From a virus (taxonomy: Duplodnaviria; Caudoviricetes), in IMG/VR virus record IMGVR_UViG_2788500332_000005, positions 3,633 through 67,632 of that record: DNA of 64,000 nucleotides; one strand, given 5' to 3'. How positions within the stretch are numbered: position 1 is the stretch's first letter; each line of letters opens with the position of its first letter. Under the pieces are notes generated by a model, which was given only the letters and a program-made list of their open reading frames with translations, had not been told where the DNA came from and searched no databases. Below are positions 1-64,000 of the stretch, one piece after another. The translations under genes were made by a program, and so were the position numbers.

Positions 1-2
1 GT

Positions 3-890
3 ACGGACCGACTTCTCGACGTTGCTCCAGAGCGGCGGCGGCGTGTAGGCCGGCGGCACCGAGACGCTGGCGACGATCGGCTTCAGCACCGCCTCGGCGC
101 TGTCGGTCAGGCGCTTGACGCGCGGGCCGATCACCAGCGACCGCTTGATGCCCTCGACCACCTGCCGGATCAGCGCCGGGCTGGCACCCTCGAACAGGAG
201 CGCGAGCTCACTGATGGCGTCGTCGTCCCAGGTATAGGGCGACAGGTACTTGGCGATGATCGCCCACCGAGCCTCGAAATCCGGCCGCGCTACCTCGATC
301 TGCATGCCGAAGCGCCGCCAGAGCGCCGGATCGATCTGCTCCTGCAAATTGGTGGCTGCGATGAAGATGCCCTCGAACTGCTCGATCTTGCGGAGCAGGA
401 CCGACATGGTGGCACTGCGCTCGTTGTCGGCACCGCCGCCGGTGTTCAGTTTCCGGTCGGAGCCGATCGCATCGAACTCGTCGACGAAGACGATGCAGTC
501 GACACCGGCCTTCTTCACGCCGTCGAACAGCCTGGAGACGTTCGAGCCGGACTCGCCGAGCCATTTCGAAATCAGGTTCTCGGCGCCGACCATAGCGATC
601 GGCAGGTTGAGGCGGGCGGCCAAGTGATGGGCAAGCGTGGTCTTGCCTGTCCCCGGCGGCCCGTAGAGGAGCGCCGATGAGCGCGGCTTGATGCCGACGG
701 CATCGAGCTCCTCTTTGGCGCGGATCTCGGCCAGCCACTCGAAGATGGCCGTCCGGACGCTCGGAGCGAGGATAGGCTCGTCGGCCTTTGAGGGCGGCAG
801 CACATCGGCCGTGTTGCCGAGGGCTTCCTGAAGGCGCTGAGCGGAGGCATCACTCTCGGCGAGAGCGGCGTTGGCGGGACGGCGGGCCAT
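3..890 (-). CDS. AAA+ ATPase, 3'-truncated by the window edge; not in the supplied ORF track
   Basis: Manual translation from the ATG at 890 gives MARRPANAALAES..., Walker A LLYGPPGTGKT, AENLISKWLGES and Walker B IVFVDEFDAIG; I saw no stop codon before the window edge. Confidence 0.85.
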   Translation of the reverse strand, partial: MARRPANAALAESDASAQRLQEALGNTADVLPPSKADEPILAPSVRTAIFEWLAEIRAKEELDAVGIKPRSSALLYGPPGTGKTTLAHHLAARLNLPIAMVGAENLISKWLGESGSNVSRLFDGVKKAGVDCIVFVDEFDAIGSDRKLNTGGGADNERSATMSVLLRKIEQFEGIFIAATNLQEQIDPALWRRFGMQIEVARPDFEARWAIIAKYLSPYTWDDDAISELALLFEGASPALIRQVVEGIKRSLVIGPRVKRLTDSAEAVLKPIVASVSVPPAYTPPPLWSNVEKSVR

Positions 891-891
891 A

Positions 892-1095
892 TCATTCCTC
901 CCAGGTGACGATGTTCCGGAGCGCGCCGGATTTCAGGAGCTCCCCGCAGGGTTCGCAGACGATGCCGTTGCCGGGGCCGCCCATGCCGGAGATCACCCGG
1001 TCGCAGAGGCCGCAGCACATCAGCGCGGCCGTCATGATCATGCCGGTCGTGTCGACCGGCTCGACCGGCTTGAGCTCGTAATGTTTAGGGATCAC
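892..1095 (-). CDS. small Cys-rich (CxxC...CxxC) hypothetical protein
   Basis: CGLC and CEPC pairs; tightly packed in the leftward operon. Confidence 0.6.
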   Translation of the reverse strand: MIPKHYELKPVEPVDTTGMIMTAALMCCGLCDRVISGMGGPGNGIVCEPCGELLKSGALRNIVTWEE

Positions 1096-1098
1096 GGC

Positions 1099-1299
1099 TC
1101 AGTTCTCCGGCTTCGCCAGCCGGGCCGGCGGGAACTGGATCGAGCCGATGGTGATCTCGCCGGCTTCGATGGCCTTGGAAAAAATCATGAGAAAGTCGTC
1201 GGCAGCCGCTTCGGAGTCGAAGCGGAAATAGACGGCGACCTCGGGATCACCTTCATAGCGTTCGGCATGGATGTCGCAGTGGGCGGTCTTTTCGGCCAT
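1099..1299 (-). CDS. hypothetical protein
   Basis: 66-aa ORF abutting its neighbours on the same strand. Confidence 0.6.
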   Translation of the reverse strand: MAEKTAHCDIHAERYEGDPEVAVYFRFDSEAAADDFLMIFSKAIEAGEITIGSIQFPPARLAKPEN

Positions 1300-1302
1300 C
1301 GG

Positions 1303-1974
1303 TCAGCCCTCCCCACCTTCGCCATCGTCAGGCTTGCTCTCGTCGGGCTTGTCCTCGCCGGTGTCCGGCTCCTTGTCCGGCTTTGCCTTTGAGGCATCGG
1401 GCTTTTTGCCGCCAAGACGCGGCTTCCAGGCATCGGGGATGTCCATGCCGTCGGAGCCAGTGATTTCGCAATGGCCCTCGTCCCAGGCGGCGCGGCGCGG
1501 ATCGCCGCTGACGAACGGGTTATCGAGGATCTTCTTGCCGGCGAGCGCGTCGTCGCGGCCGCGCTGGCGCGCCGCCTCGATGTCGGCCGGCGAAATCGTC
1601 TGTTCCGGTTCGGGCTCCGGTTCCGGTGCCGCCGGCTGGATGATGTCGGGATCGTACTCGCTGGTCTCGTGCCGGTTCTGCCGGTTCAGGCGCGCCCTGG
1701 CCGCCTCGCCCAGCGGTGTTCCACCGAGCATGCCGAGGTTGGCCTTGTAGATTTCGGCGATCGCCTCGATCTCCTCGCGCTTGGCGCGGGCTTCCGGCGT
1801 CTCGAAGTATTCCTTGACCGTCTTGCGGATCGCCGCGGGCGAAAGGCCGAGCCCCTTGGCCTCCTGGTAGACGTCCTTGACGTCCGCCGCGATCTCGCGC
1901 TTCTGGGTCTCCAGGCGGATGATCCGGTCGGTGATCGACTTGAGCAGCTTCAGGCTTTCGGGTTCTTGGCTCAT
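1303..1974 (-). CDS. GapR/DUF2312-like DNA-binding protein with a C-terminal RMF-like motif
   Basis: N-terminal LKSITDRIIRLETQKREIAADVKDVYQEAKGLG matches the GapR/DUF2312 pattern; ARQRGRDDALAGK...NPF...RRAAWDEG resembles ribosome modulation factor. Confidence 0.75.
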   Translation of the reverse strand: MSQEPESLKLLKSITDRIIRLETQKREIAADVKDVYQEAKGLGLSPAAIRKTVKEYFETPEARAKREEIEAIAEIYKANLGMLGGTPLGEAARARLNRQNRHETSEYDPDIIQPAAPEPEPEPEQTISPADIEAARQRGRDDALAGKKILDNPFVSGDPRRAAWDEGHCEITGSDGMDIPDAWKPRLGGKKPDASKAKPDKEPDTGEDKPDESKPDDGEGGEG

Positions 1975-2000
1975 GGTGGCCTCGCGCAGGGGAGCGGCGG

Positions 2001-2300
2001 TTAGTTCGGCTGGTCGGTCGTGACGATCAGATCGGCCGGGTCACATCCGAGATGGGCGGCGGCGGCGATCAGCATCTCGGAGCGCATGGAGATCGCGCCG
2101 GACTCGTACTTGCGATAGGCGTTGATCGAGATCGGCTTGTCCTCGGTGCCGAGGAGCTCGCACATCTCCTTGATGGTCTTGCCGGCGGCCTCGCGGGCCG
2201 CCCGAAGGCGGCGCCCCATGGCGGCCGTAAGCTCATTCTTCGGCATGAACTGAGGGTACGGCTGGCGCTCCACGGCGCCGGCCTCGGCTTCGTTGGTCAT
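2001..2300 (-). CDS. XRE-family HTH transcriptional regulator
   Basis: GRRLRAAREAAGKTIKEMCELLG...AYRKYESG; start re-called at the ATG at 2300. Confidence 0.75.
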   Translation of the reverse strand: MTNEAEAGAVERQPYPQFMPKNELTAAMGRRLRAAREAAGKTIKEMCELLGTEDKPISINAYRKYESGAISMRSEMLIAAAAHLGCDPADLIVTTDQPN

Positions 2301-3388
2301 TCCTGACTGGCCTTTTCCTTGAGGGCGGCCACACGCGCCGCCCCTTCTTCGCTGCGCTTGGTAGCGGCTTCCAGGATGTCCTCGTGGCGAGCGAGAAGGG
2401 CCGCGAGCGTCGGCGGCGGCAGCGTTTCCGCCTGCTGTTCGATCCACTGGAAGGCCGGATACCACTTGCCCTTGCCCTCCCACTCACCGAGGGCGGCTTC
2501 CGGCAAGACCGGCTCATCGGAGATCACGCCATCGGAGTCGTGCGGAGGATCGCCGGCGTCGACCTCGTCCGCTTGGGGCGCAACTTCCTCGGCGGCGGGA
2601 GCGGTCTCCTCCTGCACGTTCGGCCCCGGATCGGCTTCGACCGTCTTGATGTGCTCCTTGGGAGCACGGCGCGCCTGGAGGCGATCAAGGGCGTCGGTCG
2701 GCTTGGACTTCCTGCCCTTCTCCTCCGGCCGGATGTCGATCGGCTGGCCCAAGGCAGGCGTGACGTCGCGCATGCTCTCGGCCTCATCGACGTCGTAGAC
2801 GCCCATAATCACATCCGGGAAATGCCGGCGTGCGAGCGCGCGGACCGAGTAATAGCCAAGCTGCTGGTCCGGATCGGTCTTCCAGAGCGGCGAGTTCTTC
2901 GGATTGATATCCTTGAGCTCAGGGCTCTCGTAGGAGTAGGCCTTGCCACTCTTGGCGGTCACCGTCACGGTGCAGCGGCGGCTCTGGCCGGTGCCCGAAT
3001 AGCTGTACTCCGGCCTGTCAACGATCGGCGCGTTCTTGATGATGATGGCGGCGACCGCTTGCGCCTCGTAGGCGATCTGGTCGTTCACCTCATAGCTCTT
3101 GTTGGCAAGAGCGAACGGGTCCATGCCGGTACGGAACGCTAGCATGGCGACCGAGAAGCAGGCACCAGGGTTGTCACGGAGATGCTTGCGCACCGCCGTT
3201 CTCGAACTCGCCATGAGAGCGGCGAAATCAACAATCTCTTTGAGGGACTGCGGCACGATAACGACGCCGCCGATCTGCGGGCCGCGCATGTCGAACATGG
3301 CGATATCCGGCGCGCGCAGGTCGGGTTGCTGGCGCACCGCGGGCGTATTCGCCGCCCCGCGCTGCTGCTGGGAGGAGTAAGCGTTCAC
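2297..3388 (-). CDS. RecT-like ssDNA annealing protein
   Basis: KNSPLWKTDPDQQLGYYSVRALARRHFPDVIMG; adjacent to YqaJ; GTG start with a GGAG SD. Confidence 0.75.
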   Translation of the reverse strand: MNAYSSQQQRGAANTPAVRQQPDLRAPDIAMFDMRGPQIGGVVIVPQSLKEIVDFAALMASSRTAVRKHLRDNPGACFSVAMLAFRTGMDPFALANKSYEVNDQIAYEAQAVAAIIIKNAPIVDRPEYSYSGTGQSRRCTVTVTAKSGKAYSYESPELKDINPKNSPLWKTDPDQQLGYYSVRALARRHFPDVIMGVYDVDEAESMRDVTPALGQPIDIRPEEKGRKSKPTDALDRLQARRAPKEHIKTVEADPGPNVQEETAPAAEEVAPQADEVDAGDPPHDSDGVISDEPVLPEAALGEWEGKGKWYPAFQWIEQQAETLPPPTLAALLARHEDILEAATKRSEEGAARVAALKEKASQE

Positions 3389-3576
3389 GTCGTGCTCTCC
3401 TGGGAGTTGGCGAGGGCGGCCTTGTTCTCGTCCTCGATCTGTTTGACGATGAAGGCGTCCTCGCCCTCCAGCGTCTCTCCGGTGGCTTCTTCGATCCACC
3501 GGAGGTTGACGAGAACGATTTCCAGGTCGCGCCTGAGGTCGTCGATCGTCTTCGAGGGCTGCTTTTGACCGCCCAT
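3385..3576 (-). CDS. hypothetical protein (63 aa)
   Basis: Overlapping stop/start coupling with both neighbours. Confidence 0.55.
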   Translation of the reverse strand: MGGQKQPSKTIDDLRRDLEIVLVNLRWIEEATGETLEGEDAFIVKQIEDENKAALANSQESTT

Positions 3577-4580
3577 CACATGGTCTCCTTGAGGGTGAAG
3601 CCGCCGCGGTAATCGAGAGGCGGCTGGATCTTGGCGGGAATGGCCTTCTCCTCGCGGTGCACGGCCGGCCAGGTGATGGTGAAGCCGTCGCCCCGCGCCT
3701 TGGTCTTCTCGCCCATGCGGATCTGGAGGCGGCCCTTGAGGCCGTCGGCGATCTTGGTCGTGAAATCGAGATGGCGCTTCCAGCGCGCATAGCGCCGGGC
3801 GAGCGCGGCGGCGGCGGCGTCGCCGGTCATATCGGCCAAGGCATCCTTGACGCCCGAGGCGTAGATGTCCTTGGCCGTCTCGGAGTCGGCAAGCCACTCG
3901 GGCGCCGCCGCAGATGACCAGAAGGCCTCGATCGCCTCGGCGATCATCTGCTGCGTCGGCTCGTGCCGCTCGATGCGGCCGCGATAGAGCTTATTGCCGC
4001 CAACGGCCGCCACCACCCACCCGTGGTCGGTGCCGGCGGCGCCGATCTGGCTCTGGCTCTGGAGGTTGATGTGAAGCGGCACGCCGACGATCTCGTCGCC
4101 ATCGACCTGCCACTTATCGCGGAAGACCAGGTAGTCGACGTTCTTGATCTCGACCGGCGCCCCAGCGGCGCCCGCCTCGTGGACCTCGTAGTCGAGCGAG
4201 GCACCCCAGCCCGGCACCGTCGCATGCTGGAGATAGCGGCGGACCTTTCGGATGCCCCACCCCCATTTATCCTTCGCGGCGCCGGCGATGGCCGGCTCCA
4301 TGAAGGTGCCCATGCGAATACGCTCGACCTCGTCGAGGTCATCCGCCTCAACGCCGGCGCGGCGCTCGAGCCAGAGGCGATAGCCGGTCTTGTAGGGGCT
4401 CAGCGAGCAGAGCGGCAGGGCGGCCGGGTCATCCGGGCGCTCGAACAAATGGGTGATCGGCTCGGAACCGTCCGACAGGTGCCAGACGTGGAACAGGCTC
4501 GCGACGTCACTGCCGCCGATGTGCTTGGCGCGCAGTGCGTGCCAGGCCTCCGCCGTGCCGTCGTAGTGGATTGCAGACAT
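3576..4580 (-). CDS. YqaJ-like viral recombinase exonuclease
   Basis: WHALRAKHIGGSDVASL, G...E, ASLD...EIK, Q..Q motifs. Confidence 0.9.
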   Translation of the reverse strand: MSAIHYDGTAEAWHALRAKHIGGSDVASLFHVWHLSDGSEPITHLFERPDDPAALPLCSLSPYKTGYRLWLERRAGVEADDLDEVERIRMGTFMEPAIAGAAKDKWGWGIRKVRRYLQHATVPGWGASLDYEVHEAGAAGAPVEIKNVDYLVFRDKWQVDGDEIVGVPLHINLQSQSQIGAAGTDHGWVVAAVGGNKLYRGRIERHEPTQQMIAEAIEAFWSSAAAPEWLADSETAKDIYASGVKDALADMTGDAAAAALARRYARWKRHLDFTTKIADGLKGRLQIRMGEKTKARGDGFTITWPAVHREEKAIPAKIQPPLDYRGGFTLKETM

Positions 4581-4615
4581 TGCGTCCCTCGCTCAATGAG
4601 AACGAAGGACATATT

Positions 4616-4661
4616 ATCATCTAAATGATATTGTGCAAGGTCGTTATATCATTAAAATGAG
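4616..4661. promoter_or_regulatory. two palindromic operator sites at the leftward early promoter
   Basis: ATCAT-CTAA-ATGAT (4616-4629) and ATCAT-TAAA-ATGAG (4648-4661). Confidence 0.7.
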
Positions 4662-4663
4662 AT

Positions 4664-5263
4664 TCAGACCGGCGGCTGGATGGCAAGGATCCGTTGCACG
4701 GAGATGAGCCGCTGATTTTTGACGGTAGGGCCATGCCAGGGCTGGAAATCGAAATAAGGGGCTGTTCCCGGCGACACGGTGCCGATGATGGCGTCCTGCT
4801 GGCCGAACAGACGGACGACGCACAGCGTGCCGGCAACATCCTCAGGAGCCTCACCAGTCAAGGCGAAGAACACCAGCCAGCCGGCGGGAATGGGGTGAAG
4901 CCCGTCGCTCGACACGAGCGCGACCTCAATCTCGGCCGTGGCATCCAGGTCGGTGGGCCGCGTGACAGCCATATCCTGCACGCTCGATGCCACCCGGCCG
5001 CTGGAAATAACCGCATAGCGAACGTCGATTTTCTGCGGTTCCTTGGCGAAGGCAAAGATGTCGGCCACCGTCACCCCTTCGGCCTCGGCGACCTTTTGGA
5101 GCGTGTCCATCGACGGCGTTTTCGCGTCGCCATTCTTCAGGTTGTAAAAGATCGATGGGCTGAGCCCCGCCTTTCTGGCGAGCGTGCCCGCCTTCAGCCG
5201 CCGAGCCGCCATGAAATTGAAAAGCGCCCGCTTGGCGGCGCCGTCATCGTCATTCTCTGCCAT
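4664..5263 (-). CDS. XRE/CI-like repressor (HTH plus degenerate S24-like C-terminal domain)
   Basis: LKAGTLARKAGLSPSIFYNLKNG HTH; the C-terminal half is beta-rich but shows no clear catalytic Ser/Lys. Confidence 0.7.
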   Translation of the reverse strand: MAENDDDGAAKRALFNFMAARRLKAGTLARKAGLSPSIFYNLKNGDAKTPSMDTLQKVAEAEGVTVADIFAFAKEPQKIDVRYAVISSGRVASSVQDMAVTRPTDLDATAEIEVALVSSDGLHPIPAGWLVFFALTGEAPEDVAGTLCVVRLFGQQDAIIGTVSPGTAPYFDFQPWHGPTVKNQRLISVQRILAIQPPV

Positions 5264-5286
5264 TTCCCACCCTCAGGAGAACCGGG

Positions 5287-5655
5287 ATGCCGAAATCCAT
5301 ACTGAACCGGCTTCCGCGTTCAGTCTGCGGTTCCGTCGCTAAATATCACAATCATAAATGTATTGTCGACGGGTTATCATTCGACTCCAAGCGGGAGGCG
5401 GAGCACTACCAAGTCCTCCTACTTCTGCAAAGAGCCGGACAAATCAGCAATTTACGCCGTCAGGTGAGGTACGACCTGATGGTCAATGGCATCAAGATAT
5501 GCTCCTATATTGCAGATTGTGTGTATGACGATAATCGCACCGGGATGATAGTTGTCGAGGACGTGAAGTCGGGACCGACGAAGACGCGCGAGTACAGGTT
5601 GAAAAAGAAGCTCATGAAGGCCTGCCTCGGTATCGATATCGTCGAGGTGATGTGA
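5287..5655 (+). CDS. DUF1064-family PD-(D/E)xK endonuclease
   Basis: KYHNHKCIVDGLSFDSKREA...YIAD...VEDVK. Confidence 0.85.
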   Translation: MPKSILNRLPRSVCGSVAKYHNHKCIVDGLSFDSKREAEHYQVLLLLQRAGQISNLRRQVRYDLMVNGIKICSYIADCVYDDNRTGMIVVEDVKSGPTKTREYRLKKKLMKACLGIDIVEVM

Positions 5656-5684
5656 TCGGCCGAAATTCGGACTTGCACCAAAAT

Positions 5685-5698
5685 ATCATAACTATGAT
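5685..5698. promoter_or_regulatory. operator site at the rightward replication promoter
   Basis: ATATCAT-AACT-ATGATAT downstream of TTGCAC. Confidence 0.7.
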
Positions 5699-5757
5699 AT
5701 TATCGGCCTTCGACGGGGCGCGTCGGTGTTGACTGCCTCATTCTCAATGAGATCGCG

Positions 5758-7149
5758 ATGGGGCAGGACGGATCAGGCCCGGCAATTCAATGGGCCAAGG
5801 GCGTTGTTATTGCGGACGAAAACCCGGAGTGGATCGTAACGCGCGAATCCCAGGTCGTCGGTTCCGTCCTTCTGCGCCCGGAAATCCTGAGCGCCATCCC
5901 GCAGCTTGAACCGGCCGACTTCTGCGTCGACGAGTACCGACGCGCCTGGAAGGCGATTCTCGGGTTTTCCACCGATCCCCACAAGATATCCCCATTCCCG
6001 GTGGCGCAGGCCGCCGGGGTGGAGCCGGCATCGCTGCTGCGGTGCGTGGCCTCCTTGCCGACGACCATCAACGCCGCCGACTACGCCCGCGATATCCGGG
6101 CTGCCCGGGCGCTGCGGGAATCCCTGGCGCATGCGCGGCAGGCGATGCGCGAGACCGATCCTGCCGGCATGCAGGTCGCCCTCCAGCGCGCCGCGCGGGC
6201 GGTCTACGAGGTCAGGGAGTTCCAGGATTATGCGGCCTCCGCCCTCGCGACGCGCATGCTGGAGAGATACACGGCGATCGCCACCGGGCAGATCGCGCCG
6301 GCGCCGAAATTCGGCATTCCCGCTATGGACGAGACCTTGGGCGGACTGGTCCCCGAGGACCTGCAGGTCTGGGCGGGCCGGCCCGGCATGGGAAAAACGG
6401 CCGTGACCATGTCGCTCACGCGCCAGGCGGCAAAGGCTGGTGCCTTCATCGGCTATTTCAGCCTCGAAATCGGCGAGCATCAATGGACGCCCCGCATGCT
6501 GGCCGACTGCGCCTTCGATTTCGGAGCCAGGATTGCCTTCAAGGCGATCATGCGCGGATCGCTCTACGGCCAGCACGTCGAAGATCTTCAAGACGCCGCG
6601 GCTGCCTTCTCGGAGGTGCCGTATCGAGTTTCCTTCACCGCGAGCCCGACCGTCGCGGAGATCTCCGACACCTGCAAGCGGTGGGAGGATGAGGAAGGGC
6701 GCAAGATCGATGGCGTGGTCGTCGACTATTCGGCCTTCGTGCGGGACACCGGCCAATATCGCGGCAGAGAGGTCAAGCAGGTCGGCGAGATCTTCCTCGA
6801 TCTGAAAAAGATGGCCCGCAGCCTCAAGACCTGCGTGCTGGCCGTGCACCAGCTCAACCGCGGCGTCGAGAGCCGCGAGGACAAGCGCCCGACCATGGCC
6901 GATCTCCGCGACTCCGGAGAGATCGAACAGCATGCGGACAGCGTCAACCTGCTGTTCCGGGAGGAATATTACCTCCAGCGGGAGATCGACAAGCACCCAC
7001 CGAACGAGGCGGAGCTGGAGAGCAAGCGCATCTCGGTCGAGGACCAGGTCGAAGTCATTACCGACAAGAACCGGGCCGGCCCGCCCGGAACAAATCGGCT
7101 GTTCATCAGCGTCGCGAACAACGCGGTGAGATCACTTGCCAAGGAATGA
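5758..7149 (+). CDS. dnaB: DnaB-like replicative helicase
   Basis: AGRPGMGKT, VVDY, QLNRGVESREDKRPTMADLRDSGEIEQHAD, KNRAGP. Confidence 0.95.
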   Translation: MGQDGSGPAIQWAKGVVIADENPEWIVTRESQVVGSVLLRPEILSAIPQLEPADFCVDEYRRAWKAILGFSTDPHKISPFPVAQAAGVEPASLLRCVASLPTTINAADYARDIRAARALRESLAHARQAMRETDPAGMQVALQRAARAVYEVREFQDYAASALATRMLERYTAIATGQIAPAPKFGIPAMDETLGGLVPEDLQVWAGRPGMGKTAVTMSLTRQAAKAGAFIGYFSLEIGEHQWTPRMLADCAFDFGARIAFKAIMRGSLYGQHVEDLQDAAAAFSEVPYRVSFTASPTVAEISDTCKRWEDEEGRKIDGVVVDYSAFVRDTGQYRGREVKQVGEIFLDLKKMARSLKTCVLAVHQLNRGVESREDKRPTMADLRDSGEIEQHADSVNLLFREEYYLQREIDKHPPNEAELESKRISVEDQVEVITDKNRAGPPGTNRLFISVANNAVRSLAKE

Positions 7150-7152
7150 GCC

Positions 7153-7485
7153 ATGGAAATCGAAAAGCAACGTGATGTCTCAGAGCTCGCGAATGCGATC
7201 GAGATGGCCGCCATCGGCGCATCCGGACTGCCGGGAGGCGTGGTCTCTTTCAACGTGTCGCCGGAATGTGCTCGCTCGATCGCCTGGGCGCTTCGCAACA
7301 TAGACCGAATGGATCGGGCCTATAAATCCATGCGGCCGCTCGTGGCCGAGCTCAAGGAACTGCGGGGGTTGCGCATCCACCGGAAGAACCAGTTCGCCGT
7401 GCTCTGCTGGTTTGCCCTTCTCGGACCGGATATGGCGGCTTCGCTGAGAAGTCTGGTCGAATATCTCATTTCGATGATAATGTGA
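7153..7485 (+). CDS. hypothetical protein with a hydrophobic C-terminus
   Basis: Coupled to dnaB; 110 aa. Confidence 0.55.
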   Translation: MEIEKQRDVSELANAIEMAAIGASGLPGGVVSFNVSPECARSIAWALRNIDRMDRAYKSMRPLVAELKELRGLRIHRKNQFAVLCWFALLGPDMAASLRSLVEYLISMIM

Positions 7486-7617
7486 GCTTCCGACGCTGCC
7501 GTGCGTCGAAGAAGGCGCTGCCATGCGCCATGCAGCTGGAGCCCGGTCAACCCGCATGCAGCGACGCCACCCGCTGCCGGCTCCAGCTGCCCCCTCAGGG
7601 TGGCGCAGGTGGTTAGC

Positions 7618-8928
7618 ATGACAGATTGGTTCCGCTCCTGGCACGGAGCTCCGGCGGACCCCAAGTGGCGGACGATAGCCAAGCGCGCAAAGGTGCCGAC
7701 CTCCTTGGTGGTTTCGGTCGCCTGGTCACTTCTCGATCGCGCATCGCAAGCTGACGAGCGCGGTTCGATCATCGGGGCGGATATCGAATCTCTGGCCGAT
7801 TTCCTCGACGCTGAGCCTTCGGATGTCGAAGCGGTGATCAAGGCGATGCATGAGAAGGGCGTCCTCGACGACCAGCGTTTTGCCGCCTGGGAAAAGCGCC
7901 AGCCGAAGCGCGAGGACACCGGCTCAACTGACCGCGTGCGCCAGTTTCGTGAGCGCCAGAAGGCCGGCGTTTCATCCGTTTCGCAACGCAGTGAAACGCC
8001 CATGAAACGCAGTGAAACGCAACGCAACGACACGAAACGCTTTGAAACTACAGATACAGAGTCAGAGACAGAGAAGAAGAGATCAGAGTCTAATAATCAG
8101 CAGCAGCATTCTACGACACCGCGCGAGCCGGCTGCTGCTGCAGCTTCATCGGCTTTGCCGACGATCGATACCAACCAATTCGAGGTGCTTGAGCAAAAGC
8201 TGAGGGCTGCCGCAGGATACGAGCAGGCACCCTACCCCAACCTCTTCAACGTGGGGCCGATCCTGAAGCTCACCCAGGATGGCTTCGATCTCGAGACCGA
8301 CATCCTCCCCATCATCCGGGCGAAGGCCAAGACCGCCAGCAGGCCGGTGCAAAGCTGGGCATTCTTCGTGCCGGCCATCCTCGAAGCCAAGCAGGCGAGT
8401 GGCAAATTCAACGGCGGTCCGTTCCCGGTCGCCCAATCGGCCAAGTCGAAGCAGGAGCAGAGGGCCGAGATGTTCGCCCATCATCGCGCCAACGCCAAGG
8501 CCGACGGCTTCGATCCCGACACGGAGCTTGGCCTGCGCAAGCTGCTGATGGCGATTGCCCGCGGCGAGTGGAAAGCGACATGGGGCTCGGACCCGATCGG
8601 CAAGAACGGCCGAACCGAGCGGTCGGATATCTTGATCCCGGCCGAGTGGCTCGCATCGCATCTGGCGGTGCTGGAAAACTGCGCGGCGCTGCTCTGGAAG
8701 GGCGGCTGCTACAACGACGTCGAGCAACTGGCGCGCTTCATGGGGACGAAGGCAATCCCCGCGAAAACAGCCGACGAGCTCCCCAATCCCGAGATGGCGC
8801 GCCTTTGCGACGAATATCTCAAGATTGATCCGCTTGAGCCGCCGCGCCTCTCCCCGACAACGAAACCCTCTCTGATGCCTGCCATTCCCTCGACGTTTGC
8901 ACAGGACGGCGTTTCTCATCTTAAATGA
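7618..8928 (+). CDS. phage replication initiator-like protein
   Basis: N-terminal WFRSWHG...DPKWRTIAK wHTH-like region, internal repeat/linker region, position downstream of dnaB; start re-called at 7618. Confidence 0.65.
   Translation: MTDWFRSWHGAPADPKWRTIAKRAKVPTSLVVSVAWSLLDRASQADERGSIIGADIESLADFLDAEPSDVEAVIKAMHEKGVLDDQRFAAWEKRQPKREDTGSTDRVRQFRERQKAGVSSVSQRSETPMKRSETQRNDTKRFETTDTESETEKKRSESNNQQQHSTTPREPAAAAASSALPTIDTNQFEVLEQKLRAAAGYEQAPYPNLFNVGPILKLTQDGFDLETDILPIIRAKAKTASRPVQSWAFFVPAILEAKQASGKFNGGPFPVAQSAKSKQEQRAEMFAHHRANAKADGFDPDTELGLRKLLMAIARGEWKATWGSDPIGKNGRTERSDILIPAEWLASHLAVLENCAALLWKGGCYNDVEQLARFMGTKAIPAKTADELPNPEMARLCDEYLKIDPLEPPRLSPTTKPSLMPAIPSTFAQDGVSHLK
7975..8050 (+). repeat. 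iteron-like repeats inside the initiator gene (candidate origin)
   Basis: TGAAACGC(A/C) repeated with about 10-11 bp spacing, plus CGCAA repeats, followed by an A/G-rich tract; similar to the lambda O arrangement. Confidence 0.6.
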
Positions 8929-8999
8929 GAAATCCATCACGAAATCTCAGAACGGTGTCATAGGGCATTTAAACGGAAAAGAAGGGCAGTCGCGCAAAA

Positions 9000-9569
9000 A
9001 TGGCAAATCGGCGGAACGTGCAAGTTATGCTACCGGCCGTGTTCGACACCGGCGCGGCGAAGGTCGATGCCGAGGATCGGGCCGACGGTTCGAGGCTCTA
9101 CACCCGGCGGGCCGACGGCCGGAAATTCGCGTCCCATCTCACCGACCAGCACGCCAACCGCACCGGCTGCCTTCAGACCCTGCCCTCGCCCATCGAGGTC
9201 GCCGTCAGGCGCGAGACCATCACCCTCGCTCAGTATGCCGCTGCCGAGCAATATCGGCGCGACTACCTGATCGCCTTCTCCGGCACGCTCAAGTCGCCGG
9301 ATTTCGCCGGCAGCGGCGTGCGCACCAACCCGGCCGACAACTGGCGCATCCGCGATAGCCAAGCCATGGCCCGCCACCACTGGCGCGTCGCCACGGCTCT
9401 CATCACCAAGCAACTTGGCTCGGGCTACGTCGATCTGCTCACCAGCATCGTGGTCGACGAGGTGCCGGCCAACCGCGTCGCCAAGCGGCTCAAGCTGCCC
9501 GGGCGCGTCGGGATCCGCATGCTGCGGGAAGTGCTCGATGTGCTCGTAACCCATTACAGCGCCCAATAA
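9000..9569 (+). CDS. DUF6456-like late-gene regulator (Q-like position)
   Basis: AAEQYRRDY...IVVDE...VAKRL...LREVLDVLVTHY pattern. Confidence 0.6.
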   Translation: MANRRNVQVMLPAVFDTGAAKVDAEDRADGSRLYTRRADGRKFASHLTDQHANRTGCLQTLPSPIEVAVRRETITLAQYAAAEQYRRDYLIAFSGTLKSPDFAGSGVRTNPADNWRIRDSQAMARHHWRVATALITKQLGSGYVDLLTSIVVDEVPANRVAKRLKLPGRVGIRMLREVLDVLVTHYSAQ

Positions 9570-9597
9570 AACGCGCGCGCGAAGGAGGGAAACAACC

Positions 9598-9699
9598 ATG
9601 TGGGACACAGGCATTTTTAAGGAACTGGTTGGGATAGTGGTCTTCATCGCCGCCGTGGCCTTGATGCTCGGCATGGTTGTCGGCGTGGTTGTCGGTTGA
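9598..9699 (+). CDS. 33-aa membrane peptide
   Basis: Strong GGAGG SD; single hydrophobic helix. Confidence 0.5.
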   Translation: MWDTGIFKELVGIVVFIAAVALMLGMVVGVVVG

Positions 9700-9703
9700 T
9701 GCC

Positions 9704-10048
9704 ATGAGCGACAAACCTGAAACCATCTGCGTCGGCCTCTCCTTGGAGCCGCCGCCCGCCGCATTCAAGCTCGTTGTCAGCCGGCAGATGATCGGCGCTA
9801 TTGCGCGGGCTTTCGGGGTGAGCGAGGAGGCCGCCAAGCGAATGATAGACCCCGCTATCATAGCGGTTAAAGAGCCCATCTCCTTCCGCGATCTCTATGT
9901 GCGCCCATCCGGCAAAGATATTTCGGGGCCGCCGGAGATTCCGCTCGATCTGCCGCTCAAGAAAGCCCGCAATCTCAGGGATGCGACACCATGGACGCAT
10001 AAACGGCAGCCATGGCAGGCGCACCGGTCGAAGCGAGGGAAAAGATGA
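9704..10048 (+). CDS. hypothetical protein
   Basis: Coupled ORF; basic C-terminus. Confidence 0.55.
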   Translation: MSDKPETICVGLSLEPPPAAFKLVVSRQMIGAIARAFGVSEEAAKRMIDPAIIAVKEPISFRDLYVRPSGKDISGPPEIPLDLPLKKARNLRDATPWTHKRQPWQAHRSKRGKR

Positions 10049-10417
10049 CGATCGCTGTCCTCGCTCTCGCCACCATCACCGGCTTCTTGTTCGGTCGCTG
10101 GCTCGATCGCAACACGAGGGATAGACCGGAATGAGTGGGGATGCCGCCAAGGGGGTGTTACCCTCGGATCGCCCGCCGGCACTGGTCGAGTATTTCGAGC
10201 GCTGCGTCGTCTCCCGCGCCCTGGCGGATCTCTCCGACCGTCAGGCCGAGGATCGCCGTCGCAATCTCTGCCGGATGCCAGCCGGCGCCGATCGCGCGGT
10301 TGCGCAGGTCGGTCAGGGCGGGCTCGATCGCGTCCTGACATGCGTCGTCGCGGTCCTCGTCGCTCGCACTGCCCGGCGGCGGCGCGATTGATAGCCTGGA
10401 AATGATAGACTCTCGTC

Positions 10418-10600
10418 ATGCCGAAGATCCCGGAAAACGAGCAATGCACCGATATCGAAAGCGGACCGCCAGGTGGTGAGAGCCGCGATCTGGCGTGGGC
10501 AGAGCTCAAAAAGAAACTGTCACCAGCCATGCGGGCCGACGACAGCGAATTCACGGGCGTCTCAGCCGAGGACGTCATTCGCCGCAATCGGCAGCGCTGA
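10418..10600 (+). CDS. small protein resembling the C-terminal part of ParD-like antitoxins
   Basis: WAELKKKLSPAMRADDSEFTGVSAEDVIRRNR. Confidence 0.4.
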   Translation: MPKIPENEQCTDIESGPPGGESRDLAWAELKKKLSPAMRADDSEFTGVSAEDVIRRNRQR

Positions 10601-10602
10601 TA

Positions 10603-10630
10603 GAACAGAAAGCCCCGCCGAAGCGGGGCT
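10603..10630 (-). terminator. rho-independent terminator of the Y-RNA/rsr transcript
   Basis: AGCCCCGC-TTCG-GCGGGGCT followed by TTCTGTTCT on the minus strand. Confidence 0.75.
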
Positions 10631-10679
10631 CCCTACTGCATCGCCGGGATACTAGGGGTTTCCATCAGCTTCAGGGCAA

Positions 10680-11102
10680 TCACCTCCTCTCTTCCGTCGG
10701 CGAATATGTCCCCAGAGATAGAACTTGCGGCGTCTTGCCCTTGCGCCAGTAGATCGCCAGGAGCTCGGTGAGCTCGTCGGCGCGCTGGATGGCCTGCTCA
10801 ATCGTCTCGGCGACCAAGGCACCATTGCCGCGCTTGATCAGGCCACAGAGCAGAAGGAGCGGAACGTGACGGAGGCCGCTGGAACGCGCCTCGCGAGCGA
10901 GGTTCGACACCAAGAACGGCGGCACCTCGCCGCACAGGCGCTCAATGCGGCCGGCGATGTCCTCGCCGTCCTCGTAGAATTCACGCTCCCAGAGCAGGCA
11001 CGACATGACCGAGCGGCGAAGCGCCTGCTCCGGTGTCATGCGCGCGGCCGGCGCGCCCTCGTGGGTGGTCTCGGTGAACTTGGGCTTGGTATTGAGCTTC
11101 AT
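10680..11102 (-). pseudogene. rsr: Ro60/Rsr TROVE-domain protein, N-terminal fragment of about 125 aa
   Basis: THEGAPA...LRRSVMSCLLWEREFYEDG...LRHVPLLL...IQRADELTELLAIYW match the bacterial TROVE N-terminus; similarity is lost after GKTP and the ORF stops at 140 aa (full proteins are about 500 aa). Confidence 0.85.
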
Positions 11103-11139
11103 GGCAACCCTCAGGGGAGAGAGCCAGAAGCGGGGCAGT

Positions 11140-11277
11140 GCGGAACAGGAGATCAGGCGAAAGCGGGCTTTTGGGGTCTTTGCTTTACCACTAAGCTACC
11201 GAGGCGAACCTCAGGCGGGATTCGAACCCGCGATACAAGGCTTATGAAGTAACCGCCGTCTACGCTACCTATTCCGC
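11140..11277 (-). ncRNA. yrlA: YrlA-like Y RNA with a permuted tRNA-like domain (copy 1)
   Basis: Terminal stem GCGGAATAGG/CCTGTTCCGC; GTAGCGTAG...CGGTTACTTC; T-arm GCGGGTTCGAATCCCGC precedes D-arm GCTTAGTGGTAAAGC; GCCTGATCTCC near the 3' end. Confidence 0.85.
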
Positions 11278-11316
11278 GCTACCCCGCTGGTCTGGCAGGG
11301 CCTGAAGCGAAGCAGA

Positions 11317-11452
11317 GCGAATGTGGAGATCAGGCGAGATCGGTGTTTAGCATCCTAACCACTAGACGATTAGCCCGAAGGCTAAGGTGGATTCGAACCA
11401 CCGTCTCTCTCTTGGAAGGAGAAGTAACCGATCTCTACGCTACCACATTCGC
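11317..11452 (-). ncRNA. yrlA: YrlA-like Y RNA with a permuted tRNA-like domain (copy 2)
   Basis: Terminal stem GCGAATGTGG/CCACATTCGC; same GTAGCGTAG/CGGTTACTTC/GCCTGATCTCC motifs; T-arm GGTGGTTCGAATCCACC then D-arm GTCTAGTGGTTAGGAT. Confidence 0.85.
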
Positions 11453-11456
11453 ACTG

Positions 11457-11522
11457 CTACCTGAGAACAGGCGCCCACGGTGTTTCGTTCCAAGAAGTAA
11501 CCGTGAGCTACGCTACAGGCAG
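11457..11522 (-). ncRNA. short Y-RNA-like gene without the tRNA module
   Basis: CTGCCTG/CAGGTAG stem with GTAGCGTAG, CGGTTACTTC and GCCTGTTCTC motifs shared with the two YrlA copies. Confidence 0.7.
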
Positions 11523-11529
11523 GAGTGCG

Positions 11530-11601
11530 TTCGGGGGAATAAGCGGAAGCGGCGTCTTTTGCGTTACAGAAGCGAAGTAACCGCTACCAGCGCCACCTGA
11601 A
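11530..11601 (-). ncRNA. short Y-RNA-like gene, more divergent
   Basis: GGTGGCGCTGGTAGCGGTTACTTC...CCGCTTATTCC; starts just after the predicted transcription start. Confidence 0.6.
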
Positions 11602-11602
11602 C

Positions 11603-11658
11603 ATCATTTTTATGAGATATTAGCCTGATCATGTCAAGCGTAATCTCATAAAAATGAT
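11603..11658 (-). promoter_or_regulatory. sigma70-like promoter of the Y-RNA/rsr operon flanked by two operators
   Basis: TTGACA (11637-11632), N17, CATAAA; operators at 11603-11616 and 11645-11658. Confidence 0.65.
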
Positions 11659-11661
11659 AAT

Positions 11662-12177
11662 TCACCCGGCGAGAAAATAGCCCATGGCGTTCATCGCCTC
11701 GCCGAGCCGGCGCGCCTGCTTCTGGGCTGAGGCGTCGATTGCCTCGCAGGCTCGATGCCTCAGCAGGTCGAACGTGTTGTCGTTCCAGCGCATCAGCTTG
11801 GTGATCGCCCTGTCGGCCTGGCTGCCCTGCCACAGGTCGACGAGGCCATCATCGAGGACGCCGGCAAGCCACCAGCTGATGGCGCGCATCGCCTTCGCCG
11901 CAGGCTGGTTGTCGAGCTCGAACAGGGCCGCGTCGGAGACCCGATCGAGCCAGCGGACGGCCGACCGGTTCTGAGCCGCGTTGAGGGGAGACAGGGCCTC
12001 GTCGATGGCAAAGGCGAGATCGACGCGCACCTGGAGCAGCTCCTCGTAGGCGCCGACGTCGGTGATGTTGCCGACGCTGTCGAAGCAGGAGAAGGTCTTG
12101 CCGTTCGCCACAGCCAGGAACAGCCGCGGCGGAATGGCGAGCTCGATGCAGGGGCGGGTGTCAGCCATTGGCGGCAC
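11662..12177 (-). CDS. hypothetical protein
   Basis: 171-aa ORF in the leftward operon. Confidence 0.65.
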   Translation of the reverse strand: MPPMADTRPCIELAIPPRLFLAVANGKTFSCFDSVGNITDVGAYEELLQVRVDLAFAIDEALSPLNAAQNRSAVRWLDRVSDAALFELDNQPAAKAMRAISWWLAGVLDDGLVDLWQGSQADRAITKLMRWNDNTFDLLRHRACEAIDASAQKQARRLGEAMNAMGYFLAG

Positions 12178-12565
12178 CGTCCGCGATGGCTTTCACCGCC
12201 TCCAGAATCTCGTGCGCCTCGGCGACCGACCGGATCTCGGCCGTGTGATATTGCTTACCGATCCGGCGCGAGATCTCGGCGTAAAGGTGCCCCCGCCGCC
12301 ACTTGCCCGACTGCCAGAGCGGGTCGACGAGCCGGTGGATCTTCTGCCGCTCCGCCTTGATCGCCGCCGTCGGGATTACCCCGAGCGGCTTGGTGGGCGT
12401 CGTGGTCTTGTGGTGGCAACCGACGTAGTTGCCGCACGCATCGCATTTCCAGAACGGCAGCTGGTAGAGGTCCGGCCGGTGGCGGTAGATCTCGAACCCG
12501 TTTGTGAGGCGCGCGTCGACGCCGCGGCCGCAGCCGCAGCAGTAAATCGAGCGGGTATCAGCCAT
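12161..12565 (-). CDS. DUF3268-like zinc-finger protein
   Basis: CCGC...IYRHRPDL...WKCDACGNYVGCH...PLG...IHRLVDPLW. Confidence 0.8.
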   Translation of the reverse strand: MADTRSIYCCGCGRGVDARLTNGFEIYRHRPDLYQLPFWKCDACGNYVGCHHKTTTPTKPLGVIPTAAIKAERQKIHRLVDPLWQSGKWRRGHLYAEISRRIGKQYHTAEIRSVAEAHEILEAVKAIADGAANG

Positions 12566-13214
12566 TGGAGCCCCCACTGATCTCGTCGAAGGTGTAAGCG
12601 GCGACCCACGGATTGGCCGCCCACGCACCGCTGCCGTTGATCACGTCCCAGAGCGCGGCGTACATCTCGCGGGCAGTCGGGCGCGCCAGATAGGGGAAGT
12701 CCCGGTTTGGGTGGTCGACGCCGGGAACACAGAAGCCGCCGTTCGGACGCGGCGCAACGCCCTCTGCTATCGCGTCATCCTCGCTGATATCCCGAAGCCG
12801 CTCCACGCGGACATCAGTCACCAGCAAGGTCAGGCGCGAGACCCAGCGCGGCATATGGATCGGCGGCACCGTAGCGCCACGCTTGCCGCGATAGGCGAAA
12901 AGATCACCCCAACGATCGGCGGCCCAATCACTGTTCTCGATCGGCCTGAAAGCGCCGTCGGCGAGGTACCGGACGCCGTCGGTGCCGTCCTCCAGTTCCT
13001 CGGCGCGCACGGTCTCGCGCACCCAGAGGCGATCGCCGACGGCGAATTTGGTCGGCGGCGCACGGTAGACGCCGTCGGCGTGCTGCGTAACCGCCCGGCC
13101 ATGGGAAACCGAAATCAGCGGGCGCGGCGGCATCACCCTACGCGTCTGCGTCTTCCGGCCGGCGATGATGGCGCGCACCATCGGTGCCGAAAAGAGGATG
13201 GGCCGGTCAACCAT
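12558..13214 (-). CDS. ASCH/PUA-like phage protein
   Basis: RPILFSAPMVRAIIAGRKTQTRR...GDRLWVRET...IHMPRWVSRL...NPWV. Confidence 0.75.
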   Translation of the reverse strand: MVDRPILFSAPMVRAIIAGRKTQTRRVMPPRPLISVSHGRAVTQHADGVYRAPPTKFAVGDRLWVRETVRAEELEDGTDGVRYLADGAFRPIENSDWAADRWGDLFAYRGKRGATVPPIHMPRWVSRLTLLVTDVRVERLRDISEDDAIAEGVAPRPNGGFCVPGVDHPNRDFPYLARPTAREMYAALWDVINGSGAWAANPWVAAYTFDEISGGSNG

Positions 13215-14085
13215 TGTAGCCTCCGATCACCGGGAACTGGCGAACGCGGAGGTCGTCCGGCCACTCTGAGGGGCTGGCGCCGGCGCGGTCGTGAATGAAC
13301 GCCTTGTCCAGCGGCAGGAGGCCCGTCGGGCTGCTACCGAGCTGCTTGATGAACACGGCGACACCATAGAACCGGCAGATGCCGATTGCCGATCTGGCCC
13401 AATTGACGAAGAACGGGCGCGCGGTCGCGCCACCTTGCGAGCTTTCACCGCCGACGATGAGCCAATCGATACCCGGCTCGTCGTCGAGAATGTCGTCGGT
13501 ACCGCCCGCCGCGTTGTAGATTGGCCCACCGGGTTTCGGCAGCCACGGCGACCAGTCGACCTCCCCAAGTCCCGGCTCATAGCTGACACCGATCTTCGAC
13601 ACGATGCCGGCCCGCTTCAGGCGTACCAGCTTGCCCATATCCCGGTTCGCCTCGGGCTGGTCCACGATCGTGGAAAGGATGATGACGTTCGGCGGAAAAC
13701 CACCGGCCGGTGCCATCTTGGCGACGTTGCCGACGCGCTTGGTGACGAGGATCCAATCAAGAGCGGGCGTCTCGGCGATGAGCTGCCACAGATCCTCGCG
13801 CCACTCGGCCGGCACCTCGTTGTCGAACACGTCGGCCAAGCTGGCGCAGAAGACGCGCGTCCGCCGGCCAGTTGCCGCAGCCTCGCGGTTCCAACGCCGG
13901 ACCCGGTTCCAGTTCTGGACGCTGGTGCGCCGGCGCGGCGCGCCCGGTCCCCAATGGACGCCGTCGCTGAAGCGACAATCCCAAGCCTCGGCGTAGCAAT
14001 GCTCGCACCCAGGAGAGACCTTGGTGCATCCGATCCAAGGGTTAAACGTGTGGTGGCAATAGGGGATGTTGCTGTTCTCACCCAC
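13207..14085 (-). CDS. DUF5131 (phage Gp37/Gp68) radical-SAM-like protein
   Basis: TFNPWIGCTKVSPGCEHCYA (CX5CX2C), VFCASLADVF, WLIVGGES. Confidence 0.9.
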   Translation of the reverse strand: MGENSNIPYCHHTFNPWIGCTKVSPGCEHCYAEAWDCRFSDGVHWGPGAPRRRTSVQNWNRVRRWNREAAATGRRTRVFCASLADVFDNEVPAEWREDLWQLIAETPALDWILVTKRVGNVAKMAPAGGFPPNVIILSTIVDQPEANRDMGKLVRLKRAGIVSKIGVSYEPGLGEVDWSPWLPKPGGPIYNAAGGTDDILDDEPGIDWLIVGGESSQGGATARPFFVNWARSAIGICRFYGVAVFIKQLGSSPTGLLPLDKAFIHDRAGASPSEWPDDLRVRQFPVIGGYNG

Positions 14086-14386
14086 GGCGCGCCCCTCCGA
14101 GATCGTTCCAAAGGTGGTGGCGACCGGCAGCCGTGATGGCATAGCCGCTGCCGGCGGGCTCGCCTTCGTCCGTCCAGAGGGCGCGGTGGTACTCGACGAA
14201 CCCCAGCCCGCGCATGTCCCGGCAGACGGCACGCGCCATTTCCTTGGTGCAACCAGGCGCAACCAAGGCGCTGAGATGCCAAGCGACGAAATCGGGGCCA
14301 TCACCACCCGGCAAACTGTCGAGCGTCATCAGGATGTGCCTGCGGAGCGCGAGCTCGGCCTGTTCGAGGGGGGGCAGCTCACCCAT
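14078..14386 (-). CDS. hypothetical protein (possible wHTH)
   Basis: Coupled ORF, 102 aa. Confidence 0.55.
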   Translation of the reverse strand: MGELPPLEQAELALRRHILMTLDSLPGGDGPDFVAWHLSALVAPGCTKEMARAVCRDMRGLGFVEYHRALWTDEGEPAGSGYAITAAGRHHLWNDLGGARRG

Positions 14387-15212
14387 GGCGCGCCTCCGTC
14401 TCGTAGGCGGCGAGCGCGGTGCTGGCGCGATGGAAGTATTCGGCGCATGTTGTGACGGTCACATGCCCCGCCTCCGCCTTGATCACTCCCTCCGAGGCAA
14501 TTAGGGCGAAAGGCCGTAGCGCCTCGGCCATCTGCGCATAGACGCGCGCCCTCGTGGCAGCGGCGAACACGGCTGCGTTGGTGTCGCGAAGCATTTCTTC
14601 CGCCATCTGCTTCAGGCCGGCGGCCGGTACGTCGACAGTCGGGGCAGCTGCCGGTTTGCGAACCTCGGCCATCGAGTCGATATGACCCGGCGCCGTCGCG
14701 GGATCGAAAGGCTTGATGTCTTTGTACCGGCCATCCTCGAATTCGTCCGGGAAGCGCCACCAAAGCTTGCCGTCTTCCTGAGAGCGGTAGAAGGTGAGTT
14801 GCGTACCATCCATCACAGGACGGATGGTCTCCATTTGCCCCGTGAAGGTGTTCTGGACCTCGTCGCCCGTACTCACCTGACCTTCTGCAACGCCGATGAC
14901 CTCGTAGGTGCTGCCGCGCTTCTTGTGGAGGACGATGCGCACAGGAGCGGCGGCCGGCGCCGGCGGTGCCGGGGCGTCGACAAGCGCCGACCTGATGCGC
15001 TGCTCGTAGTCGGCCTGAGCGGCGTCCTTGGCGGCTTCGGCGGAAGCGAACGTCTTGACGAAATAGCCGTTCCTTTCCAAATGCTCGCCTCGAACTCCAT
15101 AGCTCCCCACAACCGTGCGGACTTCGAAAGCCACGCCGTCCTCATCGCTGAGATCGGCCCACTTCAGCGGCTTTACCTTCACGGCCGGCGCCGCCTTGGG
15201 AAGGTTGGTCAT
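14379..15212 (-). CDS. hypothetical protein
   Basis: 277-aa coupled ORF; contains HKKRGSTYEVIG. Confidence 0.65.
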   Translation of the reverse strand: MTNLPKAAPAVKVKPLKWADLSDEDGVAFEVRTVVGSYGVRGEHLERNGYFVKTFASAEAAKDAAQADYEQRIRSALVDAPAPPAPAAAPVRIVLHKKRGSTYEVIGVAEGQVSTGDEVQNTFTGQMETIRPVMDGTQLTFYRSQEDGKLWWRFPDEFEDGRYKDIKPFDPATAPGHIDSMAEVRKPAAAPTVDVPAAGLKQMAEEMLRDTNAAVFAAATRARVYAQMAEALRPFALIASEGVIKAEAGHVTVTTCAEYFHRASTALAAYETEARHG

Positions 15213-15667
15213 TTTAGCTGTTCCTTTTCGGCAAGGGCACGGATAGCCGCGGCGTAGACGAGGCCTTCGCGATCGCCATCAAAGCGCTTGATGAGGACCG
15301 GGCCGGTGCTGGTGTGCTGGACGCTGTGCTGGGCAATCAGCGCTTCCGCTTCTTTCAGCGCCTTTAGGCGGGCCGAGGCCGCAGCCGCAGCAACGCGCTG
15401 CAAGGCTTCGAGTTCGCCAGTATTCGGATCGGCGTTCTCCGCCTCCAGGGCTCGGATGTGAGCGATCAACGCGAGCGTCGTCGGCGGATCCATGCGGGCG
15501 ATGTGACGGGCATCATCTTCATCGTGCCCGCCTTCATCGTAGATGAGACAGCTATTCGGGCTATCGACGTAGCAACCATCGGCAGCCCACGGCCCTCCCG
15601 TCGCCGCCTTGGCTTTCGCTTCGATTTCGGTCATGAGCGCGGCAGTAACCTCGATCCTGTCAGCCAT
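15209..15667 (-). CDS. Ead/Ea22-like protein
   Basis: IEAKAKAATGGPW...DARHIARMDPPTTLALI. Confidence 0.7.
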   Translation of the reverse strand: MADRIEVTAALMTEIEAKAKAATGGPWAADGCYVDSPNSCLIYDEGGHDEDDARHIARMDPPTTLALIAHIRALEAENADPNTGELEALQRVAAAAASARLKALKEAEALIAQHSVQHTSTGPVLIKRFDGDREGLVYAAAIRALAEKEQLK

Positions 15668-16001
15668 TGGCGGTATCCTTCAGGGCATCGGAGAGCGTCT
15701 GGAGAGGATCCTTCGTCCGCACGGTCTCGCCCTTCTTGATCGAGATGGCGGCCCCGTAGCGATCGAGCAGCGCTTGCGCCGTCTCCTGCCACGATCCGGA
15801 TATCTGGGTCGGCATGTCGGGCACCTGCTCCAGCACTAGGCGTTTCATCTCCGCGCTCTCGCTCGGAATCTCGTGCGTCCAGATCGGGCGCCCCATCACG
15901 AACTCCATGGCCTCATGGACTTGGCCGAAGTCCTCCAGCAGGAGGACGCCGGTCGTGATCGAGCCGATGATGCGGGGATCGAAGTCGCGGGTCTCAGCCA
16001 T
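15660..16001 (-). CDS. conserved phage hypothetical protein
   Basis: 113-aa coupled ORF. Confidence 0.6.
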   Translation of the reverse strand: MAETRDFDPRIIGSITTGVLLLEDFGQVHEAMEFVMGRPIWTHEIPSESAEMKRLVLEQVPDMPTQISGSWQETAQALLDRYGAAISIKKGETVRTKDPLQTLSDALKDTANG

Positions 16002-16233
16002 TGCCAGACTCCCGCGCCGTCAGCATGGCATCGGCAAGCTCATAGGCGCGCTTCGCCACGATATCGCTCGGGGTCCGGCTTTCCCCTTCGCTGGCGACGA
16101 TCCCGCCCACCGCCTGCCCGGCGAACCAGTCGCGGAGCGACATTCCATCCTGTGCCGGCGACCATTCGCCTGTAGTAGCGTGCTCGAAGTAGGCGCGCGC
16201 GAATGCCGGGCCGCCGTTGTCCACGTTAGGCAT
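15994..16233 (-). CDS. conserved phage hypothetical protein
   Basis: GGPAF...GMSLRDWFAGQA...AYELADAML motif common in phage early regions. Confidence 0.75.
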   Translation of the reverse strand: MPNVDNGGPAFARAYFEHATTGEWSPAQDGMSLRDWFAGQAVGGIVASEGESRTPSDIVAKRAYELADAMLTARESGNG

Positions 16234-16492
16234 TGGCGCCCTCCCCGACGGCGAAGGTCAGCATCTTCAGCTTGCTGATCTGCTGTTTGAGCGAGGCGAT
16301 CTTCTTGACCCGCATCGCTTCGGCAACCTGGAAAGCCTGCTCCCTGGTACGGCACCAATCGCGGCCCTCACCGTGGTAATATTCAGCGAAGCTGCCCGGT
16401 TTGCGCACGACGGCAAAACCGTTGTCGTCGACATCGGCCTCAGCCTCGAGCACGCCGCGCGAGAGCGCGTATTTGCTGATGTAGATCTTCAT
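16226..16492 (-). CDS. hypothetical protein
   Basis: Start re-called at MKIYISKYAL; 88 aa. Confidence 0.65.
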   Translation of the reverse strand: MKIYISKYALSRGVLEAEADVDDNGFAVVRKPGSFAEYYHGEGRDWCRTREQAFQVAEAMRVKKIASLKQQISKLKMLTFAVGEGANA

Positions 16493-16641
16493 TTCTGGTC
16501 TTCCTCCTGCTCGGCGGCAGGCAGCCAGAAACCGTCCTTCCGCTCCGTGAGCTGGCGCAGCCGGCGCGCCTGGTCGAAGGCGACAGCCGACAGGCCGATG
16601 ATGATGGCCGATGCGATGATCAGGGCTGCGGTCAAATCCAC
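16489..16641 (-). CDS. small membrane protein
   Basis: GTG start, N-terminal hydrophobic helix, coupled to its neighbours. Confidence 0.45.
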   Translation of the reverse strand: MDLTAALIIASAIIIGLSAVAFDQARRLRQLTERKDGFWLPAAEQEEDQK

Positions 16642-16809
16642 CTCCCGATGAGGAAGCAGAGCGCGACAGCCAGCAGGCCGATGGCGACAAAGCCGGCCTC
16701 GTCAGGGCCGAACTGGTGAAGACACTGCTGGTCCGGCCGGCAAGTATCATCGATCGATATGATCGAGGTGGTGTTGGTCATGGATGCGTCCCTCTTTCGC
16801 ATCTAAATT

Positions 16810-16832
16810 ATCATTATTATGATATTTTGCAA
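16810..16832 (-). promoter_or_regulatory. operator plus TTGCAA -35 element for the leftward operon
   Basis: ATTATCATTATTATGATATTTTGCAAGC; nearly identical to 24232-24259. Confidence 0.7.
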
Positions 16833-16945
16833 GCCAAAACGCGCCAAAATGACATATCTTTAATCTGCGCGAATTCGATTTCCAGGCCCTTGAAAGCAAG
16901 GGACTGTCGTCATATCTTCTTATTTATTGAAGAAATGGAGGCGAC

Positions 16946-17284
16946 ATGGCTCGTACACCCAATACCGACCTGACGCTCTTGGAACAGCAAGTGATGCTGG
17001 CGGCGCTGAGGCTTCATCCGCGCGGATATGGCGTCACCATCCAGGAGGAAATTGAAAGCCGGGCTAAACGCTCGATGTCCCTTGGCTCCATCTACGCAGC
17101 GCTCAGTCGCCTGGAGCAGAAGGGGTTCATGGAAACGAAGGAAGGCGAAGCCACCCAGGAACGTGGCGGCCGCCGTAAAACCTACTTTACGCTAACCGGC
17201 GTTGGCCGCAGGGCGCTTGACGAAAGCATGAATGCCATCGATAGACTTCGCCACGATCTTCCCATTGGGGAGGTCGCACGATGA
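16946..17284 (+). CDS. PadR-family transcriptional regulator
   Basis: GYGVTIQEEI...SLGSIYAALSRLEQKGF...GGRRKTYFTLTGVGRRAL. Confidence 0.9.
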   Translation: MARTPNTDLTLLEQQVMLAALRLHPRGYGVTIQEEIESRAKRSMSLGSIYAALSRLEQKGFMETKEGEATQERGGRRKTYFTLTGVGRRALDESMNAIDRLRHDLPIGEVAR

Positions 17285-17787
17285 GCACTAAGAATAAAGT
17301 TAATCCTCGTGAATTAGGCCCGAAGCATGAGTTGGGCGGAGTATCAACAATTGGCAAAATGACCAGTGGCCACAAAATTGAAACGGTTTTATTTAACGGA
17401 ACTGTCGAGTTTGTTGAAGTAGAGAGAATAAATCCAAGAGATATAGATAAAATATTCGCAAAAAAAAGAAAAGAACACAGAAGATTAATAAATACTATTA
17501 AACAATTAGAGGAGCTAGAGAGAAATGATACAAAACTATCTGAAGAAATAAAGAACCACCCCCCTTCATGGGCAGAAAAAATTCTGTGCATCATCACCCC
17601 GCATGAAAAATGCGATGCTGTTTTAGGCGACTTTAGCGAACTGTACCAGAAGCATATCGAGAAATATGGGGTGAAGCGCGCCCGCTACATGTATTCCAGC
17701 CAGGTCATCAGGTCCGCCGGCCCACTCCTGTGGGTCGCCATTAAGCGGTTGGCTTTGGTTCTGGTCGGCTGGAAGCTTACTGGCTGA
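17281..17787 (+). CDS. AT-rich membrane-anchored protein with a permease-prefix-like domain
   Basis: PPSWAEKIL...LGDFSELY motif and C-terminal hydrophobic helix; the N-terminal half is markedly AT-rich. Confidence 0.6.
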   Translation: MSTKNKVNPRELGPKHELGGVSTIGKMTSGHKIETVLFNGTVEFVEVERINPRDIDKIFAKKRKEHRRLINTIKQLEELERNDTKLSEEIKNHPPSWAEKILCIITPHEKCDAVLGDFSELYQKHIEKYGVKRARYMYSSQVIRSAGPLLWVAIKRLALVLVGWKLTG

Positions 17788-17810
17788 TGGCGCCACTTTG
17801 GCAATGCCAT

Positions 17811-17846
17811 AGCCCCGCCCTCCACACGGAAGGCGGGGCTTTCTTT
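17811..17846 (+). terminator. rho-independent terminator
   Basis: AGCCCCGCC...GGCGGGGCT-TTCTTT. Confidence 0.7.
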
Positions 17847-17865
17847 GCTTCAGCCAGCCGAAGCG

Positions 17866-19038
17866 TCAGTCCTTGTAGGGATCGAAGGCGTCGTTCCCGG
17901 CCATCAGAACGCCGATCGGCTTGAGCGTATGGACGACCTCAACGGTTCCGGCGTGTTCGGCGAGCACCTCGTCCAGGCGGCGGTAGGCCTGCGGCGCCTC
18001 GTCGACATCGCCACCAATGACCATCACGCCGAAGTCGCGCAGCCAGGTTTGCCAGTCGTCATGGCGGACCCGCCCCGGCTGGCGGATCTTCTTTCCCCGC
18101 TCGTCCTTCACGAACCGGCCTCGAGCTTCGGTGCGCGACATGATGCGGCCGGCGCCGTGGACCGTCGAGTAGAGCGAGGCGGCGGACTTCTCGCTCTCGA
18201 CCCCCCGGAGAATGACCGCGTTGTCGCCCATGGAGCCGCCAACAAAGCCGTATTGTCCGGGGAATGCCGGAGTGGCACCCTTGCGCACCACCCACATGCC
18301 GACGCCGCCGTGCGTTTCCTGCCACACGAAATTATGGTGGTTGTGGACCGTGAAATTCGCCGACGCGCCAATCAACCGGCGCACGCGCTCGACGACCCAA
18401 GCGCGGCCAGCGTAGGCATAGAGGCCGCCCAGCTCGACACCGGCAAGATAGCCGCGCCCGAGGTCGCTGTCGGCCTCGATCAGAGCGGGGTCGACCTCCA
18501 TGCCATCCTTGGCGCCGACGGCCTTGAGATACTTCGTCGTGATCTTGTGGCCCAGGCCGCGCGAGCCGAAGTGGACACCGATCCAGGCAAACCCGTCCTC
18601 GTCTTCGAGGATGTCGACGTAGTGGTTTCCCGAGCCGACGGTTCCGAGCTGGTCTCGGGCCATGGGCTTCAGATCCTCGACGTCGGCCGCCTTCCAGAGA
18701 TCGGAGTCGAACAGGGCATGGTCGACCTTCTCACCGTTGGAACGACCGATGCCGAAGCTGATGCAGGAGGCGATATCGGAAAGGATGGTGCCAAGCTGCG
18801 GCTTCAGATCTTCGGCACGGGCGTCCAGGCGAACGGCCATATTCCCGCATGCAATATCGAACCCGACTCCCGAGATCGAGATGTGGTTCGTGTAGCCGAC
18901 AACGCCGCCTATCGGATGGGCGTACCCAAGGTGGCCGTCGGCGCAGAGGACGCCAGCCGCGGCACTGCCGGCGGCAAGGCACCGATCAAGTTGTGCGAGA
19001 GTGCGCTCGTCGTGGTTCCCGTAGATAATGGGGGGCAT
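17866..19038 (-). CDS. rtcB: RtcB RNA ligase
   Basis: ADGHLG, GFDIACG, GTVGSGNHY, HFGSRGLGH, NHHN, VVRKGAT, GSMG, STVHGAGR, DEAPQAY. Confidence 0.95.
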   Translation of the reverse strand: MPPIIYGNHDERTLAQLDRCLAAGSAAAGVLCADGHLGYAHPIGGVVGYTNHISISGVGFDIACGNMAVRLDARAEDLKPQLGTILSDIASCISFGIGRSNGEKVDHALFDSDLWKAADVEDLKPMARDQLGTVGSGNHYVDILEDEDGFAWIGVHFGSRGLGHKITTKYLKAVGAKDGMEVDPALIEADSDLGRGYLAGVELGGLYAYAGRAWVVERVRRLIGASANFTVHNHHNFVWQETHGGVGMWVVRKGATPAFPGQYGFVGGSMGDNAVILRGVESEKSAASLYSTVHGAGRIMSRTEARGRFVKDERGKKIRQPGRVRHDDWQTWLRDFGVMVIGGDVDEAPQAYRRLDEVLAEHAGTVEVVHTLKPIGVLMAGNDAFDPYKD

Positions 19039-19074
19039 TTTTCCCTCGGATGTGTTGATGGAGGCACCTAAGCG

Positions 19075-19842
19075 TCAGTCGGGAGAGTTCAGCACCACGA
19101 CAGCCGTCTTCACGTCGGTCCCGCTGCTGCGGAAGGCTCCATCCGGCAGCAGCTCGATAGTGCCGTTGCAGCCACCGACGAATTCCCGGAAGGCAATCGT
19201 TTTCTTGTTGTCACGGAAGGAGACGCTGGCCGACATGATCGCGACGAGGCGGCCTCCCGGTTTCAGGAAGCCGTAGGCATGCAGAACATGGTCGATATCA
19301 GCCTGCCGGGCGAAAGGCGGGTTCATGATCAAGCGATCAAAAACCGGGTTCGGTTCGATTGCAAGGAAGTCCCAGAGGTCGAGGCCGCCGGCGCCGAAGG
19401 CGCTATAGTTCCGCCGAACGCATTCGGCGTGTCGCTTCGGATCGATCTCGCAGCCGAAGATACCGGCGCCACTCTCAAGCTTTCGGATGACGGCAGCGAC
19501 GATGTTGCCGACGCCGGCCGATGGCTCGTAGACCTTCATCCCAGGATGGAGATCGGCCAGTTCGACGAGTTGGTCGGCCAGTTCGGGAGGGGTGTCGAAC
19601 TGGCCGAACTCCTGCTTCGTTCTGGTGACCTCGCCGGTGAGGAGAATGGGCTCGATGGCCTCGGCCGCATCCCCATCGAAAAGATGAGCGCTGGCTTTGC
19701 GGTTCCATTTCCCGCCTGCCGCCTCGATCACCTTAACCACCTTGGCGTAGGCCGGCCGGTCAAGCTGGCCGGGCAAAAACATCTTGGCGCCGTCAAACCG
19801 TGACGAATCCAGTATGCGGAGCGTGTCGTCATCGACGAGCAT
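19075..19842 (-). CDS. SAM-dependent DNA (amino) methyltransferase
   Basis: QFDTP, EPSAGVG, IMNPPF motifs. Confidence 0.85.
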   Translation of the reverse strand: MLVDDDTLRILDSSRFDGAKMFLPGQLDRPAYAKVVKVIEAAGGKWNRKASAHLFDGDAAEAIEPILLTGEVTRTKQEFGQFDTPPELADQLVELADLHPGMKVYEPSAGVGNIVAAVIRKLESGAGIFGCEIDPKRHAECVRRNYSAFGAGGLDLWDFLAIEPNPVFDRLIMNPPFARQADIDHVLHAYGFLKPGGRLVAIMSASVSFRDNKKTIAFREFVGGCNGTIELLPDGAFRSSGTDVKTAVVVLNSPD

Positions 19843-19880
19843 GTTGATTTCTCTTGTCTTTTAGGAGGAAAGGCGGCGGA

Positions 19881-21173
19881 TCAGATGTGGCAGTCGACGA
19901 AGGTGATCCACTGGTCGGAGCGGAGGCCGGCGAACAGCTTGTCGAACTGTTCGGCCCAATCGGGCTTCTCGTTGGAGACGCAGGCGAACCAGCCCATCTC
20001 GCCCTTCTCGAACCACTCGCCATCCTTGAGCACGGCAAAAGCGGAAAGCGCAGGCGTGGCCTCGATCCAATCATCGATCGTCTGGCCGTCGGCGGGCTGG
20101 ACCTCATCCCAGAAGTCGGCCCGATGGTAATCCGCGGCTGCGAAACCGTGCTCCTGGATCTTCAGCCACTCGTCGAACTCATTGCCGCGCGGCCGAGGCT
20201 CGGGAAGCGCGAGCCAAGCGGCGATGGCCGCCTTGTAGGCGCGGCGCATGCTGTCGAGTTCCCCAAAATCAGCCGCTCCCGCCTGAACACGGATCTTCTC
20301 CACCATCTCGCGCATTTCAGCGACGCGGGTTGCTTTCAGGGCGGCAAGATCGAGATCGCCGACGCGTGCCTGATTGCCGACCTCCACCCAATCGGTAGGG
20401 AACTTCAACTCGCGACCGGTGCCGCTGCATCCGTTGCAGGTATAGGTCGGGTCTTCGAGCCGCCGAGCCTGCCCGATCGGATCGTCACGCCGACCGGTTC
20501 CCCGGCAGAGGGTGCAGGTCTTGTAATTCCGCTCATCCTTTTCGGGGTCATAGCCGGGAGCCAGGCGGCCACCGTAACGACCTCCGACCACCCACCAATC
20601 CCACTTAGCGTTGGGATTGGTGCGATCGATGATCTTCACCACGGCGCCAGCCTCGTCGACCACCGCGTAGCCGTACTTGTGCTCCTTTCGGAGATCCGGC
20701 TGTTCACCGGGACGAACGACCTTGGCGTCGTGCCAGCTCTCCAGCCAGTCGCGGAACGACATGACCTCGCTCGCGGGAAACTTGACCTCCTCCCAGCCGT
20801 CCGGCACGAAATGGACCTTGGAGCGATAGCCGCGACCGTCGCCCCAATCCTTGCTCTGGTAGGACATGCCGCCGGCTGTGCCTGTACCCATGGGAGCCTC
20901 GCCACCATGGTTCGCGCGGGTCAGCTCCTCATCCGTCCACTCGCGATAGAACTGGTCATCGTAGGGATCATGCAGGCCGCCGTCAGGAGCCTTGAAACGG
21001 CGTATGGTGCTTCCGGCATACTCCACCCGGCGCTTCTCGGTGATGTCGATATCCTGCACGTACTTGTCGTCCTCGCCCGTGCACTCGAACTCGTGGAAGG
21101 GCTGGAGCGCCATGGAAAGCACGTCGTCGGTCGGCTCCTGGTCGGTCACGACCAGCACACTAAAATGGCTCAT
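19881..21173 (-). CDS. phage hypothetical protein with a DnaJ-type Zn-finger insertion
   Basis: NPNAKWDWWVVGGR and DGEWFEKGEMGWF...VDCH halves; CTLCRGTG...CNGCSGTG insert. Confidence 0.75.
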   Translation of the reverse strand: MSHFSVLVVTDQEPTDDVLSMALQPFHEFECTGEDDKYVQDIDITEKRRVEYAGSTIRRFKAPDGGLHDPYDDQFYREWTDEELTRANHGGEAPMGTGTAGGMSYQSKDWGDGRGYRSKVHFVPDGWEEVKFPASEVMSFRDWLESWHDAKVVRPGEQPDLRKEHKYGYAVVDEAGAVVKIIDRTNPNAKWDWWVVGGRYGGRLAPGYDPEKDERNYKTCTLCRGTGRRDDPIGQARRLEDPTYTCNGCSGTGRELKFPTDWVEVGNQARVGDLDLAALKATRVAEMREMVEKIRVQAGAADFGELDSMRRAYKAAIAAWLALPEPRPRGNEFDEWLKIQEHGFAAADYHRADFWDEVQPADGQTIDDWIEATPALSAFAVLKDGEWFEKGEMGWFACVSNEKPDWAEQFDKLFAGLRSDQWITFVDCHI

Positions 21174-21200
21174 GTTTGCCTCGGTGTTTGCGGGGGAAGA

Positions 21201-21650
21201 TCAGCGGCGAGCGCGCTTGGCGGTGCCTGAAAAGAAGCGGTCGGCGTGGGCGTCCGGGTCGAAGTCCGGCAGGAGCTGGTCCATCATGCGGCCGCCCTTC
21301 GACGCTTGGCGGCGCTGCTCGCGCTCCATCACCGACCAGCAGCCCATGTAGGCGTCATGGCGCCACTTCTCGGCCGGCGGCACGCTGCCCTTGAAGTTGA
21401 AGTAGTCGATGCCGCTGATGGCGTCGGAGATCGTGTTCATGACCTGCGCCCGATCGATAAGCGCGCGGAAGCGATAATCGCGGCCCGGCGTTTCGGTGAC
21501 ATCAGCCGCCGACTCCGGGAAAACCCGCTCGATATCGCCCTTGAACCGCGCCCTCACGAGCAGCTCATCGCTCACCGGCCCTTTGCCGCCGGCATAGCTG
21601 GCCTTCGGGTCGACGATGGAAACGAAGGCGTTGTTGAGAAAAATCCACAT
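21201..21650 (-). CDS. conserved hypothetical protein
   Basis: Start re-called at MWIFLNNAFVSIV; VRAR...DY.FR...IDY.NFK. Confidence 0.7.
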   Translation of the reverse strand: MWIFLNNAFVSIVDPKASYAGGKGPVSDELLVRARFKGDIERVFPESAADVTETPGRDYRFRALIDRAQVMNTISDAISGIDYFNFKGSVPPAEKWRHDAYMGCWSVMEREQRRQASKGGRMMDQLLPDFDPDAHADRFFSGTAKRARR

Positions 21651-21686
21651 TGCTATGTGCGTCCCCTTGTTCGATGTCCCGTACAT

Positions 21687-21783
21687 ATCATAAAAATGAT
21701 AATACACAAGGGATGACGGTGCATAATAATGATATTTACATCCAAAATCGCTTGACCAAAGGCAAATATCTCATATCAATGAT
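21687..21783. promoter_or_regulatory. divergent promoter region with operator sites
   Basis: ATCAT-AAAA-ATGAT (21687-21700), partial site 21720-21733, CTCAT-ATCA-ATGAT (21770-21783), TTGACC at 21752. Confidence 0.65.
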
Positions 21784-21897
21784 GATGCGCACGCCCCTCC
21801 TCCCGGCTCTGCGCCTTCGCGGGGCAAGCGTCCCCCGTCACGCCCCGCGCGCGGCCCCGATGACCTAAGCCTCATCGGGGCCGCTCCGTTTCTGGAG

Positions 21898-22260
21898 ATG
21901 CGAATGGCCGAGACCTTCACCTGCCCGCGCGCGATCGAGGATGGACACGACAGTCCGGTCTTCGCCCATGGCGGCCAAGCTCACTGGCGCGAGGACGGTA
22001 CCTGCTCCTATTGCGGGTCCATGAGTTCCGACGCGTTTTTCAAGGCAATAGATGCCGGCGAGGAGATCATCCCCACCGACAAGAGCTACAAGGCCTACGT
22101 CGGCGCCGCGCACCGGAAGTTCTACTTCCAGCATCTCTCCGAAGCGGAGAAGGTTCGCTTCGTCGAATACCTCAACGCGCGCCGCATCAACATCGGCTAT
22201 CCGGGGCACTTCTACGTCAGGCCCTACTTCGTCTGCTTCCCTGAGAAGTCGGAGGGCTGA
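21898..22260 (+). CDS. hypothetical protein
   Basis: 120 aa with CxxC; coupled to the next gene. Confidence 0.65.
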   Translation: MRMAETFTCPRAIEDGHDSPVFAHGGQAHWREDGTCSYCGSMSSDAFFKAIDAGEEIIPTDKSYKAYVGAAHRKFYFQHLSEAEKVRFVEYLNARRINIGYPGHFYVRPYFVCFPEKSEG

Positions 22261-22262
22261 TC

Positions 22263-23552
22263 GTGCTCAATGCTCCCCTGACGGTCGTATACCGGCCGAT
22301 CGATACCCTCATCGGCTATGCCCGAAACGCTCGCACGCACTCCGACGAGCAGGTCGACCAGATCGCCGCGTCCATCCGCGAGTTCGGCTGGACAAATCCC
22401 ATCCTGATCGATGAGCAGCTGACCATCATCGCCGGCCATGGCCGCCTCGCAGCCGCCAAGAAGCTCGGCATGGACGAGGTGCCGACGATCACCCTCGCCG
22501 GCCTCACCGAGGCCCAGCGCCGCGCCTTGATCCTAGCCGACAACAGGTTGGCGCTGAATGCCGGCTGGGACGAGGATCTGCTTAAGATCGAGCTGCTCGA
22601 TCTCGCCGACGCGCAGTTCGATATTTCGCTGCTCGGCTTCGACGACAAGGAGCTGGCCGCCATCATGGCGCCGGCGCCGTCCGAAGGCCTCACCGATCCG
22701 GACGAAACGCCCGAGGTGCCGCAGGAGCCGGCCAGCGAGCTCGGCGACGTCTGGATCCTCGGCCGTCATCGGCTGGTCTGCGGCGACAGCACCGACACCG
22801 GCACCGTCGAAAAGGCGCTCGCCGGCGTGGTGCCGATGCTGATGGTCACGGACCCGCCCTATGGGGTGGAATACGACGCCGGCTGGCGCGGCGAGGCGAA
22901 AAACGGCGATGGCAAGCCGCTCAGCACTGGCAAGGGCCGGGCGAAGGGCAAGGTCGAGAACGACAACCGCGGAGACTGGAGCGCAGCCTGGGCGCTGTTC
23001 CCCGGCGACGTGGCCTACGTCTGGCACGGCGAGCGCCAGCTCGTCTCGATCGCCGATCAGCTCCAGGATTCAGGCTTCGAGCTTCGGAACCTGATCGTCT
23101 GGGGCAAGAGCGGGTTGGTTGTCGGCCGCGGCAACTATCACAGCCAGCACGAGACCTGCTGGTATGTGGTCCGCAAGGGCGGCACCGGCCACTGGTCCGG
23201 CGATCGCAAGCAGACCACCCTCTGGCAGATCGATAAGCCGCAGAAGTCCGAGACCGGCCACAGCACCCAGAAGCCGGTCGAGTGCATGGCCCGGCCGATC
23301 CGGAACAACAGCTCTCCCGGCCAGGCGGTCTACGAGCCCTTCAGCGGCAGTGGCACAACCATCATCGCCTGTGAGCAGGAGGGCCGATCCTGCCACGCCA
23401 TCGAGCTCAACCCGGCCTATGTCGACGTAGCGGTCACACGGTGGGAGAAGTTCGCCGGCAAGCAAGCCATCCTCGAGGAGACCGGCGAGACCTATCTTCA
23501 GGTGCTCGCCCGGCGCCGGCCGAACGCTCAGATCAAGGCTGAGAAGAAGTAG
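22263..23552 (+). CDS. ParB-N / N4-N6 DNA methyltransferase fusion
   Basis: YARNARTHSDEQV...IIAGHGR (ParB); TDPPYG, HSTQKP, EPFSGSGTT. Confidence 0.92.
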   Translation: MLNAPLTVVYRPIDTLIGYARNARTHSDEQVDQIAASIREFGWTNPILIDEQLTIIAGHGRLAAAKKLGMDEVPTITLAGLTEAQRRALILADNRLALNAGWDEDLLKIELLDLADAQFDISLLGFDDKELAAIMAPAPSEGLTDPDETPEVPQEPASELGDVWILGRHRLVCGDSTDTGTVEKALAGVVPMLMVTDPPYGVEYDAGWRGEAKNGDGKPLSTGKGRAKGKVENDNRGDWSAAWALFPGDVAYVWHGERQLVSIADQLQDSGFELRNLIVWGKSGLVVGRGNYHSQHETCWYVVRKGGTGHWSGDRKQTTLWQIDKPQKSETGHSTQKPVECMARPIRNNSSPGQAVYEPFSGSGTTIIACEQEGRSCHAIELNPAYVDVAVTRWEKFAGKQAILEETGETYLQVLARRRPNAQIKAEKK

Positions 23553-23769
23553 CGCAGTAGCCCTCGGCGAGCATCCGCAGGGAGAGCCCGACGCCGATCG
23601 CATGCCAGCGCCAATAACCGGTCACCGGCTGGCCGTCGACGGTGATCTCCTGCCAAAAATATTCCTCGCCATCGGGCATCGAGACTACTTCGCCGCGGTG
23701 CCCTATGGTCTTTCCGTTAGCCGGGCCGCCCACACACGGCCCGGCTTTCTCGTCATGCTCAGTGCTCAT
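23533..23769 (-). CDS. hypothetical protein
   Basis: CVGGPANG motif; 78 aa. Confidence 0.55.
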   Translation of the reverse strand: MSTEHDEKAGPCVGGPANGKTIGHRGEVVSMPDGEEYFWQEITVDGQPVTGYWRWHAIGVGLSLRMLAEGYCATSSQP

Positions 23770-23775
23770 CGCTCA

Positions 23776-24147
23776 TCAGCCGATGGCGTCAGCAAACGCC
23801 TTCAACATATTGATAAGATGGTGGCGTTTGCGCTCGGGAACCGTGTCCACGATCTTGGCGGCCAAGAGACCGGACGGGCTGAAGGCGGGAAGCGAATCCA
23901 CCTCGCCCACCTCCGCTGGCAGGAGTTCCGCTACGGTGGCCCTGAGCGAACGGGCGATATCGATCATGCGGGAGCCGCTGACGCGGTTGGTTCCCTTCTC
24001 ATATTTCTGGACTTGCTGTAAGGTAACGCCGATCGTTTCGGCCAGTTGCTCTTGCGTGATGCCACGGAGCGTCCTGTAGCGGCGGATGCGCGCGCCGATT
24101 TCGACGTCTTCCGGACGAACCTTTTTTGCCCTGGTGGTGGTCGTCAT
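23776..24147 (-). CDS. XRE-family HTH regulator
   Basis: GITQEQLAETIGVTLQQVQKYEKGTNRVS. Confidence 0.9.
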   Translation of the reverse strand: MTTTTRAKKVRPEDVEIGARIRRYRTLRGITQEQLAETIGVTLQQVQKYEKGTNRVSGSRMIDIARSLRATVAELLPAEVGEVDSLPAFSPSGLLAAKIVDTVPERKRHHLINMLKAFADAIG

Positions 24148-24234
24148 GGTGAGCCTCGTTCGATGGGAAAAACCGGGCGTTTCGTCGTCGCTCCAGCAGG
24201 CGACGCACTATGCCAGACCCGATATGCCATGATT

Positions 24235-24257
24235 ATCATTATAATGATATTTTGCAA
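24235..24257 (-). promoter_or_regulatory. operator plus TTGCAA -35 element
   Basis: ATCAT-TATA-ATGAT followed by ATTTTGCAAGC. Confidence 0.7.
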
Positions 24258-24280
24258 GCTATGATGCCCGTTATCTCATA

Positions 24281-24304
24281 AAAATAAACCCCGCCGAAGC
24301 GGGG
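24281..24304 (-). terminator. terminator ending the RAMP-like operon
   Basis: CCCCGC-TTCG-GCGGGG-TTTATTTTT on the minus strand. Confidence 0.75.
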
Positions 24305-24321
24305 AGTTTCTCATTTACGCA

Positions 24322-24801
24322 TCAGTTTGCCGTTGGACTTGAAATAACGCTTGCCGTGGAGGCATGAGCAAGGATGACGTCGACCGTCACGCCCTCGGCC
24401 GCGGCGATCTTTCTGAGCACGTCGGCGGGAGGAGCCTTGATCTTCCCCTGCTTCAAATTGTAGAGGGTGGACGGGCTGACACCGGCCTTCTCGGCGAGCG
24501 GGCCGGCCTTGAGACCACGCGCCTTCATGAAGGCAAACAGCGCTGCGGACTTGTCGGCATCCGAGAGGTCGACCCTGCCGCCATACTCTGTCGCCAAAAC
24601 GATTTCCAAACGACTGGCAATCACATTGCCATAGACTAGATCGTCCCGCCCTAGAACAAAGCGCAAGGCATACCTCAATCGCAGCCAAAGCGACGCATCG
24701 CGCGATGTAACGATCTTGACTTCTGCGAGATGCCCACCCGGCTTTGGATCAATATGAATGAAGTGATCTGGAGTATAGTGGTCGCAGGGGATGTAGGTCA
24801 T
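24322..24801 (-). CDS. protein with a C-terminal HTH paralogous to the repressor
   Basis: ALFAFMKARGLKAGPLAEKAGVSPSTLYNLKQG versus repressor ALFNFMAARRLKAGTLARKAGLSPSIFYNLKNG. Confidence 0.75.
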   Translation of the reverse strand: MTYIPCDHYTPDHFIHIDPKPGGHLAEVKIVTSRDASLWLRLRYALRFVLGRDDLVYGNVIASRLEIVLATEYGGRVDLSDADKSAALFAFMKARGLKAGPLAEKAGVSPSTLYNLKQGKIKAPPADVLRKIAAAEGVTVDVILAHASTASVISSPTAN

Positions 24802-24872
24802 GGGGGTATCCTTGGCTGGTGCGTTGAGGGGAGATGAGGCGTGTGGCGGTACGAAGCGCGGCAATGAGGGGA

Positions 24873-25361
24873 TTATTTCGAGATGAACATCGACAGCGTG
24901 TCGTTGGTCGGCAGTTCGCGCGCGGCCGGCGGGACTTTCGCCTCGACCTTCTTGATGGAGGATTCCCTCGTCATCATCGCGATAGCGCTGTTGACGCTCA
25001 TTTCGGCTGAAAACCTGATTTTCTGTTCATTCGTGAGACTGTCGAAGTCGGCCTTCGATTGCCGCTCAACAGCCCGCGCCGCGCTCTTATGGAGCGCGGT
25101 CGTTCTGGCACTGCCGTCGGCTACAATCTCCGCGTCGGTCAGCCGTTTTAGGCCGACGCCACGGACTGCGGAAAACACGAAATCCTTGTCACGAAGAACA
25201 CGCCGCATAGCAGTGGCAATGTTACCGCGGATGTCGTCCAGAGGCCGCGAGACGACCTCGCAGATGCGCTCATAGGGGATGATCTCCCCTTTGGCGCATT
25301 TGGCGAGTTCCTGGGTGATGAGCCGGGTTTCTGCGGAAGATTGGAATATCGGACGAGGCAT
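24873..25361 (-). CDS. accessory protein of the repeat/RAMP locus (possible wHTH)
   Basis: Start re-called at MPRPIF with a GAGG SD; GEIIPYERI...VRGVGLKRL wing-like motif. Confidence 0.7.
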   Translation of the reverse strand: MPRPIFQSSAETRLITQELAKCAKGEIIPYERICEVVSRPLDDIRGNIATAMRRVLRDKDFVFSAVRGVGLKRLTDAEIVADGSARTTALHKSAARAVERQSKADFDSLTNEQKIRFSAEMSVNSAIAMMTRESSIKKVEAKVPPAARELPTNDTLSMFISK

Positions 25362-25374
25362 TCTGAAACCTCTT

Positions 25375-25464
25375 GGTGGCTGTTGCGTAGTGCGGCGTTG
25401 CGACAAGATGCGGCGCGCAGTGGAAAGTTGAAGGGCGCAGCGTAGTCGCTGGTGCGTGAGCACC
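25375..25464 (-). repeat. array C: leader hairpin plus 14 units of (NN + CGC-like triplet); candidate guide RNA
   Basis: Minus strand GGTGC-TCAC-GCACC agc gac TA cgc TG cgc CC ttc AA ctt TC cac TG cgc GC cgc AT ctt GT cgc AA cgc CG cac TA cgc AA cag CC acc. Confidence 0.85.
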
Positions 25465-25493
25465 CAGAAGTGGGCCTTGGTCCATTTTTGGAT

Positions 25494-25570
25494 GCCCACG
25501 ACCGAAGTCGTGGGCGGCTGGTGAGTTGCGTTGCGTGTCGTTGAGAAGCGGCGCGATGCGTTATGGAGGA
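25494..25570 (-). repeat. array B: about 11 units of (NN + CGC-like triplet) followed by a UUCG hairpin
   Basis: Minus strand cat AA cgc AT cgc GC cgc TT ctc AA cga CA cgc AA cgc AA ctc AC cag CC, then GCCCACGAC-TTCG-GTCGTGGGC. Confidence 0.8.
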
Positions 25571-25575
25571 TCAAA

Positions 25576-26148
25576 TCAGGTTTCGGCCCACTCGAAACCG
25601 TCGACATAGAACCGGCCGATCATGCCGCCCTTCTCCGGGCGGAACCTGCCGATGCCGACGAGGCGGCCGGCCTCGACCAGGGCGCGCTCGAAGATGTCCT
25701 TCGGGATCACGTCATCAAGGATGGCGAACGTCGCGGTCCCGGACCACGACTGGATGTAGGGGAAGATGCGCTTGACGCGCTTGCCGCTGCCGCGCACGCC
25801 GTCGGCATTGGCCCAGATGGTGATGGATTCGAGATCGTCCTTCTTGATGCCGATCGGCACGTCGGCGTCGCAGATCTGACCGGCGAGGAAGAACTTGGTG
25901 TAGGTGGACTTACCGCGGCCAGGAATGCCGATATTCAGGCGCTTGATTGCCTCGTCGATCGACATCTTCAGCGCCATGGCCGGGATGCAGACGGTGCCGT
26001 CAGCGTTGACCGTGGACTTCTCTCGCCACAGGCGCTTGTCGTAGCCGGCGGCATCTTCCTTCGGCAGCTTCGGGTGCTCGTCCGGGTCGATCGCCCGACT
26101 CTGCGAATAGGGAGTGGCGGAACGAAGTTCAGCTTTGCAAATGCGCAT
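25576..26148 (-). CDS. RAMP/Cas7-like protein (Vipr-like)
   Basis: N-terminal strand ICKAELRSATPYSQS, central CIPAMALKMSIDEA, C-terminal Gly-rich loop GRLVGIGRFRPEKGGMIGRF; flanked on both sides by 5-nt-period arrays. Confidence 0.7.
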   Translation of the reverse strand: MRICKAELRSATPYSQSRAIDPDEHPKLPKEDAAGYDKRLWREKSTVNADGTVCIPAMALKMSIDEAIKRLNIGIPGRGKSTYTKFFLAGQICDADVPIGIKKDDLESITIWANADGVRGSGKRVKRIFPYIQSWSGTATFAILDDVIPKDIFERALVEAGRLVGIGRFRPEKGGMIGRFYVDGFEWAET

Positions 26149-26163
26149 GATGTTTGCCTTTCA

Positions 26164-34500: not shown

Positions 34501-37500
34501 ATGCTCGACAGCGCATCCACTCTCGCCATGCTCGCCGCCGCGAAAGCGTCGGTCGGCGTCGCCATCGAGAAGATCAGCCGCTGGCCGGCCGGCGCCGCAG
34601 GCGGCAAGGGCGGACAGTTCGCGCCGGGCAAGCAGGGCGGCTTGTTCGGGGACATGGACGGATGGGGGCTCTCCCCATCGGCCAAGGCCCCGCCGCCGCC
34701 GAGCGCCCGGCCGCACACGAAGGTGGACGACAAGGGCGCCGAGGTGCTGGTCCACTATCCGAGCAAGCCGACCGGGCCGGAGTCCTGGCTCGACAAAGGC
34801 TCCATCGCGACCGCCATCCCCGGCGGCAAGATGCCGGCCTCGCTCCACGGAGTCGCCTTCAAGCCCTGGGTTCCCCCGACGGACTGGCGAAAGGTCGATG
34901 GCACCGACGAGTCCCTCGACGCCGGCCAGCCTCTCAACGCCACCGACAAGCAGCGGCCCGGCGCCGGCGTCGTCATCCTCGAGCCCGACGGCCGCATGTG
35001 GCTGACCAAGCCGACCAACGAGTTCGGCGGATACGAGCACTCCTGGCCGAAGGGCGGCGTCGAGGAGGGCATGACGCTCCAGCAGACGGCCATCAAGGAG
35101 GCGTGGGAGGAAACCGGGCTCAAGGTGAAGATCACCGGCGTCCTCGGCGATTACGAGGGCGACACGAGCAAGGCACGCTACTATGTTGCGCGCCGCGTCG
35201 GCGGCACGCCGGCCGACATGGGCTGGGAAAGCCAGGCAATGCGTCTGGTCCCGCCCAACAAGCTGAAATCGCTGCTCAACCGGCCGCGCGACAAGCTGAT
35301 CGCCACCGACATCCTCGACCTGCTCAAGGACGAGGGCATCTACAAGGCCGTGCCGACGCCGCTCTACATCCGCCGCGACCTCCAGAACGCCGACGAGGTG
35401 AGGGCCTGGGCGATGGCTCAGGGGTTCGCTACCACCCTCCCCGCCAGCCAAATGCACGTCACCATCGCCTATTCCAAAACGCCGGTCGATTGGCAGGCCA
35501 TGGGCAGCGACGTCGACGAGCTGACCGCCGATCCGGTGGTGGAGGCTGTCGACACCACGCGCCACGTCGAGCGCCTCGGCGCCAATGGCGAGGCCGTTGT
35601 CTTGCGCTTCTCGGATACCGACCTGGAGACCCGCTGGCGTCAGCTCGTCGATCTTGGCGCGTCCTGGGATTGGGACGGCTACAAACCGCATGTCACCATC
35701 TCCTGGAATGCGCCGGATCTCGATTTGTCGAAGGTCCAGCCCTACACCGGCCGCCTGGTGTTCGGGCCGGAGATCTTCGAGCCGATCGACGAGGGCTGGA
35801 AAGACAAGCTGGTCGAGAAGGCAAAGAAGCCCTCGGGAGGCGGCGGGGCGTTCGACCAACCGCGCTGGCCGGCGGGCTCTCCGCTCGGCGGCCAGTGGAA
35901 GGCTGCGGACGGTGGCGGCATCCCGACGCCGCCCTCCATTGCCGGCGGGCTGGCGGGCAAGAACGCGTCCTACCAGAAGCAGGCGAACGCGCTCTACAGC
36001 GCCCTCAAGGCGGGCGATCAGGCGACGGTCAAGGCGGCCGTCGACAAGCTCGGCGAGAAGGTGGCCGCCAACTCGGCCAAGGGCGCCAAGACCAGCCATG
36101 TGAAATGGACGGCCCAGCTCCACCAATACGGTCAATCGCTTCTCGGTTCCGGCGCGAAGGTGGAGCAGGCTGTCGCCGCTGCGGATGCGATCCGTGGCCC
36201 GATGAAGCTGTCCGGAATGCAGAAAACCGGCAGCAAGCCGGGTGGGTCGGCACCGGGCGCGCTCTATACCGACAAGGGCGGCATGCTCTGGCTGGTCAAG
36301 GGCAATGCCCAGGCCGGCACCGTCTCGCAGAAGGTATCCGACAACCGGGCCAAGAACGAAGTCTTGGCGTCTCACCTTCTCAACGCCGTCGGCGCCGGTG
36401 CGCCGGAGATGAAGCTCGTCGATCTCGGCAAGGAGCATGGCGGTGGCATCGGCGTCGGCTCGAAATGGGTGACCGGCACCCAGAAATTCAACCCGGGGAA
36501 CAAGGCCCACCTGTCGGCGGCACAGCAGCAGTTCGCCGTTCATGCGTGGCTCGGCAACTACGACGTCATCGGCGCCGAATTCGACAACACCGTCATCAAG
36601 GATGGCAAGGCTCTATGCATCGACCCGGGCGGCTCGATCCTGTTCCGCGCCCAGGGCAAGCCCAAGGACCCGGGCGCCTTCGGCGACAAAGTGGACGAGC
36701 TCAAGACGCTGCGCGATCCGAAGATCAACAAGAACGCGGCGGCCGTCTATGGCTCGATGACCGCCTCCCAGATCGCCGAGTCCTGCGCGCAGCTCAAGCA
36801 GATCGACGACGCCACCATCACCAAGCTCGTCGACAGCTATGGGCCGGGCGATGCCAAGGAGAAGGCCAAGCTCGCCGCCACGCTCATCAAGCGCCGCGAC
36901 CACGTGATCCAGTATGGCGAGAGCCTGCAAGCCGCCCCGGCACCGGCGCCGGTCCCCGCTCCGAAGCCGCCGCGTCCGGCATCCAAGCAGCCGACGACGC
37001 CGGCCGCCGATGATTTTGACGACTTCGACGACGACATGATGCCGGAGCTCGAAGTCCCCACTTTCAAGACCGGATTCGCCAAGACCGACAAGGCCTACAC
37101 GATGGCCGCAGCTTACGTGAAGTCCATGCACGACAAGGCGGCGGCGGGCAACGGCATTGCCATGCTCTGGCTCAATAACGCGCAGGGCCTGGTCCAGCAG
37201 GGCCAGATCGACACCGGCCTCGGCATGCAGAAGATCCAGCCTGGCTCGGTCTCCGCTCAAAAGCTCCATGCGTTCATCGGCGACGCCAAAGCTAGCGCAC
37301 AGGTGCAGTTCATCGCGGCGGACGCAGCCGTTGCCGCCGCCGCTACGGCGGAAGCGGCAAAGGCGAAAGCAGCGGCCGATGCGGCGGTGAAGGCCCAGCA
37401 TGTTGCCCTTCCCGACTTCGACGGCGCCAAGCTGCCGGCCGGCAATACGAATGCCGGCAGCCACAATGCCAAGGTCGATGCGATCAAGAGCCTCGCCGCC

Positions 37501-38817
37501 TCTGGCGACGTGAACGGCATCCTCGCGCTCAACTACGGCACCAACACCTACGGAAAGAAGCAGGCGCAGCTCGCCAACGACGCGCTGGCGGCGCTCGGCT
37601 CGGCCGAAAAAGTGGCGCCCGGCCAGAAGAAGGGTGAGCACCCGACGATCTCCGGCGCGCCGACGGCGAAGGTAGCTGACGCGGATGCCGGCGCCATCGT
37701 AGCTGAGCCGGTAAAGCCCGCCGTGGCGGCCGCGACCAAGGCGGTAAAAGCCGCCACCAAGGAGAAGAAGGCGCCGGTCTTCAAACCGGAGACGCTCCTC
37801 GCCCCGCCGGACTTCAAGAACTGGCCCGGCAAGGGCGGTCCCCTCTCGTCCTCCGACGCCGTCAACGCATCCAACAATGAGGCGGTGCGCTCGATCTACG
37901 AAGTCGCCAAGAAGGGCGATCTCGAGGCGCTTCAGGCCTTGAAGTTCGAGGTCGTCGACAAGGCGACCGGGCAGAAGACCGGCGCTCTGCAAAGCATCAA
38001 GGATCACCCGAGCCAGCACGTCAAAGCCTACTGGCAGAACCTCGTCACCGAAGTCGACCTTCAAGTCAATCCACCGGCGATGCCGGAGCTGGGGCAGACC
38101 GTTCGTGATATCCCGCTCGAAGCGGCGTCCATAAGCCTCCCCACAGTTGAAATGGGGAAGATGGTCGCTGCTGTCCCGGCCAAAAAGAAGGCCGGCGATT
38201 ATATCGTGCTCGGAAAAATCTCTCAGGACGGTCTGCCGCAGCCGATGCCTGAGGACAGTGCTGTTACTGCCATCGCTTGGCATCAGAAGGTCAAGGAAAC
38301 TTGGGCCGCATCGTCTCAGGCTGCCAAGACAACCTGGCACAAGTACCTGACGAGCTCCGGTGCCAAGGAGCTCAATACCGCGCTTCGGACCGGCAAGCTC
38401 AGCCAGTCGCAGATCGCCGAGGTCAAGGCGTTCAATGAATTGCTCGTGGACATCCCGGAGGGTACCACATTCACCCGTTCGATGGGCGGCAACTCCTATG
38501 GCGCTACGCCCAATGATGCGAAGCTGAAGGCGTTGGAGGCGTTCATCCTCAACGCCGAACCGGGAACCGTCGTTCAGGAGCCCGGCTTCACCTCGACAAG
38601 CTGGTCCGGCGCCCATAAGGTACTGAGCGGCAACAAGTTCAAATGGAAGTTCACCGCTGGCAAGGGCGTGCGGGCGTTTCCCGCATGGCTCAGTCAGAAC
38701 GTCGGTGAGGGCGAGAGTTTGTTTCCCCCGAACCAGCGATATATGATCCGTGGCTGGAAAAAGGTGGGCGCCCAGATCGAGATCGACGCCGTTCTTCTTC
38801 CCACCATCGAAAACTGA
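34501..38817 (+). CDS. polyvalent protein: Nudix + 2H phosphoesterase (Acb1-like) + kinase-like + ADP-ribosyltransferase
   Basis: Nudix box GGVEEGMTLQQTAIKEAWEETGL; HVT...HVT; WLVK...NEVLA...WLGNYD...DN...IDPGG; R...FTSTS...EGES. Confidence 0.85.
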   Translation: MLDSASTLAMLAAAKASVGVAIEKISRWPAGAAGGKGGQFAPGKQGGLFGDMDGWGLSPSAKAPPPPSARPHTKVDDKGAEVLVHYPSKPTGPESWLDKGSIATAIPGGKMPASLHGVAFKPWVPPTDWRKVDGTDESLDAGQPLNATDKQRPGAGVVILEPDGRMWLTKPTNEFGGYEHSWPKGGVEEGMTLQQTAIKEAWEETGLKVKITGVLGDYEGDTSKARYYVARRVGGTPADMGWESQAMRLVPPNKLKSLLNRPRDKLIATDILDLLKDEGIYKAVPTPLYIRRDLQNADEVRAWAMAQGFATTLPASQMHVTIAYSKTPVDWQAMGSDVDELTADPVVEAVDTTRHVERLGANGEAVVLRFSDTDLETRWRQLVDLGASWDWDGYKPHVTISWNAPDLDLSKVQPYTGRLVFGPEIFEPIDEGWKDKLVEKAKKPSGGGGAFDQPRWPAGSPLGGQWKAADGGGIPTPPSIAGGLAGKNASYQKQANALYSALKAGDQATVKAAVDKLGEKVAANSAKGAKTSHVKWTAQLHQYGQSLLGSGAKVEQAVAAADAIRGPMKLSGMQKTGSKPGGSAPGALYTDKGGMLWLVKGNAQAGTVSQKVSDNRAKNEVLASHLLNAVGAGAPEMKLVDLGKEHGGGIGVGSKWVTGTQKFNPGNKAHLSAAQQQFAVHAWLGNYDVIGAEFDNTVIKDGKALCIDPGGSILFRAQGKPKDPGAFGDKVDELKTLRDPKINKNAAAVYGSMTASQIAESCAQLKQIDDATITKLVDSYGPGDAKEKAKLAATLIKRRDHVIQYGESLQAAPAPAPVPAPKPPRPASKQPTTPAADDFDDFDDDMMPELEVPTFKTGFAKTDKAYTMAAAYVKSMHDKAAAGNGIAMLWLNNAQGLVQQGQIDTGLGMQKIQPGSVSAQKLHAFIGDAKASAQVQFIAADAAVAAAATAEAAKAKAAADAAVKAQHVALPDFDGAKLPAGNTNAGSHNAKVDAIKSLAASGDVNGILALNYGTNTYGKKQAQLANDALAALGSAEKVAPGQKKGEHPTISGAPTAKVADADAGAIVAEPVKPAVAAATKAVKAATKEKKAPVFKPETLLAPPDFKNWPGKGGPLSSSDAVNASNNEAVRSIYEVAKKGDLEALQALKFEVVDKATGQKTGALQSIKDHPSQHVKAYWQNLVTEVDLQVNPPAMPELGQTVRDIPLEAASISLPTVEMGKMVAAVPAKKKAGDYIVLGKISQDGLPQPMPEDSAVTAIAWHQKVKETWAASSQAAKTTWHKYLTSSGAKELNTALRTGKLSQSQIAEVKAFNELLVDIPEGTTFTRSMGGNSYGATPNDAKLKALEAFILNAEPGTVVQEPGFTSTSWSGAHKVLSGNKFKWKFTAGKGVRAFPAWLSQNVGEGESLFPPNQRYMIRGWKKVGAQIEIDAVLLPTIEN

Positions 38818-38825
38818 GGCTCGGA

Positions 38826-39311
38826 ATGGTTGATCACATCCCCGACACTTCCGCCGATGTGCTGGAATACGGCCTCAGCGCCGACAAGCCCTATCTCTAT
38901 TCGCTCACGGTCACCGAACAGGTGGTCCGCGATTTCTTTTCCGCGATCATTAAGGCTCGCGACACGGTGGATTCCAATCCGGCCGCCGACCGGGGAGCAT
39001 TGCTAACGGCAGCTGGAGAGGCGCTCCAGTCCACGCTTTACGGGCAGAACTCGGCCTATTTGGCGAGTCCCTGGAACAGCGAACGCCATCTCGGACGCGC
39101 GCTGGTCGAGCAGGCCGGTCTTGGAGGCAGCACGTCGGACGCTGTTCTGCGCTGTTCCTACGCAATGGCAAAGCAACTGCTCGACATTCTCAACGACGCG
39201 GACGCCGGCAATCTTTCCGACGACAACATGAAATTCCGGATCGACGTCATGATCGAGTTCTGGACTTATTGCTTCATGGGGATGAAGGTCCCATCGGGCG
39301 ATGAGGAATGA
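38826..39311 (+). CDS. hypothetical protein (candidate immunity partner)
   Basis: Starts 8 bp after the ART domain; acidic, helical. Confidence 0.65.
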   Translation: MVDHIPDTSADVLEYGLSADKPYLYSLTVTEQVVRDFFSAIIKARDTVDSNPAADRGALLTAAGEALQSTLYGQNSAYLASPWNSERHLGRALVEQAGLGGSTSDAVLRCSYAMAKQLLDILNDADAGNLSDDNMKFRIDVMIEFWTYCFMGMKVPSGDEE

Positions 39312-39508
39312 GCCAGATGGCAAAGCGTATCCAGACACCTCGCGAACGCGCTGCCCGCGCCCTATGCAGCTCTCGCGGCCTGCCGGAAAACACGAGGTTC
39401 GAGGGGCGCCCCATGTGGCAGTCCTTCCTCGATGAGGTCGACGTCGTGCTGAACGCCGCGCTACCGCCAGAGGCGTTCGCCGCGATGAAAGCGGAAGACA
39501 ACCACTGA
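39308..39508 (+). CDS. hypothetical protein
   Basis: RERAARALC...PMWQSFLDEVD; coupled. Confidence 0.65.
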   Translation: MSQMAKRIQTPRERAARALCSSRGLPENTRFEGRPMWQSFLDEVDVVLNAALPPEAFAAMKAEDNH

Positions 39509-39587
39509 TCTGAACTCTGCTGTTCCGTGGAGAGACAAGGCCGCCGGGCAACCGACGGCTTTTGTCATTTCTATGCGCCAAATAGAC

Positions 39588-39618
39588 TTGACGGCCACAA
39601 AAATCTCATCAAAATGAT
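39588..39618 (+). promoter_or_regulatory. promoter/operator of the antirepressor operon
   Basis: TTGACG at 39588 and CTCAT-CAAA-ATGAT at 39605-39618 over the -10 region. Confidence 0.65.
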
Positions 39619-39621
39619 ATT

Positions 39622-39840
39622 TGTCGCTCTCCACGCGGGAGCGCGGATCGAAACTGGCGCATTGCCGCCGACAGCCAAACCGGGTCGCTCCCGGTTAATC
39701 GTGGCCCGACCAAGCCACGTCACGTAGCGCAAGATGCGTGCCCGGCGAGGGGAAAGGCCGCGAGCCTGGACAGTTCCCGCCTTTCCCCTTGCCTCCCCAT
39801 AGCCGTCCTTGCGAAGCGGCTTGGAGCAACGGGGTCTATC
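39622..39840 (+). ncRNA. highly structured 5' leader of the antirepressor operon (c4-like role, inferred)
   Basis: Consecutive hairpins CCGGG/CCCGG, GTGGC/GCCAC, CACGT/GCGTG with a GCAA loop, and a long GGCGAGGGGAAAGGC/GCCTTTCCCCTTGCC stem. Confidence 0.5.
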
Positions 39841-40659
39841 ATGACCAGACGTAAACCCGCAAACACTCCTACCAATATACAGATCTCCGGCGTCGACATC
39901 TCTCGCATCGAATATCGCGGGGAACCCGTCGTCACGTTCGCCATGGTGGATGAGGTTCACCAGCGGCCCGATGGCACGGCCGGCCGGACGTTCCGCGAGA
40001 ACAGGACCCGGTTTGTGGAAGGGGAGGATTTTGTCTCCCTCGACCAACCCGACGAAATTCGTCGCCTTGGTTTTACCCGTCCTCAGGGCGGCACTCCGGC
40101 GAGCGTCATCCTCCTCACCCGTCGCGGCTACCTCAAGCTGGTCAAGCCTCTCACCGATGACCGCGCTTGGGCTGTCCAAGGCGAGATGATCGACCGGTAC
40201 TTCCTCGTGGAGCAAATAGTGGGCGCCGTCCCTCTTGATGCGGAAGCTCGGAAAACCATCGGCGGCATCGTCAAATCGGTGGTCCACTCCGAACTCCAGG
40301 CGATCGTCGCCCATGAGGTCGAGACAGCTCTCGCCGCCGATCCGCGCCGTGCCGTCCTCGCCTACGTGTCAGTTCGCCAACTCCTCGACGAAGCGAAAGC
40401 CCTAACCAAGGGGCGCCGCAGCCTCAATCGCCGTGTCGGCAACGAACTGCGCACCCGCGCCGTTCTCGCACCTCCGACCCAGCCGGTCTCGAAATGCCCG
40501 CATTCCGGCGTGTGGCTGTTCCCGCGCGACTTCGCGGCGCAGTTCATGGTGGACCGCGGCATGGAGATGGTCCGCACCCACAATGACAGAGTCCGCGGCC
40601 AGGGTGTGCTCAAGCTCGTGCGGTCTGAAAAGCACGAAGACGACAAGAAAGGGCGGTGA
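39841..40659 (+). CDS. ORF6N-domain antirepressor-like protein
   Basis: IEYRGEPVVTFAMVDEVH...FRENRTRFVEGEDF. Confidence 0.85.
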   Translation: MTRRKPANTPTNIQISGVDISRIEYRGEPVVTFAMVDEVHQRPDGTAGRTFRENRTRFVEGEDFVSLDQPDEIRRLGFTRPQGGTPASVILLTRRGYLKLVKPLTDDRAWAVQGEMIDRYFLVEQIVGAVPLDAEARKTIGGIVKSVVHSELQAIVAHEVETALAADPRRAVLAYVSVRQLLDEAKALTKGRRSLNRRVGNELRTRAVLAPPTQPVSKCPHSGVWLFPRDFAAQFMVDRGMEMVRTHNDRVRGQGVLKLVRSEKHEDDKKGR

Positions 40660-40662
40660 GTC

Positions 40663-41472
40663 ATGAACAACCCTGATCAGTCGAATTTGAACTTGGCTCT
40701 CTCGCCGTCGGGCATCGACGCCACCCGCCAGCCCGTCGTGTTCGCACGGGATGGTGAGGTGTTCGCCAATAGCCGCGATGTGGCCGCTGCATTCGAGAAG
40801 CGGCATGCCGATGTTCTTCGGGACATCGACAATTTGATTCAGAAGGAGCCGGAATTGGGCCTGCGCAATTTTGCACATGCCCCCTACAAGTTGCAATCTA
40901 CCGGTGAGCAGTTGCATCGATCATTCGATATGGACCGCCGGGCGTTCAGCGTCCTCGCGATGGGCTTCACCGGGGCGAAGGCGCTGAAGTGGAAGCTCCG
41001 CTACATCGACGCCTTCGAGGCCATGGAGGCGGAACTGCGTAGCCGGCCGGCCGTTGACCCGATGCAGGTGCTGAATGACCCGGCGGCGATGCGTGGCCTC
41101 CTGCTCACCTACACGGAGAAGGTGCTCGCCCTGGAAGAGAAGGTTGGCGAGATGAAGGCCGATGTCGACGCGCTCGACCGTATCGCGAAGTCCGACGGAT
41201 CGCTTTGCATCACCGACGCCGCCAAGACGCTTCAGGTCCAGCCGAAGGCGCTGTTTCGGTTCCTCCAGTCCTTCAACTGGATCTACACCAGGGCCGGCAC
41301 CAATACCTATATCGCCTACCAGTCCAAGCTCGCCGCCGGCCTGCTCGAGCATAAGACAACAACCGTCGAGCGCTCGGACGGCAGCGAAAAAACCGTGACG
41401 CAGGTCCGCGTCACGCCCAAGGGTCTTGCCCGCCTCGCCCGTGAGTTCCCGCCGGCCGTCCGCGCAGCATAA
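40663..41472 (+). CDS. Rha-family / ANT (KilAC) antirepressor
   Basis: NSRDVAAAFEKRHADVLRDI, LAMGFTGAKALKWK (Rha); ITDAAKTL...QVRVTPKG (ANT). Confidence 0.9.
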   Translation: MNNPDQSNLNLALSPSGIDATRQPVVFARDGEVFANSRDVAAAFEKRHADVLRDIDNLIQKEPELGLRNFAHAPYKLQSTGEQLHRSFDMDRRAFSVLAMGFTGAKALKWKLRYIDAFEAMEAELRSRPAVDPMQVLNDPAAMRGLLLTYTEKVLALEEKVGEMKADVDALDRIAKSDGSLCITDAAKTLQVQPKALFRFLQSFNWIYTRAGTNTYIAYQSKLAAGLLEHKTTTVERSDGSEKTVTQVRVTPKGLARLAREFPPAVRAA

Positions 41473-41501
41473 AAGCCCCGCCCCCCTTTCCCCGCTCAAC
41501 G

Positions 41502-41521
41502 AGGCCGCCCACGGGCGGCCT
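41502..41521. terminator. hairpin between convergent genes
   Basis: AGGCCGCC-CACG-GGCGGCCT. Confidence 0.6.
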
Positions 41522-41523
41522 TA

Positions 41524-41916
41524 TCAATTGTAGGATATCCCTGCTTTTGAGCAAAATTCATTTGCGTCATATATTGACGCCGCGCCAGAACTAAACGCGC
41601 TGTTATCAGGTTGAAACGAAATATTACCTGAGTTTCTCAATAAATATCCGTAGTATGGTGCAAAACCGGCATATCCACCATATCCATTTTTTGCGTTTAC
41701 AAGCCCGCACACAACAACAAATCCATCTTTACTATATGCGGCAAGTGGTGACTTGAATTTTGCCGAATCAGGGTCGAGAAGGCGATCTTTTATCGCACCT
41801 TCAACCAAAGCAAGTTCATCAGCCGTCAGCTCATACCGTTGCCCAACTTCAAACCCATAAACCACGGTCGGCAAAACTACGATCGCCAATGCCCCAACCA
41901 GCCAAGCGCACTTCAT
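41524..41916 (-). CDS. AT-rich exported protein (moron)
   Basis: Signal-peptide-like N-terminus; LLDPDSAKF...CGLVNAKNGYGGY. Confidence 0.65.
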   Translation of the reverse strand: MKCAWLVGALAIVVLPTVVYGFEVGQRYELTADELALVEGAIKDRLLDPDSAKFKSPLAAYSKDGFVVVCGLVNAKNGYGGYAGFAPYYGYLLRNSGNISFQPDNSAFSSGAASIYDANEFCSKAGISYN

Positions 41917-42055
41917 TTGCCCCTCCGAGTTCACCGGCGAGCACCATACCACTAGTTGCGGATCAATCGCGTCCGGTTGACTCCGCATTCGTTCCCGTAT
42001 TGTTCTCATTTCGGGTTTGTGCCATGCTACCCGTCATGGGGGACGTGATGTGCAT

Positions 42056-42259
42056 CTACCCGGAGAGATACCCTTTTTCCCGAAGCCATTCCTTGAGAAT
42101 ATGGCGAATGGCTTCGGATCGCGACGGCTTCTCAAACGCCGTCTCAGCGAACCGCTCAAGCGCTTCCCCAACATCGTCCGGCAAGCGAACACCGGTTATC
42201 GGGGTTTTCCCCGTGGCAGGCCGGCCCCTCTTTTTGTGTTTAACACTTATTGACGTCAT
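42056..42259 (-). CDS. ribbon-helix-helix (Arc-like) regulator
   Basis: RGRPATGKTPITGVRL...SRSEAIRHIL. Confidence 0.85.
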   Translation of the reverse strand: MTSISVKHKKRGRPATGKTPITGVRLPDDVGEALERFAETAFEKPSRSEAIRHILKEWLREKGYLSG

Positions 42260-42350
42260 GATATAAGTGTTATACATAAAACACAGGCCGATGGGAAGCA
42301 GCAACTTCCACACCGGCCCTAACCCGGAACCAAGCGCCGCGGAGGCAACC

Positions 42351-42707
42351 ATGTCCCAAGCTGATAAGCATTCTACCACATCCGCCCATACCGTCGAAAC
42401 CCTGATGGCGCAGGCCAACGAGTTCGCCGAACGCATCGACATGCTCGACGCCGGCGCCACGGCCATGTTCGAGGGGCTGGTAATGGCCCTGCGCGGAGCG
42501 GAAAACGCGGCGATCGAGCGCCGGGCGCGGAGCGTTGCCGGCTGCGTTTACCAGCTTCGGGTCATGACACGCCTCGGCGAGGATCTGCTCCAGCTCATCC
42601 CCGAGGGCACTGCGGAGTGGCGCAAGGCCGACAGCATCGTGGGGCAGATGCACCGCGCCATTGCGGCCGTGGTGGGGCGTATCGAGGAACTGCCCGAGGT
42701 AGCCTAG
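42351..42707 (+). CDS. hypothetical protein divergent from the RHH gene
   Basis: GGAGG SD; MSQADKHSTT start. Confidence 0.6.
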   Translation: MSQADKHSTTSAHTVETLMAQANEFAERIDMLDAGATAMFEGLVMALRGAENAAIERRARSVAGCVYQLRVMTRLGEDLLQLIPEGTAEWRKADSIVGQMHRAIAAVVGRIEELPEVA

Positions 42708-42741
42708 CCTCCACTAACATCACCGAAGCGGTGAATGTCGC

Positions 42742-42773
42742 TTGACTGGAGTCAAAATTCTCATATAAATGAC
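42742..42773 (+). promoter_or_regulatory. promoter/operator of the ncRNA locus
   Basis: TTGACT (42742-42747), N16, TATAAA; CTCAT-ATAA-ATGAC at 42760-42773. Confidence 0.65.
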
Positions 42774-42776
42774 ATA

Positions 42777-42852
42777 TGCGGTGTGGAGCAGCCAGTAGCT
42801 CGCCAGCCTCATAAGCTGGAGGTCGCCGGGGCAGAGCCGGCCGCCGCTTCCA
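42777..42852 (+). tRNA. atypical tRNA-Met(CAT)-like gene
   Basis: Full 76-nt cloverleaf with encoded CCA; fMet-like D-arm; anticodon CAT at 42810-42812; T-loop is GGCAGAG, not TTCRANY. Confidence 0.7.
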
Positions 42853-43110
42853 GAATCCCGAGCGAAAACGCTCGTTGAAGCCTAGCCCAAGGGGCGACAG
42901 CAGAGAGCGTGAGTAGGTGGCGCGGCACGGCCCCGCGATGGACTGCCGGGAAGCTACGGCACTAGGGTGAGGACGGCGCAAGCCGGTGGCGCAGGATGCC
43001 TTTACCGATCCCGATGTTTCGCCCGAAAGGGCAACGAGAGCGGATCGCGTCAGTAGGGCTCCCTGCGGGTGACCGACGGTGTGGCAACCGGCCCAAGACA
43101 GCCTTTGAAT
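42853..43110 (+). ncRNA. candidate large structured ncRNA downstream of the tRNA-like gene
   Basis: No credible + strand ORF; nested stems CCTAG/CTAGG, CGCGG/CCGCG, TGCCG/CGGCA, CGGC-GCAA-GCCG, GCCC-GAAA-GGGC inside GATCC/GGATC, GCAGG/CCTGC. Confidence 0.55.
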
Positions 43111-43154
43111 ACCAATCACAAAAATGATATCAAAGCCCGATAAATATCATTGTA

Positions 43155-43183
43155 TTGACATTCAAACAGTCGCGACGTAGCAT
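43155..43183 (+). promoter_or_regulatory. sigma70-like promoter upstream of the head genes
   Basis: TTGACA-N17-TAGCAT; degenerate operator sites immediately upstream. Confidence 0.7.
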
Positions 43184-43242
43184 TATGTCATTGGGGTACA
43201 TGCGCCCCGAGCCTCCTGGTGGTTACCCGAGCCAACCCTAAG

Positions 43243-43272
43243 CCCGTCATGGCAACATGGCGGGTTTTTCTT
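43243..43272 (+). terminator. terminator/attenuator in front of the prohead protease gene
   Basis: CCCGTCATG-GCAA-CATGGCGGG-TTTTTCTTT. Confidence 0.75.
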
Positions 43273-43279
43273 TGCCCAG

Positions 43280-43678
43280 ATGCCGCAAATCGGAATTTCT
43301 TTCGAGTTCGCCAAGGCAGACGCCACCGGTGGCTATGTCCGCGGCTGGGCTTCCGTTGTCAGCGTCGCCGGCCAGCCGGTCGAGGATTGGCAGGGCGACG
43401 TGATTGGCATGGACGCGCTGAGGAAGGCCGCCCACCAGTTCATCACCGACGCCCGCGTCGCCAAGGCGATGCACCGGGGCGAGCAGGTCGGCGAGGTGGT
43501 GGAATCCATCATCATCGACGACGACCTCGCTAACGCACTCGGCATCGCCGACCAGCGGCGCGGCTGGTTCATCGGCATGAAGGTCAACTCCGACGCCGTG
43601 CGCAAGCGCGTCCGCTCCGGAGAGCTCCGGGCCTTCTCGATCGGAGGCCGCGGCAAGCGCGTGCCGCTCGGAGCCTGA
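43280..43678 (+). CDS. XkdF-like prohead protease
   Basis: VRGWASV...DWQGD...H...VVES...WFIGMKV...GELRAFSIGG. Confidence 0.85.
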   Translation: MPQIGISFEFAKADATGGYVRGWASVVSVAGQPVEDWQGDVIGMDALRKAAHQFITDARVAKAMHRGEQVGEVVESIIIDDDLANALGIADQRRGWFIGMKVNSDAVRKRVRSGELRAFSIGGRGKRVPLGA

Positions 43679-43679
43679 C

Positions 43680-44579
43680 ATGGCCGACAAGCACGAGATC
43701 ACCTCCATGATCCTCGACGAAGTCTCGCTCGTCGACGACCCGGCCAACCCGGAAGCGAACGTCGTCATCGCCAAGGCGCGCCAGGCGCCGCCCGACGACG
43801 ATCGTGCCGGCGCCGTCCGGGCCGAGATCGCCAAGGCGATCCAGGATCTCTCCCCAACCATCATCGAGCGGGTCGGCGCCGCCCTCCCCTCCGATACCGA
43901 AGCCGCCGATCTGGCGGCTTTTCTCTTGAAGGAAAAGTCGATGGATATCGAGGAACTCACGAAGGCGCTCACCGAAGCCAAGACCGCTCTCGATGAGGCT
44001 ACCAAGGTCACCAAGGCCAAGGACGAGGAAATCGCCAAGCTCAAGACCTCGCTCGAGGAAGCTGTCGCCAAGGCCAAGCAGGCGGACGAAGAACTCGCGA
44101 AGGCGAAGGCGCCGAAGAAGGAGGAGACCGAAGAGGACGTCCTCAAGTCCCTCCCCGAGCCGCTCCGCAAGCGCTTCCTGGCGCTGGAGGCCGCCGACAA
44201 GGCGAAGTCCGAGGAAATCGAGAAGATGCGCGAGGAGCGCGAGCTCGACGAGGCCATCGCCAAGGCGAAGGGCTTTGCCGGCGATCCCAAGGTGGTCGGT
44301 CCGGCCCTGATGCGCATCCGCAAGGGCAAGGGCACCGATGCCGATGTCACCGAGATCGAGCGCCTGCTGAAGGCTCAGGCGAACCAGGAAAAGACCAGCG
44401 AGCTCTACAAGAGCCGCGGCTCCTCGGCTGCCGTCGACGGCAATCCCGAAGACCTCCTGAAGGCCAAGGCCGAGGACATCGCCAAGGCCAAGAACATCTC
44501 CTTCGCCAAGGCCTATGCCGAGGCGCTGGAAGCCAACCCCGATCTCTACAACGCCTACGTCGAGAAGCGGCGCAGCTGA
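43680..44579 (+). CDS. scaffolding protein
   Basis: DEVSLVDDPANPEANVVIAK, then coiled coil with repeated AKA. Confidence 0.8.
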   Translation: MADKHEITSMILDEVSLVDDPANPEANVVIAKARQAPPDDDRAGAVRAEIAKAIQDLSPTIIERVGAALPSDTEAADLAAFLLKEKSMDIEELTKALTEAKTALDEATKVTKAKDEEIAKLKTSLEEAVAKAKQADEELAKAKAPKKEETEEDVLKSLPEPLRKRFLALEAADKAKSEEIEKMREERELDEAIAKAKGFAGDPKVVGPALMRIRKGKGTDADVTEIERLLKAQANQEKTSELYKSRGSSAAVDGNPEDLLKAKAEDIAKAKNISFAKAYAEALEANPDLYNAYVEKRRS

Positions 44580-44647
44580 GCGGCTAACGGCCGCCATTCG
44601 CCTCCCCTGACGGCGTTTCCCAGCATTTCCATCTCCGGAGTCTCCCA

Positions 44648-45076
44648 ATGACCACTCAGGCCAATGGGCTGGATATCACTCGTCTTGCGGGTGCCGATCT
44701 CAGCTCGTCCCAGTATCTCTTCGTCAAGCTCGACGCGAACGCTCAGGTCGTCGTCGCCGGTGCCGGTGAGGATGCCATTGGCGTCCTCCAGAACAAGCCC
44801 GCCGCCGGTCAGGCCGCCACCGTGCGTGTCGGCGGCCTCAGCAAGGTCGTCGCCGGCGCCGCGATCACCGCCGGTGCCCGCGTGGCCTCCGATGCCTCCG
44901 GCAAGGCCAAGACCGCCGTAGCTGCCACCGTCAACACCTCGGACACCGGTGCCGCCGCTGACGCCGTGGTGGCCTCCTTCTCGATGGGACACGCCTTCGA
45001 GGCGGCGTCCGGCGACGGCCAGGTCATCGAGATCCTGCTCGCCCATTCCGGCGCTCTTCCCACCACCGCGGCCTGA
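44648..45076 (+). CDS. capsid decoration/cement protein (DUF2190-like)
   Basis: Ala/Gly-rich; between scaffold and MCP. Confidence 0.75.
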   Translation: MTTQANGLDITRLAGADLSSSQYLFVKLDANAQVVVAGAGEDAIGVLQNKPAAGQAATVRVGGLSKVVAGAAITAGARVASDASGKAKTAVAATVNTSDTGAAADAVVASFSMGHAFEAASGDGQVIEILLAHSGALPTTAA

Positions 45077-45106
45077 TCTCGGCCGAAATAGCAAAGGATC
45101 AAGGCC

Positions 45107-46093
45107 ATGACGCCGACCCCGTCGGACGTTCACGTGAACGTGCCGCTCAGCAACATTTCCGTTGCCTATTTCCAGGACGCCTCGGCGTTCATCGCCGACC
45201 AGGTGTTCCCGAACATCCCCGTCGACAAGCAGTCGAACACCTACTACGTCTACGATCGCGGCGACTTCAATCGCGACGAGATGAAGGAACGCGCGCCCTC
45301 CACGGAATCCGAGGGCGGCGGCTACAAACTGAGCCCGGACGGGCTCTACTTCTGCCGCAAGTACAGCGTCCACAAGGACATCCCGGACGAGGTGCGCGGC
45401 AATGCCGACGCCGCCATCAACCTGGACACCGAGGCCTCCCGCTACCTGTCGCTCAAGGCGCTGATCCGCCGCGAGAAGCTGTTCACCGGCACCTACTTCA
45501 AGGCCGGCGTCTGGGCGCAGGATCTGACGGGTGTCGCGTCCGGCGCTTCCGGCTCCCAGCGTCTCCGGTGGGATGACAGCGCATCCGACCCCGTCGTGCA
45601 GATCAAGGCGGAGAAGCGCGAGCAGCAGCGCCGGACCGGCTTCAAGCCGAACACCCTCGTCATTGGCCCGCAGGTCTGGGATGCCCTGACCGAGCACCCG
45701 GACATCATCGACCGCATCAAGTACGGCCAGACGCCCGGCTCGCCGGCCATCGTCAGCCGGCAGACCATCGCCGCGCTGTTCGAGATCGAGCGCATCCTCG
45801 TTGCCGAGGCGGTCGAGAACACGGCCAAGGAAGGTCTCGCCGAGGTGAGCGCCTTCATCGCCGGTAAGCATGCCCTGCTCTGCCACGTGACGCCGGCCCC
45901 CGGCCTGCTGACCCCGACCGCCGGCTACACCTTCTCGTGGACCGGCATGTACGGCAGCTCGAACCTCGGCACCCGCGTCAAGTCGTTCCGGATGGACAAC
46001 ATCGAGTCCGACCGCATCGAGATCGACATGTGCATGGATATGCGCGTCGTCGGTGCCGACATGGGCACCTTCTGGGCCGGCATCGTCTCCTGA
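45107..46093 (+). CDS. major capsid protein
   Basis: Size and position; LSNISVAY...ADQVFP, FKPNTLVIG. Confidence 0.9.
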   Translation: MTPTPSDVHVNVPLSNISVAYFQDASAFIADQVFPNIPVDKQSNTYYVYDRGDFNRDEMKERAPSTESEGGGYKLSPDGLYFCRKYSVHKDIPDEVRGNADAAINLDTEASRYLSLKALIRREKLFTGTYFKAGVWAQDLTGVASGASGSQRLRWDDSASDPVVQIKAEKREQQRRTGFKPNTLVIGPQVWDALTEHPDIIDRIKYGQTPGSPAIVSRQTIAALFEIERILVAEAVENTAKEGLAEVSAFIAGKHALLCHVTPAPGLLTPTAGYTFSWTGMYGSSNLGTRVKSFRMDNIESDRIEIDMCMDMRVVGADMGTFWAGIVS

Positions 46094-46120
46094 TCAATCC
46101 GGCCATCTGACCATAGACGA

Positions 46121-46150
46121 ACGGGGCGCTTCGGCGCCCCGTCGTCTTTT
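46121..46150 (+). terminator. terminator after the MCP gene
   Basis: ACGGGGCGC-TTCG-GCGCCCCGT...TTTT. Confidence 0.7.
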
Positions 46151-46170
46151 CGCTCCCCAGCGAGGACTTC

Positions 46171-46656
46171 ATGCAAGCCAGAATCCCGTATAGCCCGCAG
46201 CTTCCGACGGTGGCGCGGGTGCCGTTCAAATTCAGCGGCAAGCAGTTCTATCCCGGCGATTCATTCCCCGGCGACGCCTTGCCCGAAGGCGCATGTCCCG
46301 AGCGGCGGCGCGCGCAGATGTGGACCAACCGCATGCTCGAATGCGTCATGGACCTGGCGCCCGCCCCGGCGAAAAGCCCTGAGGCCGAGCCTTTGGTGCC
46401 GCCGAAGGAGCCCACCGCCCCTCAGACGCCACCCCCGGCCGGCAAGGCCAAGATCAAGTCGACCGGGTTCGGCCTGTTCTCGGTGCTCGGCGCTGACGGC
46501 GCCGTCGTCGCCATGGGGCTGACCAAGGACAAGGCCTCGACCATGGCCGCCGAGATCAACGAGACCCGCAGGGGAGCGGGAGAGAGCGCCTCCGGCGCCG
46601 GCGCTGTTTGTCCGCCGGTGCCGGGGGCGCCCTCGGCCGCGCCCACAGCCGCTTGA
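46171..46656 (+). CDS. hypothetical virion protein
   Basis: Position after the MCP gene. Confidence 0.6.
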   Translation: MQARIPYSPQLPTVARVPFKFSGKQFYPGDSFPGDALPEGACPERRRAQMWTNRMLECVMDLAPAPAKSPEAEPLVPPKEPTAPQTPPPAGKAKIKSTGFGLFSVLGADGAVVAMGLTKDKASTMAAEINETRRGAGESASGAGAVCPPVPGAPSAAPTAA

Positions 46657-46664
46657 GCTGACCC

Positions 46665-47228
46665 ATGACGCTCGTCATTGAAACCGGCACCGGCCTCGAA
46701 GACGCCGAGGCCTATGTGCCCGTCGATGCGCTGCGCACCTACGCGGCGGGTCGTGGCGTCGATCTGACCGAGTTCGACGATACCGCCTGCGAGATCAAGC
46801 TGCGTCTCGCCGCTCAGTGGATCGACACCCGCTGGCGCTACAAGGGGACGCGGGTTTCGGCCGGCCAGGCGCTGGAATTTCCACGCAACGGCTTGGCGGA
46901 CTGGTCCGGCTTCATCCTCACCGGCGTGCCCAAGCGCGTGAAGGATGCCGCCTGCGAACTGGCGATCCGTGGGCTACAAGGTGCAACGCTCGTTCCTGAT
47001 CTCGACCGCTCGGGCTGGATCAAGAGCGAGTCCGTCGGGCCGATCTCCACCACCTATGCCGACGGCGCCCCGCAGAGCACTGTCTTCGCCGTTGCCGAGC
47101 GCCTGCTCGAGCAGTTCGCCCGCGATCCGGAGCAGCAGTGGGCGCCCTTCTTCGGCGGCTCGACCACGCCGCTGTTCGAGCGCGGCATGATGAGCAACCC
47201 GCCGTCCTCCCTTTCGGATGACGACTGA
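46665..47228 (+). CDS. head-tail connector/adaptor
   Basis: DAEAYV...QALEFPR...VPKRVKDAACELA...KSESVGPISTTY. Confidence 0.8.
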   Translation: MTLVIETGTGLEDAEAYVPVDALRTYAAGRGVDLTEFDDTACEIKLRLAAQWIDTRWRYKGTRVSAGQALEFPRNGLADWSGFILTGVPKRVKDAACELAIRGLQGATLVPDLDRSGWIKSESVGPISTTYADGAPQSTVFAVAERLLEQFARDPEQQWAPFFGGSTTPLFERGMMSNPPSSLSDDD

Positions 47229-47605
47229 TGGGCATCTACGGCCGTCAGGCGGCGTCCACCCTCGCGCTCATCAAGCGCAAGGGGACGCAGATCACCATCA
47301 GCCGCGCCGTGGCCGACACGTTCGATCCGGTCACGCAGGAACGGGTGCCGGGTGTGCCGATCACCGGCGACTTCTACGCCGTCGAGATCCCGCCCGGCCG
47401 CAGCGCCGAATTCCAGATCGGCTCGCTCGTCGGCCGCAAGGTGATCCAGCTCTACATCGCCCGCGCCGAAATCGCCATGGAACCGTCGCCGGGCGACACC
47501 ACCACCTGGAACGGCGTCGAGTACACGCTCCTTGCGCCGGTCACCCACTATAACCCGGCCGCCGACGGCGCCGTTCTCACCGTGGCCTATGGGGAAGCGG
47601 GATGA
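47228..47605 (+). CDS. head closure protein
   Basis: Position and size. Confidence 0.7.
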   Translation: MGIYGRQAASTLALIKRKGTQITISRAVADTFDPVTQERVPGVPITGDFYAVEIPPGRSAEFQIGSLVGRKVIQLYIARAEIAMEPSPGDTTTWNGVEYTLLAPVTHYNPAADGAVLTVAYGEAG

Positions 47606-48018
47606 GCGATCAATTCGCCGCCGCGCTCCGGGCATGGGCCGACAAGGTGAACGGCAATCTCGACGGCCTCGCGCGTCAGACCTGCCAGGAAACGGCGCAG
47701 CGCGCCGTCGGCGCGACGCCGGTGGATACCGGCTTCCTGCGCGGCAACTGGCAGCCGTCGATCGGCGAGATGAAGGTCGTGGAGCCGGCGCCGGCAGCCG
47801 GCGGCGATATCGCGCTCGTCTGCGCCGGCATCAAGGCCGGTGACGTCTTCTACATGACCAACAATACGGCCTACGCCAAGCGCCTCGAATACGGCTTCGA
47901 GGGCAAGGACAGCCTCGGTCGCGAGTACCACCAGGCCGGCCGCTACTTCGTTCGCGACACAGTGGCGCAGTGGCCGTCGATCGTCGAGCAGATCGCCAGG
48001 GAGCTCGGCGCTCAATGA
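47602..48018 (+). CDS. tail completion protein (HK97 gp10-like)
   Basis: TPVDTGFLRGNW, YAKRLEYG. Confidence 0.8.
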   Translation: MSDQFAAALRAWADKVNGNLDGLARQTCQETAQRAVGATPVDTGFLRGNWQPSIGEMKVVEPAPAAGGDIALVCAGIKAGDVFYMTNNTAYAKRLEYGFEGKDSLGREYHQAGRYFVRDTVAQWPSIVEQIARELGAQ

Positions 48019-48458
48019 GCCTTGCCACCTGGGACATCGAGATGCAGGCCGCCGCCCGCGCCCTGCTGATCGCCACGGTCGCCGCGTCCACCGACACGCC
48101 GCGGCCGGCGTTCGCCTGGGAGGGCGAAGCCTTCACGCCGCCGACCGGCCCCTTCATCGCCGAATCCTTCCGGAACGACGTGACGCGCCTTGTGTCCGGC
48201 GCCCGGAGAAACGGCCGCGTCGAGCACAGAGCTACCTTCGCGCTGGTGCTCCGCTATCCGGCTGCCGTCGGCACCAAGCCGGCCCGGACCATGGCCGGGC
48301 TGGTCATGAAGGCCTTTACGCCCGGTACGCCGCTCGTCCGGAACGGATGCAGCGCTCACGTCACCGCCGTCGATCCCCGGCCGGCTATCCAGGAGCCCGA
48401 TCGCTTCGTGCTCCCCCTGAACATCGCCCTGTCGGGCTTCAGCAACACAGAGGTGTAA
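48015..48458 (+). CDS. tail terminator
   Basis: AWEGEAFTPP; position before the tube gene. Confidence 0.7.
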   Translation: MSLATWDIEMQAAARALLIATVAASTDTPRPAFAWEGEAFTPPTGPFIAESFRNDVTRLVSGARRNGRVEHRATFALVLRYPAAVGTKPARTMAGLVMKAFTPGTPLVRNGCSAHVTAVDPRPAIQEPDRFVLPLNIALSGFSNTEV

Positions 48459-48459
48459 T

Positions 48460-49674
48460 ATGGCGATCCAGAGTTCCGTCTCGGTCGACATCGCTTATGG
48501 CGTCGAAACCACCTTCGGCACCGCCGCCACGGCCACGGCCGGCAAGGCTCTTCGTCGCGTCTCGACCTCTCTGACGACGCAGAAGGAGAGCTTCCAGTCG
48601 AACGAAGTTCGGCGCGATCTTCAGGTCTCCGATCTGCGGCACGGCATGAGGTCGGCGCGCGGCTCGATCGAGGGCGAGCTTTCCATCCAGAGCTATGACG
48701 ACCTGCTCGAAGCCGCTTTCGGAGGCACGTGGACGGCCGGCGTTTCCGTCGACCCGGATGATTTCGCTACCGGCGTGACTGTTACCACTGTCGGCGAAAC
48801 CTCGCTCCTGACGTTTGCCGGCGCCGGTTCTCTCCTCACCGCCGGGTTCAAGGTCGGTGACGTCGTCCGTTGCACCGGCCTGACCGCCGCCGCCAACAAC
48901 AACCTGAACCTCCGCATCGTCGCTCTCGACGCCACGGCGATGACCGTCTACCCGGCGATCACGGCGCAGGCGCAGCAGGCGGAAGATTGGGCGGTTGCGG
49001 TCGCCGGCAAGAAGCTGCTGCTCGGCACGACCAAGCGCAGCTTCACCATCGAGAACATCTACACCGATATCGACGAGAGCGAACAGTTCACTGGCTGCCG
49101 CATCAACGGCGTGTCCATCAACTGCCAGCCCAATGGCATGGTGACTTCCACCTTCGACGTCCTCGGCCAGAACGGCTCGCTCAGGAAGGGCGCCCAGAGC
49201 CCGTACTTCACGACCATCGCCGATGCCCCGAACACCGAGATCGTCTCCGGCCTGAATGGCGCGCTGCGTCTCGCCGGCCAGGAAGTCGGCATTGTCACCG
49301 CCTTCGACCTGTCGCTCACCAACAACATGAGCGTGGCCGGCGTGGTGGGCAAGAACGTCAGCCCCGACGTCTTCGCCGGCCGTAAGGTTCTGACCGGCAA
49401 TGTCTCCGCCTACCTTCAGGACGGCAGCCTGATCGAGGCCTTCCTGGACGAAGAGGAGGTCGACATCGTCGCGCAGCTTCTGACCGCCTCCGGCTCTCCG
49501 CAGGACTTCATCACCCTGTCGATGCAGCGCGTGAAGTTTTCCAGCAACACCAAGACCATCGGCGCCGAGGGCGGCGTCATCGCGCAGTTCGCTTATCAGG
49601 CGCTGCTCGCCAACGGCGGGTCGGGAACCAATCTCGACGCCACCACGATCGCGATCCAGCGGTCCAACAGCTGA
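48460..49674 (+). CDS. major tail tube protein
   Basis: YGVETTFG, FQSNEVRRD, GSIEGELS. Confidence 0.85.
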   Translation: MAIQSSVSVDIAYGVETTFGTAATATAGKALRRVSTSLTTQKESFQSNEVRRDLQVSDLRHGMRSARGSIEGELSIQSYDDLLEAAFGGTWTAGVSVDPDDFATGVTVTTVGETSLLTFAGAGSLLTAGFKVGDVVRCTGLTAAANNNLNLRIVALDATAMTVYPAITAQAQQAEDWAVAVAGKKLLLGTTKRSFTIENIYTDIDESEQFTGCRINGVSINCQPNGMVTSTFDVLGQNGSLRKGAQSPYFTTIADAPNTEIVSGLNGALRLAGQEVGIVTAFDLSLTNNMSVAGVVGKNVSPDVFAGRKVLTGNVSAYLQDGSLIEAFLDEEEVDIVAQLLTASGSPQDFITLSMQRVKFSSNTKTIGAEGGVIAQFAYQALLANGGSGTNLDATTIAIQRSNS

Positions 49675-49736
49675 TGCGTCGGCCGGCCAAGCCGGCCCCC
49701 TCACGGCCTCTCCCCAAGCAACTGAAGGCAAACATC

Positions 49737-50165
49737 ATGAATTTCGATCTCGACGTCGTCGACACGACCACGCGCGCCAACGCGGGCGTCGACATGACGA
49801 TCACCACCCCCGCCGGCATCCCCGTGAAGAACCAGGATGGCCGGCCGGTCAGCCTGAAGCTCGTCGGCACGGATTCGGAGATCTATCGCTCCACGGTGCG
49901 GGCAAGGATGATCCAGAACGTGGCCGAGGCCAATGCGAGCGGCCTCTCGGAGGAGACCATTGTCAAGACCGAGGAGAAGCAGCTCGACACGCTCGTTGCC
50001 TGTACGATCGGCTGGTCTGGCGTTCAGGACCGCGACGGCAAGGATGTCCCGTTCTCGGCGGCCGCCGTGCGTGAACTCTACATCCAGTATCCGACCATCC
50101 GCGACCAGGCGGACCGCTTCATCGGGAACCGCCAGAATTTTTTGCTGAAATCCGCCGCCGCCTGA
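49737..50165 (+). CDS. tail assembly chaperone (gpG-like)
   Basis: Position between tube and TMP. Confidence 0.8.
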   Translation: MNFDLDVVDTTTRANAGVDMTITTPAGIPVKNQDGRPVSLKLVGTDSEIYRSTVRARMIQNVAEANASGLSEETIVKTEEKQLDTLVACTIGWSGVQDRDGKDVPFSAAAVRELYIQYPTIRDQADRFIGNRQNFLLKSAAA

Positions 50166-50503
50166 TCGAGCACGCGGATTTCCACTTCAAGCGACAGCAG
50201 CGGATCGGCGGGGGCTCGGTAGCGGATCATCTTGCGGTCGTCGCCCGCGTTCGCGGCAAGGCCGTCAAGCCATCGAAAGCCCCGCCCCTGCCCTCGGCTG
50301 CGATTTGGGCGTGGCGGGCCTTCGTCGATCTCTCGGCCGCCCGCCAGTCGTTCCTCACCGTTCAGCCCATCAGCTACTCCGAAATCGTGGCCTACCAGAC
50401 CCTGACCGGACTGCATCTCGCCGGATGGGAGATCGCGCTCGTCCGCGAATTGGACGCCCAGTTCCTCGCCGCCATGGCGAGTGACCAGAACAAGTCTTCA
50501 TGA
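50138..50503 (+). CDS. -1 frameshift extension of the tail chaperone (gpGT-like)
   Basis: In-frame slippery heptamer T TTT TTG at 50138-50144; the -1 frame is open to TGA 50503 and reads ...PISYSEIVAY...WEIALVRELD. Confidence 0.8.
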   Translation, partial: FFAEIRRRLIEHADFHFKRQQRIGGGSVADHLAVVARVRGKAVKPSKAPPLPSAAIWAWRAFVDLSAARQSFLTVQPISYSEIVAYQTLTGLHLAGWEIALVRELDAQFLAAMASDQNKSS

Positions 50504-53500
50504 CCGACATCGCGCCGCTCGGCTTTTCCATCGATACCGGCCCGCTGAAGCAGGCCCAGCAGGAAGCGCAGAAGACCGCCGTCGAGTTCGCCAAGATGGC
50601 GGATTCGGCCGGCAAGGCCGCCGAGACGGCCGGGCGCAAGGCGGACTCGCTCCGCAAGGCGGCCAATGAAGCCAAAAAGGCAGCCGAGGGGTCCACGGTC
50701 GCGGCCCAGCAGGAAGCGATTGCGCTCGAAAAGGCCGCTCAGAAGGCCGAGGCTGCCGCCAAGTCGAAGCGGACCGAGGCGGAGGCGATCAAGAAGTCGG
50801 CGGATGCGGCCAAGGATCATGCGGCCGCCGTCGAGAAGATGTCCGGCCGCGCCTCGTCGGCCAGCGACAGCGTCTCCAAGCTCGCCGCCCAAGCGAACCG
50901 CGCCTCCAGTGCCTTCGCCTCCGGCATCAGCTCGGCCACCGGGTTCGCCTCCAGCATGGCGGGGAGCGGTGGCAGCGGGCTGGCTGGTGCCTTTTCGACG
51001 GCAACCACCTCGCTTGCCCGTTTCCTGCCTGCTCTCGGCTCGATCGGTGTGGCAGCCGGCGCGGCCGCGACCGGGATCGGGATTGTCGGGGCCGCGACAT
51101 ACAGCGCGACCAAATTCCTGGCCTCCTATCAGGACCGCCTCGATGCGGTCGACGCGCGCATCCGGAACACCATGCAGGTGTCCGGCACCATGGCTCGAAA
51201 GATCCGCGACGATCTGACGGCCATGAGCCAGAACACCGGGCTTGGCTTCGGGGCATCGTCGGATGCCTTTCTGCGCATGGCACGCAACCGTGGCTCGATC
51301 GGCGCCACAACCAGCGATTTGCTCACCCTCACCGAGGCCACACAGAAGCTCGGCGTCGTCTCCGGTGCAGGCGCGGGCGAGGTGGGCAGCGGCATGCTTC
51401 AGCTCAGCCAGGCGCTCGCGTCCGGCCGCCTGCAAGGCGATGAGCTGCGCTCCATCATGGAGCAGATGCCGGCCCTCGCGAAGGCGATCGCCGATGGCCT
51501 CGGCGTTGGTGTCGGCCAGCTGCGCACCATGGGCTCCGAGGGCCAGCTCACCTCGGACAAGGTGTTCAAGGCCATCCTCAGCCAGGTCGGCAAGATCCGC
51601 GACGAGTTCGCGGCCATGCCGGACACCGTCGAACGCGCCAACCAGAGGCTGTCCGACAGCTGGGATCGGCTGTTCGCCAATATGGGGAAGGCATGGAACG
51701 CCTCTCCCATGGTGCAGGGTGCCACGAATGCCACGAACTATGTTGTCGCTGGCGCGGCCAATTCTCTCGACAGTTCGCCGGAAGCCGAGCAAAGGCGCCG
51801 GCTTACGAAGGTTCAGGGAGACCTTCGTGATCTTGAAGCCCAGTTGGAGAAGGCAAGGCGACAGGCTGCCATAGGCCCGGACGGCTGGAATGACGGCGTC
51901 AGCCTAACCCAGAGCCAGTTGGACGCCAATGTCCAGGTTACGGCGAACCGGCTGCAATCCGCTCAACTTCAGGCGGAGCCGGCACTGCATCTCACGGAGA
52001 TGCGGGATATCGCCAGCTACAACGCCGCAACGAAAGAGAGCGCCTCGGTCCAAGGCGCTGCGGTCGAACGCGGCACGACGCTCGCCACCAACCTGCTTCA
52101 GCTGGCATCGGCACAGAAGGAGGTCGCAACCAATTCCGCCACGCTCAACGAAGCCATCAAGACGCTTCAGAGCGGCCTCACCAGCCTTTCGCCGGAGGAG
52201 TCCGCCAAGAAGCTGGCGGTCCTCCAGTCCGCGCTTCTCGTGGTGCGCGGCGCGGCGGAGCGAGCCACCGACGCGTTCACTCGGTACCGGATGGAAACCG
52301 AGCGGATGTCGATCCGGACCAACGTGTTCGGCACCGATGCCGGTCTCTACGAGGAGGCAGCGAAGCTCCGGCAGGATGCCCAAGATCAGGGCCAGCAGGT
52401 CAGTGCGGACGCGGCTGTTGCTGCGGTTGTTGCGCGCCGGCTGGAGGAAGCCCGTCGCAAGGCCGAGCAGGAAGCCTCGGCGATCGGCGACATCCAGAAA
52501 CAGGTCGAGGCCGCCCGCCGGGGACGCGAGGCGCTGGCCGTGGAGCAGGCCCGGCAGGCCAAGGAGGCGGAGCTGGGCGCAACGGCCGCGGCTACGCCCG
52601 AAGGTCAAGCCTCCATTGCCGATGCCATGGAAGCCGCCCGGCGCCGCTACCAGAAGGAGCGCGAGCTCCGCAACGCCCAAAGCGAATGGGAGCCGGAGGC
52701 CCGCGCCATCGGCGACGTCCGCCGTGAGATCGAAAAGCTCCAGCGGGCGACGTCCGACCTCAACGCCGTGCGTGGCAAGAACCCCTGGCAGCAGCAACAG
52801 ATCCAGTTCGAGAGCGAGCTCGCCGAAAGCCTGAAGACGATCGATCCGACCCAGCAGGCCGCCTACGCGGCGGCGCGGCGCGCTCAGTTCGCCGCGCAGC
52901 GGCAGAACCAGATCGAGAGCCCGTTCACCGACAATGCCAATACGGTCGAGGAGCTCCAGCGCCAGATCGAAACGCAGACGGCGGCGTTCGGCAGGTCGAA
53001 AGCCGATGCGGCCAGCCTCAACGAACAGCTCCGCCTCTATAACCAGCTGACGCGGCAGGGGATCGAGATCACGCCGGAACTCGCCGCCCGCATCAAGGAG
53101 GCCGGTGACAGCTACGGCACCACCGAGGCCAAGCTCCAGGATCTGACCGAGCAGCAGCAGCAGGCCATCTCGTCGATGGATGGATTCCGGTCCGCGACGC
53201 GCTCGGCACTCGGCAGCCTGTTCGAGGGCGACTACAAGTCCGCCGGCCTGTCGATCGTCAATTTCTTCAAGGATAAGGTTCTCGACAACCTCAACCAGTC
53301 CCTTTTCGGCAAGAGCGGCGAGCTCGGCGGCGGCACCTTCGGCGATTTCTTCGCCGGCCTGTTCGGCGGCAGCCAGGCGCTCGGCTCGTCGGAAGCCAAC
53401 GCCCTCTGGGTAAAGATCGCCAACGATGTTCTGGTTCCCGGCTCCAACGGGACGCCCTCAGCGAATGCCACCCTCCCAGGTATCTCGAACCTTACCGGCA

Positions 53501-54735
53501 ACACCGGTGCCGGTGGCGCGGGGAGCCTCAATGGCCTTAGCGGCGTCTCTACGCTCAGCGGCTCCGGCCGAGCCACTGCCGGCAGCCTCTACGCCTATGC
53601 CCGCCAGCTCGGCTTCAGCGACGTGCAGGCGGCCGCTCTCATCGGAAACATGCGCCAGGAGAGCGGACTCAACTCGACAGCTCTCAACAAGGGTGAAGGT
53701 GCCTATGGCCTGATTCAATGGCGCCTCGACCGGCGCAACGCGCTGAATGCTTATGCCGGCGACGACGTTTCCGACCCCTACGCTCAGATGCGCTTCATGC
53801 GATCGGAGATGTTCGGCCCAGAGTCCCGCGCCGGCTCGAAGTTCCTCGCTGCGACCGATCTCGCCGGCGCCAACGACGCGCTTAAGGGCTATATCCGATA
53901 CGGCGACGACAGCCAGGGCCTGCGTCTCGATTATGCGCAGCAGGCGCTCGACCAATTCGGCCAGAAGGTTTCGACGGCCTCGCAGTCGGTGGAGCAGTTC
54001 GGCACGAAGACCGATCAGGCCGGCCAGCAGGCCGGACAAACGGCAAGCGGCGGCGGCTATGCGTCGAGCCTGACCCTGACGCCGGCTCAGGCGTCCATGA
54101 TGCCGGCGGGCGTTTCGCCGTATGGCACGGGTTGGGCGAATACCGACCCGAATGCCTTCGGTCTCGGCGATCTGTTCTCCGGCCTGACGAGCGGCCTCGG
54201 CAACATATTCGGGCAGTTCGGCAGCATCTTCTCGACCATCTTCTCCGGCCTGTTCAAGGGGATCGGCGGCGGCAGCGGCGGCGGCATCTTCTCCAGCCTG
54301 CTCGGCTGGCTGTTCAATGCCGACGGCAATGTCTTCCAGAGCCCGTCCCTGCACCGCTACGTCAACCAGGTTGTCGACCGGCCGACGTTCTTCGCCTTTG
54401 CCAACGGCGGCGCGATCATGGGCGAAGCCGGCGAGGAAGCGGTCATGCCGCTCAAGCGGATGTCGAACGGCAAGCTCGGCGTCTCGGCGTCGGCGAGCGC
54501 CGCTCCCACCTTTGCGCCGGCCAACGCCTCCTATGAGGGCGGCAGGTCCCAGACGATCTATTCGCCGAGCGTCACCAACGTGGTCCAGTCGACCGGCAAC
54601 AGGCAGGCGGACGATGCGCTCGCCAAGCGCATGAACCAGGAGACCAAGACCGTCCTGGATAACCATCTGCTCGAGTTCGTCCACCGTGAGAACCGCTCCG
54701 GCGGCCTCTTCGATCAGCGGCAGAAGTTCACCTGA
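50500..54735 (+). CDS. tape measure protein with a tail-lysozyme domain
   Basis: QLSQALASGRLQGDELRSIMEQMP; AAALIGNMRQESGL...YGLIQW...R; FANGG...MGEAGEEAVMPL. Confidence 0.92.
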   Translation: MTDIAPLGFSIDTGPLKQAQQEAQKTAVEFAKMADSAGKAAETAGRKADSLRKAANEAKKAAEGSTVAAQQEAIALEKAAQKAEAAAKSKRTEAEAIKKSADAAKDHAAAVEKMSGRASSASDSVSKLAAQANRASSAFASGISSATGFASSMAGSGGSGLAGAFSTATTSLARFLPALGSIGVAAGAAATGIGIVGAATYSATKFLASYQDRLDAVDARIRNTMQVSGTMARKIRDDLTAMSQNTGLGFGASSDAFLRMARNRGSIGATTSDLLTLTEATQKLGVVSGAGAGEVGSGMLQLSQALASGRLQGDELRSIMEQMPALAKAIADGLGVGVGQLRTMGSEGQLTSDKVFKAILSQVGKIRDEFAAMPDTVERANQRLSDSWDRLFANMGKAWNASPMVQGATNATNYVVAGAANSLDSSPEAEQRRRLTKVQGDLRDLEAQLEKARRQAAIGPDGWNDGVSLTQSQLDANVQVTANRLQSAQLQAEPALHLTEMRDIASYNAATKESASVQGAAVERGTTLATNLLQLASAQKEVATNSATLNEAIKTLQSGLTSLSPEESAKKLAVLQSALLVVRGAAERATDAFTRYRMETERMSIRTNVFGTDAGLYEEAAKLRQDAQDQGQQVSADAAVAAVVARRLEEARRKAEQEASAIGDIQKQVEAARRGREALAVEQARQAKEAELGATAAATPEGQASIADAMEAARRRYQKERELRNAQSEWEPEARAIGDVRREIEKLQRATSDLNAVRGKNPWQQQQIQFESELAESLKTIDPTQQAAYAAARRAQFAAQRQNQIESPFTDNANTVEELQRQIETQTAAFGRSKADAASLNEQLRLYNQLTRQGIEITPELAARIKEAGDSYGTTEAKLQDLTEQQQQAISSMDGFRSATRSALGSLFEGDYKSAGLSIVNFFKDKVLDNLNQSLFGKSGELGGGTFGDFFAGLFGGSQALGSSEANALWVKIANDVLVPGSNGTPSANATLPGISNLTGNTGAGGAGSLNGLSGVSTLSGSGRATAGSLYAYARQLGFSDVQAAALIGNMRQESGLNSTALNKGEGAYGLIQWRLDRRNALNAYAGDDVSDPYAQMRFMRSEMFGPESRAGSKFLAATDLAGANDALKGYIRYGDDSQGLRLDYAQQALDQFGQKVSTASQSVEQFGTKTDQAGQQAGQTASGGGYASSLTLTPAQASMMPAGVSPYGTGWANTDPNAFGLGDLFSGLTSGLGNIFGQFGSIFSTIFSGLFKGIGGGSGGGIFSSLLGWLFNADGNVFQSPSLHRYVNQVVDRPTFFAFANGGAIMGEAGEEAVMPLKRMSNGKLGVSASASAAPTFAPANASYEGGRSQTIYSPSVTNVVQSTGNRQADDALAKRMNQETKTVLDNHLLEFVHRENRSGGLFDQRQKFT

Positions 54736-55100
54736 TGTCGCTGCTGACCTTCACCCCACCGGAGGCATCGGGCGACTACTTCAACGAGGGCGCCCAGGAG
54801 AGCCATAAGCCGCGCACGCTGACGGCAGCGTTTGGCGATGGATACGTGCAGGAGGCCGGCGACGGCCTCAACGCCGATCTCGCCGAACTGTCCCCGACCT
54901 GGCGCAATCTCTCCTGGGAAGACGCGACATCGATCCTCAACTTCTTCGCTCAGCACAAGGCCTACATCCCGTTCCTGTTCACGCTGCCCGGCGAGGACAC
55001 GGAGCGGAAATGGAAGTGCACCGAGTGGGGGCGCACATGGAACAGCGCCGGCCTCGTTGACGTGTCGGCCACCTGGAAAGAAGTGGCCTATCCAGCATGA
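54735..55100 (+). CDS. minor tail protein M (distal tail)
   Basis: FGDGYVQ...GLN...FLFTLP. Confidence 0.85.
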   Translation: MSLLTFTPPEASGDYFNEGAQESHKPRTLTAAFGDGYVQEAGDGLNADLAELSPTWRNLSWEDATSILNFFAQHKAYIPFLFTLPGEDTERKWKCTEWGRTWNSAGLVDVSATWKEVAYPA

Positions 55101-55807
55101 CTTCGATCGCTGAGGTCAGCCAGCGCCTTGCCGTTGGCGATCTCGTGCAGCTGTTCATTCTCGATTTGACCCCCATTGGGGTCGATGGGATCTACCGCTT
55201 CACCAACTCGATCACCGGAGCCGGTGAGAAGGTCTCGTTCGGCGGCGAAAAATACACGGCGGTCGATTTCGAGACCGAGGGCTGGGAGTACAACGGCAAG
55301 GGCGCCTTCCCGCGGCCGCGCATGCGGGTTTCCAACGTCGGCGGCTTCCTGTCCGGGCTTCTCTACCAATACGGCGATCTGGTCGGCGCGGAGGTCACTC
55401 GCATCCGCACGTTCGCCGAATTCCTCGACGGCATGCCGAACGCGGATTCCTCGATCATCTACCCGCCGGATATCTATCGCGTGTTCCAGAAAATCCGGCA
55501 GAACAAGAAGCTGGTCGAAATCGAACTCTCTGCCGCCGTCGACGAGGAAGAAGCAAAGATCCCGGCGCGCAAGATTTTTCGCGACACCTGCATGCACGAC
55601 TACCGGCGTTATGTCGAGGGCGCCTGGGACTATACGACCGCCACCTGCCCCTACACCGGCTCGGCCTGCTTCACACGCGACGGGGTGTCCACCGACGACC
55701 CTTCCGCCGATGTGTGCGGCCGCCAGCTTTCGGACTGCCAGCTCCGGTTCGGCTCCGATCCCCTGCCCACCCGCGCTTTTCCCGGCGTTTCACGCTCCCG
55801 CTACTGA
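55097..55807 (+). CDS. minor tail protein L
   Basis: Four conserved Cys (C...CPY...C......C..RF). Confidence 0.9.
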   Translation: MTSIAEVSQRLAVGDLVQLFILDLTPIGVDGIYRFTNSITGAGEKVSFGGEKYTAVDFETEGWEYNGKGAFPRPRMRVSNVGGFLSGLLYQYGDLVGAEVTRIRTFAEFLDGMPNADSSIIYPPDIYRVFQKIRQNKKLVEIELSAAVDEEEAKIPARKIFRDTCMHDYRRYVEGAWDYTTATCPYTGSACFTRDGVSTDDPSADVCGRQLSDCQLRFGSDPLPTRAFPGVSRSRY

Positions 55808-55808
55808 A

Positions 55809-56555
55809 ATGTTCTCCCTATCCGTTCATGACGCCTTCCGGGCGCATGCGATCGCATGCTTCCCGGCGGAGGCGTGTGGCCTTGTGGTCAGGCGCGCCGA
55901 CGGCGACGTGTTCGTGCCGTGCGTCAACATCAGCACATCTCCCATCTGGGAATTCGAGATCGCATTGGAGGACTACCTCGCCGCGGAAGCATCCGGCGAG
56001 GTGGTGGCGCTGCTGCATAGCCACGTGCCGACCGACGCCTTTCCCGCCACCGGCATGCCGCACCCCTCGAAGACGGACATGCAGCTGCAGGTCGATCTCG
56101 GCATAGCCTGCGGGCTCTCGCTGGCGAGTGCCGACAGCTGCTCCACGCCGATCTATTGGGGCGACCAGACGCCGATGCGCGACCTCATCGGCCGGCCCTA
56201 CGTCTATGGAATCTGGGACTGCTACAGCCTGGTGCGCGACTACTACCGCAGCCGCGCCGTTCGGCCGGTGACCCTGCCGGTCTATCCCCGCGACGACGAC
56301 TGGTGGGACAACGGCGAAGATCTCTACACGAAGTTCTTCGCGGAGGCCGGGTTCCGGCAGATTCCCGCCGATCAGGTGCGAGCCGGCGATGCGGTGGTCA
56401 TGCGCGTGCGGACGCGCGTCCCCAACCATGCCGGCGTGGTGCTCGAGAACGGCCTTCTCCTCCATCACCTCTACCGCGAACTCTCCAAGCGCGAACCGAT
56501 CGGCCGCTGGAGCCAGCTCGCCACCTATTGGCTGCGCCACGAGGTGGACCTGTGA
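55809..56555 (+). CDS. tail protein K (JAB + NlpC/P60)
   Basis: PAEACG, HSH...PS..D, DCYSLVRDYY, NHAGV. Confidence 0.9.
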   Translation: MFSLSVHDAFRAHAIACFPAEACGLVVRRADGDVFVPCVNISTSPIWEFEIALEDYLAAEASGEVVALLHSHVPTDAFPATGMPHPSKTDMQLQVDLGIACGLSLASADSCSTPIYWGDQTPMRDLIGRPYVYGIWDCYSLVRDYYRSRAVRPVTLPVYPRDDDWWDNGEDLYTKFFAEAGFRQIPADQVRAGDAVVMRVRTRVPNHAGVVLENGLLLHHLYRELSKREPIGRWSQLATYWLRHEVDL

Positions 56556-57127
56556 TCCGGACAATTCACCTTCACGGCGAGGCCGGCCGGCGGTTCGGCC
56601 GGGTATGGACCCTGGATGTCGAGACGCTGGCCGAGGCCGTGCGGGCGATCGGCGTCCAGGCGAAGGGCTTCCGCGAGTACATCGAGGCGCGCGACTGGCG
56701 CTGCGTCCGCGGGGACCGCAAGACCGGCTACGCGCTCGGCGACAACCAGCTCACCATCCAGCTTGGATCAGCGACCGACCTGCACATCACGCCGGTTGTT
56801 CGCGGCCGTGGTGCCAAGGGGCAAGGCATCGGCAAGATCATCGCCGGCGTGCTTCTCGCCGGTTTCGCCTTCTTCTTCGCGCCGGCCGGCTTCACGGCCT
56901 TTGGCATGACGGCCAAGCAGATCGGCATGATCGGCGTCGGGCTCGCCCTCTCCGGCGTCTCCTCGCTCATCAGCGCGCAGAAGAAAACCGACGACAAGCA
57001 GTCGCACCTCTTCTCGTCGATCACCGATGTCGCCGTGCAGGGCTCGCCTGTGCCGATCCTCGTTGGCCGGTTCCGGTGCAAAGGCATGCCGGTCATATCC
57101 AACTTCATCCAGACCACGGATCAGTGA
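56552..57127 (+). CDS. tail assembly protein I
   Basis: GTG start; IHLHG...FGR...QGSPVP. Confidence 0.85.
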   Translation: MIRTIHLHGEAGRRFGRVWTLDVETLAEAVRAIGVQAKGFREYIEARDWRCVRGDRKTGYALGDNQLTIQLGSATDLHITPVVRGRGAKGQGIGKIIAGVLLAGFAFFFAPAGFTAFGMTAKQIGMIGVGLALSGVSSLISAQKKTDDKQSHLFSSITDVAVQGSPVPILVGRFRCKGMPVISNFIQTTDQ

Positions 57128-57128
57128 A

Positions 57129-60100
57129 ATGAACGCGCCTGTGCGCCTGCGTGGCGCCGGTGGAGGTGGCAAGGCCAGCGGTTCGAACGACAAGAACTCG
57201 CTGCTCGCCAACTCGACAGCGCGCGTCCTGTTTGCCTTGGCCGAAGGGCCGATCAAGGGCGTCGTCGGCGGCTTGCAGGGCGTCTACATCGACGACACCC
57301 GCGTCGAGAACGCCTCCGGCGAAAAGGCCTTCGACGGCGTCACGCACTACGAGCGACTCGGATATCCGACGCAAGATCCGATCGGCGCGTTCGATGGAGT
57401 CTCGACGGTGATCGCCGTCGGCGCGGAGGTCAAGCACGCCTATCCGGTCACGCGCAACCTCACCAACGACGAGTTCACCTCGTGCGTCGTCACGATCCGC
57501 ATTCCGGCGCTCGTTAAATCGAAGGACGACGGGCTCAAGAAGACCTCCGTCAGCTTCAGGATCGAGGTGATGTACGACGGCGGGGCGTGGGTCAACCCGT
57601 TCGGCGCCGATCTGACGATCTCCGGCAAGTGCACCTCGGCCTACGACAAGCAGTATTCCTTTCAGCTGCCCCAGAACCCCTCCGGCGAAAGTGCACCATG
57701 GTCCGTCCGGGTCACCCGCCTGACGTCCGACAGCAACGATGACGACCTCCAGAACTCGACCTATTTCGCCTCCCTGACCGGCATCATCGACGTCAAGATG
57801 ATCTACCCGGACACGGCGCTGTTCGGCCTGGCATTCGACGCCGAGGATTTCGAGCAGAGCGGTGTCCCAACCGTCGAGGTGATCGCCGACGGCCTGCTGC
57901 TTCAGGTGCCGAGCAACTACGACCCCGAGACCCGCAGCTATTCCGGGGTTTGGGACGGCACTTTCAAGACGGCGTTTAGCGACAATCCGGCCTGGTTCTA
58001 CTGGACGGTTGCAACCAACAAGCGCTTCGGCGCTGGCAAGCTGGTGGATCTGTCGGCCGTCGACAAGTGGGCGCTCTACGCCATCGCCCAGATCTGCGAC
58101 GAGATGGTCGATGACGGCTACGGCGACACCGAGCCGCGCTTTGCCGTCAACGCCTATATCACGGAGGCCCAGAACCTCTACGACATGATGCAGCTCATCG
58201 CCTCGGCTTTCCGGGGGATGAGCTACTGGGGGTCCGGCGCCGTCACCGCCACCCAGGATGTTCTCTCCGATCCGGTTGCCCTCGTGACGAGGGCCAACGT
58301 GATCGACGGCGAGATTACCTACGCCTCATCCTCGCTCTCGGCGCGCCACACGGTCGTCCATGTCAAGTACAAGGACAAGAAGGATGATTATCGCGACACC
58401 GTCGAGGTGGTGCGCGACGAGGATGCCATCCTCCGCTATGGCGAGCGGGTTAAGGAGGTCGACGGATTTGGCTGCACGTCGCGGGCGGCCGCCCGGCGTC
58501 TCGGTCAATGGATCCTGCTGACCGAACTGTTCGAAACGCAGACCGCCACCTATCAGGCCGGCCTCGATCACGCCATGCGCCGCCCCGGCGAGATCGTGTC
58601 CATCATGGACCCCGAGATCTCGTCGGTCGATTACGGCGGCCGCCTGGGCGCCGGCAGCACGGCCTCCTCGCTCATCCTCGACCGGCCGGTCGTGCTGGAA
58701 GCGGGCAAGACCTACACGATCCACGTCACCATGCCGGACGGCACCCTCGCCTCGCGCGAGGTGGTCAATGCAGCGACCGCGGTGTCTACGCTGGCCCTCG
58801 CCACCGATCTCGACGGCGTGCCGCTCAATGCGGCCATCTGGGTGCTCGCCTCCTCGTCGATCGAGCCGAAGCCCTACCGGATCGTGGCAGTGGTGGAGAA
58901 GGAGCCGACCATCTTCGAGGTTACCGCCCTCGAAGTGTACATCCCGAAGTATGCTCTTATCGACGACGTCGGATCCTTCGATCTCCCGAACTATGCCTCC
59001 ACCGACTTCTCGCCGCCGACGAACATCTCGGTACGCGAATACCTCTATCTGACCTCCGCCAAGACCGTTCGAAGCGCGGCGACGGTCGGCTGGACGCCCT
59101 CGGCCGACACGCGCATCGACACCTACGAGGTTCAATATCGCGAGCAGGACGGAGATTGGCTCCCCGCCGGAACGACCAGGTTCTCCTATCTCGACGTGCT
59201 GGATTTGGACCAGGGCGCGTATCAGTTTCGCGTGCGCGGCTACTCCGCCACCACGACCCGGCGATCGGTCTGGCTGACGTCCACCGCGATATTGCTTCTC
59301 GGCGCGGACACCGTTCCCGGCGATGTGAGCGGCTTCGGCATTTCGGTCCTCGGCGATATCTCGACCCTTTCGTGGTCGGCAGTGACTTCGCTCAACCTCG
59401 ACCACTATGTCATCCGCTACTCGCCCAATACCGAGGGCGTGACGTGGGGATCGGCGGCCGTGCTGCTGTCGCACGTCACCTCGACGAGCGCGCAGGTGCC
59501 GACACAGGCCGGCACCTACCTGATTAAAGCGGCAACCGCCTCCGACATCGAGAGCGCCAACGCGGCGCTGATCGTGACCACGATCCCTGGCTCCTACCGC
59601 AATGTCGTCGACACCTTCGAGGAGGCTCCCGCTTGGCCCGGGGAGATGGAGGACGTCTACGCGGCCAATGGTGCCCTCCGGCTTGGGTCGGCCGACACGC
59701 TTGATGACTGGACCACCCTATCCGAGGTGTTCAGCCTCGCCTACGGCATCAACGGTCTCGCGCTCTCCGGCATCTACACCTCCGCGGAAACGCTCGATCT
59801 CGGGGACGTCTACACCTCGCGCCTGACGCCGGCGATCAAAGCTTTCGGCGAGAACGTCAACAACGTCATGTCGACCTGGGCGACGCTCGCCGAGGTCGAA
59901 ACGCTAGCCGGTACCGATCCTTCGAGCTGGTCGGTCGAAATGCAGATCCGCACCACGAACGATGATCCGGCCGACTCGCCAGGGTGGTCGGACTGGGTCA
60001 CCGCGACCGTCGGCGATGTATCCGCCCGCGCCTATCAAATGCGGCTCAGGCTCGGCAGCGCCTACCGCTACGTGACGCCGATAGTAACGGCGGCCACGCT

Positions 60101-60362
60101 GACGGTGGATATGCCGGATCGCATCATCAGCGGGAATGATCTTTCAGTTCCCATCGATGGTCTCCGCATCGATTTCTCGCCTGGCCTCAAGAAACTCACA
60201 GGTCTTTCGATCTCCGCGCAGGGTCTAGAGACCGGAGATTACTACACAATCACCGAAAAGGACGAAGCCGGTTTCGACATCCTGTTCAAGGATGCTGCAA
60301 ATACCGCCGTCGCCCGCACCTTCGACTACGTCGCGACCGGCTATGGCCGCGGCGCCACCTGA
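57129..60362 (+). CDS. tail tip / host specificity protein J
   Basis: EGPIKG, YPDTA, VPSNYDP...WDGTFK...SDNPAW, FN3 domains. Confidence 0.92.
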   Translation: MNAPVRLRGAGGGGKASGSNDKNSLLANSTARVLFALAEGPIKGVVGGLQGVYIDDTRVENASGEKAFDGVTHYERLGYPTQDPIGAFDGVSTVIAVGAEVKHAYPVTRNLTNDEFTSCVVTIRIPALVKSKDDGLKKTSVSFRIEVMYDGGAWVNPFGADLTISGKCTSAYDKQYSFQLPQNPSGESAPWSVRVTRLTSDSNDDDLQNSTYFASLTGIIDVKMIYPDTALFGLAFDAEDFEQSGVPTVEVIADGLLLQVPSNYDPETRSYSGVWDGTFKTAFSDNPAWFYWTVATNKRFGAGKLVDLSAVDKWALYAIAQICDEMVDDGYGDTEPRFAVNAYITEAQNLYDMMQLIASAFRGMSYWGSGAVTATQDVLSDPVALVTRANVIDGEITYASSSLSARHTVVHVKYKDKKDDYRDTVEVVRDEDAILRYGERVKEVDGFGCTSRAAARRLGQWILLTELFETQTATYQAGLDHAMRRPGEIVSIMDPEISSVDYGGRLGAGSTASSLILDRPVVLEAGKTYTIHVTMPDGTLASREVVNAATAVSTLALATDLDGVPLNAAIWVLASSSIEPKPYRIVAVVEKEPTIFEVTALEVYIPKYALIDDVGSFDLPNYASTDFSPPTNISVREYLYLTSAKTVRSAATVGWTPSADTRIDTYEVQYREQDGDWLPAGTTRFSYLDVLDLDQGAYQFRVRGYSATTTRRSVWLTSTAILLLGADTVPGDVSGFGISVLGDISTLSWSAVTSLNLDHYVIRYSPNTEGVTWGSAAVLLSHVTSTSAQVPTQAGTYLIKAATASDIESANAALIVTTIPGSYRNVVDTFEEAPAWPGEMEDVYAANGALRLGSADTLDDWTTLSEVFSLAYGINGLALSGIYTSAETLDLGDVYTSRLTPAIKAFGENVNNVMSTWATLAEVETLAGTDPSSWSVEMQIRTTNDDPADSPGWSDWVTATVGDVSARAYQMRLRLGSAYRYVTPIVTAATLTVDMPDRIISGNDLSVPIDGLRIDFSPGLKKLTGLSISAQGLETGDYYTITEKDEAGFDILFKDAANTAVARTFDYVATGYGRGAT

Positions 60363-60371
60363 GGACTGACC

Positions 60372-61700
60372 ATGAGCCAATTTGATTTCGGGGCAATCGA
60401 TCCGTCGAGCATGTCGGGAACGGAGCTGGCGGCCGCGCTCGGGTCGTTCCGCGATGCGTTGAACTCGCACCACTCCGGCGAATCCAGGCCTTCCTATGTC
60501 CAGGAAGGAATGATCTGGGTTTCGAAAGCCGCTACGCCCTACACCGCCTACTTCTTCGACGGGACCACCGATATCGCGCTGTTTACGATCGACCCGAGCA
60601 CCCACGCGAAGACGGTCCCGGACTATGCCCCCCTCGCATCGCCGGGTCTGTCCGGCACCCCGACCGCGCCGACGCAGAGCGCCAAGAACAGCAGCACTCG
60701 GCTGGCCACCACCGCCTTTGTGCAGGGGGAGAAAGGCTACAAGCGCGGTGTCACCGTACTCACCGCATCGACGACGCTGGGCAGCGCCCATCTGGGCAAC
60801 CTGGTGGTCTGCAACTCGGCGAGCGCCACCACCATGACGCTGCCGGCGGCATCGTCCTACACTCAGGGCATCCTTTCGCTGGTCAACATCAACACCGGCT
60901 TGGTCACGCTGTCGGGCAGCATCATCTACGACGGCGCAACCGTCACTTCGCTCACACTGCCGGCCGGCGCATCGATCGATCTGGTGTCCAACGGTACATC
61001 GTGGGTCGCCATCCAGCAGACGTTGCCGGTCAAAGAAGATGCCGAGTGGATTACGGGCACCAATACGGTGCCGGCGCCCATCAGCCCGGCGCAGCTGGAC
61101 GCGGCGGTCGCGGCGCTGGCTGGCGGTGGTGCCATTTCTTATCAAGAAATCCTGACCTCTGGCGTATGGACGAAGCCTGCTGATCTCAGCCCGGACGCCC
61201 TCATTATTTCCCTGCTGTGGGGTGGTGGCGGTGGTGGTTACAATAGCGGAGCGTCACGTGGCGGCGGCGGCGGCGGCTCATGTGCATGGGCTATCTGGAA
61301 AGCCTCTGCGTTGCCAGATGAGGTGTCCGTTACAATCGGGGCAGGTGGGGGACCGGCATCTGCAGGGGGGACGACATACTTTAACGACCTATATGCGGTT
61401 GGTGGTGCTGGCGGCACTTCTGCTACTTCCGTTGGCGGGGACAGCGGTTTTGGGGCTGCTTTTGCCGGGGGAGCAGGCGGATCAGGTGCCAGCTCTCCTA
61501 GCGCCGGAGGTAACTCAATATGGGGTGGTGCCGGGGGGGCTGGCCAATATAACTCTATAACCCGCGCTGGAGGAAATTCTATTATAGGCGGTGACGGCTC
61601 GGGTAATCTGAACAGCTTCACACCTGAAGTACCCGGAGGGGGAGGATCGAATAATGCCTCCGGTGCTGCCGGAATGGTTCGTCTGTTCATCATCGAGTAA
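60372..61700 (+). CDS. tail fibre protein with a Gly-rich C-terminal domain
   Basis: YAPLASPGLSGTPTAPT...LATTAFV; GGGGGG repeats; more AT-rich 3' part. Confidence 0.8.
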   Translation: MSQFDFGAIDPSSMSGTELAAALGSFRDALNSHHSGESRPSYVQEGMIWVSKAATPYTAYFFDGTTDIALFTIDPSTHAKTVPDYAPLASPGLSGTPTAPTQSAKNSSTRLATTAFVQGEKGYKRGVTVLTASTTLGSAHLGNLVVCNSASATTMTLPAASSYTQGILSLVNINTGLVTLSGSIIYDGATVTSLTLPAGASIDLVSNGTSWVAIQQTLPVKEDAEWITGTNTVPAPISPAQLDAAVAALAGGGAISYQEILTSGVWTKPADLSPDALIISLLWGGGGGGYNSGASRGGGGGGSCAWAIWKASALPDEVSVTIGAGGGPASAGGTTYFNDLYAVGGAGGTSATSVGGDSGFGAAFAGGAGGSGASSPSAGGNSIWGGAGGAGQYNSITRAGGNSIIGGDGSGNLNSFTPEVPGGGGSNNASGAAGMVRLFIIE

Positions 61701-61709
61701 GGATAGATC

Positions 61710-62261
61710 ATGCCTAAAACAGCATATATTATTGATGCCGCTGGCGTCGTCGCAAACGCTATCGTCCTCGCTGACGGCGCTGATCCGGCGGCTTTCGGCG
61801 CGGTGTTCGGCCCCGAGGGCGCTGGCATCGGCTGGGCATTCGACGGGACGGACTGGAAGCCGCCGGAGTCCTCCCTTGAGGATCTTCGCGCCGCCAAGAT
61901 CGCGGCCATCACGGCGGCGGCCGATGCGCTGCTCGCCGCCGGCGCTCCGGTCGACGGCGGCCTGCATGTCGCCCTCGACACCGACAGCCGAGCCGATCTC
62001 ACCGCCATGGCGTCGACGGCGATTGCCGCCGCCACCGGCTCTATCTCCTGGCCGGACTCGTATTCACAGGGATGGATTTCGGCCGAAAACGTCCGCATCC
62101 CGCTCGCCACGGCGGCGGCCGGCCTAACGCTCGCGGCCACCGTGGGCGACTGGTACGCGGCACTCGTCCAGCATCGGCGCGATCTCAAAGACGCTGCGCT
62201 CGCCGCCGAGGACGCGGCGGCGCTCGATGCGATCGACCTCGCCACCGGCTGGCCTGACTGA
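61710..62261 (+). CDS. tail fibre assembly protein (DUF4376-like)
   Basis: LRAAKIAAI...WISAEN...LDAIDLATGW. Confidence 0.7.
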   Translation: MPKTAYIIDAAGVVANAIVLADGADPAAFGAVFGPEGAGIGWAFDGTDWKPPESSLEDLRAAKIAAITAAADALLAAGAPVDGGLHVALDTDSRADLTAMASTAIAAATGSISWPDSYSQGWISAENVRIPLATAAAGLTLAATVGDWYAALVQHRRDLKDAALAAEDAAALDAIDLATGWPD

Positions 62262-62290
62262 AACCCTGCCTGACATTTCCGACCGTTCCG

Positions 62291-62313
62291 ACCCGCCTCG
62301 TGCGGGTTTTTTT
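62291..62313 (+). terminator. rho-independent terminator
   Basis: ACCCGC-CTCGT-GCGGGT followed by a T run. Confidence 0.75.
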
Positions 62314-62324
62314 GTGAGGATCTG

Positions 62325-62555
62325 ATGCCTATCCGTCTCGTTCCTAACGCCCGTCGAGTGTTCCGACACTCCTGGACGTCTCACATCCTGATCATCGGTG
62401 GCCTGCTCTCCGCTGCTGAGGCGGCGCTGCCGTACCTCTCAGGCTCCGACCTGATTTCGCCCACCATTTTCCCCTTCGTGGCCTTTGGCGTCGTCTTCGC
62501 CGCCTTCGTCGCCCGCTATGTCCTTCAGGAGACCTTGCATAATGGCGACGATTAA
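62325..62555 (+). CDS. putative holin
   Basis: 76 aa, two hydrophobic segments, directly before the endolysin. Confidence 0.65.
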   Translation: MPIRLVPNARRVFRHSWTSHILIIGGLLSAAEAALPYLSGSDLISPTIFPFVAFGVVFAAFVARYVLQETLHNGDD

Positions 62556-63132
62556 GCTCACCGCCTCGAAGCGGGCGAAGACGGCCATTGCCGCCGTAAT
62601 CGTCGCGGCCGGCGCCGGCGGCACCATCGCTCTATTCCCCGGCACGCCGCCGGTGCCGGACGACGTCGCTCTTGCCGTGCAGGTCCTCGTCAAGCCATGG
62701 GAGGGGCGCTCGCTGCGCGCCTACTATGACACCGTCGCCAAGCCGGCAGTCTGGACGATCTGCGACGGCGACACGACCAACGTGCGGCCGGGCATGGTGG
62801 AGACGCCGGCCGGCTGCGACAAGCGCCTCGCCACAAAGATCGTGCGCGACTATCGCGGCAAGCTTGTGGCCTGCATCGCCAACTGGAACAGGGCGCCGCT
62901 GAGCTGGCGCGCCATGATGAACTCGCTCGCCTGGAACATCGGCACCGGCGCCGCCTGCGGCTCGACGGCGGCGCGGCTTGGTCGGGCCGGCCGCTGGCTG
63001 GAGAGCTGCGTGGCCGCCACCGCCTTCAACCGGGCCGGCGGCCGCATGGTGGTCGGTCTCGCCAACCGGCGCGGCATGGGCGACGCCTCGCGCATCGGCG
63101 AGGGTGAACTCTGCGTCTCGGGGGTGCTGTGA
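62542..63132 (+). CDS. SAR endolysin (lysozyme, R21-like)
   Basis: Ala/Gly-rich N-terminal helix; EG...Y.D...WTICDGDT. Confidence 0.88.
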   Translation: MATIKLTASKRAKTAIAAVIVAAGAGGTIALFPGTPPVPDDVALAVQVLVKPWEGRSLRAYYDTVAKPAVWTICDGDTTNVRPGMVETPAGCDKRLATKIVRDYRGKLVACIANWNRAPLSWRAMMNSLAWNIGTGAACGSTAARLGRAGRWLESCVAATAFNRAGGRMVVGLANRRGMGDASRIGEGELCVSGVL

Positions 63133-63530
63133 TGTTCGGCCTGCTCGACAAGATCGGCACCACGGCCGCCGCCATCGCCGGCCTCGTCGTCGGCGCCGCC
63201 GTCACCTTCGCGGTACTCAGCCTCTACGACACCTGGATCGACGATCCGGCGGTAGCCAAGGCGGCGCGCGAAGGCTTCGTGGCGGCGTCGGAAAAGACGG
63301 CGCTGCAAGGCCAGGTGGACGAAATGAAGCGCCAGTTCAAGATTGCCGAGGCGGCGGCCGCCAGTGATAGGGCGCGTGCGGAAGCGGCGAATAAGGAAGC
63401 GGACGATGCGTGGGCAAAATACGAGGCGGCCGTCGCCGCCGACACTGGCGACGATGGTTGTCGCGTCTCTGCTGACGATCTTGAGTGGCTGCGGAAATCT
63501 CGAGGCGCGCCTGACGGCGGCGGCAACTGA
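63129..63530 (+). CDS. i-spanin (Rz-like)
   Basis: N-terminal TM helix, coiled coil, C-terminal Cys. Confidence 0.75.
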   Translation: MMFGLLDKIGTTAAAIAGLVVGAAVTFAVLSLYDTWIDDPAVAKAAREGFVAASEKTALQGQVDEMKRQFKIAEAAAASDRARAEAANKEADDAWAKYEAAVAADTGDDGCRVSADDLEWLRKSRGAPDGGGN

Positions 63531-63753
63531 GACCGGCCGCCAGAACGCCGGGGTGAGCCTGCCGGCGCTTCCGACGCGCTGCCGCGACAACATGCCGCGC
63601 GTCACGCCTAAGGCTGGCGAGAAGTGGCGAGCCGTGCAAGGGCGCTGGCAGATCGTCGCCGACAATGAGGATCGGAGGACGAGCGATTGCGCGGCCTTCT
63701 ATGACCAAGTGAGGGCCGGCTTCGCTGGCGAGGGTGCATCTGATGGACGATGA
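63454..63753 (+). CDS. o-spanin lipoprotein (Rz1-like)
   Basis: MVVASLLTILSGC lipobox, overlapping the 3' end of Rz. Confidence 0.75.
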   Translation: MVVASLLTILSGCGNLEARLTAAATETGRQNAGVSLPALPTRCRDNMPRVTPKAGEKWRAVQGRWQIVADNEDRRTSDCAAFYDQVRAGFAGEGASDGR

Positions 63754-64000
63754 AGACGTCAAGGCAGTCGCTCGCGCTGCGGCGAAAGAGGCAGTCGCGG
63801 AGGTCTTCCTCGCGCTCGGCATTTCGATCGAAAGCCCGGACGCGGTGATCGAGGCGCAGGCCGACTTTCGGTTCACCCGGGACTTCCGCAAATCGACCGA
63901 CGCGGTGAAGCGCCAAGGCCTCCTGACGATGACGATTCTTCTGGTGAGTGGATTCGCCGGGCTGGTGTGGATGGCGATTCGAGGATCCGGGCCGCACTGA
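63734..64000 (+). CDS. membrane protein with a C-terminal TM helix
   Basis: 88 aa, ends at the last base of the window. Confidence 0.6.
   Translation: MHLMDDEDVKAVARAAAKEAVAEVFLALGISIESPDAVIEAQADFRFTRDFRKSTDAVKRQGLLTMTILLVSGFAGLVWMAIRGSGPH

What the first reader, a model, noticed from the sequence alone, without database searches (positions are those of the whole stretch)
11140..11601. Tandem array of four Y-RNA-like genes, two with permuted tRNA-mimic domains
Seen in sequence: four minus-strand units share G(T/G)(A/T)GCG(T/C)(A/T)G...CGGTTACTTC near the 5' end and GCCTG(A/T)TCTC-like sequence near the 3' end (more divergent in the last unit), each closed by its own terminal stem. The two long ones contain a T-arm (GGTTCGAATCC) before a short closed stem and a D-arm (TAGTGGT), with no anticodon loop or CCA. 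Established: this permuted layout beside a Ro60/Rsr gene defines bacterial YrlA RNAs, and short companions resemble YrlB. Four divergent copies in a phage, under an operator-flanked promoter, suggests active use during lytic growth (inference).
Basis: partly seen in the sequence, partly recalled or inferred. Interest (0 to 1): 0.85.

Follow-up and report, generated by a model that had tools for sequence, protein, structure and literature searches.

The report
Four prophage Y RNAs, Ro60 truncated
A prophage carries four tandem genes for small Y RNAs (partners of the ring protein Ro60), two of them with a built-in rearranged tRNA look-alike; this is a known phage and bacterial system in a variant form, and here the Ro60 gene has been cut down to its first quarter.

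Summary
On the minus strand, 11602-11124, four tandem units follow one promoter-like site. All share GCG-N8-GGTTACTTC (4 hits, 0 expected). Each is recognised by covariance models trained only on other phages (U1 44, U2 60, U3 99, U4 105 bits), with no other hit in 64 kb.

The shared module has a closing stem, a GG(U)GG/CYCC helix with a bulged U, a conserved internal loop and an 8-bp stem. It is strongly supported by covariation: 87% paired against 41-50% for slid controls.

U3 and U4 carry a T arm, a loop-closed acceptor stem and a D arm in permuted order. After in-silico de-permutation ARAGORN calls both tRNAs.

- U3 has a complete anticodon-like arm.
- Rfam YrlA is not reached at its curated score (45 against 69 bits).
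- The adjacent Ro60 gene keeps only codons 1-125 of about 435.

About 25 related phage loci have arrays of 2-6 such units before an intact compact Ro60. They include the cultured Xanthomonas phage 10KY502B and Caulobacter phage CcrColossus.

Phage Ro60 with Y RNAs is already in print, and this scan found similar loci on other DNA. I rate it a new variant of a known kind, of moderate interest.

The parts
11643..11658 (.). Distal copy of a 16-nt operator-like palindrome (ATCAT-N4-ATGAT core), just upstream of the -35 box
   Evidence: an exact copy of the site at 11603-11618. There are 15 sites with up to 3 mismatches in the window against 0.06 expected.
11632..11637 (-). -35-like hexamer TTGACA
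   Evidence: Read. A 17-nt spacer leads to CATAAA. The strict scan did not list it because the -10 box ends in A. Related loci have TTGACA/TTGCA-type sites at the same place.
11609..11614 (-). -10-like hexamer CATAAA, inside the proximal palindrome
   Evidence: The predicted transcription start, about 11604-11601, coincides with the first base of the closing stem of U1.
11603..11618 (.). Proximal copy of the operator-like palindrome, overlapping the -10 box and the predicted start
11529..11602 (-). U1, a short Y-RNA unit of 74 nt. It has the 5' box GGUGGCGCUG, the stem GUAGCGG/CCGCUUC, UUACUUC and the 3' box CGCUUAUUCCCC.
   Evidence: 44.4 bits with model R2 (window left out, filters off) and 38.6 bits with R3. 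The single-sequence fold is not better than shuffles (z -0.3).
11453..11526 (-). U2, a short Y-RNA unit of 74 nt. It has GUAGCGUAG, the stem CUCACGG/CCGUGGG, UUACUUC with a UUC-N7-GAA mini-hairpin, and CGCCUGUUCUC.
   Evidence: 59.7 bits, E about 4e-13, with R2. The lowest-energy fold equals the family structure, z -2.96.
11317..11452 (-). U3, a long Y-RNA unit of 136 nt with a permuted tRNA-like domain. Its parts are an anticodon-like arm (11423-11407), a T arm (11402-11386), a UUCG-capped acceptor hairpin (11385-11370) and a D arm (11367-11352).
   Evidence: 99.3 bits with R3 and fold z -3.58. After de-permutation ARAGORN calls tRNA-Gly(UCC)-like in 147 of 168 junction variants, against 0 in natural order and 0 in shuffles.
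11124..11295 (-). U4, a long Y-RNA unit (core 11277-11140, 138 nt) on an extended closing stem. Its parts are a T arm (11231-11215), a UUCG-capped acceptor hairpin (11214-11199) and a D arm (11196-11182). It has no self-contained anticodon hairpin, which is the classical YrlA topology.
   Evidence: 104.8 bits with R3 and 39-40 bits with R1 and R2. Rfam YrlA gives 45.1 bits, E 1.2e-8, at 11154-11259. De-permuted, it is called tRNA in 48 of 168 variants.
10680..11102 (-). Truncated Ro60/TROVE gene of 140 codons. Homology to phage Ro60 covers residues 1-125 only and ends near 10728.
   Evidence: phrog_850 'RNA-binding protein', profile positions 15-124 of 476. There is no Pfam TROVE hit. Full-length relatives of 423-469 aa carry TROVE plus vWA. 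tblastn with a full-length relative finds only residues 1-126. Nothing more is found in the 67.6-kb provirus record.
17866..19038 (-). RtcB RNA ligase gene on the same strand, 6.3 kb upstream (context, not part of the array)
   Evidence: Pfam PF01139, 211 bits.

Best explanation
The stretch encodes four Y RNAs of a phage subfamily of the bacterial YrlA/YrlB class. They are probably made as one precursor from the TTGACA-17-CATAAA promoter and cut into separate RNAs: two of about 74 nt and two of about 136-170 nt.

Each RNA has a docking module for a Ro60 ring protein. The module consists of a closing stem, a short helix GG(U)GG/CYCC with a bulged U, a sequence-conserved internal loop (YGWA opposite GYYURUU, a relaxed form of the published GNCGAAN0-1G Ro-binding motif) and an 8-bp stem. 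It is followed by an effector loop that always begins UUACUUC.

In U3 and U4 the effector loop is a circularly permuted tRNA look-alike. It has a T arm, a loop-closed acceptor stem and a D arm, and in U3 also a full anticodon-like arm.

By analogy with studied Y RNAs, the module would hold Ro60 and the tRNA-like part would recruit tRNA-binding or RNA-degrading enzymes such as PNPase. That would serve RNA quality control or repair during infection, alongside the phage RtcB ligase.

What is shown: the RNAs' anatomy, their conservation, their covariation and their constant position before Ro60 genes in related phages. What is inferred: transcription, processing, Ro60 binding and the effector.

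In this provirus the phage's own Ro60 is reduced to a 125-residue stump. The RNAs must therefore use a host Rsr, act without Ro60, or be recently orphaned.
For: Motif counts:
- Four in-register copies of GCG-N8-GGTTACTTC against none expected.

Short-unit alignment of 23 sequences from 21 loci:
- 87.2% of cells pair against 41-50% for slid partners.
- 15 of 18 pairs show double changes.
- The covariation score is 0.657 against 0.12-0.22.
- G to A in the 5' box covaries with C to U in the 3' box in the window's own units.

Long units:
- RNAalifold on 16 long units independently recovers the module plus the T, acceptor and D helices, with 26 of 32 pairs compensated.

Models trained without the window:
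- They score U2 59.7, U1 44.4, U3 99.3 and U4 104.8 bits, and find nothing else in 64 kb.

Synteny:
- 41 matches at E below 0.01 in 260 kb all lie just upstream of Ro60 genes.
- The cultured phages 10KY502B and CcrColossus have at least 3 and 4 matches by the model. Reading the 10KY502B sequence shows 5 units.

tRNA likeness:
- 14 of 16 long units become ARAGORN tRNAs at default settings after de-permutation, against 0 in natural order and 0 of 168 shuffles each.
- Rfam YrlA matches U4 with E 1.2e-8.

Partner protein:
- Full-length neighbours are TROVE plus vWA proteins.

Literature:
- YrlA-type RNAs lie next to Ro60 in 254 bacteria and 22 phages, M. smegmatis YrlA and YrlB are cut from one precursor upstream of rsr, and the GNCGAAN0-1G motif is described (PMC4201824).
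- Thermus phage phiLo Ro60 binds two upstream Y-like RNAs and host PNPase (PMC12135203).
Against: - No unit reaches the Rfam YrlA gathering score. U4 gets 45.1 against 69, and U3 gets no YrlA match at E up to 10.
- The window's 5' boxes (AGCGUAG, GGCGCUG) do not fit GNCGAAN0-1G exactly.
- The Ro60 gene is truncated, and no other TROVE sequence lies in the provirus record.
- There are no expression, processing or binding data.
- The single-sequence fold of U1 is no better than shuffles, and that of U4 is only weakly better (z -0.3 and -1.55).
- The -10 box is weak.
Confidence: 0.8

Rival explanations
1. Orphaned relic. The four RNA genes are genuine Y RNA genes by descent, but they have had no function in this provirus since the deletion that removed three quarters of the Ro60 gene. 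They look intact only because the loss is recent.
For: The Ro60 reading frame stops being homologous after residue 125, and the rest is absent from the 67.6-kb record. The DNA that follows (9570-10727) matches nothing in related loci or in the phage collection. Short Ro60-like products on long contigs elsewhere suggest that such breaks recur.
Against: All four units keep every invariant position of the family except one U to A change in U3 and U4. Their scores fall within or above the range of units that sit next to intact Ro60 genes. The promoter and its two palindromes are intact. A host Rsr could substitute, but this could not be checked.
Confidence: 0.3
2. Ro60-independent tRNA decoys. The tRNA-shaped domains act on their own as competitive inhibitors or sacrificial substrates of host tRNA-cleaving defence nucleases, and the phage RtcB reseals cut tRNAs. 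U3, with its complete anticodon-like arm, is the best candidate.
For: U3 and 5-8 of the 14 long units from other loci carry a 5-bp stem with a 7-nt loop of the form CU-NNN-AA, followed by an AGGUC-type variable loop. An intact RtcB gene lies on the same strand. The Ro60 partner is missing here. Hughes et al. proposed that the YrlA tRNA-like domain might inhibit an anticodon nuclease (PMC7790460).
Against: The anticodon-like loops differ from locus to locus (Gly, Thr, Ser, Pro, Asn and Gln types), so no common nuclease target is apparent. The Ro-docking module is the most conserved part. In nearly all relatives an intact Ro60 follows the array. There are no data on cleavage.
Confidence: 0.12
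3. Decayed tRNA gene cluster. The array is what remains of a phage tRNA gene array, and the shared boxes are relics of acceptor and D-arm sequences.
For: The Rfam tRNA model matches pieces of long units in relatives just above its threshold (L009 32.7 bits, L016 29.5 bits). GenBank annotates a 'tRNA-Thr' inside the array of phage 10KY502B. The 5' box plus GGUUA resembles the 5' third of a tRNA.
Against: The non-tRNA module is conserved and covaries across more than 20 loci. The pairing that would make the 5' box an acceptor strand has no support, with 59% paired against 56% in shuffles. Neither ARAGORN nor Rfam finds a tRNA here in natural order. The arrays always sit before Ro60.
Confidence: 0.03
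4. Cis-acting leader. The structured region is a 5' untranslated regulatory leader of the Ro60 mRNA, not a set of separate RNAs.
For: The array lies between a promoter and the Ro60 start codon, with no terminator in between.
Against: It is built of 2-6 self-contained modules, each closed by its own stem, whose number and order vary between loci. In M. smegmatis the equivalent RNAs are cut from such a precursor and bound by Rsr (PMC4201824).
Confidence: 0.03

Closest known systems
YrlA (Rfam RF02553): bacterial and phage Y RNAs with a tRNA-like domain, partners of Rsr/Ro60 (Chen et al. 2014, PMC4201824; Wang et al. 2018, bioRxiv 10.1101/312249)
   Same: They are encoded just upstream of, and on the same strand as, a Ro60 gene. 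They have a closing stem with a conserved 5' motif of the GNCGAA-G type. They have a T arm, a loop-closed acceptor stem and a D arm in permuted order. U4 matches the Rfam model with E 1.2e-8 and has the classical topology, in which the two strands leading to the docking module form the anticodon-stem equivalent.
   Different: They fall below the Rfam gathering score. The 5' motif is relaxed to GGUGGYGWAG (AGCGUAG in the window). There is an invariant UUACUUC and a 3' box CGYYURUUCYC that are not part of the published description. [quoted passage not shown]
YrlB / Yrn2-type short Y RNAs (S. Typhimurium, M. smegmatis, D. radiodurans; PMC4201824)
   Same: U1 and U2 are short hairpin-like companions with the same docking module and a small pyrimidine-rich loop. 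They are encoded in tandem with the long RNAs.
   Different: There is no sequence relationship to Salmonella YrlB that I could test. Here the short and long units clearly share one module and differ only by the insert.
Thermus phage phiLo Ro60 with Yrl1 and Yrl2 (PMC12135203), and the Ro60 loci of Caulobacter phage CcrColossus and the mycobacteriophages
   Same: A phage Ro60 gene is preceded by tandem Y-like RNA genes. CcrColossus carries at least four units that match my model, and its Ro60 is 62% identical to the Ro60 of relative L008.
   Different: phiLo has two units identified through a CGAA motif, and no tRNA-like domain is reported for them. In the window the Ro60 gene is broken.
Salmonella rsr-yrlBA-rtcBA RNA repair operon (PMC7790460)
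   Same: Ro60, Y RNAs and RtcB are encoded on one strand of one element.
   Different: Here RtcB lies 6.3 kb away with unrelated genes in between. I saw no RtcA or RtcR near the array, but I did not search the window for them.

Membership tests
YrlA (Rfam RF02553) | Scores at or above the curated gathering score (69 bits) of the Rfam covariance model | tested here: not met
   One search gave no match at gathering. One search gave U4 45.1 bits (E 1.2e-8 in 1 kb), while U3 had no YrlA match at E up to 10. None of 17 related loci reached it either.
YrlA (Chen et al. 2014 description) | Encoded within about 4 kb of a Ro60/Rsr ortholog, on the same strand | tested here: met
   The array ends 22 nt before the start codon of a Ro60-type frame. 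That frame, however, is a 125-codon remnant.
YrlA (Chen et al. 2014 description) | GNCGAAN0-1G motif near the 5' end | tested here: inconclusive
   Many relatives have GGCGAAG exactly. The window has AGCGUAG in U2-U4 and GGCGCUG in U1, which differ at 2 positions. The G to A change is compensated by C to U in the 3' box (pair 14-72).
YrlA (Chen et al. 2014; Wang et al. 2018) | tRNA-like domain with a T arm, a loop-closed acceptor stem and a D arm in circularly permuted order | tested here: met
   Shown by RNAalifold, the R3 model and the de-permutation test with ARAGORN for both U3 and U4.
YrlA (Wang et al. 2018) | No anticodon loop; the anticodon-stem equivalent is formed by the 5' and 3' strands that lead to the Ro module | tested here: not met
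   U4 fits. U3 does not, because it has a self-contained stem-loop, UUCUC-CUUCCAA-GAGAG, before the variable loop.
Y RNAs in general | Bound and stabilised by Ro60/Rsr; in YrlA, the tRNA-like domain is modified by TruB and DusA | not testable with these tools
   This needs immunoprecipitation, gel-shift assays and modification mapping.
Ro60/Rsr (TROVE plus vWA ring protein) | Complete HEAT-repeat ring (TROVE) followed by a vWA/MIDAS domain | tested here: not met
   The window's 140-aa product matches only profile positions 15-124 of 476 of phrog_850 and has no Pfam TROVE or vWA hit. Relatives have both domains.
tRNA | Cloverleaf in the natural 5'-3' order with open acceptor ends | tested here: not met
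   There is no ARAGORN or Rfam tRNA call in the array. The pairing of the 5' box with the strand after the T arm is not supported.

The most novel reading that the evidence does not exclude
The array works without Ro60. After the partner gene was lost, or even before, the tRNA-shaped RNAs act as decoys or inhibitors for host tRNA-cleaving defence nucleases, teamed with the phage RtcB ligase. U3, with its full anticodon-like arm, is the leading candidate.

A related evolutionary point also stands. Three forms coexist in one phage family: units with a complete anticodon arm, classical YrlA-type units, and tRNA-ordered isomers. Together they would be living intermediates for the proposed origin of Y RNAs from dimeric tRNA transcripts.
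Probability: 0.12. Interest if true: 0.75.

Novelty: new variant of a known kind. Interest (0 to 1): 0.45.

Why it matters
Y RNAs with tRNA-like domains next to Ro60 are established in bacteria and in a few phages, but their effectors and their role in infection are unknown.

This locus belongs to a well-populated phage subfamily with cultured members (Xanthomonas phage 10KY502B and its relatives, Caulobacter phage CcrColossus, and Brevundimonas jumbo phages). Rfam does not capture it at its threshold, and GenBank leaves it unannotated or calls pieces of it tRNA.

The subfamily offers a sharply defined docking module, an invariant UUACUUC element of unknown role, and three topologies of the same tRNA mimic. 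That makes binding and effector questions directly testable in cultured phages.

The window itself adds a natural experiment: apparently intact RNAs beside a truncated Ro60 gene. It is not a new principle.

Tried and rejected
- Rfam at gathering threshold on the window gave nothing. On 17 related loci it gave only tRNA hits.
- ARAGORN on the window found no tRNA in the array. Its single call, at 61396-61468, is probably false.
- I looked for the rest of the Ro60 gene with Pfam TROVE and phrog_850 over the whole provirus record and with tblastn of a full-length relative. I found only residues 1-126.
- I looked for what replaced it. Six-frame peptides of 9500-10760 against all fetched loci gave no hit. 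blastn of 9570-10727 against 50,697 phage records gave no match. One PHROG call failed on a frame with stops and I did not repeat it.
- I tried to identify the host, to ask whether it encodes Rsr. The question stays open.
- I tested an alternative fold in which the 5' box pairs with the strand after the T arm, a 'first tRNA' cloverleaf. It is rejected, with 59% paired against 56% in shuffles.
- cmsearch with filters off scores long units poorly, because the insert is penalised. A dedicated long-unit model solved this.
- The supplementary tables of Chen et al. 2014 and the 2020 Annual Review were not available. I could not see how many units were already listed for CcrColossus.

Full report
**What is there**

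The window is part of a 67.6-kb provirus record of about 64% G+C. Read on the minus strand, the stop codon of an upstream reading frame (11662) is followed by several elements in order:
- a 16-nt palindromic site (11658-11643);
- TTGACA (11637-11632);
- a 17-nt spacer;
- CATAAA (11614-11609), which lies inside a second exact copy of the palindrome (11618-11603).

Four structured units then follow, and after them a ribosome-binding site and the ATG at 11102.

The palindrome has an ATCAT-N4-ATGAT core. It occurs 15 times in the window with up to 3 mismatches, against 0.06 expected. It is therefore a dispersed regulatory site of this phage, and 'operator-flanked promoter' is a fair description. 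The strict promoter scan did not list the site, because the -10 box ends in A.

**The four units are real**

GGTTACTTC occurs four times in 64 kb, all here, against 0.17 expected. GCG-N8-GGTTACTTC also occurs four times, against 0.00 expected.

My unit boundaries, from the closing stems, are:
- U1 11602-11529;
- U2 11526-11453;
- U3 11452-11317;
- U4 11277-11140, with a stem that can extend to 11295-11124.

U1 starts at the predicted transcription start.

**Relatives**

A search of IMG/VR with the downstream protein and with the RNA motif gave 23 loci. The phage collection gave cultured relatives:
- a group of about 43-kb Xanthomonas and Xylella phages (10KY502B, Sopo, Tenjo and others);
- Caulobacter phages CcrColossus and CcrPW;
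- Brevundimonas jumbo phages.

In all but two of these loci a 423-469-aa protein follows the RNA region. The exceptions are L006, which matched only residues 240-432, and L010, whose gene runs off the contig end. The four full-length proteins I scanned have a TROVE domain, and three also a vWA domain, which makes them compact Ro60 proteins.

Upstream of these genes I found 2-6 units with the same boxes per locus. Phage 10KY502B has five, and CcrColossus has at least four. Four copies is therefore ordinary for this group.

**The shared module**

I aligned 23 short units from 21 loci (A1) and tested the following structure:
- a closing stem;
- a helix GG(U)GG/CYCC with a bulged U;
- an internal loop, YGWA on the 5' side and GYYURUU on the 3' side;
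- an 8-bp stem;
- a loop that begins with the invariant UUACUUC.

On this structure 87.2% of cells pair, against 41-50% when the partners are slid. 15 of 18 pairs show changes on both sides. The covariation score is 0.657 against 0.12-0.22, and no shuffle out of 500 reached the observed values.

The window's own peculiarity fits this structure. Its units have GGUAGCG instead of GGUGGCG, and UCUC instead of UCCC. These two changes fall on the two sides of one pair, which is a compensated change.

The 5' box is a relaxed form of the GNCGAAN0-1G motif that Chen et al. proposed as the Rsr-binding element (PMC4201824). Many relatives have GGCGAAG exactly.

**Unbiased recognition**

Models built without any window sequence gave these scores:

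| Unit | Score | Model and call |
|---|---|---|
| U2 | 59.7 bits | R2, |
| U1 | 44.4 bits | R2, filters off, |
| U4 | 104.8 bits | R3, long-unit model, |
| U3 | 99.3 bits | R3, long-unit model, |

Neither model found anything else in the 64 kb on either strand. Across 260 kb of fetched loci, all 41 matches at E below 0.01 lie just upstream of Ro60 genes.

Single-sequence folding is significant for U2 and U3 (z -3.0 and -3.6). It is weak for U4 (-1.55) and absent for U1 (-0.3). For U1 the case therefore rests on comparison with the other units, not on thermodynamics.

**The tRNA-like domains**

RNAalifold on 16 long units (A2) recovered the module plus three further helices: a 5-bp T stem with a 7-nt loop, a 6-bp hairpin in the acceptor position and a 4-bp D stem. 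26 of the 32 predicted pairs are compensated.

As an objective test of 'permuted tRNA', I cut each long unit in the acceptor hairpin loop and joined the end of the D arm to the UUACUUC side, trying 168 junction variants per unit. ARAGORN at default settings then called a tRNA in 14 of 16 units. U3 was called in 147 of 168 variants and U4 in 48 of 168. It called none in natural order and none in 168 shuffles per unit.

Rfam YrlA matches U4 at 45.1 bits, E 1.2e-8 in 1 kb, but this is below the gathering score of 69. That alignment also places the Ro motif in the wrong register.

**A correction and a nuance**

U3 has a complete anticodon-like arm, UUCUC-CUUCCAA-GAGAG, followed by a 4-5-nt variable loop. 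At least five of the other 15 long units have the same, and their inner stem pairs covary as UC:GA, GC:GC and GA:UC.

Published YrlA 'lacks the anticodon loop'; its anticodon-stem equivalent is made by the two strands that lead to the Ro module (bioRxiv 10.1101/312249). U4 has that classical topology. U3 has the break between the D arm and the anticodon arm instead.

In L020 and L021 the same parts occur in tRNA order, with open acceptor ends. There the docking module, closed by a CCGAAAGG loop, sits where the anticodon loop should be. Rfam calls these 124-128-nt elements tRNA with a 64-65-nt insert.

I also tested the alternative that the 5' box is an acceptor strand of a 'first tRNA'. It is not supported. 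The 'tRNA-Thr' that GenBank annotates in phage 10KY502B is the 5' two-thirds of its fifth Y unit.

**The partner gene is broken**

The 140-codon frame at 11102-10680 matches phage Ro60 only over residues 1-125. This is seen in three ways: phrog_850 positions 15-124 of 476, 45-68% identity to relatives, and tblastn of a full-length relative stopping at residue 126.

No TROVE or vWA sequence is found anywhere else in the provirus record. The 1.1 kb that follows matches nothing in related loci or in the phage collection. It is bounded by a convergent replication module with DnaB, an initiator and DUF6456.

The RNAs show no decay. They keep the family's invariant positions and score as well as units beside intact genes.

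**How it most likely works**

By analogy with D. radiodurans, Salmonella, M. smegmatis and Thermus phage phiLo, the RNAs dock a Ro60 ring through the conserved module and bring in an effector through the variable loop (PMC4201824, PMC12135203). The effector is PNPase in the studied cases, and for the tRNA-like domain it is an unidentified tRNA-binding factor.

An intact RtcB ligase gene on the same strand fits a phage RNA-repair or RNA-quality-control set, as discussed for jumbo phages (PMC7824862) and for the Salmonella operon (PMC7790460).

Shown here: anatomy, conservation, covariation and synteny. Inferred: transcription from the promoter, processing, Ro60 binding, the effector and the timing.

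The main rivals concern function in this particular provirus. One is a recently orphaned relic. The other is Ro-independent tRNA decoys.

**Novelty**

Phage Ro60 genes with upstream Y-like RNAs are in print, as are multiple Y RNAs per locus. This scan has already reported similar phage loci on other DNA.

What I could not find described:
- the precise module, GGUGGYGWAG ... UUACUUC ... CGYYURUUCYC;
- the complete anticodon arm;
- arrays of up to six units;
- the three coexisting topologies.

The supplementary tables of Chen et al. and the 2020 review were not available to me. I therefore rate the finding as a new variant of a known kind, of moderate interest.

Noticed in passing
L020:3648-3771 and L021:3488-3615 (also L019 around 3690-3800): These are tRNA-ordered isomers of the long Y units. 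They have an open 7-bp acceptor stem, a D arm and a T arm, with the Ro-docking module (closed by a CCGAAAGG loop) inserted where the anticodon loop should be. Rfam scores them as tRNA (44.8 and 51.6 bits) with a 64-65-nt insert. The same parts therefore occur in three circular permutations within one phage family.
   Followed up: partly
L025:1957-2024 (Xanthomonas phage 10KY502B, record 20624-20691); L026:1152-1219 (CcrColossus): GenBank annotates a 'tRNA-Thr' and a 'tRNA-Gln' inside the otherwise unannotated 680-760-nt region before the Ro60 gene. In 10KY502B the 'tRNA-Thr' is the 5' box, the anticodon-like arm and the T arm of the fifth Y unit. I did not dissect the CcrColossus case.
   Followed up: partly
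window 4646, 5683, 11603, 11643, 16810, 21685, 21768, 24235, 24273, 26442, 29895, 33137, 39603, 42758: A 16-nt AT-rich palindromic site (ATCTCATAAAAATGAT, core ATCAT-N4-ATGAT) occurs 15 times against 0.06 expected. Several of the sites I checked lie just upstream of reading frames, sometimes in pairs. It is probably the operator of a phage regulator.
   Followed up: partly
window 9570-10727: About 1.1 kb lies between the truncated Ro60 frame and the convergent replication genes. It has no convincing gene, no match to related loci and no match in 50,697 phage records. Terminator-like hairpins lie at 10624-10612 and 10546-10516 (minus strand).
   Followed up: partly
window 61396-61468: ARAGORN calls a tRNA-Gly(TCC) here, but Rfam finds no tRNA at its threshold, and the sequence looks like a GGN-rich coding repeat. 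It is probably a false positive.
   Followed up: partly
window 17866-19038 (minus): An intact RtcB RNA ligase gene (Pfam, 211 bits) lies on the same strand as the Y RNA array, followed by an N6 DNA methylase-like gene at 19075-19842.
   Followed up: partly
window 11295-11124: U4 sits on an unusually long closing stem: CCAGA-CC-AGCGGGG ... GCGGAAUAGG paired with CCUGUUCCGC ... CCCCGCU-UCUGG. It ends 22 nt before the Ro60 start codon. It may be a double-strand-specific processing site that separates the RNAs from the mRNA.
   Followed up: no
proteins P0012, P0034, P0038, P0049, P0052: Short Ro60 N-terminal products (125-245 aa) are also called on long contigs elsewhere, including a Granulicella cerasi chromosome. 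Broken or split Ro60 genes may therefore be recurrent. Most other short hits are simply contig-end fragments.
   Followed up: no

Follow-up and report, generated by a model that had tools for sequence, protein, structure and literature searches.

VIPR ('Viral Interference Programmable Repeat') is a silencer resembling CRISPR that reads bases in pairs and skips one after each pair (bioRxiv 10.64898/2026.04.26.720920). Vipr, a RAMP of roughly 20 kDa, polymerises on a vrRNA of 9-16 YNNGG repeats, hides each GGY and exposes each NN, and the NN pair with dsDNA with one base skipped per pair, usually the wobble position of a codon (2026 VIPR preprints). The characterised VIPRs have a dsDNA target, silence transcription and work on either strand. 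In nature they are directed against satellites and rival prophages, in particular against lysis-lysogeny regulators; alternative repeats (NNNGG, YNNNG and NNNNG) and accessory vap genes are described as well (2026 VIPR preprints). The argument that such a guide is wobble-proof is explicit in two of these papers (10.64898/2026.04.26.720920 and 10.64898/2026.10.15.759431). Passages of another preprint report 21 clusters of non-canonical arrays, namely GAC/NN, CAC/NN, WGT/NN and TGH/NN (10.64898/2026.10.21.760802). The closest named systems are the type II VIPRs of Escherichia phage SUSP1 and of a Pseudomonas fulva prophage, consisting of Vipr, vrRNA and vap1 (10.64898/2026.04.26.720920, 10.64898/2026.04.26.720927 and 10.64898/2026.10.15.759431).

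We analysed a window of 64,000 nucleotides (the whole stretch of DNA under study) from an IMG/VR provirus whose head module is of the Mu type and whose replication module is of the primase/methylase type. Read from its sequence, the window contains a Vipr homologue, CGC/NN arrays and two guides that equal codon positions 1-2 of motifs of foreign mobile elements. Since a Vipr-type RAMP and arrays with a one-nucleotide skip occur together, we regard this locus as a VIPR system with a non-canonical CGC triplet instead of GGY. It is highly probable, in our judgement, that one of the arrays (array C) is the vrRNA guide region of a prophage-borne VIPR directed against the ImmA anti-repressor gene of rival prophages, and that another (array A) is directed against a satellite-like portal.

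Organisation of the locus and its repeat arrays

The vipr operon runs leftward on the minus strand, in the order promoter, vrRNA A, vipr, vrRNA B, vrRNA C and vap. Its features, by position in the window, are the following.

26409..26436, minus: sigma-70-like promoter TTGACG-16-TATAGT at the head of the operon, agreeing with the consensus at 10 of 12 positions (a match by consensus only)
26329..26347, minus: leader hairpin CCGGC-GGGA-GCCGG with a TTTTT run after it, downstream of the promoter and upstream of array A, as read from the sequence
26251..26264, minus: 5' hairpin box GGTGC-TCAC-GCACC preceding array A; the 14-nt box is identical before array C
26172..26246, minus: array A (vrRNA A), 15 units of GAC/CGC/CAC/CTC/TTC + NN, in front of the 190-aa vipr
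26182-26246, minus: guide of array A, units 1-13, matching portal codons
26164..26171, minus: conserved 3' end CAGCC(ACC) of vrRNA A, abutting the vipr RBS
25576..26148, minus: vipr (P0002), 190 aa, a single-RRM RAMP by profile, AF2 model and fold matches
25521..25565, minus: array B, short and degenerate, about 9-11 units, directly after the vipr stop codon and ending in CTCAC-CAGCC
25494..25515, minus: hairpin GCCCACGAC-UUCG-GUCGUGGGC between arrays B and C, as read from the sequence
25451..25464, minus: 5' hairpin box GGTGC-TCAC-GCACC preceding array C
25393..25447, minus: guide of array C, vrRNA units 1-11, with one-nucleotide-skip matches to ImmA codons
25383..25392, minus: last two repeats of array C (CAC-TA and CGC-AA on the minus strand), a semi-conserved 3' handle unmatched by targets
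25375..25382, minus: 3' terminus of vrRNA C (CAGCCACC, conserved), with the vap start codon 16 nt further on
24873..25361, minus: vap-like gene of 162 aa, a putative accessory gene whose N-terminal part is predicted to form a winged helix, conserved directly downstream of vipr in 10 related loci

Array C lies inside a 214-bp spacer that separates two minus-strand genes. Read on the plus strand from 25383, it is made up of 13 pentanucleotide units (TTgcg TAgtg CGgcg TTgcg ACaag ATgcg GCgcg CAgtg GAaag TTgaa GGgcg CAgcg TAgtc), with the same NN that an earlier, sequence-only reading of this DNA had listed; on the minus (operon) strand it is (CGC/NN)n. The constant triplet is GCG in seven of the 13 units, and GTG, AAG, GAA or GTC in the others. 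Three period-5 arrays are found on the vipr strand of the window: A with 15 units, B with about 9-11 and C with 13. Arrays A and C have the GGTGC hairpin box and the CAGCCACC end in common, and array B has no 5' hairpin. Downstream of array C, CAGCCACC is followed by an AAGAGG ribosome-binding site and then by the start codon at 25361. We looked for a structured 3' tail and found the short conserved CAGCC only, without an evident pseudoknot, together with the conserved hairpin 5' of A and C. The CAGCC motif also ends arrays in four related loci (L003, L004, L005 and L015). The minus strand is presumably the transcribed one, judging only by the orientation of the operon and the likeness to YNNGG.

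The spacers next to vipr contain arrays of this kind in almost every related locus, the low-GC L016 being the exception. CGC content was the criterion for calling arrays, and across the window and 11 related loci from IMG/VR (L013 being a duplicate of L012) it yielded 31 of them; no array was called in L006, L009 or L016. All 31 lie on the vipr coding strand and none on the opposite strand. Over 530 units, the constant triplet has an entropy of 0.47, 0.93 and 0.32 bits by position, with C at 93%, G at 82% and Y at 99%; this low triplet entropy is partly circular, because the arrays were called by CGC content. The two NN positions have entropies of 1.94 and 1.99 bits, and the NN strings are entirely different between phages whose Vipr proteins are 69-79% identical. 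Pentanucleotide arrays with three constant and two hypervariable bases are thus what flanks vipr. Their constant motif is CGC (unit YNNCG), not GGY (YNNGG), and it fits only the looser published class 'YNNNG / related consensus', so that the locus is placed as a VIPR member with non-canonical repeats.

Uninterrupted arrays of 36-50 units with internal CGCAA-CGCAA runs exist in three related loci (L007:4187-4366, L008:3366-3615 and L014:4033-4212), and these are probably several vrRNAs arranged head to tail. A 31-unit array of another related VIPR locus (L010:2558-2712) includes 11 consecutive units that decode, with a one-nucleotide skip, to IIGLGGTGS, the ThiF/E1-type GxGxxG nucleotide-binding motif. 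For these 11 units, 20 of 22 bases are matched in frame in two genomic loci (L117 and L196), and shuffled arrays gave no match at the threshold.

Two open reading frames run through the arrays. The frame across arrays B and C (24873-25607, minus), which extends vap to 244 aa, was rejected as coding evidence, since no frame of a perfect (CGCNN)n can contain a stop codon. This property also accounts for the 120-aa frame across array A (25968-26330, minus), and both frames are likely artefacts.

The position of the arrays suggests another reading, in which (CGC/NN)n are protein-binding elements of the 5' UTR, TRAP-like or serving Vipr autoregulation, that act on vipr/vap translation in cis and have no target in trans. 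Arrays A and C end 16-18 nt before the start codon of vipr or vap, the RBS comes directly after CAGCC(ACC), and this placement is the same in the relatives. TRAP binds 11 triplets with 2-3-nt spacers between them. However, a cis-only role leaves unexplained why the NN strings of two arrays coincide with conserved codons in foreign genes (see below), and why NN is hypervariable between close relatives. Such a role may also coexist with targeting in trans instead of replacing it. As the whole explanation, it seems to us very improbable. A TRAP-like leader, Rho rut sites, iterons and methylase sites were each considered and rejected, since none of them explains the dinucleotide content.

Other elements were noted in and around the operon. 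The promoter-like TTGACG-16-TATAGT is strong, and a GC hairpin with a T5 run follows about 60 nt later, upstream of array A; this region may encode a short leader RNA or serve as an attenuator of the vipr operon. The GCCCACGAC-UUCG-GUCGUGGGC hairpin may perhaps serve as a boundary or processing element. Elsewhere in the window, positions 7985-8048 (plus strand) contain a run of a TGAAACGC-like 10-nt repeat (TRF periods 10 and 15), which is not a CGC/NN array. The run lies inside a 475-aa ORF (7501-8928) without a Pfam family, beside a DnaB-like helicase gene, and may represent iterons, an origin or a repetitive coding segment. An Rfam scan of the whole window gave no family at the gathering threshold, and blastn of GenBank phages with 24800-26500 gave no match. 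Searching sequencing runs with the locus returned no RNA run, and three runs with at most 8% of the words each.

The Vipr-type protein and the vap-like gene

P0002, the product of vipr, has no Pfam family. We built a family profile (A1) from P0002 and 13 IMG/VR homologues (14 sequences). Its sole match in the PDB is 36pp, the 'SUSP1 Vipr protein' (E 4.8e-6), and the alignment spans the thumb and the G-loop. The AF2 model of P0002 (pLDDT 89) resembles Cas7-family RAMPs: all top Foldseek matches belong to this family (type VII Cas7, Csm3 and Cmr4; E 3e-7), and the top VIA matches are all Cas7/Csm3/Cmr4 (Z 11.3-8). The likeness of P0002 to SUSP1 Vipr is a profile-level one, as SUSP1 Vipr is absent among the entries of both fold libraries. 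By profile and model, P0002 is a Vipr-type RAMP, and it has the small size (about 20 kDa), the single RRM, the G-loop and the thumb of such a protein.

In the alignment of homologues, G165-x-G167-R-F-R-P...G174-G175 is invariant. The G-loop reads GIGRFRP and aligns with GVGDWRP of SUSP1, where D177 is reported to hydrogen-bond G1 (2026 VIPR preprints). From SUSP1 to P0002, the paired residues are D177 and the invariant R168, W178 and F169, R179 and R170, and, in the thumb, R138 and F129. As a hypothesis drawn from a weak alignment, the change from Asp to Arg would fit a change of the first constant base from G to C. In the ESM Atlas, the protein has only viral clusters of hypothetical proteins as relatives. 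The Vipr profile found nothing in 10 genomes that carry the target, and gave only marginal E-values in two sampled orders (2 of 301 and 1 of 301 genomes).

The gene downstream of vipr is a syntenic gene of 156-169 aa in 10 relatives, and has no Pfam or PHROG family. Its AF2 model (pLDDT 89.5) has an H-S-H-H-S-S topology with an N-terminal winged helix. A sequence profile against the PDB and Foldseek gave weak matches only (Foldseek E >= 0.02), all of them to winged-helix regulators. We call this gene vap-like.

Predicted targets of the arrays

The guide of array C reads CG TT AC AT GC CA GA TT GG CA TA in plus-strand order. The sequence-only reading had treated the dinucleotides of all 13 units as codon positions 1-2, giving [FL][Y*]R[FL]T[IM]A[HQ][ED][FL]G[HQ][Y*], a decoding that is correct by the genetic code. 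We searched with the 11 dinucleotides of the guide, one skipped base each (CGNTTNACNATNGCNCANGANTTNGGNCANTA): IMG/VR contains 98 exact matches, and the species-representative genomes contain at least 120. All 98 viral matches are in frame on RFT[I/M]AHE[F/L]GHY of Peptidase_M78 (ImmA) genes, and the genome matches listed translate to the same four peptides. The peptides at the viral sites are RFTIAHEFGHY (81), RFTIAHELGHY (15) and RFTMAHEFGHY (2). Thus, the 11 paired dinucleotides correspond in sequence to codon positions 1-2 of R-F-T-I-A-H-E-F/L-G-H-Y, the HExxH zinc site of ImmA/IrrE-type anti-repressor proteases, as that reading had recognised. It had named RFTIAHELGHY as the motif; in the natural targets, HEFGH is the main form, with the residue read from TT being Phe in 81 of the 98 viral matches. 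The match also extends over 11 of the 13 dinucleotides, since the leftmost TT and TA (25383-25389) are unmatched in all targets, which mostly have CG.AA (Arg-Lys) there.

The 98 viral sites are 59 distinct 32-mers, with two to four different bases at each of the ten skipped positions, as expected from the wobble-indifferent pairing that had been proposed from the letters of the array. As the third codon position is skipped, a single guide would cover all synonymous variants of the catalytic motif. In a representative target (L046:7254-8165), the zinc site lies within a PF06114 domain (E 1.6e-18); a typical target gene encodes 303 aa. The start of the target gene overlaps the stop codon of an upstream HTH_3 (XRE) gene, so that the ImmA gene is paired with an XRE-type repressor gene, and a DUF2924 gene and a large serine recombinase gene are nearby. 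Across the 98 target loci, we found homologues of ImmA in 96, of XRE HTH in 83, of DUF2924 in 59 and of the serine recombinase in 59. GRKRFTIAHEFGHYILHRH represents the main target family, and the named carrier genomes listed are mostly Beta- and Gammaproteobacteria. As a limit on the targeting reading, CGNTTNACNATNGCNCANGANTTNGGNCANTA effectively back-translates a conserved motif, and for this reason many matches fall in unrelated phyla that this phage can never meet. The target had been supposed to be external to this DNA, and indeed the window has no ImmA and no HK97-portal homologue, with its best self-matches only at shuffle level.

Array A was searched in IMG/VR with its first ten units and the same one-nucleotide skip. 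We obtained 17 matches in 17 contigs, all in frame on the GRAPLSLAREAIG codons of HK97-type portal genes, a representative of which belongs to Phage_portal (PF04860, E 1.7e-82). The best targets pair with units 1-13 and leave the last two units unmatched. Hence, guides A and C have in common that the last two repeats before CAGCC are unpaired with the target. The contigs with array A targets are 5.9-19.9 kb long, most of them 14-20 kb, and carry genes for an integrase, a replication initiator, a portal, a protease-capsid fusion, an HNH protein, a head-tail adaptor and TerL, with no long tail genes. On this gene content, and by comparison with cf-PICIs, we take them to be capsid-forming satellite-like elements of about 17 kb.

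No credible target was found for array B, either in IMG/VR with a 9-unit pattern or in the flanks of the ImmA targets. The single match of the 9-unit pattern is in a phage of 27% GC and was rejected as being at chance level. In the flanks of the ImmA targets, the best scores of arrays A and B are at shuffle level, and thus there is no single element on which all three guides meet. An array of L015 gave no match. A 10-unit guide of an array of L005 matches two near-identical viral contigs in frame on ITDGQELSAA (L252:13460-13488 and L253:452-480); these contigs have 41% GC, a poor fit to the high-GC source of L005, and the match is ambiguous.

The decoding leaves many degrees of freedom (phase, strand and two-fold amino-acid choices), and neither array B nor the L015 array has meaningful matches. 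The arrays might accordingly be simple intergenic repeats, and the ImmA decoding a coincidence among many tried decodings. Against this, the reversed order of the array C dinucleotides gave no match, compared with 98 exact in-frame matches in the true order, which is the kind of control search that had been called for. Array A, at the same locus, independently gave 17 in-frame matches in one gene family and none in reversed order, and a Vipr homologue adjoins the arrays. The 18-base gapped pattern of array B had one match in IMG/VR, so the chance level for a 22-base pattern is well below one. Shuffled arrays and skips of 0, 2 or 3 nt likewise gave no match, in a 1.78-Mb locus set that had been chosen by its array C match. 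We regard the probability of such a coincidence as negligible. For both arrays, the one-nucleotide-skip code is borne out by bioinformatic evidence only.

A third alternative keeps the guides and changes their target or purpose: the RNP would bind the mRNAs of immA and the portal gene, or its silencing would be aimed at regulators like ImmA in host defence islands, such as those of the CapP type, instead of at prophage anti-repressors. Both resolved guides are complementary to the sense strand, and CGNTTNACNATNGCNCANGANTTNGGNCANTA also occurs in many chromosomal ImmA-like genes across phyla. The sequence-only reading had argued along these lines from the complementarity of the minus-strand RNA to the coding strand; the complementarity to the codons holds, but the characterised VIPRs bind dsDNA, on either strand, rather than the RNA complement, and two guides are too few to establish a strand bias. 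Of the 98 viral targets, 83 are XRE-ImmA pairs located in temperate elements that have a serine recombinase. We therefore consider this alternative unlikely, albeit less so than the two discussed above, and prefer silencing of rival mobile elements at the DNA level.

Proposed function and comparison with known systems

In the preferred reading, by analogy with the SUSP1 system, the leftward operon from the promoter to vap would be transcribed, and Vipr protomers, one per five-base repeat, would polymerise on the minus-strand RNA. The protomers would sequester the constant CGC (C-N-Y) triplets and leave the NN dinucleotides exposed. These could then pair with the DNA strand that carries the complementary dinucleotides, with one skipped base between them, and binding within a coding sequence would block transcription. 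With immA blocked downstream of its XRE partner, a rival would have no anti-repressor and its repressor would stay uncleaved. The rival would likely be held in lysogeny while the VIPR-bearing phage develops. Through array A, the portal gene of a satellite-like element would be blocked, and packaging of the satellite would stop.

A further and much more tentative proposal, which we think rather doubtful as a whole, is that this clade is a naturally orthogonal VIPR with feedback through vrRNAs in 5' UTRs and with motif-level guides. The replacement of D177 by R168 would re-specify the first base from G to C, with no cross-talk between CGC and GGY. Filament assembly or processing at CAGCC could feed back on vipr/vap translation. 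The guides may aim at the ImmA HExxH and portal GRAPLSLAREAIG motifs and not at the sequence of one rival. If true, such motif-level guides would mean family-wide, escape-proof silencing of anti-repressors and satellites.

The one-nucleotide-skip rule predicts in-frame targets in a clade that is far from SUSP1 and has another triplet, and this sequence evidence by itself supports the generality of the code. The ImmA zinc site would be an apt target: a mutation that escapes would kill the enzyme, and the guide would not register a synonymous one. With an ImmA guide, a prophage could prevent the induction of co-resident prophages. A portal guide against small capsid-encoding satellite-like elements resembles the conflict between SUSP1 and its satellite. 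CGC/NN together with the Asp-to-Arg change in the G-loop suggests a specificity switch and, if confirmed, would offer an orthogonal Vipr/vrRNA pair for programmable DNA binding. Array C is not a new principle, as the wobble-proof logic has already been published. New here are the predicted targets (the ImmA active site and the satellite-like portal), the unused 3' repeats and the architecture of a 5' hairpin with CAGCC, all as read from the DNA.

Like the type II VIPRs of SUSP1 and P. fulva, this system has a small single-RRM RAMP with a G-loop, and vrRNAs flanking vipr in which a five-base unit, three bases constant and two hypervariable, is repeated 9-16 times. It shares with them one-nucleotide-skip, in-frame matches to genes of rival prophages or satellites, including lysis-lysogeny regulators, a small, putatively accessory gene downstream with a predicted winged-helix domain, and a prophage-borne location without a self-target. 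It differs from both in its triplet, CGC (YNNCG) here and GGY (YNNGG) there, in that neither resolved guide uses its last two repeats, and in that the vrRNAs abut the RBS of vipr and vap. Compared with SUSP1 Vipr, the sequence similarity is detectable by profile only, the G-loop is GIGRFRP instead of GVGDWRP, and the D177 that contacts G1 is an invariant Arg. The SUSP1 clade has a 3' pseudoknot tail, whereas the vrRNAs here have a 5' hairpin (GGTGC-UCAC-GCACC) and a 3' CAGCC with no obvious pseudoknot.

The arrays also resemble the non-canonical arrays (10.64898/2026.10.21.760802) and the 'YNNNG' vrRNAs of the VIPR type classification, in having a period of 5 and another fixed trinucleotide beside a Vipr-like fold. 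In the text passages of that preprint, CGC/NN is not named among the clusters and none of these is assigned a target. Among solved structures, those nearest in fold to the Vipr model are the Cas7 backbone filaments of class 1 CRISPR systems (Csm3, Cmr4 and type VII Cas7). In these too, one protomer covers a fixed step of RNA and a thumb breaks the guide-target duplex periodically, but with a 6-nt periodicity and one flipped base, as opposed to 5 nt and three flipped bases here. In contrast to class 1 CRISPR, the locus lacks CRISPR repeats, spacers and other cas genes, and VIPR guides are hard-wired whereas those of CRISPR are acquired.

Follow-up and report, generated by a model that had tools for sequence, protein, structure and literature searches.

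Closest Described Systems

The late leader of phage lambda, PR'–6S RNA–tR', is controlled by the Q antiterminator. The GOLLD and ROOL RNAs are several hundred nucleotides long, have conserved multi-domain structures, and are present in Rfam. HDV-like ribozymes typically carry a G-U wobble at the base of P1. The lambdoid coliphage HK022 contains two RNA-only processive antiterminators, putL and putR, and to our knowledge descriptions of put-type RNAs are so far confined to HK022-like phages. The put RNAs are approximately 70 nt long, comprise two stem-loops, and require no protein factor; their sites follow PL immediately or PR at a distance of about 270 nt (PMC9378689). In phages, HDV-like theta ribozymes are associated with tRNAs, often with tRNA-Met, the tRNA being within about 5 nt of the cleavage site at the 5' end of the ribozyme; the first J4/2 position of theta and HDV-like ribozymes is occupied by the catalytic C (PMC10879173).

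The stretch of DNA analyzed here, referred to as the window, spans 64,000 nucleotides and constitutes most of one 67.6-kb IMG/VR provirus record. It includes a non-coding, RNA-like region at positions 42853–43110, which the first-pass annotation described as a single ornate RNA. As read from the alignment of six distinct copies, only the last 70–90 nt of these 258 nt form a conserved folded RNA element, and the reading as an ornate 250-nt RNA overstated the extent of conservation. The core of this element (43036–43103, plus strand) shares several features with the put RNAs of HK022. It is about 68 nt long and consists of a first stem (7 bp with a possible extension) and a second hairpin, both supported by covariation. 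It is located in phage operon leaders, at the predicted start of transcription or a few hundred nucleotides beyond it; its flanks reveal no dedicated protein partner, and its unpaired bases are nearly invariant. The comparison concerns size, layout, and position as described for put, and the likeness is one of form rather than of aligned sequence. The hosts also differ, being alphaproteobacteria for the core and enterobacteria for put. Put suppresses termination in cis through binding to the beta-prime zinc-binding domain of the polymerase, an activity that is hypothetical for the core.

Genetic Setting of the Locus

The host of the prophage is a Pleomorphomonas-like alphaproteobacterium. The 118-aa ORF located just 5' of the candidate region (42351–42707) has an identical copy on a 5.89-Mb contig, which also carries a 58%-identical paralogue of this ORF that is attributed to an uncultured Pleomorphomonas sp. 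At the end of the window, host-like DNA matches three genomes from a single Hyphomicrobiales family with approximately 80% identity. The closest relatives are the Logan contigs encoding P0002–P0004, in which the neighbouring ORF is 83–92% identical.

Upstream of the candidate region, two antirepressor genes (39841–41472) are followed by a minus-strand gene (41524–42009) with a PHROG match (phrog_2320, E 9e-21) and by the 118-aa ORF. The candidate region itself is situated between a tRNA-Met look-alike and a late promoter and terminator preceding the head protease. Downstream, the XkdF-type head protease gene (43280–43678) is followed by a 299-aa ORF with no assigned function and only a weak PHROG match (43680–44579), a gene matching a scaffold PHROG and a Pfam cement family (44648–45076), and the major capsid gene. 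With regard to the ORFs preceding the region, a plus-strand ORF (41760–42266) overlaps the minus-strand ORF at 41524–42009, and PHROG support exists for the minus-strand ORF only. For the next plus-strand ORF, the most likely start is the ATG at 42351, which has GGAGG upstream, rather than the GTG at 42267.

The segment immediately preceding the protease forms a promoter–terminator module at 43118–43277. Its AT-rich plus-strand late-promoter region, P2 (43118–43183), contains the motif ATCA-N6-TGAT and the hexamers TTGACA (43155) and TAGCAT, separated by 17 nt, with 10 of 12 matches in the promoter scan. The P2 motif is common to the promoters of two protease relatives, L011 and L012, and P2 resembles the promoter of the core-bearing locus L066. 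The terminator scan identified an intrinsic terminator-like structure on the plus strand (43240–43277), consisting of a 12-pair hairpin (43240–43267) and a T run. The protease start codon (43280) follows 3 nt later, and the leader from P2 is 55 nt long.

Relatives of the protease were collected from 23 IMG/VR loci and two MAG loci, and the candidate sequence is absent from all of them. Four of the relatives (L010, L011, L012, and L014) have a genuine tRNA-Met directly before the protease. In L010–L012, the order is promoter, tRNA-Met, 20–190 nt, terminator, and protease, while L014 has the promoter and tRNA-Met with no obvious terminator seen. The spacers 3' of tRNA-Met in these relatives differ in both length and sequence. 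The presence of tRNA-Met in these four loci indicates that the head-operon leader is a place where tRNAs are kept in this phage group, and, more broadly, tRNAs as well as small RNAs accumulate in the leader preceding phage head genes. In the window, the module at 43118–43277 contains no tRNA, and an additional unit is found upstream, comprising a promoter (P1), a degenerate tRNA, and the candidate region. Since the relatives use the promoter–terminator–protease module without the core, the late operon does not need the core. By analogy with PR'–tR' of lambda, the layout of the module suggests Q-like antitermination: in both the window and the relatives, the first head gene is directly preceded by a promoter with a short leader and a strong terminator. 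This lambda-type module is separate from the core, which lies upstream of it.

The Putative Upstream Transcription Unit

The existence of a dedicated, operator-covered promoter had been proposed from the start, and a site of this kind was recognized by eye just upstream of the region. P1 is a plus-strand, sigma-70-like promoter in which TTGACT (42742–42747) and TATAAA (42764–42769) are separated by 16 nt, and the palindrome TTGACTGGAGTCAA overlaps it. It was not listed by the consensus promoter scan because its -10 element ends in A. P1 resembles the antirepressor promoter at 39588–39625, with CTCAT-N-AAATGA in common.

The predicted start of P1 transcription is located about 1 nt 5' of the tRNA look-alike, so that RNase P cleavage at the 5' end may be unnecessary. 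The look-alike (42777–42852, plus strand) is a degenerate tRNA-Met(CAU) that scores 42.1 bits with the Rfam tRNA model (E 1.7e-7) and is not called by ARAGORN. It has an encoded CCA, the T-loop GGCAGAG, and a U1-U72 mismatch, and is 77–79% identical to tRNA-Met genes of the host family. The terminator scan found no terminator between P1 and 43240, which supports the earlier view that the candidate region is probably co-transcribed with the tRNA-like gene. Elsewhere in the window, ARAGORN calls a tRNA-Gly at 61396–61468. The Rfam scan of the whole 64 kb misses both this tRNA-Gly and the look-alike, as the fast filters lose tRNAs on long inputs in this case.

The look-alike is followed by a GC-rich, lineage-specific non-coding spacer (42853–43020, plus strand), which includes the hairpins CGAGCG-AAAA-CGCTCG and CGGC-GCAA-GCCG. 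No homologues of these 5' 170 nt were found in INPHARED (50,697 phage records), in the 23 IMG/VR and two genome loci with a related protease, in approximately 400 genomes of the order, or in 27 genomes of the family. An 18-mer scan of IMG/VR for the 5' part gave chance matches only. A possible second, tandem core at 42896–42960 scores 5 bits (E 0.29) and is not significant.

Non-Coding Status and Overall Fold

Stop codons occur in all three plus-strand frames of 42853–43110, and GC content by codon position is flat (0.66/0.65/0.63), as opposed to 0.59–0.68/0.39–0.47/0.80–0.92 in the flanking genes (about 0.67/0.45/0.85). A 174-aa minus-strand ORF (42595–43119) has no match in Pfam or PHROG. 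On these grounds a coding reading was ruled out, in agreement with the original statement that the region contains no plausible CDS.

The global fold of the candidate is ordinary for a sequence of 65% GC. The minimum free energy of the plus strand is -105.7 compared with a shuffle mean of -102.3 (z = -0.71), and the minus strand gives z = -0.26. The dense nested set of stems attributed to the region thus folds no better than shuffled sequences. The individual hairpins that had been listed are indeed present: CGAGCG-AAAA-CGCTCG at 42859–42874, CGGC-GCAA-GCCG at 42974–42985, and GCCC-GAAA-GGGC at 43021–43032. The occurrence of two GNRA-capped hairpins of at least 4 bp exceeds that in dinucleotide shuffles (mean 0.08, P = 0.0025), in a test chosen post hoc. 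The repetition of GGTGGCGC at two junctions, also part of the initial description, is at chance level (P = 0.54), and the proposed long-range CCTAG/CTAGG pair found no comparative support. The second long-range pair, GCAGG/CCTGC, is at odds with the local structure that is conserved: CCTGC pairs locally inside the core, and the proposed partner is missing from every other copy. No internal or mobile repeat was found within the window.

The region had been left unassigned, and a search of Rfam 15 agrees with this. There were no matches at the gathering threshold in the whole window. At E<=10, the segment 42600–43350 yielded only the tRNA and three chance matches outside the core, and the 101-nt segment 43015–43115 yielded none. 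Known RNA families, including GOLLD, ROOL, HEARO, OLE, raiA, HDV-like ribozymes, group I introns, and tmRNA, were ruled out on the basis of these searches.

Copies of the Conserved Core

The core motif recurs in five other, unrelated (pro)phage contexts with 84–97% identity. The edges of the matching blocks are sharp, and the flanks are unrelated in pairwise comparison. The copy referred to as G413 was obtained in a DNA search of 27 host-family genomes, where it was the sole non-tRNA match; it is 93% identical over 84 nt and corresponds to 43021–43103 of the window. Pattern scans for further copies were built from this match. In IMG/VR they yielded L056/L057 (97% over 64 nt), L058/L064 (84%), and L099, and a metagenome scan yielded L066/L062. 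Additional pattern matches (L071–L079 and L083–L101) were judged to be due to chance on inspection, with the exception of L099.

A covariance model, R1, was built from five copies, with L099 left out. The model scores 85–96 bits on its five source copies, and it scores L099 at 68.6 bits (E 5e-16). No further copies were found in 151 genomes of the order with R1, in 401 genomes of the class by pattern, or in PLSDB plasmids and INPHARED phages. Two 25-bit model matches in family genomes were judged to be chance on inspection. The core motif is therefore rare by observation, and divergent members have probably been missed, because the collections were scanned by exact patterns only. A literature search with the motif sequence returned no paper.

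Some copies extend beyond the core on the 5' side. In the window, this extension (43021–43035, plus strand) consists of the hairpin GCCC-GAAA-GGGC (43021–43032) and part of the linker AACGAG. The hairpin is optional and is found in three of the six copies, with the loop GAAA in the window, GCAA in G413, and GAAC in L066; the CAACGAG linker is found in four.

Structure and Covariation

The structure was read from the alignment of the six copies. The core begins with an invariant GCGGAU, followed by stem 1 (7 bp; 43045–43051 with 43071–43076), which encloses the 19-nt interior AGUAGGGCUCCCUGCGGGU (43052–43070). Hairpin 2 (43077–43080 with 43087–43090) and the conserved tail GCCCAAGACAGCC (43091–43103) complete the element.

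Stem 1 is 100% paired in all six copies, and six of its seven pairs show changes on both sides, with variants such as UCGCGUC/GACGCGA, UCGAAGC/GCUUCGA, and UGAUCGC/GCGGUCA. Hairpin 2 retains 3–5 pairs, while its loop (GUGGCA, UGGCU, or GUAA) and its closing pair vary. For the whole structure, 98% of cells are paired and seven pairs are changed on both sides, values reached by none of 500 shuffles. In slid-partner controls, pairing drops to 34–54%. The thermodynamic z-scores of single cores are unremarkable (-1.65 to +1.85), and the case consequently stands on covariation. On the plus strand, stem 1 and hairpin 2 contain G-U pairs. Read from the opposite strand these would be A-C mismatches, which assigns the structure to the sense RNA rather than to duplex DNA or the antisense strand.

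Five of the six copies have the same interior, AGUAGGGCUCCCUGCGGGU. L099 differs at two positions, and the changes fit either a C-G to U-A swap in one register or a G-U pair together with a bulge change in the RNAalifold register. The interior GGGC (43056–43059) can pair with the invariant GCCC (43091–43094) located 3' of hairpin 2; alternatively, the interior GGCU can pair with AGCC (43100–43103). Either pairing would produce a candidate pseudoknot, which may form and, being invariant, is without covariation.

Collecting homologues and analyzing their covariation, as the first-pass annotation had proposed, consequently divides the region. The 3' 70–88 nt are conserved and covary, and the 5' 170 nt have no homologue. 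The suggestion that a new RNA class may be present holds to the extent that the region contains a new conserved structured element, which is confined to these 3' 70–88 nt. Regardless of function, the core is a clean, small RNA motif that is backed by covariation and absent from Rfam, and it could join motif libraries.

Genomic Contexts of the Core

All six copies are found in non-coding leaders, co-oriented with the next ORF and 70–330 nt upstream of it. Three of them (the window, L099, and L066) share the leader with a tRNA. The promoters of the core copies are predicted by consensus or by eye only.

The copy in the window precedes head genes. In L056, a promoter-like site leads into the core; a strong terminator follows after 95 nt, and beyond it lie small ORFs and a tail-fibre-like gene. 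In L058, a promoter-like site is followed by the core and, 120 nt further on, by a phage ORF. In both loci, the promoter-like site, recognized by eye, would let transcription begin on the core's first base. In L066, a promoter like P2 of the window precedes a GC-rich non-coding stretch of approximately 400 nt. The core comes next, with a true tRNA-Met directly 3' of it, and then a GC hairpin; the next ORF is HNH endonuclease-like, as recognized by eye from its translation. L099 consists of a promoter, tRNA-Pro, a GC-rich spacer of approximately 220 nt, the core, approximately 330 nt, and an ORF. This layout repeats that of the window (promoter, tRNA, spacer, core) with a different tRNA and an unrelated spacer. 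The G413 copy stands in the leader that opens a leftward early recombination operon (ATPase, PDDEXK nuclease, and MarR) in a prophage, beside a CI-like repressor.

In this prophage (L082 8425–9746), a CI/LexA-like repressor of 239 aa and a small HTH gene lie upstream of the core-bearing operon. G413 is the sole copy found in an early leader rather than in a late or structural one.

A scan-grade intrinsic terminator is located 3' of the core in two of the six copies, the window and L056. The terminator scan shows only GC hairpins with poor T runs in L066 and L099, and none in L058 and G413. ARAGORN finds no tRNA in L056 and L058, and none was found in the scanned 3-kb locus of G413. No protein family is common to the six neighbourhoods, taking 6–16 kb of flanks per locus and the whole window. 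A search of the window and of four host-family genomes gave no target complementary to the interior with up to 2–3 mismatches.

Proposed Function and Alternative Explanations

The core constitutes a self-contained element in the leaders of alphaproteobacterial (pro)phage operons and may act on transcription. The leading, though tentative, proposal is based on analogy and takes the core for a nascent-RNA module that acts in cis and resembles the put antiterminator RNA of HK022 in form and position. According to this proposal, transcription from P1 would produce an RNA consisting of the tRNA look-alike, the 170-nt lineage-specific spacer, and then the compact module at 43036–43103, in which the 7-bp stem, the almost invariant 19-nt interior, and the short hairpin would be followed by a single-stranded tail able to pair back (GGGC/GCCC). 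The nascent RNA would fold and act in cis on the transcribing polymerase, as put RNA does, and polymerases that have passed the core would read through downstream terminators, in this case the one at 43240–43277, into the head genes. The guess is based on the compact two-stem RNA, the near-invariant unpaired bases, the position in early or late leaders, the lack of a partner protein, and the two clear terminators. The absence of a protein family common to the neighbourhoods fits an RNA working with a host component. Several points count against the put-like reading. In the window, the core and the terminator are separated by a complete late promoter, P2, the relatives L010–L014 run their late module without any core, and only two of the six copies have a scan-grade terminator downstream. 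Furthermore, six members make a small family, in which the interior and the pseudoknot candidates are invariant. It is doubtful, though conceivable by the same analogy, that the core represents a second, unrelated class of put-like, RNA-only processive antiterminator serving early and late operons of alphaproteobacterial phages. Should the core indeed target the polymerase, it would rank as no more than the second kind of antiterminator RNA from phages known to work independently of protein, and it would provide a compact, portable part for transcription control in alphaproteobacteria.

Nearly as likely as the put-like cis module, and likewise short of an even chance, is a stable small RNA acting in trans, cut from a tRNA-linked precursor by tRNA-processing enzymes. 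Such an RNA, with or without the variable 5' domain, could serve as a sponge, decoy, or anti-defence agent directed at a target or protein of the host or of rival phages. Three of the six copies share their non-coding region with a tRNA, which is upstream in the window and L099; in L066 the tRNA starts directly 3' of the core, where RNase P cleavage would define the 3' end of the core. The promoter-to-terminator unit could be a stand-alone non-coding RNA gene of approximately 500 nt in the window and 190 nt in L056, and the lack of a common partner protein is compatible with this. An interior that is invariant in five of six copies while the stems vary is also what would be expected of a recognition surface. 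However, the search for complementary targets described above gave none, no terminator or obvious processing signal directly follows the core in the window, L058, G413, or L099, and the core is always in a leader and co-oriented with the downstream genes. Leader position and co-orientation, together with the compact fold, the invariant unpaired bases, and the possible pseudoknot, would also suit a cis leader responsive to a ligand or protein, such as a riboswitch-like aptamer or the site of a host RNA-binding regulator, that controls message stability or translation. This is rather unlikely, as the downstream genes are functionally unrelated (head, tail, HNH-like, and recombination), the distance to the terminator or start codon is 70–330 nt with no overlapping expression platform, and a promoter intervenes in the window. 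A site acting at the DNA level, for instance the core of a recombination or attachment sequence, a signal for packaging or replication, or an operator bound by a protein, could explain sharp-edged blocks of 84–97% identity in unrelated mobile elements that adjoin tRNA genes in three cases. It is very unlikely because of the compensatory changes, which keep pairing rather than half-site sequence, and the G-U pairs, which are A-C mismatches on the other strand; in addition, the core block lies away from the prophage ends, and its orientation always follows transcription.

Two further readings concern larger or catalytic structures. The whole 258 nt could form one large, ornate RNA of a new class, with a 5' domain conserved in structure rather than in sequence. 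L099 does repeat the order of tRNA, GC-rich spacer, and core, L066 has its long GC-rich non-coding sequence 5' of the core, and post hoc tests show GNRA-capped hairpins to be somewhat enriched in the 5' part of the candidate region and in the flanks of L099 (P 0.03 to 0.001). Nevertheless, the 5' parts of the candidate region and of L099, L066, and G413 do not align, the fold z-score is the unexceptional one given above, L056 and L058 seem to lack any 5' domain, and 42853–43020 has no homologue in the collections searched. The idea of a single RNA of about 250 nt is consequently difficult to maintain and is quite unlikely to be correct. With GOLLD and ROOL, to which the region had been compared, it shares being phage-borne, non-coding, and adjacent to a tRNA; the difference is that only 70–88 nt (43021/43036–43103) are conserved, in place of multiple domains, and that there is no Rfam match at any threshold. 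A new self-cleaving or processing ribozyme with an HDV-like double pseudoknot (P1, P2, P3, P1', P4, P2'), trimming the tRNA or leader transcript, has a still lower probability. The order of helices does fit, since GGGC(U) and a small CC/GG hairpin lie inside the 7-bp stem 1, which is followed by a variable, P4-like hairpin and then by GCCC/AGCC, able to pair back. The small hairpin of L099 contains one C-G to U-A change, although both P2 candidates are invariant or nearly so and lack covariation. A phage context with tRNA-Met nearby is likewise found for theta ribozymes (PMC10879173). On the other hand, the 101-nt query has no HDV-family match in Rfam even at E<=10, and the loop of the small hairpin (L3) is very short, with only 3–4 nt. 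The first pair of stem 1 is U-A rather than the G-U wobble typical of HDV-like ribozymes, and the base following hairpin 2 is G (43091) in all six copies, so that the catalytic J4/2 C is missing. The 5' flank GCGGA is invariant, although HDV-like ribozymes need no upstream sequence, and the tRNAs are 190–220 nt away (window and L099) or on the wrong side (L066) instead of within 5 nt.

Additional Observations at Core-Bearing Loci

Bradyrhizobiaceae possess a small RNA known as BjrC68. In L099, a segment approximately 60 nt 3' of the core (1082–1157) gives a sub-threshold match to this family, with 26 bits against a gathering threshold of 39 (E 1.8e-4). In L066, the hairpin-plus-linker sequence GCCCGAACGGGCAACGA occurs twice at 6490–6620, and a weak core-like stretch (6.6 bits, not significant) follows the first occurrence. 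This part of L066 may be a decayed tandem duplicate of the core.
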